Shown here piece by piece: positions 1-24,000 of a DNA stretch of 24,000 bases. Below the pieces are notes generated by a model. That model made no database searches. It worked only from the letters and a program-made list of their open reading frames with translations, and had not been told where the DNA came from. The stretch lies in NCBI GenBank assembly GCA_903877165.1, contig CAIRCU010000006.1, positions 1-24,000 of the forward strand. The letters are read 5' to 3'. The stretch is from Methanobacteriota archaeon (GTDB lineage: Archaea > Thermoplasmatota > E2 > DHVEG-1). Numbering within the stretch: position 1 is the stretch's first letter; every line of letters begins with the position of its first letter. A program made the translations under genes and the position numbers.

Positions 1-453
1 CTCAGCTCCACGCTCAAGGCCTGGCAGGACATCATCCGCGAAAAAAACCCGTACACCCTACAGCTCGCCCGCTTCTACGATCAGTACACCGACAACCCGC
101 TCCTCAGCATCCCGCTGCGCACCGTCTTCCTCGATGCCCCGGAGCTCGGCGCAGTCCTCCTCACCATCATGGCATCCCGCGCGACCAGGTACTACCTCAG
201 GAACATCGATCGGCTACCACCGACAGACTACGTGTCCGTGACGTACGAGCAGTTCTGCCGCCAACCGCAGGAGACCATCGACCTGATCATGCGCTCCCTA
301 GGTCAACCCGCGTCTGTTGTCGATGCGGCACGCCTCGTCTCCCCCCGGCGCGTCACGGTCGATCCCGTTATCCAGAAGCTCTCCCCGTACATCATGCGGG
401 CCATGCGACTGTACTGCACGGCTTTCGGATACACCACGACGGTTACGGACTAG
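1..453 (+). CDS. Sulfotransferase-family protein, C-terminal part (5' end lies outside the window)
   Basis: Frame 1 is open from base 1 (LSSTLKAWQDIIREKNPYTLQ...) into the listed 169..453 ORF. The tail VTYEQFCRQPQETIDLIMRSLG resembles the 'YEdL..dP...l..i..fLG' C-terminus common in sulfotransferase families. The family call rests on this motif only. Confidence 0.5.
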   Translation, partial: LSSTLKAWQDIIREKNPYTLQLARFYDQYTDNPLLSIPLRTVFLDAPELGAVLLTIMASRATRYYLRNIDRLPPTDYVSVTYEQFCRQPQETIDLIMRSLGQPASVVDAARLVSPRRVTVDPVIQKLSPYIMRAMRLYCTAFGYTTTVTD

Positions 454-1609
454 ACTGCTTGTGTTTGAGGTCTGCGAGGTCCCGTTTCCGATACGTCTTC
501 CCGCACCAACTTATCTCCCGCTTCACGCTGGAGACCACCGCGTTGTAGGCATACAGGAGGAAGGCGACGGGGGCGAGCACGCCGAACCAGGCTTTATATC
601 GAAACGTCTCCGGTGGGTACCGCATAAGCCGCTGGAACGTCATCACCCCGACCCAGCCGTAGATCATCTCGCCGCCCACGGTGAGGCCAAGCAACAGCCC
701 GAACCACACATTCCCAAGGCAATAGAGCACGGCCTCTATGATCAACATCGCGGTGACCAGCAGGATGCCGACGTAGTACACGCCCCAGGCCGCAGGACTG
801 TACCACCGCATCCAGGTGAGCTGCTGGCTGCCCCATCGGAGGAATTTTCGTAACTGTGGTTCCGCCGGGCTTGCGACGACGCACTGTGGCACGAACCGGA
901 GTTGGTACCCTGCTTTTTTCACGGCATGCGTCAGGATCAGGTCGTCGGAGAGTCCTTCCTTCCAGCGTCCCGCGATCCCTAATCGATGGAACAGGCTGGC
1001 CTTGATCGCCATGGAGCCGCCCCAGGCGAAGGTCGTGATCTGGTAGAACATCCCGCTGACCGTGGAGAGATTCCAGGTAGAGATGAGCGCGGTCGTAAGA
1101 TTCGTGGGGACGAACCAGCGGAACCCGGTGGTCGCGCCCACGTACTCGTCCGCGAGCGGTGCGACGAGATCCGCGAGCCATACAGGGTGCGGGCGGATGT
1201 CGGAGTCCGCGAACACGAGGATCTCGGCGTCGTCTGCCTTCGCGATGCCCGTGAGGAGCGCGGAGATCTTCCCGCTGGTGTTGGGAACCATGGCCGAGAA
1301 CTCGAGGCTGGCGTGCGGCACGCCGCGGATTGCCTCTGTAACGACCGGGAACGCCGAGTCCGTGCTGGAATCAAGGATGAAGAGGAGGCGGTAGTGTGGG
1401 TACTGTTGATGGCAGAAGGCGGTGATGTTTTTGCTGAGGTTCTCGCCTTTTTCTTTGCAGGGGACGATGACGCAGACGGACGGCTTCGACGTCAAGAGTG
1501 GTTCTTTTCTGGTTTTAAGGTACCCAATAATGAAGAGGAACGACAGGGCCCAGATGCCGACCACGGCGAGGATCGCGAAGAAAAGCAAGACCAGCATCAG
1601 CATCGTCAT
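443..1609 (-). CDS. Membrane-bound family-2 glycosyltransferase (ceramide-glucosyltransferase / GT21-like architecture)
   Basis: 388-aa ORF. N-terminal TM helix, then VCVIVPCKEKGENL (GT-A start), a FADSDI DxD motif, an RKFLRWGSQQ (QxxRW-like) motif and C-terminal TM helices. A TATA-like box on the minus strand lies about 32 nt upstream of the ATG. Confidence 0.8.
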   Translation of the reverse strand: MTMLMLVLLFFAILAVVGIWALSFLFIIGYLKTRKEPLLTSKPSVCVIVPCKEKGENLSKNITAFCHQQYPHYRLLFILDSSTDSAFPVVTEAIRGVPHASLEFSAMVPNTSGKISALLTGIAKADDAEILVFADSDIRPHPVWLADLVAPLADEYVGATTGFRWFVPTNLTTALISTWNLSTVSGMFYQITTFAWGGSMAIKASLFHRLGIAGRWKEGLSDDLILTHAVKKAGYQLRFVPQCVVASPAEPQLRKFLRWGSQQLTWMRWYSPAAWGVYYVGILLVTAMLIIEAVLYCLGNVWFGLLLGLTVGGEMIYGWVGVMTFQRLMRYPPETFRYKAWFGVLAPVAFLLYAYNAVVSSVKREISWCGKTYRKRDLADLKHKQSSP

Positions 1610-1637
1610 AGTCTGCTGGAAGTAAACGCGGTCGTTA

Positions 1638-1645
1638 TCTTTAAA
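1638..1645 (-). promoter_or_regulatory. TATA-like box (minus strand TTTAAAGA) for the GT2 gene
   Basis: A/T-rich octamer centred about 32 nt upstream of the ATG at 1609, which is archaeal promoter spacing with a very short leader. Confidence 0.45.
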
Positions 1646-1878
1646 GGTGTCTTCTATCGCCCGTAGGTTTCATGAGAATGGTCTAAAACCTTTCGGGTTG
1701 GGATGATGATTCGATAGAGGCGGCCTCGTTTGGGTCCTGCCTTCCATCGCACGAGTTTGTTTTGGATGCGTAGGTCGTCGTTTTGTCAGGATGGCGTTTT
1801 TTCAACCAACCTTTATCTAAGTTCATTGCTAACACTAGACAGGACATAAGATAGCACGACCCTGGATCGTGGACAGCA

Positions 1879-2913
1879 ATGAACCGAAGGCATACCACAG
1901 GTACACTCACGTTTCTTGTCCTTCTTCTCTCACTAGACGCCTTGCTCTCCTCAGCGGCACAAGGAGCGAGCCAGACTCAGACTCCAAGCACGAACCACTA
2001 CTTCACATCACTCCAGGCGGCCATCCAGGCGGCCTCCCCCGGCGACGACATCCTCATCCCCCCAGGGACTTACACCGAGACCCTCGCCATTGCCACGCCG
2101 ATCACCCTGCGTGCCGCACACCCAGGCACCGTCCTTATTACCTCCGGGATTAACCAATCCTATATCATGTCCATCAATACGCCTAACGTCGTCCTCAGCG
2201 GACTGGCCATCACCAACCCCACCAGCGGCCTCTACACCACAGGCCTCATGATCTGCGCGCCGTACACCACGATACAGGACTGCACCTTCGCCACCACCAG
2301 CCTGGGCATCGCCTGCTGGACCTCAAACAACACCATCTCAGACTGCACGTTCTCCGACTGCCAAGACGAAGGCATCGCCTTCCTCGCAACACCCACCGAC
2401 CCGATTACCTGCAACCTCGTCACCGGATGTCGGTTCCAGCGGAACTGCGACGGCATCGAACTGCAAACCTGCTCCCACAGCCGCATCCTCGACTGCGACT
2501 TCACCAACAACACGCATGCAGGCATCGACGCGATCGGCTCCGCCAACAACGACAACCTCATCGCGAACAACACCTTCACCCAGAACGGCTTCGGCATCTA
2601 CCTCGTAAGCTCCACAGCCAACACGATCTCCTCCTGCACCTTCACAAGCAGCCCCTCCTACCTCACCAACGCGAACAGCACCGAATTCACCGGCTGCAGC
2701 ATCGATGCCCTCAGCCTTCGAAACCACTCCTCCGCCCTCCTCAGACAATGCACGAACATCACCGCATCACACGTCTCCACCTCCAATTCAACCCTCACGT
2801 TCGAACCCCCTGTAGCCTCCCAGACGCTCTCACCCCAGCCCGCGAGCGGACACGCCGTCGCCAGTATCTGGGATCACCTCGCCGCCCTCCTGCGAAGCAT
2901 CCTTCATTTCTAA
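1879..2913 (+). CDS. Secreted right-handed parallel beta-helix repeat protein (NosD / pectate-lyase-fold-like)
   Basis: 344-aa ORF with a signal-like N-terminus (TLTFLVLLLSLDALLSSAAQG). Opening motif SLQAAIQAASPGDDILIPPGTYTE, then many approximately 22-aa repeats (N.I..C.F...) and numerous N-x-S/T sequons. Confidence 0.75.
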   Translation: MNRRHTTGTLTFLVLLLSLDALLSSAAQGASQTQTPSTNHYFTSLQAAIQAASPGDDILIPPGTYTETLAIATPITLRAAHPGTVLITSGINQSYIMSINTPNVVLSGLAITNPTSGLYTTGLMICAPYTTIQDCTFATTSLGIACWTSNNTISDCTFSDCQDEGIAFLATPTDPITCNLVTGCRFQRNCDGIELQTCSHSRILDCDFTNNTHAGIDAIGSANNDNLIANNTFTQNGFGIYLVSSTANTISSCTFTSSPSYLTNANSTEFTGCSIDALSLRNHSSALLRQCTNITASHVSTSNSTLTFEPPVASQTLSPQPASGHAVASIWDHLAALLRSILHF

Positions 2914-2956
2914 ACAGACATCATCCGTGGACCTAACCACTCTTTGTAATCGTACC

Positions 2957-2964
2957 ATTAAATA
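2957..2964 (+). promoter_or_regulatory. TATA-like box (ATTAAATA) upstream of the SPOUT gene
   Basis: Centred about 30 nt before the ATG at 2991 but only about 15 nt before the ATG at 2976. This favours 2991 as the real, near-leaderless start. Confidence 0.45.
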
Positions 2965-2990
2965 CCGGCGGCCTCATGTCACCTTTGAGT

Positions 2991-3575
2991 ATGAAGGAGA
3001 CGCTCCTGGTCGTCGAACACTGCGAGAAAGGTCTCTCCGAATGGCTCACGCTTGAGTACCGGCATGCGGCCAACATCTGGCCACGCCACACCCTCTTCAC
3101 CAACGTCAAATCTCCTGCGACCGCCGCAAAACTGCGCGCCTACGGGGAAGTGACCCGTGAAAAGGCTAACGACCACCTCGCCGGACACCGCTGCCTCATC
3201 CTCGACCCCAAAGCAGCCGCGCCCCTCACCCCGCACGATTTCACCGGCCTCTATGCCGTCATCATCGGTGGCATCCTGGGCTACAAGACCCCGCGAGGCA
3301 GGACCAAGGCACTCATCAGCGACCATTCATCGTTCGAGACCAGGCATATCGGATCCATCCAGCTGACGATCGATGGCGCCGCGTTCGTCGCCAAGGCAAT
3401 CGCACTCGGCATGAAACTTGAGGACATCGAGATCGCGTACGAAGTCGAAATCACCCACAACCCGGTGCACAGCACGGTTCTTCCCTTCGGCTACCCAGTA
3501 ATCGACGGAAAACCGATCATCACGCCAGGACTCATCGAGTACCTGACCAGGGATGAAGAAACGAAGAAGACTTAG
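2991..3575 (+). CDS. SPOUT-fold methyltransferase, DUF431 / Sfm1-like
   Basis: The track ORF is 2976..3575. I use the second ATG (MKETLLVVEHCEKGLSEWLTLEY...) because of TATA spacing and because yeast Sfm1, as I recall it, starts the same way (MKYIIEHMEEGFSEWVILEY). Further shared blocks: CLILDPKA...GGILG...PRGRTKAL and LPFGYPV.DGKPIITPGL. Confidence 0.7.
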   Translation: MKETLLVVEHCEKGLSEWLTLEYRHAANIWPRHTLFTNVKSPATAAKLRAYGEVTREKANDHLAGHRCLILDPKAAAPLTPHDFTGLYAVIIGGILGYKTPRGRTKALISDHSSFETRHIGSIQLTIDGAAFVAKAIALGMKLEDIEIAYEVEITHNPVHSTVLPFGYPVIDGKPIITPGLIEYLTRDEETKKT

Positions 3576-3811
3576 CTTTCTTGCACGGCGAGACTCATGG
3601 CGACCGGCCCGCGCTTCGACTCAGACACGCGGTATATCACCTTGTCGCCCTTCTGCAGATAAATCGTCCAGAACGGCAGCTCGGACTTATGTACGAACAC
3701 CCGCTGACCATCGTCACCACGGATGAACCCAAAGCCCTTCCGCACGTCATAGAACGACACGATGCCCTGCATCGTCATCTGTTCATCATTTGCTTGTTGT
3801 GAAATATTCAT
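3572..3811 (-). CDS. Cold-shock domain protein (CspA family)
   Basis: GIVSFYDVRKGFGFIRGDDGQRVFVHKSEL carries the RNP1 (KGFGFI) and RNP2-like (VFVH) motifs of the CSD OB fold. The true start may be the internal MTMQG or MQG rather than 3811. Confidence 0.8.
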   Translation of the reverse strand: MNISQQANDEQMTMQGIVSFYDVRKGFGFIRGDDGQRVFVHKSELPFWTIYLQKGDKVIYRVSESKRGPVAMSLAVQES

Positions 3812-3922
3812 AGATTGTCCTTCTGAACCGGAAAAAGAATGTCAGTTTTTTTACCAAAAGTCTTGGAAAAAACTCCTTACTTCTGTTTCTAACGGTTACG
3901 GGTCCCCAGTAGCATGCACCCC

Positions 3923-3930
3923 TTTAAATA
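3923..3930 (+). promoter_or_regulatory. TATA-like box (TTTAAATA) for the GNAT gene
   Basis: Centre lies about 28 nt upstream of the GTG start at 3955, implying a leaderless transcript. Confidence 0.5.
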
Positions 3931-3954
3931 GTTTTCTTCCCGTACCCCACGACT

Positions 3955-4434
3955 GTGCCAGCCACACCACAGACTCCAACCGTCAGACACGCGACACCAG
4001 ACGACCTCCCCAGCATCATCGCCCTCGAAAACAAATGTTTCCCCGGCCCCATCGCCTACACCCCACGACAGCTCTGCTACCTCCTCACCACAGCCAACAG
4101 CGCCGTCCTCGTCGAAACCCTCCACAACCGTCTCCGCGGCTTCATCATCATCCTCTACCGCCGCGGCTCCACCACCGCCGGCATCGAGACCATCGACGTC
4201 GACCCAGACGCCCAACGCAATGGCATCGCACGCCGACTCCTCACCGCCGCAGAAGACGACATGCACGCCCACCATATCGCCCGCGTCAGACTCGAAGTCT
4301 CAACCCAAAACACACCGGCCATCGGCCTCTACCAACACGCCGGATACAACACCACAGAGTTCCTCCACAACTACTACACCTACAAGCATCACGGCTCACG
4401 CGACGCGTTCCGCATGACCAAAGACCTCTCATGA
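3955..4434 (+). CDS. GNAT-family N-acetyltransferase (RimI-like)
   Basis: 159 aa with a GTG start. IRHATPDDLPSIIALE opening and acetyl-CoA motif A (IDVDPDAQRNGIARRLL). Size is typical of RimI-type enzymes. Confidence 0.8.
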   Translation: MPATPQTPTVRHATPDDLPSIIALENKCFPGPIAYTPRQLCYLLTTANSAVLVETLHNRLRGFIIILYRRGSTTAGIETIDVDPDAQRNGIARRLLTAAEDDMHAHHIARVRLEVSTQNTPAIGLYQHAGYNTTEFLHNYYTYKHHGSRDAFRMTKDLS

Positions 4435-5855
4435 CGAGGCACCACGCAGGACACCCACTCCCCGTCCTGTAACCCGCAATACCCTTTTGTGTACTCCTCC
4501 ATGATCGACAGCAGACTGTCACGGAACTGCGCAGGGACGTACTCCATGCTGCACGACGGACCGTTGTGGATTCGCTCCACATGATCGACGCTGCGCACCT
4601 CAGGCCCAGCACCCCCCTGCATCAGGAAAAACGACTGCTCCTTCTCATCCTTATCCAGCTTCAGGTTCGACGTCTTCACCCGGGCAGGGAACCCTTCCAC
4701 CGCCTGCTTCGTGTACCGAATCAGCTGCGGATCGATCTTATTGGCGAGCAAGAACAACAGGATTCCCATGCACTTCGAGCACGTCCCGCAGGGGATGACC
4801 TCCTCGCCTTCGATATGGCAAGAGTGGCATGACCGCTGGTTCCTCGCAAGATCAGGGTACCGCGAGAACAAGATCCGCTCCACGATCAACCCCGTGATGG
4901 GCCGCACCGCCGACCACTGCACCATCCCAGGCATCCGCCGTTGGTACCACAGGTTCATCCGACGATCGAAGCTCACATCCTGGTCATAGATGCCATAATA
5001 ATCAACCAGCCCCTTGAACGACGGCGTCATCCGCAGATCATCAAACTCGCTGCCAATCAGGAGGTTACCGATCCTCCGCTGCGCGAACAGCGGCATGAGC
5101 GCGAACACATAGTACGGGAAGATGCACATGCGGACGGGGTACACATCCGCCCTGATCTGCCGGTGGTCTTTCCGAATAAAGGGCAAGTGATCCAGCATGA
5201 ACAGATAGAAACGATCCACGTTCGTCCACACCCGTCCCGTGTTCGGCTCGGTCTGCTCATGGTACCGATACGCGGTCATCGCGGTTCGCCAATGCCCGCC
5301 GCTCTCATTCACATACAGCGGATGCACATCCACGCCAAGCTCCTTGAGCATCCCGTACGTGGTAAGACTTTCCTTCCCGCCGCTTGAGAGAATCCCACAG
5401 CGCAATGCATCGAAGTCTTTCTGTAGAGGGGCATCCGTCGCAATCGAATCAGGGATGAAGGTCGATTTCGGCTTCGCGGCCGCCGCCGTCGCATCCTCTT
5501 CAGCGATCTGGTACCCGGGCAGCAGGTACGGCGCCGACGGCTTGACGAGCTCATGGATATACGTCTCACCGCAAAACACCGCGTTGAGATCATTGAGGAG
5601 GCCGAGGTCCGCGGAGCTGACCGGGAACCGCAGGGTGAACCGCTCAGTGAACAACCCGTAGTTCAGCAACGGCATGCAGAACGCGAGCCGGAGAAACGGT
5701 AGAAACTCAGAGGAGATCGGATCTTGGTACTGCAGGGACAGGTCGAACGAGAACTGCTGCTTGTGCCGCGTCGTTAGGGTCACGGTCGTCGTCGCCGTAG
5801 TCTTATCAATGACGGGCTCTGAAAGGCTGATGTCTTTGAAGCAGACGAAATCCAT
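4389..5855 (-). CDS. QueC-like PP-loop ATP pyrophosphatase with Cys4-type metal site and an uncharacterised 150-aa N-terminal domain; function unknown
   Basis: 488-aa ORF. PP-loop variant GILSSGGKES (residues about 155-163, nt 5367-5387). About 190 aa later comes C-x2-C-x9-C-G-x-C-x2-C (RSCHSCHIEGEEVIPCGTCSKC, nt 4770-4829), which matches the spacing of the QueC zinc motif. The start lies 2 nt after the stop of the upstream DUF1611 gene. Confidence 0.6.
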   Translation of the reverse strand: MDFVCFKDISLSEPVIDKTTATTTVTLTTRHKQQFSFDLSLQYQDPISSEFLPFLRLAFCMPLLNYGLFTERFTLRFPVSSADLGLLNDLNAVFCGETYIHELVKPSAPYLLPGYQIAEEDATAAAAKPKSTFIPDSIATDAPLQKDFDALRCGILSSGGKESLTTYGMLKELGVDVHPLYVNESGGHWRTAMTAYRYHEQTEPNTGRVWTNVDRFYLFMLDHLPFIRKDHRQIRADVYPVRMCIFPYYVFALMPLFAQRRIGNLLIGSEFDDLRMTPSFKGLVDYYGIYDQDVSFDRRMNLWYQRRMPGMVQWSAVRPITGLIVERILFSRYPDLARNQRSCHSCHIEGEEVIPCGTCSKCMGILLFLLANKIDPQLIRYTKQAVEGFPARVKTSNLKLDKDEKEQSFFLMQGGAGPEVRSVDHVERIHNGPSCSMEYVPAQFRDSLLSIMEEYTKGYCGLQDGEWVSCVVPRHERSLVMRNASREP

Positions 5856-5857
5856 AG

Positions 5858-6913
5858 TTAGGTCACCTTTTCCGTTAACGGTTCGATCGCGTCGATGATG
5901 CCGGCGACGCCATCGGTGAGCGGGTCGACGACAGGGACATGAAACAGATTAGCATAGCGTTGGATGACTGCAGGCATTTGGGCCGGTGAGAGATGCTCAT
6001 GGTTCAAACCGATCCCAAGCAATGGTTTTTCCGTTAAAAGCTCAGCGATGGTGACGACGCGTTTGGGATCCGGCATGGGATAGCCTGGGAAGCCGTCGAG
6101 ATGCGGCCGGCCCGGGGCATCCATGAGCAGAAACCCATGGACGCGACCAGCAGCGAGGATTTCGAAACCGCCGGGGAAAAAGGGATGGACGAGGCTGCCC
6201 TGCCCTTCGATGACGATGAACTGCGGATGGTCGTCCCTCCAGCTGTCGATGATGGCGCCTTCGATACCGCCGGAGACGAAGTCGTTGATGAGGGCGTCGA
6301 GGACGACGCCATGACGCCAGCCCTGCATCCAGCCGGTCTGCCCCGTGAAAATCATGTCCGCGCTGTACCCGCGTTTCCGAAGCTCGTTGACCAAAACGAC
6401 GGCCATGGTGCGTTTACCAATCGCGGAGTCCGTGCCAAGCAAGGCGATGCGCACCGACGGGATGTTGATTATTTCCCCGGTGTAGAACCGCTTGTGGTCC
6501 CGGTAGATTTTCCGTACATCGGTGATGGTGCAGCCGTGTTTGTTAGCGAGAGCGACGCAGCGCGGCTTGTCCGAAATGAACTCGTGCAGACCGGAGACGA
6601 CGTTGAGGCCATGACCAAGGGCCCATTCGACCGCGCCCTCGTACCCCGATGGGAGGACGCCGCCTTCGGAGACCGCGCCGACGATGAAGGTCTCCGGCTT
6701 GGTTCGCATGACTGCAGTCTCAAGTGAAGGAAAGACGGGAATGCCGCTGGGTTTTCCATCCAGGATCTGTCCGGCGTCGCCGCCAGGCAGCGTGGAGTCA
6801 ACGACGCCGACGATGCTGTAGCGTTGGCAGTAGCGGACGAGGCCATGAGCGGTCTTGCCGTCGGTCGCGGTAAAGAGCCGGTCAGCGTACACGATAGCGC
6901 GTGGTAAGGTCAT
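5858..6913 (-). CDS. DUF1611 (DgcN-like) protein: Rossmann-like N-domain plus P-loop-like C-domain
   Basis: 351 aa. The opening (AIVYADRLFTATDGKTAHGLVRY...) and the mid-region GTDSAIGKRT loop fit my memory of the DUF1611/PF07755 family. It is tightly packed between two co-oriented genes. Confidence 0.65.
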   Translation of the reverse strand: MTLPRAIVYADRLFTATDGKTAHGLVRYCQRYSIVGVVDSTLPGGDAGQILDGKPSGIPVFPSLETAVMRTKPETFIVGAVSEGGVLPSGYEGAVEWALGHGLNVVSGLHEFISDKPRCVALANKHGCTITDVRKIYRDHKRFYTGEIINIPSVRIALLGTDSAIGKRTMAVVLVNELRKRGYSADMIFTGQTGWMQGWRHGVVLDALINDFVSGGIEGAIIDSWRDDHPQFIVIEGQGSLVHPFFPGGFEILAAGRVHGFLLMDAPGRPHLDGFPGYPMPDPKRVVTIAELLTEKPLLGIGLNHEHLSPAQMPAVIQRYANLFHVPVVDPLTDGVAGIIDAIEPLTEKVT

Positions 6914-6961
6914 ACGAAGATCACGTTCGATGGTCCTGGAAAAGTCCTCACGCTGTTGGTG

Positions 6962-7978
6962 TTAGCGGAATTTCCTCCCCGTGAGAACAAGGACGTAATC
7001 GGAGTTGAGGACGCGGTGCTGTTTGAATCTGATGAGTGCTTCGATGGGGCTGGTGGAGGCGGGAAGCACGTTGAGGCCTTCGAAGTCTCTGAGGATCCTA
7101 TGGTACTTCATCATGGAGGCGTCACTGGCGTAGTCCGCCCAGCCATTGCTGTCGTAGATCGCGCTGAGGGCGTCGTCGCCGTCGTACGAATGGTAGCTGA
7201 TGAGCGGCTCGTTAATCGTAGTCTCATGGAGCTCCTCAGGGCGGAGGTCCTCGGTCTTGGAGGCACCGGTCTTGAAGCTGCGCACGATCGGGTTGCCACC
7301 TGGAGTGGAGGCGCCGACGAGGTAAGGAATGTGGTCAATGATGCCCTGGTCGAGCAGGTGTTTGAAGCCGTGGTAGATGCCGACGAGGGTAGTGCCGTTG
7401 CCGACCGGGGCAGCGACCGCGGTGGGGCAGCGGCCGAGCTGCGCGTAGATCTCAGTCGCGATGCTCATGTAGCCGCGCCAACCTTCGTTGCCGTTGCCTG
7501 GATTCGCGTCGTAGTAGTGCTCGGTCTTGGCGAGCCTTCGGCTGGCTTCGACCGCGTCTTCGTACTTATCGTAATCGCTGAGGATCTCTGCGCCGAGTGA
7601 GTGGAGCGTTTCGCGGCGATGCGGCGTCATGGTGTATTTCTCTGGGATGAGGATTTTTGCTTTGAGGCCGACTAGGTTGGCGAAGTACGCGAGTGAGACG
7701 CCGTAGTTACCGCACGTACCCACGGTGACGGTATCGTACCCCTCACGCATCGCCTTGTGCACGTGGTACTGAGAAATGCGGTCCTTCTGCGTCCCAGTGG
7801 GATTGCTGCCTTCGAACTTCAGGTAGATGTTCCCAAAACCCAGGAGCGACTCAAGGTTTCGCGCGTGAGTAAATAATGTTCCCCCAACCACCTTGGTGGG
7901 TGGCGGCTCCTCATCTTTTTGGAGGCCCAACACATCCATTTTTTGTAAACTCCCATGTCCTTTGACGATTTGGGACAA
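6962..7978 (-). CDS. Fold-type II PLP-dependent enzyme, threonine-synthase-like
   Basis: KFEGSNPTGTQKDR is the PLP-lysine motif (compare NPTGSFKDR in ThrC/CysK). PVGNGTTLVGI is the phosphate-binding Gly loop (compare PVGNAGN in ThrC). The listed start at 7978 is TTG, and an ATG 13 codons in (7939, MDVLGL...) is an alternative. Confidence 0.8.
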   Translation of the reverse strand: MSQIVKGHGSLQKMDVLGLQKDEEPPPTKVVGGTLFTHARNLESLLGFGNIYLKFEGSNPTGTQKDRISQYHVHKAMREGYDTVTVGTCGNYGVSLAYFANLVGLKAKILIPEKYTMTPHRRETLHSLGAEILSDYDKYEDAVEASRRLAKTEHYYDANPGNGNEGWRGYMSIATEIYAQLGRCPTAVAAPVGNGTTLVGIYHGFKHLLDQGIIDHIPYLVGASTPGGNPIVRSFKTGASKTEDLRPEELHETTINEPLISYHSYDGDDALSAIYDSNGWADYASDASMMKYHRILRDFEGLNVLPASTSPIEALIRFKQHRVLNSDYVLVLTGRKFR

Positions 7979-8150
7979 GACCCTATATGTGAAACGAGTT
8001 CTTAAATTTTTACGTAACGACGCTGTTCGAAAAAATTTTTTTTGCGCGTTTGGAAAATTTCGTGAGGCTCACTTTGTTTTCTTCGTCGCAACGACTGAGC
8101 GTGTTTTCTGCACCGCGGCGTGTGTTTTTTTGTGAGCTGTTTTCCCTAGG

Positions 8151-8159
8151 TTTTATATA
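8151..8159 (+). promoter_or_regulatory. TATA box (TTTTATATA) for the small zinc-ribbon ORF
   Basis: Strong archaeal TATA consensus about 58 nt upstream of the ATG at 8213. An AGGAG Shine-Dalgarno sits at 8201-8205. Confidence 0.55.
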
Positions 8160-8212
8160 GCGCCATGTCATTGCCAGGCGTAGGATCACCTCTACGAACT
8201 AGGAGCACTACT

Positions 8213-8344
8213 ATGCCGCATTACTGCAGTATTTGTGGAGATGAGTTAGAGCCTGAAGAAGAGCAAGAGGGTATCTGCGAGAGCTGCAAGCTTTCTCAAG
8301 GCGTGGAACCCGGCACGGATGATGTGGAAACCGAATCCCATTGA
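8213..8344 (+). CDS. 43-aa zinc-ribbon protein (below the ORF-track size cut-off)
   Basis: My own translation: MPHYCSICGDELEPEEEQEGICESCKLSQGVEPGTDDVETESH. It has two CxxC pairs, AGGAG 7 nt upstream, a TATA box upstream, and a hairpin plus T8 run downstream. Confidence 0.55.
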   Translation: MPHYCSICGDELEPEEEQEGICESCKLSQGVEPGTDDVETESH

Positions 8345-8397
8345 CGTCCTCACGTCGGACGTAAGGGTCACGTGCACGCTACGGCCTTGCTCCGCGC

Positions 8398-8405
8398 TTT
8401 TTTTT
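8398..8405 (+). terminator. Oligo-T (T8) archaeal-type terminator after the zinc-ribbon ORF
   Basis: GCGC followed by TTTTTTTT, 54 nt after the stop codon. A 6-bp hairpin (ACGTCC/GGACGT, 8344-8362) lies just after the stop. Confidence 0.5.
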
Positions 8406-8441
8406 CAATGGTCTCGGACCCGCTTTTTCTTCCTCATGGAT

Positions 8442-8452
8442 ATTATTAAATA
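8442..8452 (+). promoter_or_regulatory. TATA box (ATTATTAAATA) for the RAM-domain gene
   Basis: Lies about 50 nt upstream of the ATG at 8500. AGGAG at 8486-8490 gives SD spacing of 9 nt. Confidence 0.5.
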
Positions 8453-8499
8453 GTCTTCGGGCGTTGACGAAACCAGTAATCTACTAGGAGAAAACCTGT

Positions 8500-8733
8500 A
8501 TGGCCATTGGCTTTGTCTTAATTCATGTCGCGCCCGCGCATGAGCACGAGGTCTACAACAAGCTAACAAAACTGCCGCAGATCATCGAGCTGCATCCGCT
8601 GTTCGGTGAGTACGATCTCATCGCGAAGATCGAGGCGAAGGATTTCGAGGAACTCGGGACGATCATCGTCAACAAGATCCGCTCGATTACCGGCGTGCTT
8701 GACACCAAGACCTTGACCGGACTGACGTTCTAA
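8500..8733 (+). CDS. Stand-alone Lrp/AsnC-type ligand-binding (RAM) domain protein
   Basis: 77 aa. The pattern AFVLIHV...V...L..LP.V.E.H.L.GEYDL.AKIEA.D..EL...I..KIR.I.GV..T.T is the AsnC_trans_reg fold without the HTH domain. Confidence 0.8.
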   Translation: MAIGFVLIHVAPAHEHEVYNKLTKLPQIIELHPLFGEYDLIAKIEAKDFEELGTIIVNKIRSITGVLDTKTLTGLTF

Positions 8734-9260
8734 GGTCTTCGTTTCGCATCAGGGTGTTGGTACATCCGGTACGCGGTCCGCTTGTCCGGCAGCACCAGCC
8801 CGTTGTGCAGGTCGCCGATGTACGAGGAGAGCGTCGGCTGCGGGTGCCGCGACGGTTTTTCCATACGCAGGATCAGCAGCTGCCCGATGCGCATCCCTGC
8901 CTTCAGCGTGAACGCCGTGTCCGAGGCGTTGAAGATCTCCAGCGTCAGATTCCCATCGGAGCCCGGCGAGATCAACATGCTGCCCATGTGCGAGGTGATG
9001 CCGAACCGCGCGAGCGTCGTGGACCCGTCGTACAACCCCGCATGGTCGTTCGGCATGGTGACGTGTTCGAGGGTAGAGCTGAGGATGAGTGCCTTTGGCT
9101 CCAGGATGTAACTGTCTTGGGTCTGGATGACTCCCGCGGGTTTGGCGAACTGATTCGAGAGGTGCAGACGCAGCGAGGCCGACTTCAGGATTGGCTCCGG
9201 GGTGACCTTCAGTTTCTTCTGACTAAGGAGTTCAGCAATCGATTGATCAGAAAGCAGCAT
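8730..9260 (-). CDS. dcd: dCTP deaminase (dUTPase-superfamily, housekeeping size)
   Basis: MLLSDQSIAELL...LRLHL..., with GSDG.LTLEI.N... and G.RI.QL blocks typical of Dcd. The track start at 9281 is TTG and lies only about 14 nt from the TATA-like box at 9291-9300, so the ATG at 9260 is preferred. Confidence 0.85.
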   Translation of the reverse strand: MLLSDQSIAELLSQKKLKVTPEPILKSASLRLHLSNQFAKPAGVIQTQDSYILEPKALILSSTLEHVTMPNDHAGLYDGSTTLARFGITSHMGSMLISPGSDGNLTLEIFNASDTAFTLKAGMRIGQLLILRMEKPSRHPQPTLSSYIGDLHNGLVLPDKRTAYRMYQHPDAKRRP

Positions 9261-9290
9261 AGGCCCTCGCAGGCACAACAAGCCGGCGTC

Positions 9291-9300
9291 GTATTTAAGG
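9291..9300 (-). promoter_or_regulatory. TATA-like box (minus strand CCTTAAATAC) for dcd
   Basis: Centre lies about 35 nt upstream of the ATG at 9260. Confidence 0.45.
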
Positions 9301-9324
9301 ATTGGTGACGACCGTTTGAGGCAC

Positions 9325-9334
9325 TATTATATAT
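9325..9334 (+). promoter_or_regulatory. TATA box (TATTATATAT) for the PspC-domain gene
   Basis: Lies about 55 nt upstream of the ATG at 9385, in the divergent intergenic region shared with dcd. Confidence 0.5.
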
Positions 9335-9384
9335 GTACAATGGGATTCACGCACGCCCCATGGTAAAGGGAGTCGTGAGAACCT

Positions 9385-10287
9385 ATGGCCTACTGTACAC
9401 GCTGCGGGGTGCAGAACCCCGAGGATGCACACTACTGCAGTAAATGCGGATCCCTGCTGGCCGGGTCCAGCGTAGACCTCGAGCGGCACATCCATCATTT
9501 CTCCCAGGAAGTCGAGGAGTTGGGCCGGCGGCTTGACCGCTCAATCCAGAACAGGGAGCGGCGTCACGAGTCATGGTACGACCGCACGTTCGGCGTCTTC
9601 GGGCCACTCATCAGCAGCGTCATCGGCCTGCTAGTCCTCCTGCTCGTCATCCAGGCGCTCATCACGGTGAGCGGCCAGGGTGTATGGCCCATGCGGGTCG
9701 CCAACTTCCTTAAGAACTACATCGGGGTCCTATTCGTACTCATGCTGATTGGGGGATACGTCTCGTATCTCTCCCGGAAGTACCGTCCGTTCCGCTGGGT
9801 CGCGCCGCTCATCGGCGGCATCATCTTCTACATCATGCTGTGGCTAGTGAGCATTATCCTCTCAGCTCTCAGCGTGGACCTCGCGAACCAGACGCTTCAG
9901 ACCATCTCCAATCAGTTCACGGTTCTCGCCTTGCCGCTGACGTTCCTCATCGTCGGCTTAGGGTACATCGGATTGTTCTTCTCACTATCACGACATGACG
10001 ACCATCCGCTGCCTCCCACACCGCCATCACCGACGCCCGCACCGTCGGCAGCCCCGGTTCAACCACCCATGCCAGCGCCCGTTGCGCCGCCCGCGCGCCT
10101 CTATCGCTCGGGGCGGGAGCGGATTCTCGGCGGGGTCTGCGGCGGCATCGCCGAGTACCTCAACATCGACCCGGTCATCATCCGCGTGGTGTTCGTCATC
10201 GGCATGGTCCTCTCCTTCGGCGTCCTCGTCCTCGGGTACTTCCTACTGTGGATCCTCGTGCCGCGCAACCCCAGTCATCCATGGTGA
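9385..10287 (+). CDS. Membrane protein: N-terminal zinc ribbon, four TM helices, Pro-rich linker, C-terminal PspC domain
   Basis: MAYCTRCGVQNPEDAHYCSKCGS (CxxC-x12-CxxC); hydrophobic helices; PPTPPSPTPAPSAAPVQPPMPAPVAPPA; then LYRSGRERILGGVCGGIAEYLNIDPVIIRVVFV, the PspC signature. Confidence 0.8.
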   Translation: MAYCTRCGVQNPEDAHYCSKCGSLLAGSSVDLERHIHHFSQEVEELGRRLDRSIQNRERRHESWYDRTFGVFGPLISSVIGLLVLLLVIQALITVSGQGVWPMRVANFLKNYIGVLFVLMLIGGYVSYLSRKYRPFRWVAPLIGGIIFYIMLWLVSIILSALSVDLANQTLQTISNQFTVLALPLTFLIVGLGYIGLFFSLSRHDDHPLPPTPPSPTPAPSAAPVQPPMPAPVAPPARLYRSGRERILGGVCGGIAEYLNIDPVIIRVVFVIGMVLSFGVLVLGYFLLWILVPRNPSHPW

Positions 10288-10324
10288 CCAGGAAAAGAAA
10301 GCAGCCCTGAAGCACCATCCCCCC

Positions 10325-10330
10325 TTTTTT
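10325..10330 (+). terminator. C-rich/oligo-T tract after the PspC gene
   Basis: CCCCCC followed by TTTTTTGTT, 38 nt after the stop. The same interval also lies downstream of the minus-strand tRNA-Gln(UUG). Confidence 0.4.
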
Positions 10331-10346
10331 GTTCCTCCTTGTGTGA

Positions 10347-10417
10347 CAGCCCCGGGCGGATTTGAACCGCCGACGTTGGCTCCAAAGGCCAAAATGTTGC
10401 CACTACACCACGGGGCT
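10347..10417 (-). tRNA. tRNA-Gln (anticodon UUG), 71 nt, no encoded CCA
   Basis: Hand-folded cloverleaf: AGCCCCG TG GTGT AGTGGCA ACAT T TTGGC CTTTGGA GCCAA CGTC GGCGG TTCAAAT CCGCC CGGGGCT G. All stems are Watson-Crick or G-U. It has A1-U72 and G73. Confidence 0.9.
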
Positions 10418-10449
10418 ATAGACCTACCCGGTAACAGAGCCATGGCATT

Positions 10450-12132
10450 TTAAGGTTTAGGACCCGCCGCGCTCTGAATCTTCCCCCATGTGTCCCGCAG
10501 TTCCGTCGTGCGGTTCAAGACGAGATGGCCGGGGGTCGTGTCAGTGTCGACGCAGAAGTACCCGAGGCGTTCGAACTGGAAGCGATCTAGCGGCTTGCAG
10601 GTCTTGACCGCTGGCTCGACCTTACACTGCTGCAGGATCTCCAGGGATTGGGGGTTCAGGAGCGTCTTATAGTCGGCGCCCTTCTGATCCAGGGGATCGC
10701 GTACCGTGAACAGCTTGTTGTACAATCGGACTTCAGCGTCCACGGCGTCCGATGCGGACACCCAGTGGATCGTTGACTTCACCTTCCGGCCGTCCGGGGC
10801 GTACCCGCCCTTGGTCGCCGGGTCGTACGTGCAGCGCAGCTCCACGACCTTTCCATCGCGTTTGACGACATCCCGGCAGGTGATGAAATACGCGTAGCGC
10901 AGCCGTACCTCGCGGCCCAGGGCGAGACGGTAGAACTTCGGCGGCGGCTGCTCCATGAAGTCGTCCTGTTCGATGTACAGGGTCTTGGAGAACGGGATCC
11001 GCCGCGAGCCCATGCCCGGGTCCTCAGGGTTGTTGACGGCGTCGACCTCCTCCTTGGTCTCCGGGTAGTTCTCAATCGTCACTTTCAATGGCCTTAGGAC
11101 GCCCATGTACCGCGGCGCGGTCTTGTTGAGATCCTCGCGGATGCAGTACTCGAGGAACTCGAAGTCCACGATGCTGTTGACCTTGGCGACACCGATGCGC
11201 TTGGCGAACGTCCGGATCCCTGAGGGTGAGTACCCGCGTCTGCGCATCCCGGAGATCGTCGGAAGCCTTGGGTCGTCCCAGCCTTTGACGAGGCCGTCAT
11301 TCACGAGTTGCAGTAGCAGCCGTTTGCTCATCACCGTGAAGGTGAGGTTAAGGCGGGCGAACTCGATTTGCTGCGGGTGGTACACGCCGAGGGCGTCCAG
11401 GAACCAGTCGTACAGCGGACGGTGGTTCTCGAACTCAAGTGTGCAGATCGAATGCGTGATGTGCTCGATGGAGTCCTCGAGGCCGTGCGCCCAGTCGTAC
11501 ATTGGGTAAATACACCATTTATCCCCTGTGTTGTGATGGGTGGCGCGCAGGATGCGGTACATCACCGGGTCGCGCATGTTGAGGTTCGGGTGGTTCATGT
11601 CGATCTTTGCGCGCAGGACCTTGGAGCCGTCCGGGAACTCCCCGGCCTTCATGCGGCGGAACAACGAAAGGTTCTCGTCGATGGAGCGGTCGCGGTACGG
11701 GCTCTTCGTCCCTGGATTGGTGAGGGTGCCACGCAGCTCCGCGATCTGGTCCGCGGTGAGGTCGTCGACGTACGCCTTGCCTTTCTTGACAAGGTCTTCT
11801 GCGTACGTGTACATCTGGTCGAAATAGTCGGAGGCATAGAACAATCTGTCCTGCCAGTCGAAGCCGAGCCATTTGACGTCCGTGATGATGGACTGGACGT
11901 ACTCCTCTTCTTCTTTGGCTGGGTTGGTGTCGTCGAAGCGCAGGTTGCATTTGCCGTTGTACTGCTCGGCGATGCCGAAGTTCAGGCAGATGGATTTCGC
12001 ATGGCCGATGTGCAGGTAGCCGTTTGGCTCCGGTGGGAACCGGGTATGTACGCGTCCCTGGTACTTGTTGGACGCGAGGTCCGCGTCGATGATCTCTCGG
12101 ATGAAGTCCTTGCTTGCCTGCGGCTCGGCCAT
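10450..12132 (-). CDS. glnS: Glutaminyl-tRNA synthetase, bacterial type
   Basis: Near-colinear with E. coli GlnS as I recall it: [63 protein letters not shown] (HIGH), TVMSKR (KMSKS), and C-terminal FQFERLGYF...NRT..LRDTW. The track start at 12138 is GTG. The ATG at 12132 (MAEPQ...) has a GGGAG 8 nt upstream and is preferred. Confidence 0.95.
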
Positions 12133-12164
12133 CTTCACATCTCCCTTTTCTTGTGGTGATGAAG

Positions 12165-12236
12165 CAGCCCCGAGCGGATTCGAACCGCTGACAAGAGATC
12201 CAGAGTCTCCTATGTTAACCGCTACACCACGGGGCT
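12165..12236 (-). tRNA. tRNA-Gln (anticodon CUG), 72 nt, no encoded CCA
   Basis: Hand-folded: AGCCCCG TG GTGT AGCGGTTA ACAT A GGAGA CTCTGGA TCTCT TGTC AGCGG TTCGAAT CCGCT CGGGGCT G. The acceptor and D stems are identical to those of the UUG isoacceptor. Confidence 0.9.
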
Positions 12237-12278
12237 ATGCGACTTGGGTGAAACAGAGAGCAGATAAAAAAAGGTAGC

Positions 12279-12286
12279 TATAATAC
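12279..12286 (-). promoter_or_regulatory. TATA-like box (minus strand GTATTATA) upstream of tRNA-Gln(CUG)/glnS
   Basis: Lies about 45 nt upstream of the mature tRNA 5' end. An adjacent T8 tract (12264-12274 region) could be an alternative TATA, or the terminator of the upstream gene. Confidence 0.4.
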
Positions 12287-12368
12287 TTTTCAGGGCGTCC
12301 CGGCGCGATAGACGGGTGGGAGAAGCCCGTGTTGAGGACGGGGGACGCGAAAGGAGAGGCAGTGCGGT

Positions 12369-12638
12369 TTATCCTTTGGTGAACAGGATGTTGCCGGAGG
12401 GGGTCATGGCCTGGAGGGATTCGTTGTTCTCGATGTAGAGGGTCAGGTGCTGTCCCTGAATCTCGCAGCCCAACAGGACGTAGTCCGTGGCGTCCACTGG
12501 GTAGAGCAGGATGTTGGGGATGAGGGTCCCTTGGGTGGTTTCCCCTGAGTCGAGGCTCAGTTCAACCGTGGCCTGGGTCTGAGTGATGCTTGCGTTCAGG
12601 GTCTGCGTCCAGTTGCCGTTGATGTCGAAGGTGTCCAT
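12369..12638 (-). CDS. Hypothetical sequon-rich beta-rich domain protein (possibly the C-terminal part of the upstream gene)
   Basis: 89-aa ORF with no signal peptide, no Shine-Dalgarno and no promoter. It is in the same frame as 12687..13310 and separated from it by a single TAA plus 16 sense codons. Confidence 0.45.
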   Translation of the reverse strand: MDTFDINGNWTQTLNASITQTQATVELSLDSGETTQGTLIPNILLYPVDATDYVLLGCEIQGQHLTLYIENNESLQAMTPSGNILFTKG

Positions 12639-12686
12639 GGTCCAGTTTCCGGTGAGGTCCGGGTACGTGTATGCGACCGGGATTTT

Positions 12687-13310
12687 TTAGAACGTGACGT
12701 TGACGTCGTCGAGGTAGTACGTGCGGCTCGTCTCCCAGGTGCCCCAGACGCCGATGCTTATGTAGAGCGTGCCGGTGGCACTTGAGGTCGCGACGAAGTC
12801 GTAGGATTTCGGGAACCAGATGAGGTTGGTGGTGTTCACGCCGTTCCCGGTCTCATCTTGGTAGATGAGTCCTGCTGAGGCTGGGGGTTCGGCGGTGACG
12901 CTGGTGATGATGCGGAAGAGGTTCATGCCGTAGTCCGAGGTGCCGAACTGGTAGGAGACCGAGATGTAGTACTGGGATGTTGGGTCGACGTGGAAGGCGC
13001 GTTGGATCCAGATCTTGCCTGCATCGTTGAGGTTGTCCAGCTGGAGTTGGAGGCTGGTGGTGCCGTCCATTGCTTGGGTGGTGGTCCGGTTGATCCACCA
13101 GTGGACTGGCGGGTCGAGAAGGTCGGTGCCGTTCGCGGTCCAGTTGTCCATGGATGTTTCGAAGGATGATCTGGTGGAATTGACGTGCGGCTGCGAGGGA
13201 GGTGGGTGTTGGGTCGCAGGGGTGCTGGTGTAGATGATGGCGATGCCGATGGCGGTCAGGGAGAAGACGATGAGGCAGATGATGAGAATAGCTTTAGTCG
13301 CAAGGCGCAT
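12687..13310 (-). CDS. Hypothetical secreted or membrane-anchored protein
   Basis: 207 aa. N-terminal signal anchor (AILIICLIVFSLTAIGIAIIY) followed by a beta-rich region with many N-x-S/T sequons. I recognise no family. Confidence 0.6.
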   Translation of the reverse strand: MRLATKAILIICLIVFSLTAIGIAIIYTSTPATQHPPPSQPHVNSTRSSFETSMDNWTANGTDLLDPPVHWWINRTTTQAMDGTTSLQLQLDNLNDAGKIWIQRAFHVDPTSQYYISVSYQFGTSDYGMNLFRIITSVTAEPPASAGLIYQDETGNGVNTTNLIWFPKSYDFVATSSATGTLYISIGVWGTWETSRTYYLDDVNVTF

Positions 13311-13391
13311 AGGAGTCTCCTGCGGGTCTGCGTAAGGTGTTCCGCGCTTTTTACCCTTGTGGAAAATGTTGGGGATTCACCGAACCACGAT

Positions 13392-13841
13392 TTATGGGAA
13401 CAGGCGGTAGACTGTCACGTTATCCCAAATGCTTTGTCCATCCTGAAAAGTGACTCTCACCCCTAACGTTGGAGCATGCCCAAAGATCGGTACTGGGATT
13501 GGATTCACAGGCCAGCCGAAAGGCGGTGCAGTCTGAATGCTCCCTTGTCCGTCATAGTAGACCATAATGAGCACAATACCATCACCGCCGCTGATAGAGA
13601 TTCCCATTGGTATCTCACGCTTGAAACGGTAATGCAGGAAAAGTGGAACGGAGTAGTTCGCGATCTTATGGTCGTTCCAATACAGCCCGTTCTCTGGGGT
13701 ATTGTGGAATGCGATTGGATCCTGCATGACGGTGGATGTCTTGTACGAAGGAACCGTTCCAGCGACCGTCAGCGGGGCGATGAGACAAAGACAGACGATG
13801 ACGAGTCCGACACTCTTTCCCCCATTCCGTTTCCCCGGCAT
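13392..13841 (-). CDS. Hypothetical small secreted protein
   Basis: 149 aa with a signal peptide (SVGLVIVCLCLIAPLTVAG) and AAGGAG 8 nt upstream of the ATG. GC content is lower than in neighbouring regions. Confidence 0.6.
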   Translation of the reverse strand: MPGKRNGGKSVGLVIVCLCLIAPLTVAGTVPSYKTSTVMQDPIAFHNTPENGLYWNDHKIANYSVPLFLHYRFKREIPMGISISGGDGIVLIMVYYDGQGSIQTAPPFGWPVNPIPVPIFGHAPTLGVRVTFQDGQSIWDNVTVYRLFP

Positions 13842-13995
13842 ACAAATCGCTCCTTAAGTAGTAAGAATACAACGATGTCTACTTATTTTTTTCGTAAATG
13901 CTATTTAAAGACGAGTTCGGTTTTATTAGAGAAGGAAGTAGCCGTTGCGGCTTTCCTGTGTGTTTCGTCATGGTCTCTTTGGTTTTTTCGAGGCA

Positions 13996-14008
13996 AAAAA
14001 TATATAGG
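13996..14008 (+). promoter_or_regulatory. TATA box (AAAAATATATAGG) for the PQQ-repeat gene
   Basis: Centre lies about 36 nt before the ATG at 14038. The track start at 14020 (TTG) would sit too close to the box. Confidence 0.5.
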
Positions 14009-14037
14009 ATGGCAGATATTTGTTACACCGGGTTCGT

Positions 14038-15642
14038 ATGAGAGGAGTAGCAATCCTGGTTGTCTGCATCGTCCTAATGCAAGGGATGCTGGTTATCGCG
14101 GGTGAAAACTCGGGACAAACGGGGATGTCGCGGGAAGAGATGCTGAAGTATCAGTCTTCTTGGGAAGTGAGTGGTTCTGGCAAAGCTCTCACATCCAACG
14201 CCATAAGTGAGATCCCTTCGATGCAGAGTGCGTCCCCATTATCGTTCACGGAGGGCCCTATGGATTCGCCCTGGCCAATGCTGAGCCATGACAGTGTTCA
14301 TTCCGGTAGAAGTCAATACAGCACGAAAAACGTTTCTGGGGCAGAACTATGGCAGGTTCATGGGGACTCTTCAGGGGAAGTATGGAGTTCAGCAGTGATT
14401 GATAAAAATGGCACCATTTACTTTGGTACACTTGGTTCCGATTCAGGTTTGTATGCCTTGTATCCGAACGGGACAAGAATATGGAGATACCATGCACATG
14501 ACTTGATTTGGTGCACACCTGCTCTTGCGGAAGATGGCACCATTTATTTCGGCACCTGGGGCTCCTATTTCACTGCTGTGAAACCAAATGGACAAGAGAA
14601 ATGGTTATACCCTGCAGGGATGTGTTACTCTCCCGCAATCGCAAAGGATGGCACAATCTATTTTGGTACAGACAGTCGCTTTGTGTACGCCTTGAACCCA
14701 AATGGGACGCTGAAATGGCGGTATCTGACCGGGTATATCGTCTTGGGATGCCCCGCTCTGGGAAGCGATGGCACAATCTATATTGGCTCCGGTGACTACA
14801 ACCTCTACGCCCTCAACCCCAACGGCACTCTCCGCTGGCTTTTCCACACCGGCGGCTACATCAAAGGATCCGCCTCCATCGCACCAGATGGCACAATATA
14901 CGTGCCAAGCTTCGATGGCTACTTGTACGCAGTAAACCCGAATGGGACATTGCGATGGAAGGCATCTACCGGCGGGAGCGTTGCTGGCGCCGGGGTCGCC
15001 CTAGCCGCTGATGGAACAATCTACATCGGTACCGATCAGCTCCGGGCATTCTATCCCAATGGCACCCTGAAATGGTGTACCAACGTACAAGGATATGTCT
15101 CTGCCACAGTCCCTGCGGTCTCCGGTGATGGCACGATTTTCGTAACCGGTGGAAGTAACCTGGTCGCCGTGAACCCGGATGGAACGGTGAAATGGCGCTC
15201 CACGATTTCTAACGAGCAGTGCCATTCATCACCCTGCATTGGTCCAAACGACCGGGTCTACGTCGGCTCCATTTATCGAGACTATGGGTATCTCCATGCG
15301 TTTGGGCCCGGTGAGCCGAAGAAAATCGAGATTCTCCAGCCGCAGCTAGGGCATCTCTACATCTTTGACAATGACCATGGACGGACACTCTTTAACCGTA
15401 CTGTCATCATCGGAGCGGTCACCATCAAGGTGAACGTCTACAGTCCGGACGAGATCATCAACGTCTCATTCTATATCGATGACTTCCATGCTTCCGTCAC
15501 CAGCCCTCCGTATGAATGGAGAATGGACCAGAGGTACGGAAAAAAACCGCTGATGAAAGGCTCCATTACCGTGGTTGGGTACTACAAGGGTGGACCATCC
15601 TGGACCGAGTCGATGCCCGTGGTCTACTTCCATCTCCTTTAA
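14038..15642 (+). CDS. Secreted PQQ-like (BamB-type) beta-propeller repeat protein with a C-terminal Ig-like domain
   Basis: Signal peptide MRGVAILVVCIVLMQGMLVIAG. At least eight repeats of the form DGTIYFGT....LYALNPNGTLKWRY. The last approximately 110 aa form a separate beta-sandwich-like region. Confidence 0.85.
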   Translation: MRGVAILVVCIVLMQGMLVIAGENSGQTGMSREEMLKYQSSWEVSGSGKALTSNAISEIPSMQSASPLSFTEGPMDSPWPMLSHDSVHSGRSQYSTKNVSGAELWQVHGDSSGEVWSSAVIDKNGTIYFGTLGSDSGLYALYPNGTRIWRYHAHDLIWCTPALAEDGTIYFGTWGSYFTAVKPNGQEKWLYPAGMCYSPAIAKDGTIYFGTDSRFVYALNPNGTLKWRYLTGYIVLGCPALGSDGTIYIGSGDYNLYALNPNGTLRWLFHTGGYIKGSASIAPDGTIYVPSFDGYLYAVNPNGTLRWKASTGGSVAGAGVALAADGTIYIGTDQLRAFYPNGTLKWCTNVQGYVSATVPAVSGDGTIFVTGGSNLVAVNPDGTVKWRSTISNEQCHSSPCIGPNDRVYVGSIYRDYGYLHAFGPGEPKKIEILQPQLGHLYIFDNDHGRTLFNRTVIIGAVTIKVNVYSPDEIINVSFYIDDFHASVTSPPYEWRMDQRYGKKPLMKGSITVVGYYKGGPSWTESMPVVYFHLL

Positions 15643-15705
15643 AATACGGTATCCCCTTGGAAAGCAACAGTTAAAACATCCTTCTGATATCCAAGCCTTA
15701 GTCTT

Positions 15706-16113
15706 ATGCACGAATGGGCACTTGCCGAATCCATCCTTGCCGCCGCAGAGAAAACCGCGACACAAGAACACCTTAAAACCATCAAGGAACTCACCATCAA
15801 CCTCGGTGAACTGCAGCAGATCGACCGTGGCATCCTGCGCTTCGCCCTCAAAGCACTTGCCGACGAACACCCAAGCTTCACGAAAGCGAAATTCGTTTTC
15901 AAGACCGAAAAAAGCCAGTTCACCTGCAACGTCTGCGCCCACACCTGGGATTACAAGGACCTGAAAAAAACCCTCGGCGCAACCGAGGCAGAGGCCGTCC
16001 ATTTCATCCCCGAGGCCGCGCTCGCGTACGTCCGCTGCGTCCGCTGCGGCAGCCCGGACTTCCAGATCACCAAAGGCCGCGGCGTCACCCTCGCTACCGT
16101 GAAAGGAACCTGA
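15706..16113 (+). CDS. hypA: Hydrogenase nickel-insertion metallochaperone HypA (archaeal long-insert type)
   Basis: N-terminal MHE nickel motif (MHEWALAESI). Zinc site CNVC ... CVRC, with an approximately 38-aa insert between the CxxC pairs as in Thermococcus HypA. Confidence 0.85.
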   Translation: MHEWALAESILAAAEKTATQEHLKTIKELTINLGELQQIDRGILRFALKALADEHPSFTKAKFVFKTEKSQFTCNVCAHTWDYKDLKKTLGATEAEAVHFIPEAALAYVRCVRCGSPDFQITKGRGVTLATVKGT

Positions 16114-16117
16114 GAGC

Positions 16118-16864
16118 ATGGATCCCCGACCCTCCATCATCGCCACCCGGTTCGCCCGCATCAAGACCGTGATCGCGGTCGCCAGCGGCAAAGGCGGCGT
16201 CGGTAAAAGTATGATAGCCGCCACACTCGCACTTTCTCTCGCAAAAAACCACCGCGTCGGCCTCTTCGACCTCGACGTCTATGGACCCTCAGCCCACCTC
16301 ATCCTCGGAGCTTCTGACCTCCAACCCACGGAGGACAAAGGCCTCGTCCCACCCCGCATCAGCAACGTCTCTTTCATGAGCCCTGTGTTCTTCACCCAAG
16401 GGAGAGCCTCTCCGCTGCGCGGCTCTGACGTCACCAACATGATCCTCGAACTCCTCGCCATCACCCAATGGAGGAAACTGGACTATCTCATCCTGGATAT
16501 GCCCCCGGGCATCGGCGACGAGACCCTGGACGTCATCCGCTTCGTCCCCAACTGTACCTTCCTCGTCGTCACCACGCCCTCCAAGGTCGCGATGGGCGCG
16601 GTCGACAAACTCCTCGACATCCTGCAGGAACTCCACCGCCCCATCATCGGAATCCTAGAGAACATGGCAACCGAACCCTCACCTATCAAAGACGACATCA
16701 CGAAGCGCAGTCTGCGCTACCTCGGCAGCCTCCCCTACGACCCGTCCCTTGAGGCCGCACTCGGACACCCAGAAAAGATACTGACAACACCTTTCGGACA
16801 ATCCCTTCGCCGCCTCCTCCCAGCAATCGAACGCTACGAGACCGCGGCTTCCTCAAACAAGTAA
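16118..16864 (+). CDS. Mrp/MinD-family P-loop ATPase, probable HypA partner (Mrp/MinD-type HypB)
   Basis: Deviant Walker A VASGKGGVGKS. The start lies 4 nt after the hypA stop. There is no CxxC Fe-S scaffold motif after ENM, unlike ApbC/Nbp35. Confidence 0.75.
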   Translation: MDPRPSIIATRFARIKTVIAVASGKGGVGKSMIAATLALSLAKNHRVGLFDLDVYGPSAHLILGASDLQPTEDKGLVPPRISNVSFMSPVFFTQGRASPLRGSDVTNMILELLAITQWRKLDYLILDMPPGIGDETLDVIRFVPNCTFLVVTTPSKVAMGAVDKLLDILQELHRPIIGILENMATEPSPIKDDITKRSLRYLGSLPYDPSLEAALGHPEKILTTPFGQSLRRLLPAIERYETAASSNK

Positions 16865-18105
16865 GTACGGGCCTCACCCACCGTGAACAACGACCCGGTC
16901 ACGCAAATCAAATCCTGCTCCCCCGCGACACTCATCGCTGTCCCCAGCGCCTCTGGAACCGTCGCGCAGACAAGGACATCTTGTTTCTCCGCAAGCGACC
17001 GCGCCAGCTCCAGCAGCTCCTGCGGTTGACACGCCCGCGGGTTCGACGACCTCGTCAACACCACCGTGGACGCCACCGGCATGATGATCTCCAGCATCCG
17101 CCGGACATCCTTATCATGACAGATCCCCACCACTAATACGATATTCATCTCCGGGAAATCCTGATCCAGCGTCTCCCGCAGCATCGCCATCCCATGCGGA
17201 TTATGCGCCCCATCCAGCACGATTAGCGGCTCATCCGAGACGACCTCCATCCTCCCCGGGTTGAACGCCTCAGTAATCCCCTCAGTAATCGCCTGATCCG
17301 AAATGAACACACCCTGCACCTGCAGCTGCTCAAGAGCAGCAAGCGCCACAGCGACATTCTGCCCCTGGTACACCCCAAGCATCCCGGTACTCACGGTATA
17401 TTCCCGCAGCTCCCCCTGTACCCGGAACTCCTGCGACGACTGAGAACGACTCGTCCGCCTCCACTTCTTGTCATCGACCACGACCACCGTTGACCCAAGC
17501 TTCGTAGCGGCATCCTTGATGACAGCAAGCGCACTGCCAGAAGCAGCGGTCACCACAGGCACGCTAGCCTTGATAATCCCCGCCTTCTCAGCGGCGATCT
17601 TCTCCTCCGTCTTCCCAAGGATCTCCGTATGCTCCAGCGCAATATTCGTAATCACCGACACAAGAGGAATGATGACATTCGTGGCGTCGAACCGGCCGCC
17701 AAGGCCGACCTCCACCACCGCGTACTCCACTTTCTTCTCCTTGAAATACAGGAACGCCAGCGCCGTCGTGATCTCAAAGAACGTCGGCGGCTCCCCCTCA
17801 GCAATCATCTGTTCAACCACAGGCCGGACTCTGGCCACGTACCGGTCGATGTCCTCACCGCTGATCGGCACATCATCGATTACGATGCGTTCCGAGAACC
17901 ACTGCAGATGTGGAGAGATATACACCCCGACATGGTACCCCGCGGCCTCAAGCACGCTCGCGACGTACTGGCAGACCGAACCTTTCCCGTTCGTCCCCGC
18001 GACATGCACGCACCGCAGGCCCTTCTGCGGGTCTCCCAGGCGCTGCAACAGGAGCGACACGCGTTCCAACCCGAACTTCCAGCCGTACTTATCAAAGCTG
18101 TACAA
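16834..18105 (-). CDS. folC: Folylpolyglutamate synthase / dihydrofolate synthase (start uncertain)
   Basis: KFGLERVSLLLQRLGDPQ...HVAGTNGKGS (Mur-ligase P-loop) and the C-terminal domain are typical of FolC. The track ORF (to 18315, GTG) would overlap purN by 188 nt. The first canonical start after the purN stop is TTG at 18105. Confidence 0.8.
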   Translation of the reverse strand: MYSFDKYGWKFGLERVSLLLQRLGDPQKGLRCVHVAGTNGKGSVCQYVASVLEAAGYHVGVYISPHLQWFSERIVIDDVPISGEDIDRYVARVRPVVEQMIAEGEPPTFFEITTALAFLYFKEKKVEYAVVEVGLGGRFDATNVIIPLVSVITNIALEHTEILGKTEEKIAAEKAGIIKASVPVVTAASGSALAVIKDAATKLGSTVVVVDDKKWRRTSRSQSSQEFRVQGELREYTVSTGMLGVYQGQNVAVALAALEQLQVQGVFISDQAITEGITEAFNPGRMEVVSDEPLIVLDGAHNPHGMAMLRETLDQDFPEMNIVLVVGICHDKDVRRMLEIIMPVASTVVLTRSSNPRACQPQELLELARSLAEKQDVLVCATVPEALGTAMSVAGEQDLICVTGSLFTVGEARTYLFEEAAVS

Positions 18106-18127
18106 CCACTGGATCCCAGGCGAATTC

Positions 18128-18799
18128 TCAGTAGCCGTCAGAGTACAGCACCTCAGGATAACACTCGTACTTCGTCTTCCAGGAATCCCCGGGCAGGATC
18201 CGGACGTACCGACCCTCGATAACCAGACGACCCTGCACGAACAACTCGATCGTCCGAGGCAGAACCTGATGCTCCACCTCAAGGATCCGCTGCGCCAAAG
18301 TATCCCTGGTATCACCAGGTAGTACCTTCACCGCGGCCTGCAGGATGATCGGGCCATGATCCATCTCCTCATCCATGAAATGCGTCGTGCACCCGGTGAT
18401 CTTCACGCCGTACTGCAGCGCATCCCCTGGCCCGTTCACCCCTTTGAACGATGGAAGCAGCGCAGGATGGATGTTGATCAGGCGGCCTTTCCATTTCCGG
18501 ACGAACTCCGGGGTCAGGACCCGCATGTACCCTGCGCCGACCACCAAGCCCACCTGATGCTGCTCCAAAATGGAGTCAATCTGCGACTCATGCATCACCC
18601 GATTCTTCCCGACGCACTCGATGCAGTACCAGGGGATGTGGTGCCGCTCCGCGCGCTTCAACGCCTGCGCCTCCGCCCGGTCACTGATCACGACCGCGAC
18701 GGTAGCGTTGATCCGCCCATGTTCTGAGGCGTCGATGATGCTTTGCAGATCGGTCCCAGACCCGGATGCGAGCACCGCGACTCGAAGACTCTTCCCCAT
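18128..18799 (-). CDS. purN: Phosphoribosylglycinamide formyltransferase
   Basis: RVAVLASGSGTDLQSIIDA and NIHPALLPSFKG motifs. The ATG at 18799 is preceded by GAGGGA. The longer track start at 18832 adds 11 non-conserved residues. Confidence 0.85.
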   Translation of the reverse strand: MGKSLRVAVLASGSGTDLQSIIDASEHGRINATVAVVISDRAEAQALKRAERHHIPWYCIECVGKNRVMHESQIDSILEQHQVGLVVGAGYMRVLTPEFVRKWKGRLINIHPALLPSFKGVNGPGDALQYGVKITGCTTHFMDEEMDHGPIILQAAVKVLPGDTRDTLAQRILEVEHQVLPRTIELFVQGRLVIEGRYVRILPGDSWKTKYECYPEVLYSDGY

Positions 18800-18864
18800 A
18801 TATTCCCTCTGTGTTCTTTTGCACCGAACCATCTACGATGTTTTCAATGTTCCGGCTCCATTTT

Positions 18865-19971
18865 TTAGAGGTGGGAGAGTATGTCCTGGATGGATTCCCA
18901 GGGGGCATCGGTCTTGAACCCGGTGGGAGTGAAATGCGTACGCGAGGCGAAAAACCCCTCAAGTCGCAGTACCTCCAGGAAATGATTCAACGGAGGCATG
19001 GAGCGCTTCAGCCTCGACGTGATATCCTCGACGGTGTAGAAGAACGGAGGTGCCTCGACTTCATCCTCAAGGAGAGAAAGCAGCTTCCAGAGCTGATGCT
19101 TGGAGCCCAGAGGCTTTGAGAACACAAGGGATCTGACCTCCTGCACGACTTTCGCCTGTAGCAGCGGCCCCATCCACAACGGACCCACAGGATGCTGTGA
19201 CGAGATGGCTAAGGGGATGTCCGATGCTGGGATCGTCAGGAGATGCCCCATAGATGCATTGGCGGCGTGCTTCCCGTTGTCGACTTTCACGTAGACCCGG
19301 AAGTAATGGTCGGTCGTATAACAGAGGAGCGGAAGGATGCCTTTGTCGTACTTCCCCGCCTCACGCGCAAGTACTCCGATGAGGATGCGCAGGCCGACCT
19401 CGTGCATGCAGGGACCATGGAGCGGCCAGGCGGCGTACCGCCGGTGGCAGACCTCGGGGAAGACGCCGCAGAGCGGTGCGGTGTCCGTCGCAGTACACGC
19501 AAGCAGTCCCCCGGGGCTGATGCTGCGCATCGCCGAATCCACGAAGGAGATGGGTGAGCCGAAGGGGTCGATGTCGATGGAGTGGAACCGCTCCCTGGCG
19601 AGCAGGATGTTGAGGTCAGCGTTGCTCGCGATGGCGTTCTTGAGGCTGTTGCGCTGGATGTTCTCCTGGATGAGGTCGAAGGCGGACTCTTTGCTGTCGT
19701 TAATCGTGACCTGCGTGTCTCCATCGAGTTCCTTGGCGAGCCGCAGGCCGCGGATGCCGGAGGCGGCGAGCCCGTCGCAGATCCTGGTCGGTTTCTGCCG
19801 ACTGGTAAGAAACCATTGGTTGACGAGGACGGAGAGGTCGCGGCTGAGTTCCATAGAAGGGTTGTAGAAAGGCTCTTTGGTCCGCGTGGCTGGTCCGCGT
19901 TTCGTGGTCTTGGGTGCTGTGACGAGAACCTGGGTTTGGCCTTCAGTGATGGAAAAACGAGCCTGGGTCAT
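18865..19971 (-). CDS. trm1: tRNA (guanine26-N2)-dimethyltransferase
   Basis: 368 aa. ITEGQTQVLV....EPFYNPSMELSRDLSV... and DIDPFGSP are the Trm1 family signatures. Confidence 0.85.
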   Translation of the reverse strand: MTQARFSITEGQTQVLVTAPKTTKRGPATRTKEPFYNPSMELSRDLSVLVNQWFLTSRQKPTRICDGLAASGIRGLRLAKELDGDTQVTINDSKESAFDLIQENIQRNSLKNAIASNADLNILLARERFHSIDIDPFGSPISFVDSAMRSISPGGLLACTATDTAPLCGVFPEVCHRRYAAWPLHGPCMHEVGLRILIGVLAREAGKYDKGILPLLCYTTDHYFRVYVKVDNGKHAANASMGHLLTIPASDIPLAISSQHPVGPLWMGPLLQAKVVQEVRSLVFSKPLGSKHQLWKLLSLLEDEVEAPPFFYTVEDITSRLKRSMPPLNHFLEVLRLEGFFASRTHFTPTGFKTDAPWESIQDILSHL

Positions 19972-19979
19972 AATCGTGT

Positions 19980-20540
19980 TTAGTAGAGTGGGGGCAGCTT
20001 CTCCGCCATGATCTTTTCGATTTTATAGGGGAGAAGGTTGCGGTTGACTGGGGTGACTTCGAGGATGCGGATGTCGTCGCGGCGTCTGATATCTTGCAGG
20101 AGTGGGGTCCTGGATTTCTTGTGCAGGGTGACCAGGATGGGTTTGTCGGAGTCCAGGGCTTCGATGACGACTTCGCAGAAGCGTTCGGAGAGCATTTCCA
20201 TTTTACCGATTTCGTCGATGACGATGATGTCGATGGCTTCTTCGTTGACGGCGCGCTCTATCGCGTGGACGCCGACGCGTTCGAGGGAGAAGAGGTCGAC
20301 GCCGTATTTGCCGACCTTGTCCTTGCATTCCATGTCGAGTTTCGCAAAGACTGCTTTTTCCTTGGTCATCCAGTCTGCGACATAGAAGCCGACGCGTTTC
20401 TTCTTCTCAACGATCGGCTCGGATATCATCCCTTCGACGGTATACCCGCTCTTCTCGATCTTCTCGATGATCTTGATGAGCGTCTCGGTCTTTCCGACGC
20501 TGGGCATCCCGGTGATACCGATCTTCGGGATATCGTCCAT
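19980..20540 (-). CDS. Nucleoside-triphosphatase THEP1 family
   Basis: KIGITGMPSVGKTE (Walker A) and IIVIDEIGKMEM (Walker B). It aligns along its length with Aquifex THEP1 as I recall it. Confidence 0.75.
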   Translation of the reverse strand: MDDIPKIGITGMPSVGKTETLIKIIEKIEKSGYTVEGMISEPIVEKKKRVGFYVADWMTKEKAVFAKLDMECKDKVGKYGVDLFSLERVGVHAIERAVNEEAIDIIVIDEIGKMEMLSERFCEVVIEALDSDKPILVTLHKKSRTPLLQDIRRRDDIRILEVTPVNRNLLPYKIEKIMAEKLPPLY

Positions 20541-20602
20541 AGTTCGTATAGGTAATGCGATTGGAATTTAGAAAGCTTTGGTATATGAAATAATCGGCGG
20601 TG

Positions 20603-21286
20603 TCACGCCTTTTTTTTCCTTGCGAGGAACGGCCCGGCGAGGATGTACACCAGGATCATTACCAGGAGTAGAAGGGGGCCAGCGATCCTCAGGAGGATTA
20701 CGAGCGCGAGTGCGGTGATGATTACGAGGCTTGCCACTACAGTTGAGCGGTTCCCCAGTTTTGGAAAAAGGAGTGACGAGATTTTCATCAGACCGAGGAG
20801 AACGAGCACAGCGACGATGACGAGCGGCGGGAACCACGTGGTCCCCAACATCCCGAGAGATATGACGATGATGGTGCTCGCCGATGCTGGCAGGCCGACG
20901 AACACCTCTTTTTCTTTCAGGAGGTGGAACGATGAGAGCCGTGTCGCGGAGCAGAACAGAAAGAACAGCATCCCTGCGAGGAGGAGAGCGAAGACTACAG
21001 GATTCAGCGACGTCGCGGTGTACACCCCGTAGAGGAATACCAGGGGGGCGATCGTCAGGGAAGTCAAGTCCGCCATCGCCTCCAAGTAGTCGCCGACCTG
21101 TCCGCTGCCGAACCTGCGGGCGACGACGCCGTCCAGACCATCCGCAAGCAACGCCAGCAGAATCAACACAAACGCAAGGGGGAACTGCCCGGAGAACACC
21201 GCGAGGACAGCGAGCAGCCCGAAGCAGGCATTGAGAATCGAGAGCAAGTCTGCGGCAGTCAGGAATCTAAGCATGGATGTCGGCAA
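20603..21286 (-). CDS. pssA: CDP-alcohol phosphatidyltransferase, archaetidylserine-synthase-like
   Basis: DGLDGVVARRFGSGQVGDYLEAMADLTS matches D-G-x2-A-R-x8-G-x3-D-x3-D. Multi-TM protein of 227 aa. It overlaps the upstream decarboxylase gene by 20 nt. Confidence 0.8.
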   Translation of the reverse strand: MPTSMLRFLTAADLLSILNACFGLLAVLAVFSGQFPLAFVLILLALLADGLDGVVARRFGSGQVGDYLEAMADLTSLTIAPLVFLYGVYTATSLNPVVFALLLAGMLFFLFCSATRLSSFHLLKEKEVFVGLPASASTIIVISLGMLGTTWFPPLVIVAVLVLLGLMKISSLLFPKLGNRSTVVASLVIITALALVILLRIAGPLLLLVMILVYILAGPFLARKKKA

Positions 21287-21914
21287 GGGTATCCTCTCCT
21301 GCTTTCACTTTATCACGGAGTTTCACGGCAAGCGTGGAGACGGCAGCCTTGGGAAGATACACGTCCACGCGCGAACCCAGACGGATCAACCCGATGCGAT
21401 CCCCTTTCTTCACTCGGTCGCCTTCCTTGATGTAGGGGATGATGCGTCGGGCGACGGTCCCCGCGATCTGCATGACTTTCACGCGGCCAACCGAAGAGTC
21501 GAAAAGTAGTGTCACGCGCTCGTTACGTTCGGAGTCCTTGGAGAACGCGGGGAGATGGCTTCCGTTTGTATGCTCCAGGCGGACGACGGTGCCGTCGACC
21601 GGGCTTCGATTCACATGCACGTTGTGGATGTTCAGGAAGGTCTTGACCCAGATGCAGGATCCCACATCCGGGTCGTCCACAGGGGAGATGCCGGTGATGA
21701 TGCCGTCAGCGACCGCGACGATTCCGGATCCGATGGTTCGCTCGGGATCACGGAAGAATACCACGAGGAGAACCAAGCCTATGATTCCAAGGAAGGTGAG
21801 GATGAGAAACCCGAAGCGTAGAAGCCCCTGGAGAACCATGCTGGCAGCGACGCAGGCGACCGTGACTAGCCCGACGCCCACGATCCATGCAAGACCGCCA
21901 CGCGCGATCCTCAT
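21267..21914 (-). CDS. asd: Phosphatidylserine/archaetidylserine decarboxylase proenzyme (short archaeal type)
   Basis: N-terminal TM helices, then FFRDPER...HNVHVNRSP.DG and the self-cleavage-site-like LIRLGSRVDVYLP. It overlaps the archaeosortase gene stop by 4 nt. Confidence 0.8.
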   Translation of the reverse strand: MRIARGGLAWIVGVGLVTVACVAASMVLQGLLRFGFLILTFLGIIGLVLLVVFFRDPERTIGSGIVAVADGIITGISPVDDPDVGSCIWVKTFLNIHNVHVNRSPVDGTVVRLEHTNGSHLPAFSKDSERNERVTLLFDSSVGRVKVMQIAGTVARRIIPYIKEGDRVKKGDRIGLIRLGSRVDVYLPKAAVSTLAVKLRDKVKAGEDTLADIHA

Positions 21915-22840
21915 GTGTGTTTCCCTCTAAAGATATGTTCAAGGGGGCCGTTGCGTTTCGGCAGTGAAATCGCATCCATGATTTCATCGTATAACTCCGG
22001 GACAATCTTGAACGTGAGGAACAGCAGCGCGATGAGCGCAAGTAAGGAGCCGACCTTGCCGATGACGTTGTGCGCCATCTCAAAGGAGACGATACTGTCT
22101 CCGGTGAGTATCACGACTCCGGCGTTCCGCACCAGGTTCAGAAGGTAGACGGGGACGACTGTGGCAAGCAACGCGATGGCCCTGCGTTTCAGAGGGATCT
22201 TCGGCAGGGCGCCAAGCATTCCGACGAACAGCAGCAGGGACTGGATTGCTGTACAGGCGAAGATGATCCGGATGGGGACGTCATTGTACAGAATGTTGGG
22301 CCCGTTCTGTACGGCACCGACCCCAAACAGATGGAGCAGCCAGACGGTCTGTCCGGCGACGGCCACGATGAGGCCGTCTCGGGCGCTGGGCAGCAGGATT
22401 TCAAGCGAGAAGTAGATAATGCCCGCTAGGAACGTCGCTCCTGCGATCCATTTCAGGGCGGAGGGGTGTTCATCGCGCTCTTTGGAGAGCCATTCGTGGT
22501 ACGCCAGGTAGACGAGGACGTAGATGCCGACGACGCAGAGGGCGGCATTGAAAATATCGCCTCCTTCGGAGAAGTACAGCAGATTCGGATAGGTGGACCA
22601 AAACAGGGCGAAGAGCACCCAGCCGGTCATCTTCAGCTGGCTTCCGCGCTGCTTCTGACTGTCGAGTGTGCCGGCGCCGAGCAACAGCAGGCTGCTGAAG
22701 AGCGGGACTGCGATAACCCATTGGTAGGAGGGCTGCGGGTACGGGAAGAGGAAGAAGTTGACGAGGAGCATGGCTGACGGTCCGCCGAGGAACCACGCCA
22801 GAATCCGAAGATCCTTCCCAGATGTCTGTGATAGCGGCAT
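21911..22840 (-). CDS. Archaeosortase/exosortase-family integral membrane transpeptidase
   Basis: 309 aa, polytopic. Candidate catalytic Cys in IIFACTAIQS (compare the C-S/T-G-I block), Arg in LNLVRNAGVV and His in FEMAHNVIGK, in the order expected for the family. The subclass (ArtA versus others) cannot be called by eye. Confidence 0.7.
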   Translation of the reverse strand: MPLSQTSGKDLRILAWFLGGPSAMLLVNFFLFPYPQPSYQWVIAVPLFSSLLLLGAGTLDSQKQRGSQLKMTGWVLFALFWSTYPNLLYFSEGGDIFNAALCVVGIYVLVYLAYHEWLSKERDEHPSALKWIAGATFLAGIIYFSLEILLPSARDGLIVAVAGQTVWLLHLFGVGAVQNGPNILYNDVPIRIIFACTAIQSLLLFVGMLGALPKIPLKRRAIALLATVVPVYLLNLVRNAGVVILTGDSIVSFEMAHNVIGKVGSLLALIALLFLTFKIVPELYDEIMDAISLPKRNGPLEHIFRGKHT

Positions 22841-22957
22841 TGCTTGAAGATCAAGGCTCCATATTGGGTGAACCTACAAAAACCCATTGGTATTCAAAGG
22901 AGAAAGGGAACGAAAGAAACATGCTTCAGATAGAGGAGCATCTGTAACCGCCGTTGG

Positions 22958-22971
22958 CTGTCGCGCGACAG
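22958..22971. repeat. 14-bp perfect palindrome CTGTCGCGCGACAG
   Basis: Verified as its own reverse complement base by base. It lies in the 198-bp gap between the BNR gene stop and the archaeosortase start. Confidence 0.9.
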
Positions 22972-23000
22972 ACGATGCGGACTCTCATGAGGAGTACGGA

Positions 23001-23024
23001 AGAAAAAGAAAAAAAAGAAAAAAG
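23001..23024 (-). terminator. Long oligo-T tract (minus strand CTTTTTTCTTTTTTTTCTTTTTCT) after the BNR-repeat gene
   Basis: Starts about 15 nt after the stop at 23039, preceded by a C-rich run. This is typical of archaeal intrinsic termination signals. Confidence 0.5.
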
Positions 23025-23038
23025 AGGGGGGTGGTTGT

Positions 23039-24000
23039 TTATATTTTCACGTAGAAGAACAGTATCTTCGCGGTGTACGACTGTGTGGCTGATACGCCTT
23101 CGTCACAGGTCGCCGAGACCGTGATGGAGATTGCCCCAAGGCCCAGGAAGAACCCGGATTTGAAGCTGAAATCTCCGCCGACGAGCAGAGCGGCTTGGGT
23201 GGCTGTCTTTGAGACGTTCACCTTGTGCAGAATGCCACCGGTGATCGCGATGTTGCAGACCAGGTTCGTCGCGTTTGCTTCCCCGTCGTTCGTGGCCTTT
23301 GCGGTCACGCCTATTCCACCGGAGACCAACGAAACGGTCAGGTGTGGCATGAGATGCGGGCTTCCCCCAGTGTCGAAGTAGATGTCATTGTCTGATCCAC
23401 GGGAGTCGGTCCAGACGATGAATGGGTAGTACACGTCCGCCATGTGCCAGGCGTTCACGACCGTCCCATCCTGATCATTGATCTGGAGTGGGGCTCCCCA
23501 TGTGGCTCCTCCATCGGTTGAGGTGGTGAGGAACAGGTTCCCATCTTTCATGAACAAGCAGTAGGCGCTCGAACCGGACATGAAGACGCGCGGGTTGACT
23601 TCATCGGAGGCGGTGTTGGCGACCACGACGTTGTGCGTCCAGGTGACACCGTTATCCGCTGTGTAGCTGCACATGAGGTCTTGGTTGCCCGCAGCATCCG
23701 ATTGGTAGACCACGATAGCGTTCGTCCCGCTGGCACCGACCGCTGGTTTCACACAGTTCGCGGTGTAGGGTGTCTCCCACATGCCCCACTGAGTCTTCCA
23801 CTGTTCCATGTCGTTCTGGGCGACGGCGTCACCCCAGCGGACGTTGATGATTTGTTTGCTTACTGTGGTGTTGGTGTATTGGAACGCGAAGAAGAACAGG
23901 GTGCTGGTGGAGGCGATGGATGAGTAGGTTGCGGGGCGTCCGTTCCAGGTGCTGTCCCAGGTGAAGGTCCATGTGTCTGCAGCGGCTCCATTGTGGGTGA
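23039..24000 (-). CDS. BNR/Asp-box repeat (sialidase-fold-like) secreted protein with a C-terminal Ig-like domain; 5' end outside the window
   Basis: I translated the frame upstream of the listed Met and it stays open to base 24000 (...THNGAAADTWTFTWDSTWNGRPATYSS...). Asp-box motifs are YTADNGVTWTH and TSTDGGATWGA. The last approximately 100 aa form a separate beta-sandwich-like region. Confidence 0.7.
   Translation of the reverse strand, partial: THNGAAADTWTFTWDSTWNGRPATYSSIASTSTLFFFAFQYTNTTVSKQIINVRWGDAVAQNDMEQWKTQWGMWETPYTANCVKPAVGASGTNAIVVYQSDAAGNQDLMCSYTADNGVTWTHNVVVANTASDEVNPRVFMSGSSAYCLFMKDGNLFLTTSTDGGATWGAPLQINDQDGTVVNAWHMADVYYPFIVWTDSRGSDNDIYFDTGGSPHLMPHLTVSLVSGGIGVTAKATNDGEANATNLVCNIAITGGILHKVNVSKTATQAALLVGGDFSFKSGFFLGLGAISITVSATCDEGVSATQSYTAKILFFYVKI

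Follow-up and report, generated by a model that had tools for sequence, protein, structure and literature searches.

The genes for a PLP-dependent fold-type II enzyme, a DUF1611 protein, and a QueC-like PP-loop protein make up a real operon that is present in hundreds of archaeal species, and they form a conserved, translationally coupled unit. A GNAT acetyltransferase gene is the fourth member of this module. From the combined analyses, the four proteins may constitute an ATP-driven pathway building a small N-acylated amino-acid or dipeptide amide. This is the best explanation that we can offer, but it is held with somewhat less than even confidence, and the substrate is unidentified.

Organization of the locus

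The window, which is the whole stretch of 24,000 nucleotides that was analysed, encodes the trio on the minus strand in three open reading frames (7978..6962, 6913..5858, and 5855..4389), which are co-oriented with gaps of 48 and 2 nt as claimed in the original prediction. The features of the region are:

3955..4434, plus strand: GNAT acetyltransferase, RimI-like but below the cut-off (Pfam Acetyltransf_1)
4389..5855, minus strand: QueC-like PP-loop ATPase (488 aa), the module's signature gene, family without curated model
4770..4829, minus strand: cysteine cluster C343-x2-C346-x9-C356-G-x-C359-x2-C362, predicted QueC-type zinc site
5367..5387, minus strand: PP-loop ATP-pyrophosphatase motif S157-S-G-G-K-E-S163, from alignments with homologues and E. 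coli QueC
5421..5855, minus strand: N-domain of the QueC-like protein (residues 1 to about 145), from the domain model
5858..6913, minus strand: DUF1611 protein, 351 aa (Pfam PF17396 and PF07755)
6962..7939, minus strand: PLP-dependent fold-type II enzyme, 325 aa from ATG 7939 (Pfam PALP, NF004996)
7940..8164, no strand: divergent intergenic region, AT-rich, with a TATA-like stretch at about 8005-8045 (sequence reading only)
8165..8344, plus strand: small acidic zinc-ribbon protein, conserved core of about 43 aa from ATG 8213
8500..8733, plus strand: stand-alone RAM (Lrp/AsnC ligand-binding) domain protein, 77 aa (Pfam AsnC_trans_reg)

The longest open reading frame of the PLP gene begins with TTG 7978, but the predicted start is most likely ATG 7939, which is preferred on the sequence itself and because homologues have been called at the same length of 325 aa. 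The operon, and the zinc-ribbon and RAM genes, which are indeed encoded divergently next door, are probably transcribed from promoters in the divergent intergenic region. A scan for sigma-70 promoters and terminators was uninformative, as expected in an archaeon. The suspected translational coupling of the last gene pair is supported by a Shine-Dalgarno-like GGTGA motif, which lies within the end of the DUF1611 gene directly upstream of the ATG of the third gene, together with overlaps of 4 to 35 nt at the same junction in homologues. At its 3' end, the 488-aa gene is overlapped by the convergent GNAT gene, again as predicted, by 46 nt.

Conservation of the module

The family of the third gene was found in at least 578 species genomes, which belong to Thermoplasmatota, Bathyarchaeia, Thermococci, Nitrososphaerales, and NC10 bacteria. 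Among 91 loci with the PP-loop gene, 82 contain an adjacent DUF1611 gene, 63 PALP, 48 GNAT (in the flanks), 23 MR/MLE, and 20 an M14-like gene. Starting from the clade of the PLP enzyme instead, DUF1611 is encoded directly downstream in 73 of the 79 loci with room for it, and the PP-loop gene is present in 58 of 64. The adjacency, seen from both search directions, spans at least four archaeal phyla and bacteria. Scattered orthologues in related genomes would have refuted the original prediction; instead, co-localisation is kept across phyla, even where the third proteins are only 28-29% identical, and the gene order is retained at 28-34% identity in bacterial contigs. The order PALP-DUF1611-PPloop(-creatininase)-MR/MLE is found in loci L083, L086, and L087, and L088 and L093 have the PALP-DUF1611-PPloop core as well. 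DUF1611 and the PP-loop domain are fused in a single known protein, and in others the PP-loop domain is fused to a creatininase or methyltransferase domain. The 488-aa protein is shown to be an obligate partner of DUF1611. In variant loci (about four, all metagenomic), PALP-GNAT lies beside a paralogue of the PP-loop gene followed by a Ddl-like (D-Ala-D-Ala-ligase-like) ATP-grasp gene, and DUF1611 is missing.

The GNAT protein (Pfam Acetyltransf_1, E=5.9e-16) does not reach the cut-off of TIGR01575 (69 versus 86 bits). Its homologues are co-directional with the module in L063 and L065, and in L093 the GNAT, PALP, and DUF1611 genes share one operon. The MR/MLE protein has the KxK, DxD, and metal-ligand motifs, with L-Ala-D/L-Glu epimerase as best model and DgcA also close, and the M14-like protein carries the HxxE..H..E motifs. 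Zinc amidohydrolases of various types (M14, creatininase, HDAC) recur near the module, and in L093 its neighbour is an M15 peptidase that also carries, by fusion, a beta-lactamase-family domain. Neither epimerase nor hydrolase genes are present in the 24-kb window. The membership of the GNAT, the epimerase and amidohydrolases, and the fusion or ATP-grasp swap of DUF1611 were not part of the original prediction, and neither was the lack of the QueC substrate-binding motifs in the third protein. The RAM-domain protein (AsnC_trans_reg, E=8.2e-17) is found at 87-95% identity in 12 of the 91 loci and could possibly be an amino-acid-sensing regulator, whose link to the module is confined to the clade of the window. 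The zinc-ribbon protein, with its conserved core YCSxCGDELEPEEExEGICESCKL and variable C-terminus, is likewise linked only in close relatives.

The encoded proteins

The PLP enzyme matches Pfam PALP (E=4e-51) and has its PLP lysine in NPTGTQKDR, within the predicted ThrC/CysK-type motif SNPTGTQKDR. The only NCBIfam model that it passes is the 'equivalog' NF004996, named "threonine synthase" (406.7 bits versus a cut-off of 266), and its clade is that of NF004996/PRK06381. This clade is itself linked almost exclusively to the operon, and the motifs CGNYG, YDxNxG, NGxT, NEPL, and LPAS are kept across the family. The nearest solved structures are threonine synthases. The TIGR00260 thrC model is failed (76 bits versus 167), and comparison with Thermus ThrC revealed that the positions of S155 and R160, which we take to be the binders of the substrate phosphate, are not conserved in the family. 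The name "threonine synthase" of NF004996 is probably wrong.

The DUF1611 protein (DUF1611_C, E=1.3e-53; DUF1611_N, E=8.8e-23) comprises an N-terminal Rossmann-like and a C-terminal P-loop domain, and has PDB relatives in 7xrj, 2obn, and 2g0t (E about 1e-32). A Walker-A-like GTDSAxGKRT motif and EGQG are kept in 62 module-linked homologues. The only characterised relative, by its NCBIfam name, is the catabolic D-glutamate N-acetyltransferase DgcN, whose model scores 162.5 bits, far under the cut-off of 480.

The 488-aa protein has no sequence matches in Pfam, NCBIfam, or the PDB, and nearly all of its 1280 homologue clusters are unnamed or 'hypothetical'. None of the three proteins is a bona fide characterised enzyme; had each of them been one, this would have spoken against the original prediction. 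The AF2 model of the 488-aa protein (pLDDT 85.8, pTM 0.88) shows a QueC-type PP-loop fold with a four-cysteine site, at the level of a predicted structure, and its best Foldseek matches are QatC, QueC, YcfA, and Cap9. The predicted PP-loop SSGGKES is present at residues 157-163, of which SGGKES (158-163) pairs with SGGQDS of E. coli QueC. Sets of 29 and 15 diverse homologues all have this motif, with E as acidic residue in the window protein and D in many homologues. The predicted cysteine spacing C-x9-C-G-x-C-x2-C as in QueC (for the QueC and QatC motifs see PMC13329287 and PMC13279940) exists as C346-C356-C359-C362, but its first cysteine was misassigned. Even at 19-30% identity, C343, C356, and C359 never change and C362 hardly does; because distant homologues conserve C343 and not C346, the family motif is C-x12-C-x2-C-x2-C. 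PF06508 matches span the cysteine motif in three relatives, but its threshold was never reached by the 488-aa protein or the relatives tested. Fold, PP-loop alignment, and these sub-threshold matches agree on the QueC-family positions. About 150 N-terminal residues had been called unplaceable, and no confident relative of the N-domain has emerged. Its model (pLDDT 90.7) has the topology beta3-alpha-beta-alpha and an invariant PLLNYGLF motif, and shows only a weak RNase-H-like resemblance to EndoV, Argonaute PIWI, UvrC, and RuvC (TM about 0.35, E about 1e-3). The nuclease-type acidic residues are not conserved among the homologues.

Possible functions

In the amide pathway, the PLP enzyme would act on an activated hydroxy-amino acid by beta- or gamma-replacement or elimination, and so make or alter an amino-acid building block. 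DUF1611 may then perform N-acylation or ligation with acyl-CoA, as for DgcN, or with ATP, whose use is suggested because an ATP-grasp enzyme replaces DUF1611 in the variant loci. The QueC-like enzyme would adenylate a carboxylate of the intermediate, and ammonia or an amine would then take over the acyl group to give an amide, as in the reactions of QueC, Cap9, and QatC. The GNAT could acetylate a free amino group. In other lineages, the dipeptide epimerase might flip the C-terminal residue, and the zinc amidohydrolase might deprotect the product or turn it over. The broader claim of an ATP-dependent tailoring of an amino-acid-derived small molecule is supported, with the compound unidentified. 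However, neither substrate nor product has been identified and experimental data do not exist. The activated acid cannot be deduced because the QueC substrate motifs YxQxHxxE and YPDC are missing. Also against this pathway, the only characterised DUF1611 relative is catabolic, the ATP-grasp replacement is supported by just the roughly four metagenomic loci, the window itself lacks epimerase and hydrolase genes, the GNAT could be merely a housekeeping N-terminal acetyltransferase, and epimerases, M14, M15, and beta-lactamase-type proteins are classic enzymes of D-amino-acid peptide breakdown.

The main rival, unlikely but to be taken seriously, is the salvage of D-amino-acid-containing peptides, e.g. 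bacterial cell-wall fragments imported by heterotrophic sediment archaea. Peptidases would free a D-residue or dipeptide, DUF1611 or GNAT would N-acylate it, MR/MLE would invert it, a deacylase would yield the L-form, and the PLP enzyme would degrade or convert it, leaving the QueC-like enzyme an ATP-dependent step such as lactam opening or closing. The relationship to DgcN, the epimerase and carboxypeptidase genes, and the M15/beta-lactamase fusion fit this scheme, and the GNAT-M14-MR/MLE unit resembles the N-succinyl-amino-acid-racemase route converting D- to L-amino acids, reportedly described by Sakai et al. in 2006. However, two ATP-type activating enzymes are unusual for breakdown, and we know of no D-to-L conversion route that requires a PP-loop enzyme. 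The universal core is DUF1611 plus PP-loop, while epimerase and peptidase are missing in about three quarters of the loci and in the window. No transporter is consistently linked among the recurrent neighbours, and the DgcN score is far too low.

It is improbable that the QueC-like enzyme modifies a macromolecule, either a protein, by joining a carboxylate to its N-terminus or a lysine, or a tRNA, by adenylating a base and attaching an amino acid from the PLP and DUF1611 enzymes. Among the best structural matches are QatC and Cap9, enzymes that attach deazaguanine to protein N-termini (PMC13329287), the RimI-like GNAT is a conserved neighbour, and the N-domain shares its topology with nucleic-acid enzymes. 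However, these N-domain matches are weak and lack conserved catalytic acidic residues, and the N-extension of QatC is a parallel sheet (PMC13279940), different from that of the 488-aa protein. PADLOC gives no QatC model match. A conserved adjacent target protein is missing, given that the zinc-ribbon and RAM genes occur in just 12 of 91 loci and the zinc-ribbon C-terminus varies, and the epimerase and peptidase partners point to small molecules. A divergent preQ0/archaeosine enzyme using 7-carboxy-7-deazaguanine like QueC is less probable still. The fold, PP-loop, and four-cysteine site would suit it, and a single automatic JGI annotation names a homologue 7-cyano-7-deazaguanine synthase. The canonical QueC motifs YxQxHxxE, VPxRN, and YPDC are essential (PMC13329287), but they are not recognisably conserved in the 488-aa protein, which makes a queuosine/archaeosine link unlikely. 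The PF06508 threshold is never reached, and queD, queE, tgt, and arcS are found neither in the window nor among the recurrent neighbours. Finally, an ordinary threonine synthase gene beside two unrelated hypothetical genes by chance can hardly be maintained on the NF004996 score and the nearest structures, given the adjacency across phyla, the overlapping or fused genes, the failed thrC cut-off, and the unconserved presumed phosphate positions.

For the amide pathway, the closest worked-out analogue is the synthesis of the osmolyte N-acetylglutaminylglutamine amide (NAGGN), whose operon encodes a peptidase beside a GNAT/ligase and an amidating enzyme of the PP-loop type (PMC8070244). Two ATP-type activating enzymes and an adjacent amino-acid-sensing RAM domain are present, and therefore biosynthesis fits the module better than breakdown.

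Organisation of the operon

The three genes are all encoded on the minus strand, with gaps of 48 nt between genes 1 and 2 and of 2 nt between genes 2 and 3, and have the following neighbours:

7978..6962, minus strand: gene 1, PLP enzyme (longest open reading frame)
6913..5858, minus strand: gene 2, DUF1611 protein
5855..4389, minus strand: gene 3, QueC-like PP-loop protein, 488 aa
3955..4434, plus strand: GNAT acetyltransferase, 46-nt overlap with the 3' end of gene 3
8165..8344, plus strand: zinc-ribbon protein, divergent, upstream of the operon
8500..8733, plus strand: RAM-domain protein, divergent, upstream, followed by a dCTP deaminase gene

All elements of the tightly coupled operon that the original prediction had described, including the overlapping GNAT gene and the divergent RAM and zinc-ribbon genes, are present. 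Gene 1 matches the Pfam family PALP (E=4e-51) and gene 2 matches DUF1611_N (8.8e-23) and DUF1611_C (1.3e-53), and the family matches of the GNAT and the RAM domain are unambiguous. The presence and family of gene 1 were thus correctly predicted but not its start: the homologues are annotated with 325 aa, which is the length that results from an in-frame ATG at 7939, and therefore this ATG is a likelier start than the TTG at 7978. Within the end of gene 2, just 5' of the ATG of gene 3, there is a GGTGA motif, and in homologues the two genes overlap by 4-35 nt. Translational coupling of the last pair, which had been proposed from the short gap, is therefore plausible. A sigma-70/terminator scan was uninformative, the DNA being archaeal.

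Conservation of the gene neighbourhood

In a scan with one genome per GTDB species at least 578 genomes were found to contain a relative of gene 3. The carriers belong to the Thermoplasmatota (including Methanomassiliicoccales, Aciduliprofundum, and Thermoplasmataceae), the Bathyarchaeia, Thermococcus, Tiamatella/Thermoproteota, and the Nitrososphaerales, and cluster look-ups added NC10/Methylomirabilales bacteria. A plasmid search gave no match. We sampled 91 loci with gene 3, many of them incomplete. DUF1611 is located directly upstream of gene 3 in 82 of these and the PLP gene is found in 63, the GNAT gene in 48, an enolase-superfamily gene (MR/MLE) in 23, and a gene for an M14-like zinc peptidase in 20. 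The reading of the three genes as one unit is thus borne out by their co-localisation in related genomes. In the reverse test, which started from the PLP enzyme in metagenomes, DUF1611 lies directly downstream in 73 of the 79 loci with room for it, and gene 3 is present in 58 of 64 loci. The order PLP enzyme, DUF1611, PP-loop protein is kept at 28-34% identity in bacterial contigs (L083, L086, L087, and also L088), where MR/MLE is often the next gene. In the bathyarchaeal loci L028 and L032 the companions of the PLP gene are MR/MLE and M14, and the genes for DUF1611, the PP-loop protein, and the GNAT are found 1-2 kb away, which ties all six genes together. In locus L093, the PLP, DUF1611, and GNAT genes form one operon that is convergent with a GNAT/HDAC fusion, a PP-loop paralogue, and the PP-loop gene, and here an M15 peptidase fused to a beta-lactamase-family domain adjoins the module.

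Relatives of gene 3 are fused to DUF1611 (P0137), to a creatininase-family amidohydrolase (P0136, P0140, P0177, and P0180), and to a methyltransferase (P0138). The long DUF1611 reading frames of L058 and L061 were also considered as fusions, but their extra N-terminal residues are of low complexity and were taken as over-extended reading frames. The gene contexts of the distant stand-alone bacterial homologues P0220 and P0177 are uninformative.

In four loci that have the PLP gene without DUF1611 (L153, L124, L128, and L119), the PLP and GNAT genes are placed beside a paralogue of gene 3. This paralogue (455 aa, in a subfamily of about 450 aa) is 21% identical to gene 3 (E=2e-9) and has an SFGKDS loop and the cysteine motif. 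The subfamily was found at these sites:

L153, 2419-4778, minus strand: paralogue subfamily
L124, 5867-7396, minus strand: paralogue subfamily
L128, 2-988, minus strand: paralogue subfamily
L119, 3-329, minus strand: paralogue subfamily
L093, 8637-9995, plus strand: paralogue subfamily, in tandem with the main family

In L153 and L124 a D-Ala-D-Ala-ligase-like ATP-grasp gene comes after the paralogue, translationally coupled to it and with a 4-nt overlap. The QueC-like enzyme may therefore be able to partner with either DUF1611 or an ATP-grasp ligase, the one taking the place of the other.

The QueC-like protein

The sequence of gene 3 has no match in Pfam, NCBIfam, PADLOC, or the PDB sequences. 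In a collection of 5.8 billion proteins its homologues form 1280 clusters at 90% identity, none of which has a Pfam domain, and they are named 'hypothetical protein' or 'metal-binding protein', with one automatic QueC label. When 1.84 billion representatives were searched exhaustively with a profile, only 291 clusters at 50% identity were obtained, and the family is therefore compact and distinct. Invariant are the motifs LSSGGK(E/D)SL, which is the PP-loop, NESGGHW, GSEFDD, YDQ, QRSCHSCH, and PCGxCSKC. The SGGKES of the PP-loop (residues 158-163, with D in place of E in many homologues) aligns to SGGQDS of E. coli QueC and fulfils the criterion of a QueC-type SGGxDS loop. The C(x)8CxxCxxC zinc motif of QueC has a variant in gene 3, C343-x12-C356-x2-C359-x2-C362 and also C346-x9-C356, which is kept down to 19% identity. 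At 19-30% identity, C343, C356, and C359 are invariant, and C362 nearly so. The site is predicted to equate with the QueC zinc site on the basis of the fold and of sub-threshold profile matches; there are no metal-binding data. In P0181 and P0184, two distant bacterial homologues with long low-complexity insertions, the PP-loop has been lost (VLIEGIAEG for VLSSGGKES), and by their sequences such members may be inactive pseudo-enzymes.

The AlphaFold model of gene 3 (pLDDT 85.8, pTM 0.88) has its best PDB matches in QatC (9y01/9y02), QueC (2pg3, 3bl5), YcfA, and Cap9, and the next in the tRNA thiolases NcsA and TtuA and in LarE. With hhalign, only the PP-loop and the following strand could be aligned to the single E. 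coli QueC sequence, at 3.7% probability, and the link to QueC therefore rests mainly on the fold. PF06508 does not match gene 3 of the window at E<=10, and three relatives match it below the threshold over the cysteine region (11.6-13.4 bits versus a cut-off of 22). The original prediction of a QueC-like PP-loop and cysteine site is thus supported by the fold match, the PP-loop alignment, and these matches in relatives. The canonical QueC motifs YxQxHxxE, VPxRN, and YPDC have been shown to be essential (PMC13329287), and they are not recognisably kept in gene 3. The segment aligned to the substrate and catalytic motifs is YVNESGGHW, there is no YPDC-like motif, and the 'YPVR' at residues 239-242 resembles VPxRN by eye only. 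Because these motifs are not recognisably kept and PF06508 matches only below its threshold, gene 3 is, as far as can be judged mainly from a model, not a QueC but a new family within the superfamily of QueC-like PP-loop proteins.

Gene 3 shares with the 7-cyano-7-deazaguanine synthase QueC, with Cap9, and with QatC the Rossmann-type PP-loop fold with an SGGxDS-type ATP loop, and its C-terminal four-cysteine (zinc) site is about as far from the PP-loop as theirs. The expected chemistry, carboxylate adenylation followed by amide formation, is inferred for gene 3 from this likeness. It differs by its context, which is a PLP enzyme and DUF1611 and not que genes, a CD-NTase, or qatABD, by matching neither PF06508 nor the PADLOC model of QatC, and, compared to QueC, by the missing substrate motifs YxQxHxxE and YPDC. 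As in QatC there are additional N- and C-terminal parts. The N-extension of QatC is a parallel four-stranded sheet (PMC13279940), whereas the N-domain of gene 3 is predicted to be mostly antiparallel with an RNase-H-like topology. We rejected an assignment to QatC of the anti-phage qatABCD system given the missing PADLOC match, the metabolic neighbours, and the N-domain not being a parallel sheet. An iron-sulfur sulfurtransferase of the TtuA/NcsA type was rejected as well, as there is no conserved cysteine triad between the PP-loop and the C-terminal cluster.

Modelled alone, the N-domain (pLDDT 90.7) has a beta3-alpha-beta-alpha topology with weak, RNase-H-like structure matches to EndoV, Argonaute PIWI, UvrC, and RuvC (TM about 0.35), so that calling it novel was a fair description. 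No conserved nuclease-type acidic residues were found in it. Among family members its isoelectric point lies anywhere between 4.5 and 9.8 and is therefore uninformative on nucleic-acid binding.

The PLP enzyme is probably not a threonine synthase

The PLP enzyme passes the NCBIfam model NF004996/PRK06381, named 'threonine synthase', with 406.7 bits (cut-off 266), but fails TIGR00260 thrC (76 bits, cut-off 167.1) and every other ThrC model, so that the curated threonine synthase models disagree on it. Four of four further module-linked PLP enzymes tested, including bacterial ones, match NF004996 at 380-425 bits:

6962-7939 of the window: module-linked PLP enzyme, matches NF004996, fails TIGR00260
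L005, L065, L086, and L088: module-linked PLP enzymes, match NF004996, fail TIGR00260

Because every module-linked enzyme tested matches, NF004996 appears from these scores to be the model of the PLP enzyme of this module. Like ThrC, the enzyme has a PLP fold of fold-type II with the lysine motif NPTGxxKDR, and the solved structures nearest to it are the ThrC of Aquifex, Mycobacterium, Bacillus, and Thermus. When it is aligned to the Thermus enzyme (1uim), it retains the PLP lysine and the GN loop. However, S155 and R160 of Thermus ThrC, which bind the phosphate of O-phosphohomoserine, are replaced by P and G, and the family has the motif YDxNxG there, although the loop alignment is uncertain. 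On this sequence evidence the NF004996 'equivalog' probably names a different enzyme. If true, the misnaming would inflate predictions of threonine biosynthesis in metagenome-assembled genomes, including those of archaea.

DUF1611, GNAT, and accessory enzymes

The DUF1611 protein meets the cut-offs of both Pfam models (PF17396, 80.9 bits, cut-off 22.6; PF07755, 181.8 bits, cut-off 25), its PDB relatives are 7xrj, 2obn, and 2g0t, and the kept motifs GKTAHGL, GTDSAxGKRT, and EGQG fit nucleotide or CoA binding, which is inferred. It reaches only 162.5 bits with the DgcN model NF041892 (cut-off 480) and is therefore outside the characterised DgcN group. The GNAT does not pass the RimI/Ard1 model TIGR01575 (69.1 bits, cut-off 86.4) and matches the Ngg model TIGR03103 only at E=0.0012 (17.5 bits, cut-off 569). 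KxK, metal-ligand, and DxD motifs are all found in the MR/MLE protein, which scores 237 bits as L-Ala-D/L-Glu epimerase and 148 bits as DgcA, under both cut-offs. A neighbour of 450 aa is a divergent M14 peptidase with the HxxE..H..E motifs, one member of which reaches 27.7 bits (cut-off 21.6). In about 20 loci the M14-like and MR/MLE genes are located side by side next to the module. This resembles the pairing of MpaA (M14 amidase) with YcjG/YkfB (L-Ala-D/L-Glu epimerase) in the recycling of murein peptides, but the pair of the module is under the family cut-offs and is absent from the window and most loci.

Further genes in the window and related loci

The 77-aa RAM-domain protein (8500-8733, plus strand) is 87-95% identical in L002, L008, L012, and L053, while the operon enzymes of these relatives are only 51-79% identical, and the constraint on this small regulator is unusually strong. 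The zinc ribbon is acidic, with the core YCSxCGDELEPEEExEGICESCKL and about 43 aa from an ATG at 8213. Relatives are also found elsewhere in related contigs, where the operon does not always adjoin. We dropped a LysW-like carrier protein as an explanation because the C-terminus of the zinc ribbon is variable. The membrane protein at 9385-10287 (plus strand), with an N-terminal zinc ribbon and a C-terminal PspC domain, adjoins the dCTP deaminase gene.

A glutaminyl-tRNA synthetase of 562 aa (10450..12138, minus strand) is encoded between two tRNA-Gln genes on the same strand (10345-12236), TTG at 10345-10418 and CTG at 12164-12236. In archaea, where the GatDE route prevails, a GlnRS is unusual, and the three genes therefore look like a compact module for decoding Gln. 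Near the operon in the Thermoplasmata locus L022 there is also a GlnRS, 67% identical to this one. At 2976-3575 (plus strand) there is a homologue of SFM1-like SPOUT protein arginine methyltransferases (E=7e-45), and at 3572-3811 (minus strand) a cold-shock-domain protein whose best NCBIfam match, below the cut-off, is a retron Se72 effector model. Both seemed unusual for an archaeal chromosome. In the Bathyarchaeia a deoxyhypusine synthase gene directly follows the GNAT gene in L028 (9997-10980), L032, L037, and L049, and L018 and L067 have homologues at other places in their flanks; the synteny may be coincidental.

Discussion

The kinds of enzymes are known, but the family of gene 3 is new and the pathway is undescribed. 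In the literature searched we found no publication describing the module, and nothing relevant on DUF1611, PRK06381, DgcN/DgcA, or creatininase plus PP-loop. The original prediction, with its cautious interpretation as ATP-dependent tailoring of an amino-acid-derived small molecule, is supported. The present analysis adds that the synteny is broad and holds in both search directions, and it adds the fusion proteins, the additional members (GNAT, epimerase, and hydrolases), and probably the displacement by an ATP-grasp ligase and the misnaming of NF004996.

The conserved enzymes are most easily understood as an ATP-driven pathway that leads to a small N-acylated amino-acid or dipeptide amide. 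We favour this reading only tentatively, as catalysis and substrate are inferred. The PLP enzyme would perform a beta/gamma-replacement step, DUF1611 would acylate or ligate as a P-loop/CoA-type enzyme for which an ATP-grasp ligase can stand in, and gene 3 would adenylate a carboxylate. The GNAT would be the acetyltransferase of the set, to which a dipeptide epimerase and an amidohydrolase are often added. The RAM domain next door, 87-95% identical across relatives in the clade of the window, fits amino-acid feedback on a biosynthetic operon. By analogy, the closest worked-out logic is the NAGGN osmolyte operon asnO-ngg-peptidase (PA3459-PA3461), which encodes a GNAT/ligase, an asparagine-synthase-type PP-loop amidating enzyme, and a peptidase, and makes a small N-acetyl dipeptide amide (PMC8070244). 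Only the enzyme logic is alike, namely acetyltransferase, ATP-dependent ligation, PP-loop amidation, and a peptidase-family protein. None of the module proteins is orthologous, both the glutamine-amidotransferase domain and the Ngg fusion are missing, gene 3 does not match an asparagine-synthase (AsnO-type) model, and the module adds the PLP enzyme and, in some lineages, an epimerase. More speculatively, and rather doubtfully, DUF1611 and the QueC-like protein might constitute a hitherto unrecognised two-component ATP-dependent amide-forming machine that together with the PLP enzyme and the GNAT makes a new metabolite. This would be widespread in the Thermoplasmatota, the Bathyarchaeia, and some Thermococci, and one possibility is an N-acetylated dipeptide-like amide that contains a D-residue and acts as osmolyte, cofactor, or thiol; NF004996 would then be a systematically misnamed family.

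The main rival is the salvage of D-amino-acid peptides, which we consider unlikely without dismissing it. The relationship of DUF1611 to DgcN, whose two-domain architecture it shares, and the epimerase, M14, and M15 neighbours speak for salvage, and an MR/MLE enzyme and an amidohydrolase accompany the module in many lineages, as in the DgcN-DgcA pathway of D-glutamate, which combines a DUF1611 N-acetyltransferase with an enolase-superfamily racemase. However, salvage would have to account for two ATP-type enzymes, and epimerase and peptidase are absent from the window and most loci. In addition, DUF1611 is far from the DgcN cut-off (162 versus 480). The module also differs from the DgcN-DgcA pathway in its MR/MLE protein, which resembles L-Ala-D/L-Glu epimerase more than DgcA, and DgcN systems are not known to have a PP-loop or PLP partner. 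A modification of macromolecules is improbable; the N-domain is RNase-H-like but only weakly so. Even less probable is deazapurine metabolism, with gene 3 resembling QueC in fold but not in substrate motifs or neighbours. An ordinary thrC with bystander genes is scarcely credible, the clade of the PLP enzyme being almost always in an operon with DUF1611 and the QueC-like gene and not with thr genes.

To return to the amide route, its signature gene belongs to a family that is large and yet has no Pfam or NCBIfam model, and its operon is among the most stable in several uncultured archaeal phyla that dominate sediments. Identifying the product would add a metabolic pathway to the archaea and a second function to DUF1611, and the QueC scaffold, for which a second use in phage defence has recently been shown, would gain another chemistry.

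Follow-up and report, generated by a model that had tools for sequence, protein, structure and literature searches.

An aminoacyl-tRNA synthetase gene lies beside the gene of its own special tRNA in pylS-pylT, where this tRNA is distinct from those on which the older system of the host relies. In the thrU-tyrU-glyT-thrT-tufB operon of E. coli, and likewise in mitochondrial tRNA punctuation, a promoterless protein-coding RNA stands 3' of a tRNA and is freed by tRNA processing. For glutamine, the reviews of 2021–2022 state that archaea lack glutaminyl-tRNA synthetase (GlnRS) (PMC9499178, PMC8007984), while another source restricts this to 'almost all' archaea (PMC8762117). The absence has been attributed to an archaeal tRNA-Gln with A73 and A1-U72 that is co-adapted to GatDE (PMC9499178, PMC8762117, PMC2330236). 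A1-U72 is a GatDE determinant (PMC2330236) and is found together with A73 in GatDE-dependent archaeal tRNA-Gln (PMC2330236, PMC9499178); the discriminator base is A73 in archaea and G73 in bacteria (PMC9499178), and archaeal tRNA-Gln is not chargeable by the GlnRS of E. coli or yeast (PMC2330236). Part of the list of E. coli tRNA-Gln identity elements is given in PMC9976931. GlnRS genes have been reported beside cox genes in Heimdallarchaeia (Hodarchaeales, Kariarchaeaceae; bioRxiv 10.1101/2024.07.04.601786). No description of GlnRS in Thermoplasmatota was found in the literature searched.

The locus described here is carried by a Thermoplasmatota contig, of which a stretch of 24 kb (the window) was analysed, and it consists of a bacterial-type glnS between two tRNA-Gln genes. 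As in pylS-pylT, the synthetase gene adjoins its own tRNA class, but neither a new amino acid nor a new codon is involved, the tRNAs would derive from host tRNA-Gln instead of being imported, and both isoacceptors are included. Unlike the tRNA-tufB type of co-transcript, the cassette is archaeal and its mRNA, whose co-transcription is predicted from sequence, would encode the synthetase for the tRNA that precedes it. The Heimdallarchaeia GlnRS is also archaeal but belongs to a different phylum and neighbourhood (the cox cluster), and the paper is silent on flanking tRNAs and G73. The archaeal indirect pathway (ND-GluRS and GatDE) yields the same product, Gln-tRNA-Gln, on the same acceptor stem including A1-U72, whereas the chemistry of the cassette would be direct, using one enzyme and tRNAs with G73 and a regular D arm. 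We consider it likely that the locus is a working direct glutaminylation system, acquired once from bacteria by one Thermoplasmatota lineage, with dedicated G73 tRNAs and coupled expression.

Layout, conservation and archaeal context of the cassette

The features of the locus, in window coordinates and in the order of the minus strand, are as follows.

12278..12291, minus strand: P1, candidate promoter, BRE-like GAAAAG (12291..12286) followed by TATA-like TATTATAG (12285..12278)
12266..12272, minus strand: T7 run after P1 and ahead of tRNA-Gln(CUG), read from the sequence
12165..12236, minus strand: tRNA-Gln(CUG), ARAGORN and Rfam RF00005 (61.1 bits), compensatory base-pair changes among relatives
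12133..12164, minus strand: spacer 1, 32 nt, Shine-Dalgarno-like GGGAG at 12145..12141, read from the sequence
10450..12132, minus strand: glnS, bacterial-type glutaminyl-tRNA synthetase, 560 aa, ORF with TIGR00440 and Pfam matches
10447..10454, minus strand: P2, candidate promoter, TATA-like CTTAAAAT, position conserved in relatives
10418..10449, minus strand: spacer 2, 32 nt, read from the sequence
10347..10417, minus strand: tRNA-Gln(UUG), ARAGORN and Rfam RF00005 (63.2 bits)
10291..10301, minus strand: T-rich tract CTTTCTTTTCC, candidate oligo-T terminator of the unit, read from the sequence

The Rfam gathering score of 29 was applied to both tRNAs. The TATA-like box of P1 can alternatively be framed as GTATTATA (12286..12279) with GAAAAG ahead of it, and 41 nt separate the end of the box from the 5' end of tRNA-Gln(CUG). 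The stop codon of glnS (TAA, 10452..10450) falls within the P2 box, whose end lies 29 nt from the 5' end of tRNA-Gln(UUG), and the T-rich tract CTTTCTTTTCC adjoins the stop codon of a convergent PspC-domain gene. The gene order and coordinates given in the earlier note were reproduced base for base by ARAGORN, Rfam and the ORF, as were its two 32-nt spacers and the GGGAG in the first of them. The further claim that neither spacer carries a TATA-like box or an oligo-T run held for oligo-T in both spacers, as judged by inspection of the sequence, and for the TATA-like box in spacer 1 of the window; in the region of spacer 2 it failed, as CTTAAAAT spans the glnS stop.

The synteny recurred in related genomes. 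When the scan was anchored on the body of tRNA(UUG) only, glnS was directly upstream in all 35 informative loci, and tRNA(CUG) was upstream of glnS in 19 of 19. In the look-ups anchored on GlnRS, a G73 tRNA-Gln was present within about 1.4 kb of glnS in 11/11 and the exact tRNA-glnS-tRNA cassette in 7/11. The cassette was intact in at least 5 different gene neighbourhoods, and tRNA-Gln(UUG) was 100% identical between loci whose GlnRS were only about 79% identical. Bacterial glnS, in its bacterial hosts, is different in this respect: a tRNA-Gln was located within 3 kb in only 5 of 60 loci and flanking on both sides was never seen (0/60). A chance arrangement is excluded because the cassette recurs in dozens of independent assemblies, and, by comparison of these sequences, the three genes are kept together as one conserved unit.

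On the contig of the cassette, about 7–11 kb away from glnS, lie the genes for archaeosortase A, archaetidylserine synthase and decarboxylase, Trm1 and a THEP1-type NTPase. The neighbours on either side of the cassette are common to relatives and were found again in independent assemblies from ENA, JGI and NCBI, among them contigs of 785 kb and 179 kb. In GC, GC3 and tetranucleotide profile, glnS does not depart from the window average. This homogeneous composition, the archaeal neighbours and the recurrence in independent assemblies show that the contig is archaeal and non-chimeric. These same observations speak against a cassette that is mobile or recently transferred, or a contig that is chimeric or bacterial, which we regard as very improbable and largely excluded. 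Such an origin would fit the occurrence of the cassette in several gene neighbourhoods, the repeated tRNA 5' fragments near the tRNA-Gln genes of one relative (L133) and the common use of tRNA genes as integration sites. However, no integrase or transposase was found beside the cassette in the neighbourhoods examined, and the viral contigs carried only distant GlnRS genes (≤57% identity), neither the archaeal form nor the cassette. Neither mobile-element genes nor viral contigs support the suggestion that the cassette is portable as a unit.

The GlnRS and its clade

The product of glnS scored 732.7 bits against the NCBIfam glnS model TIGR00440 (cut-off 425.8) and covered positions 1–524 of 524. 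The Pfam domains tRNA-synt_1c, tRNA-synt_1c_C (PF03950) and tRNA-synt_1c_C2 (PF20974) were found, the latter two being the C-terminal beta-barrels, together with the class I motifs HIGH and VMSKR. The protein was aligned over its full length to the crystal-structure sequences of E. coli GlnRS (1GTS, 1QTQ) and P. aeruginosa GlnRS (5BNZ) with E values of about 1e-208 to 1e-212, and shares their domain architecture, length, and catalytic, acceptor-contact and anticodon-contact residues. The eukaryote-type N-terminal extension of about 200 aa was absent, since the alignment with the human and yeast enzymes starts at residue 25–26 of the query and at residue 249–286 of theirs. All this agrees with the bacterial-length GlnRS described in the earlier note. 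Many members of the clade bear the NCBI name "GlnRS/YqeY fusion protein" (NF011291, Deinococcus type), which is misleading here: NF011291 is matched only at 10–560 of 769, the protein ends at residue 560 and the YqeY/GatB-like C-terminal domain is absent.

The E. coli residues R30, Y211, C229, Q255, K270, L136, P181, R341, R402, R410, R412 and Q517 are kept in the window enzyme, while R130 is missing. In the clade, the glutamine-pocket residues R30, Y211, C229 and Q255 and also K270 are invariant (130/130), as are the anticodon readers R341, R402 and Q517 (for U35 and G36) and R410 and R412, and the residues contacting the acceptor in E. coli GlnRS are conserved in all 130 members. The position of E. 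coli D235 is occupied by Asn in 130 of 130, which is the residue of the E. coli D235N mutant (PDB 1QRS). It was considered as an archaeal adaptation to C3-G70, but it cannot be called so because the nearest bacteria, the Pirellulales, share the Asn, which occurs in 14 of 80 bacterial sequences. Judged by its sequence, the window gene is an intact, ordinary bacterial-type GlnRS. Nothing positive speaks for a relic or moonlighting paralogue that no longer charges tRNA-Gln, and such a reading is extremely unlikely in view of the conservation over the full length, the invariant catalytic, glutamine-binding and anticodon-reading residues in 130 sequences and the tight linkage to functional-looking tRNA-Gln genes.

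At least 130 sequences, the window GlnRS among them, form a single clade, all named members of which are Thermoplasmatota. This archaeal clade was defined from the best 120 database matches, only some of which carry a taxonomic name. The window GlnRS is matched at 77–100% identity by at least 120 database clusters, and many of them are already named GlnRS in Thermoplasmatota by NCBI and IMG. The GlnRS search of genome contigs, from which the bacterial comparison set was taken, gave only bacterial genes at ≤72% identity among the matches listed. In a neighbour-joining tree restricted to GlnRS of this archaeal clade and of bacteria, every one of 100 bootstrap replicates split the 130 archaeal-clade sequences from E. 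coli and 80 bacterial sequences, and the nearest bacterial GlnRS were two of Pirellulales (L002, L008). By this tree the clade has a single origin within the sampled sequences. Acquisition of the archaeal GlnRS from bacteria, with Pirellulales as the closest sampled donors, forms part of the best explanation of the locus. The oddity of a GlnRS in archaea stands insofar as reviews deny it, but the case is not isolated. The earlier note had counted routine annotation in the host lineage against its reading, and at the database level the enzyme is routinely annotated, since NCBI and IMG already name it.

Two tRNA-Gln classes and the indirect pathway

Both window tRNAs have A1-U72, G2-C71, C3-G70, G10-U25, G37 and G73, and neither has an encoded CCA. 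The anticodon loop consists of the YUG anticodon with G37 and A38. The combination of A1-U72 with G73, G2-C71 and G10 that was first noticed in both tRNAs was thereby confirmed from the sequence and from Rfam. Selection acts on the tRNAs: 99.4% of the cells were paired and 10 pairs showed compensatory change, with an almost invariant acceptor stem. Both tRNAs of the window and all cassette tRNAs that were examined have G73. Of the GatDE-type signature, the window tRNAs thus have A1-U72 but not A73. The full identity set of E. coli tRNA-Gln, reportedly worked out by Jahn in 1991 and Hayase in 1992, comprises G73, a weak 1-72 pair, G2-C71, G3-C70, G10, Y34-U35-G36, A37 and U38. The window tRNAs are alike in G73, the weak A1-U72, G2-C71, G10 and YUG, and differ in C3-G70, G37 and A38. 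Bacterial tRNA-Gln has in common with the cassette tRNAs G73, G2-C71, G10, Y34-U35-G36 and the weak 1-72 pair, whereas its U1-A72, G3-C70 and A37/U38 correspond to A1-U72, C3-G70 and G37/A38 in the cassette. By these sequence features, the cassette tRNAs combine an archaeal body with a bacterial-type G73, and such tRNAs may explain how an archaeon could adopt GlnRS.

The A73 class occurs side by side with the G73 class in three relatives (L131–L133). In L131 and L132, an A73 and a G73 tRNA-Gln(UUG) are adjacent and located beside tRNA-Glu. In L133, glnS, two G73 tRNA-Gln genes, an A73 tRNA-Gln(CUG) and an intact gatD of 430 aa are found within 7 kb, with gatD 1.2 kb from glnS. The A73 tRNA-Gln has a longer D loop in common with tRNA-Glu, and the non-standard 13-22 pair of tRNA-Glu is also present in the two that were aligned; the cassette G73 tRNAs, in contrast to this tRNA-Glu-like D arm, have a regular one. 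We infer that the two tRNA classes are orthogonal to each other. Because relatives keep A73 tRNA-Gln and one of them has gatD near glnS, both pathways, judged by gene content, coexist in at least some lineages, with the GlnRS presumably working with its own tRNA class. The description of the cassette as self-contained and carrying its complete cognate tRNA set is tentative for this genome: both isoacceptors flank glnS, but relatives hold the A73 class and, in one case, gatD beside glnS.

Whether GlnRS was added to the indirect pathway or took its place bears on the lineage of the window. The window's genome may keep ND-GluRS and GatDE acting on A73 tRNA-Gln elsewhere, so that the cassette runs beside that pathway as an orthogonal route; we regard this as a real possibility somewhat short of probable. 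The gene sets of L131–L133 speak for such an addition; against it, the flanks of 7 look-up loci and 41 metagenome loci with the window-type cassette are devoid of A73 tRNA-Gln. Neither gatD nor gatE is present in the 24-kb window. Among the best 120 GatD matches to the L133 query, the only GlnRS-bearing contig recognised by its length was that of L133 itself, and none was a long contig with cassette-type glnS; because it was drawn from the best 120 matches this absence is only weak evidence, uninformative for the window's lineage. The course of events that we tentatively put forward for replacement is that a duplicate tRNA-Gln set exchanged A73 for G73 and gave up the D arm resembling that of tRNA-Glu, giving an orthogonal pair with the enzyme; this pair would have coexisted with the old pathway, as in L131–L133, and then replaced it in the window's lineage, while the cassette stayed linked and co-expressed.

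Expression of the cassette and its meaning

The archaeal promoters were called from resemblance to the consensus and from conservation, and from these two only. At P1, GAAAAG-TTATATA(T/G) stands at an unchanged distance in 22 related loci whose upstream sequence is otherwise divergent. The T run that follows is T7 in the window's subclade and T4–T5 in the majority clade; at 12266..12272 it may belong to the promoter, as its A/T-rich proximal part, or act as an oligo-T stop on transcripts that arrive from the upstream gene. In 23 relatives, spacer 1 was about 19–48 nt long and always had GGAG, GGGG or GAGG shortly before the start codon of glnS (ATG in 22, GTG in 1). No TATA-like box was found in spacer 1 of 18 majority-clade loci, and in most of the 23 relatives this spacer is free of both such a box and an oligo-T run, two AT-rich relatives being less clear. 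Spacer 1 is too short for an archaeal promoter, which points strongly to a shared transcript of tRNA(CUG) and glnS.

Upstream of tRNA(UUG), the box TTAAATAAAAT was conserved in 28 distinct majority-clade sequences, inside a non-coding spacer of 66 nt. The window's CTTAAAAT is its positional counterpart, the box starting 36 nt ahead of the tRNA in the window and 35 nt ahead of it in the majority clade. In the window's subclade, P2 overlaps coding sequence and its conservation is seen in only six fairly close sequences. Given this conserved TATA-like box over the glnS stop, tRNA(UUG) is probably served by a promoter of its own, P2. An oligo-T run of T5–T10 follows tRNA(UUG) within 0–45 nt in relatives.

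The earlier note had proposed a single tRNA-mRNA-tRNA transcript, which would start at one promoter, contain no internal start and be cut by RNase P and tRNase Z into three products. Its first part, tRNA(CUG) with glnS, agrees with the data above, and the fixed gene order, the short spacers and the want of oligo-T between the three genes are compatible with the whole; terminator-like hairpins were likewise absent from 10100–12500 in a hairpin-terminator and sigma-70 scan, which is ill-suited to archaea and was used solely for the absence of hairpins within the unit. For tRNA(UUG), however, an A/T-rich box at promoter distance (about 24–29 nt upstream) is highly conserved, more so in the majority clade than the adjacent 3' end of glnS and the early spacer, and CTTAAAAT of the window stands at the equivalent distance. 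Moreover, the tRNAs and glnS are separated in L133, and therefore their transcription can be uncoupled. We thus find a single transcript without internal start rather unlikely, and prefer a unit in which tRNA(UUG) also has P2.

With this preferred unit, the locus would work as follows. A bacterial-type GlnRS was presumably taken up once, the closest sampled donors being Pirellulales, and would charge a dedicated tRNA-Gln class with an archaeal body, A1-U72, G73, G2-C71, G10, YUG and a regular D arm; we propose that the bacterial GlnRS can function in the archaeon because it is paired with this class. The BRE/TATA promoter P1 would drive tRNA-Gln(CUG), and glnS, which starts 32 nt after it with only a Shine-Dalgarno-like motif, would be transcribed along. 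RNase P would cut this tRNA out at the 5' side and tRNase Z behind G73, and as glnS has no promoter of its own behind tRNA(CUG), this excision would free the glnS mRNA. tRNA-Gln(UUG) would be made by read-through and most likely also from P2, and the oligo-T tract would end the unit.

If the course of replacement put forward above is true, living lineages show the way in which an archaeon got past the tRNA barrier long proposed to stand against the uptake of GlnRS. The locus and its relatives are a natural counter-example to "no archaeal GlnRS" together with its explanation, G73 on an archaeal body, and the old tRNA-barrier argument in evolution becomes directly testable. The cassette is also a rare archaeal case in which the 5' end of an mRNA apparently depends on tRNA processing, and the clade offers a naturally evolved candidate for an orthogonal synthetase-tRNA pair.

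The locus and its enzyme

ARAGORN found exactly two tRNA genes in the window, a pair of minus-strand tRNA-Gln genes. The features of the cassette that they form with glnS are as follows:

12291..12278, minus strand, GAAAAG-TATTATAG, whose TATA-like box ends 41 nt upstream of the first tRNA, tRNA-Gln(CUG)
12165-12236, minus strand, tRNA-Gln(CUG) (ARAGORN; Rfam tRNA model 61.1 bits, gathering score 29)
12145..12141, minus strand, GGGAG in spacer 1, eight bases ahead of the glnS ATG
ATG at 12132, stop codon ending at 10450, minus strand, glnS, 560 aa, the sole ORF between both tRNAs
10347-10417, minus strand, tRNA-Gln(UUG) (ARAGORN; Rfam tRNA model 63.2 bits, gathering score 29)
10301..10291, minus strand, T-rich tract CTTTCTTTTCC after tRNA(UUG)
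Spacer 1 (between tRNA(CUG) and glnS) and spacer 2 (between glnS and tRNA(UUG)), minus strand, 32 nt each

The tRNA boundaries proposed in the earlier note were matched by the Rfam model. A1-U72, G2-C71, C3-G70, a G10-U25 pair, G37 and G73 were present in both tRNAs, and CCA was encoded by neither. At 10158-10203 on the minus strand, antisense inside a PspC-domain gene, the C/D-box sRNA family sR34 was matched weakly (24.1 bits, gathering score 40; E = 0.21), probably by chance.

The enzyme had been called a bacterial-type GlnRS from the sequence, and this was confirmed. The protein reached 733 bits with the NCBIfam glnS equivalog model (cut-off 426) and matched the entire model, while its scores with the archaeal and bacterial GluRS models were under their cut-offs. 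Besides the class I E/Q catalytic domain it contains both anticodon-binding beta-barrels, and it was aligned end to end with the GlnRS of solved structure from P. aeruginosa (E = 2.5e-212) and E. coli (E = 3.3e-208); the human and yeast enzymes were alignable via their C-terminal bodies only. In the clade of 130 archaeal GlnRS sequences that includes the window's, the glutamine pocket (R30, Y211, C229 and Q255, E. coli numbering), K270 of the KMSKS motif and the anticodon readers R341, R402, R410, R412 and Q517 were invariant in all 130, and the acceptor-side residues I129, L136 and P181 were conserved in at least 127. In itself the enzyme is unremarkable and belongs to a known family.

The top-scoring NCBIfam model was the Deinococcus-type "GlnRS/YqeY fusion", of which positions 10-560 of 769 were matched, and no YqeY domain was found in the window protein. 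The database relatives P0010, P0019 and P0040 are named "glutamine--tRNA ligase/YqeY domain fusion protein" by the NCBI pipeline and also end without this domain, so the fusion name carried by many clade proteins is misleading. In E. coli, D235 reads the 3-70 pair. Asn is invariant at this position across the clade, and is the residue of the E. coli D235N mutant (PDB 1QRS). It was considered as an adaptation of the clade to the C3-G70 of its tRNAs; since the nearest Pirellulales carry Asn too, it would at most be a pre-adaptation. Loss of R130 was confined to the clade.

Transcription of the cassette

Across 23 loci, spacer 1 was about 19-48 nt long and always had GGAG, GGGG or GAGG just ahead of the start codon; no TATA-like box or oligo-T run was found in it in the window and most relatives. 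In archaea, transcription starts about 25 nt beyond the TATA box that a promoter requires. For a start near the glnS ATG, this box would fall within the tRNA, in its GC-rich 3' end. Spacer 1 leaves no room for a glnS promoter of its own, so that glnS would have to be transcribed together with tRNA(CUG) from the GAAAAG-TTATATA element, which is conserved ahead of tRNA(CUG) in 22 loci. The co-transcript suggested in the earlier note is, for this part of the cassette, well supported at the level of sequence, and the glnS mRNA would be released through tRNA processing.

Spacer 2 is different. The earlier description of the locus was accurate overall and correctly denied a TATA-like box to spacer 1, but it was wrong in denying one to spacer 2, where TTAAAAT starts 36 nt before tRNA(UUG) in the window. 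In the majority clade, spacer 2 spans 66 nt and includes AATGCATAYNCTTAAATAAAATCAAAGATTCC, a stretch better conserved than the adjoining glnS 3' end and the early spacer, and its A/T box ends 24-25 nt ahead of tRNA(UUG). In the window's subclade and at the relative's locus L086, the glnS ORF extends to a TAA within the A/T box. The box region of the window is CCTTAAAAT; the distance from the start of TTAAAAT to tRNA(UUG) compares with 35 nt in the majority clade, and the leader after the box resembles the majority form (TACCGGGTAGG versus TTCCCGGTATGAG). From this conservation and the matching distance and leader, the A/T box is read as a putative second promoter that would serve tRNA(UUG) and overlaps the stop codon of glnS. 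Because nothing between glnS and tRNA(UUG) would stop read-through, both read-through and transcription from its own promoter are possible routes to tRNA(UUG). T-rich tracts follow this tRNA in the window and relatives.

Host, origin and recurrence

A bacterial or chimeric contig was excluded on the following grounds. Archaeosortase A, archaetidylserine synthase and decarboxylase, Trm1, a THEP1-type NTPase and dCTP deaminase are encoded on the same contig. All named GlnRS relatives are "Candidatus Thermoplasmatota archaeon" or "Thermoplasmata archaeon", and one of them is from the complete 4.2-Mb genome CP070672.1. All window proteins looked up were on a single 66,805-bp NCBI/ENA contig, and members of the cluster of the window's NTPase were also on 179-kb, 73-kb and 24-kb contigs bearing GlnRS relatives. 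Finally, glnS (GC 0.60, GC3 0.84) is compositionally at home in the contig: the tetranucleotide check suggested earlier gave correlations of 0.86-0.88 with the window, like other segments, and no sign of a chimera.

Two other stretches of the window were recorded. At 19980-22840, archaeosortase A, archaetidylserine decarboxylase-like and archaetidylserine synthase-like genes are consecutive with overlapping ends, followed by the THEP1-type NTPase and Trm1 genes; the trio looks like a lipid-anchor protein-sorting gene set. The stretch at 13001-16000 is a compositional outlier (GC 0.51-0.52 versus about 0.58 elsewhere; tetranucleotide correlation with the window about 0.50 versus 0.75-0.90) and may be a more recent acquisition. 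It contains:

13476-14105, an unassigned ORF
14020-15642, plus strand, a PQQ/beta-propeller repeat protein gene, 540 aa

Relatives of the GlnRS formed at least 120 clusters (90% identity) in the protein database, 77-100% identical to the query and mostly from JGI, ENA and Logan metagenomes. Among the matches listed in the genome scan, only bacterial GlnRS genes were found, with identity of 72% or less, and these 80 sequences were used for comparison. A neighbour-joining tree (556 columns) of the 130 archaeal-clade sequences, the bacterial set of 80 and the E. coli enzyme separated the clade from the bacteria in 100 of 100 bootstrap replicates, and the nearest bacteria among those compared were two Pirellulales MAGs. 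This fits a single transfer from bacteria into the clade ancestor, as judged by a distance method and within a sample made up of this one archaeal clade and bacterial GlnRS only.

The synteny recurred in relatives, as the earlier note had thought worth checking. Genomic loci of 11 different clade proteins were looked up, and the exact same-strand tRNA-Gln(CUG)-glnS-tRNA-Gln(UUG) order was present in seven look-ups (loci L082-L085, L087, L086, L088/L089, L134 and L135); the remaining four were variants (L131, L132, L133 and L001). An enzyme-independent scan of JGI metagenomes with 32 nt from the body of tRNA(UUG) gave 41 loci. glnS was immediately upstream of tRNA(UUG) in 35/35 loci whose upstream sequence reached about 100 nt or more (in the other six, the tRNA was less than 100 nt from the contig end), and tRNA-Gln(CUG) was directly upstream of glnS in 19/19 loci covering the glnS 5' end. 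Every tRNA-Gln of the scanned loci had G73, and the first pair was A1-U72 except for G1-U72 in two loci (tRNA-Gln(CUG) at L092 3962-4036 and L118 2525-2599, where G73 is kept and the first pair is still weak). Across 15 distinct tRNA sequences, 99.4% of cells were paired, with both-side changes in 10 of 21 pairs and hardly any variation in the acceptor stem; the cassette tRNAs are selected as tRNAs. At L124 2039-3583, glnS was aligned in three pieces in differing frames within an otherwise intact cassette, which reflects either a frameshifted pseudogene or assembly errors.

For comparison, 60 bacterial glnS loci were inspected: tRNA-Gln(CUG) was within 3 kb of glnS in five (L014, L025, L028, L043 and L056, three of them Anaerolineae/Anaerolineales), mostly on the opposite strand, and tRNA-Gln on both sides of glnS in none. 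Since 5/60 looks like more than chance placement, a loose association may exist in some bacteria.

The intact cassette was found in at least five different neighbourhoods by flanking-ORF clustering and survives rearrangement. The idea that it is a portable unit gained no support: no integrase or transposase adjoined it in the flanking-ORF clusters, and GlnRS on viral contigs were distant genes only (identity of 57% or less). Its intactness is explained well enough without mobility, because glnS would depend on the promoter of the tRNA.

Two classes of tRNA-Gln

The variant loci are arranged as follows:

L131 and L132: tRNA-Gln(CUG, G73), glnS, tRNA-Gln(UUG, A73), tRNA-Gln(UUG, G73), tRNA-Glu(UUC); the last three are clustered directly 3' of glnS (L131 4742-5067; L132 4741-5038)
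L133: two intron-bearing G73 tRNA-Gln (CUG, UUG), a glyoxalase-like gene in opposite orientation, glnS, tRNA-Gln(CUG, A73)
L133 5858-7150: intact gatD, about 1.2 kb away from glnS, encoding 430 aa with the domains GatD_N, Asparaginase and Asparaginase_C
L001 (complete genome CP070672.1): G73 tRNA-Gln(UUG) 620 nt upstream of glnS

The GlnRS of L133 is 84% identical to that of L001, where purH follows a CdhD-like gene at the position matching gatD of L133. In L133 1400-2300, each G73 tRNA-Gln is interrupted at the canonical position by an intron of 51 nt. A tRNA 5' fragment, AGCCCCGTGGTG, is repeated several times there, with an A-rich stretch and a TTTAAATATAGTA-like box behind every copy; the repeats may be promoter/leader modules that were duplicated, or integration remnants at tRNA-Gln.

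These archaea have two tRNA-Gln classes, a canonical one with the discriminator A73 and a second one with G73. The A73 tRNA-Gln and neighbouring tRNA-Glu have in common a longer D loop ending CAAUCAU, and the non-standard 13-22 pair of tRNA-Glu was also present in the two A73 tRNAs aligned. In the G73 tRNAs the D loop is shorter and the D stem, which includes G10, is a regular one of four pairs; acceptor stems were identical between the classes. The G73 class was always near glnS, and in the window and all cassette-type loci it alone was seen. Archaeal tRNA-Gln is not chargeable by E. coli or yeast GlnRS, and its A73 has been argued to be a barrier to GlnRS acquisition (PMC2330236, PMC9499178), with which a G73 class near glnS fits. 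We infer that the G73 tRNAs are charged by GlnRS and, with less confidence, that they escape GluRS through having lost the tRNA-Glu-like D arm.

Reviews from 2021-2023 describe GlnRS as lacking in archaea, or say that many archaeal genomes are without its gene (PMC9499178, PMC8007984, PMC9976931); "almost all" archaea are said to be without it (PMC8762117), and a survey of 2,588 genomes gave zero archaeal GlnRS (PMC5388404). A 2024 preprint reported GlnRS genes next to cox clusters in Heimdallarchaeia (10.1101/2024.07.04.601786). Our full-text literature search returned no account of GlnRS in Thermoplasmatota, of archaeal G73 tRNA-Gln or of the cassette. The glnS genes of the clade are already in public databases, named by automated pipelines. 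The finding is real and recurrent. It stands out for its host, for a class of dedicated G73 tRNAs, and for a conserved tRNA-synthetase-tRNA arrangement that involves probable co-transcription.
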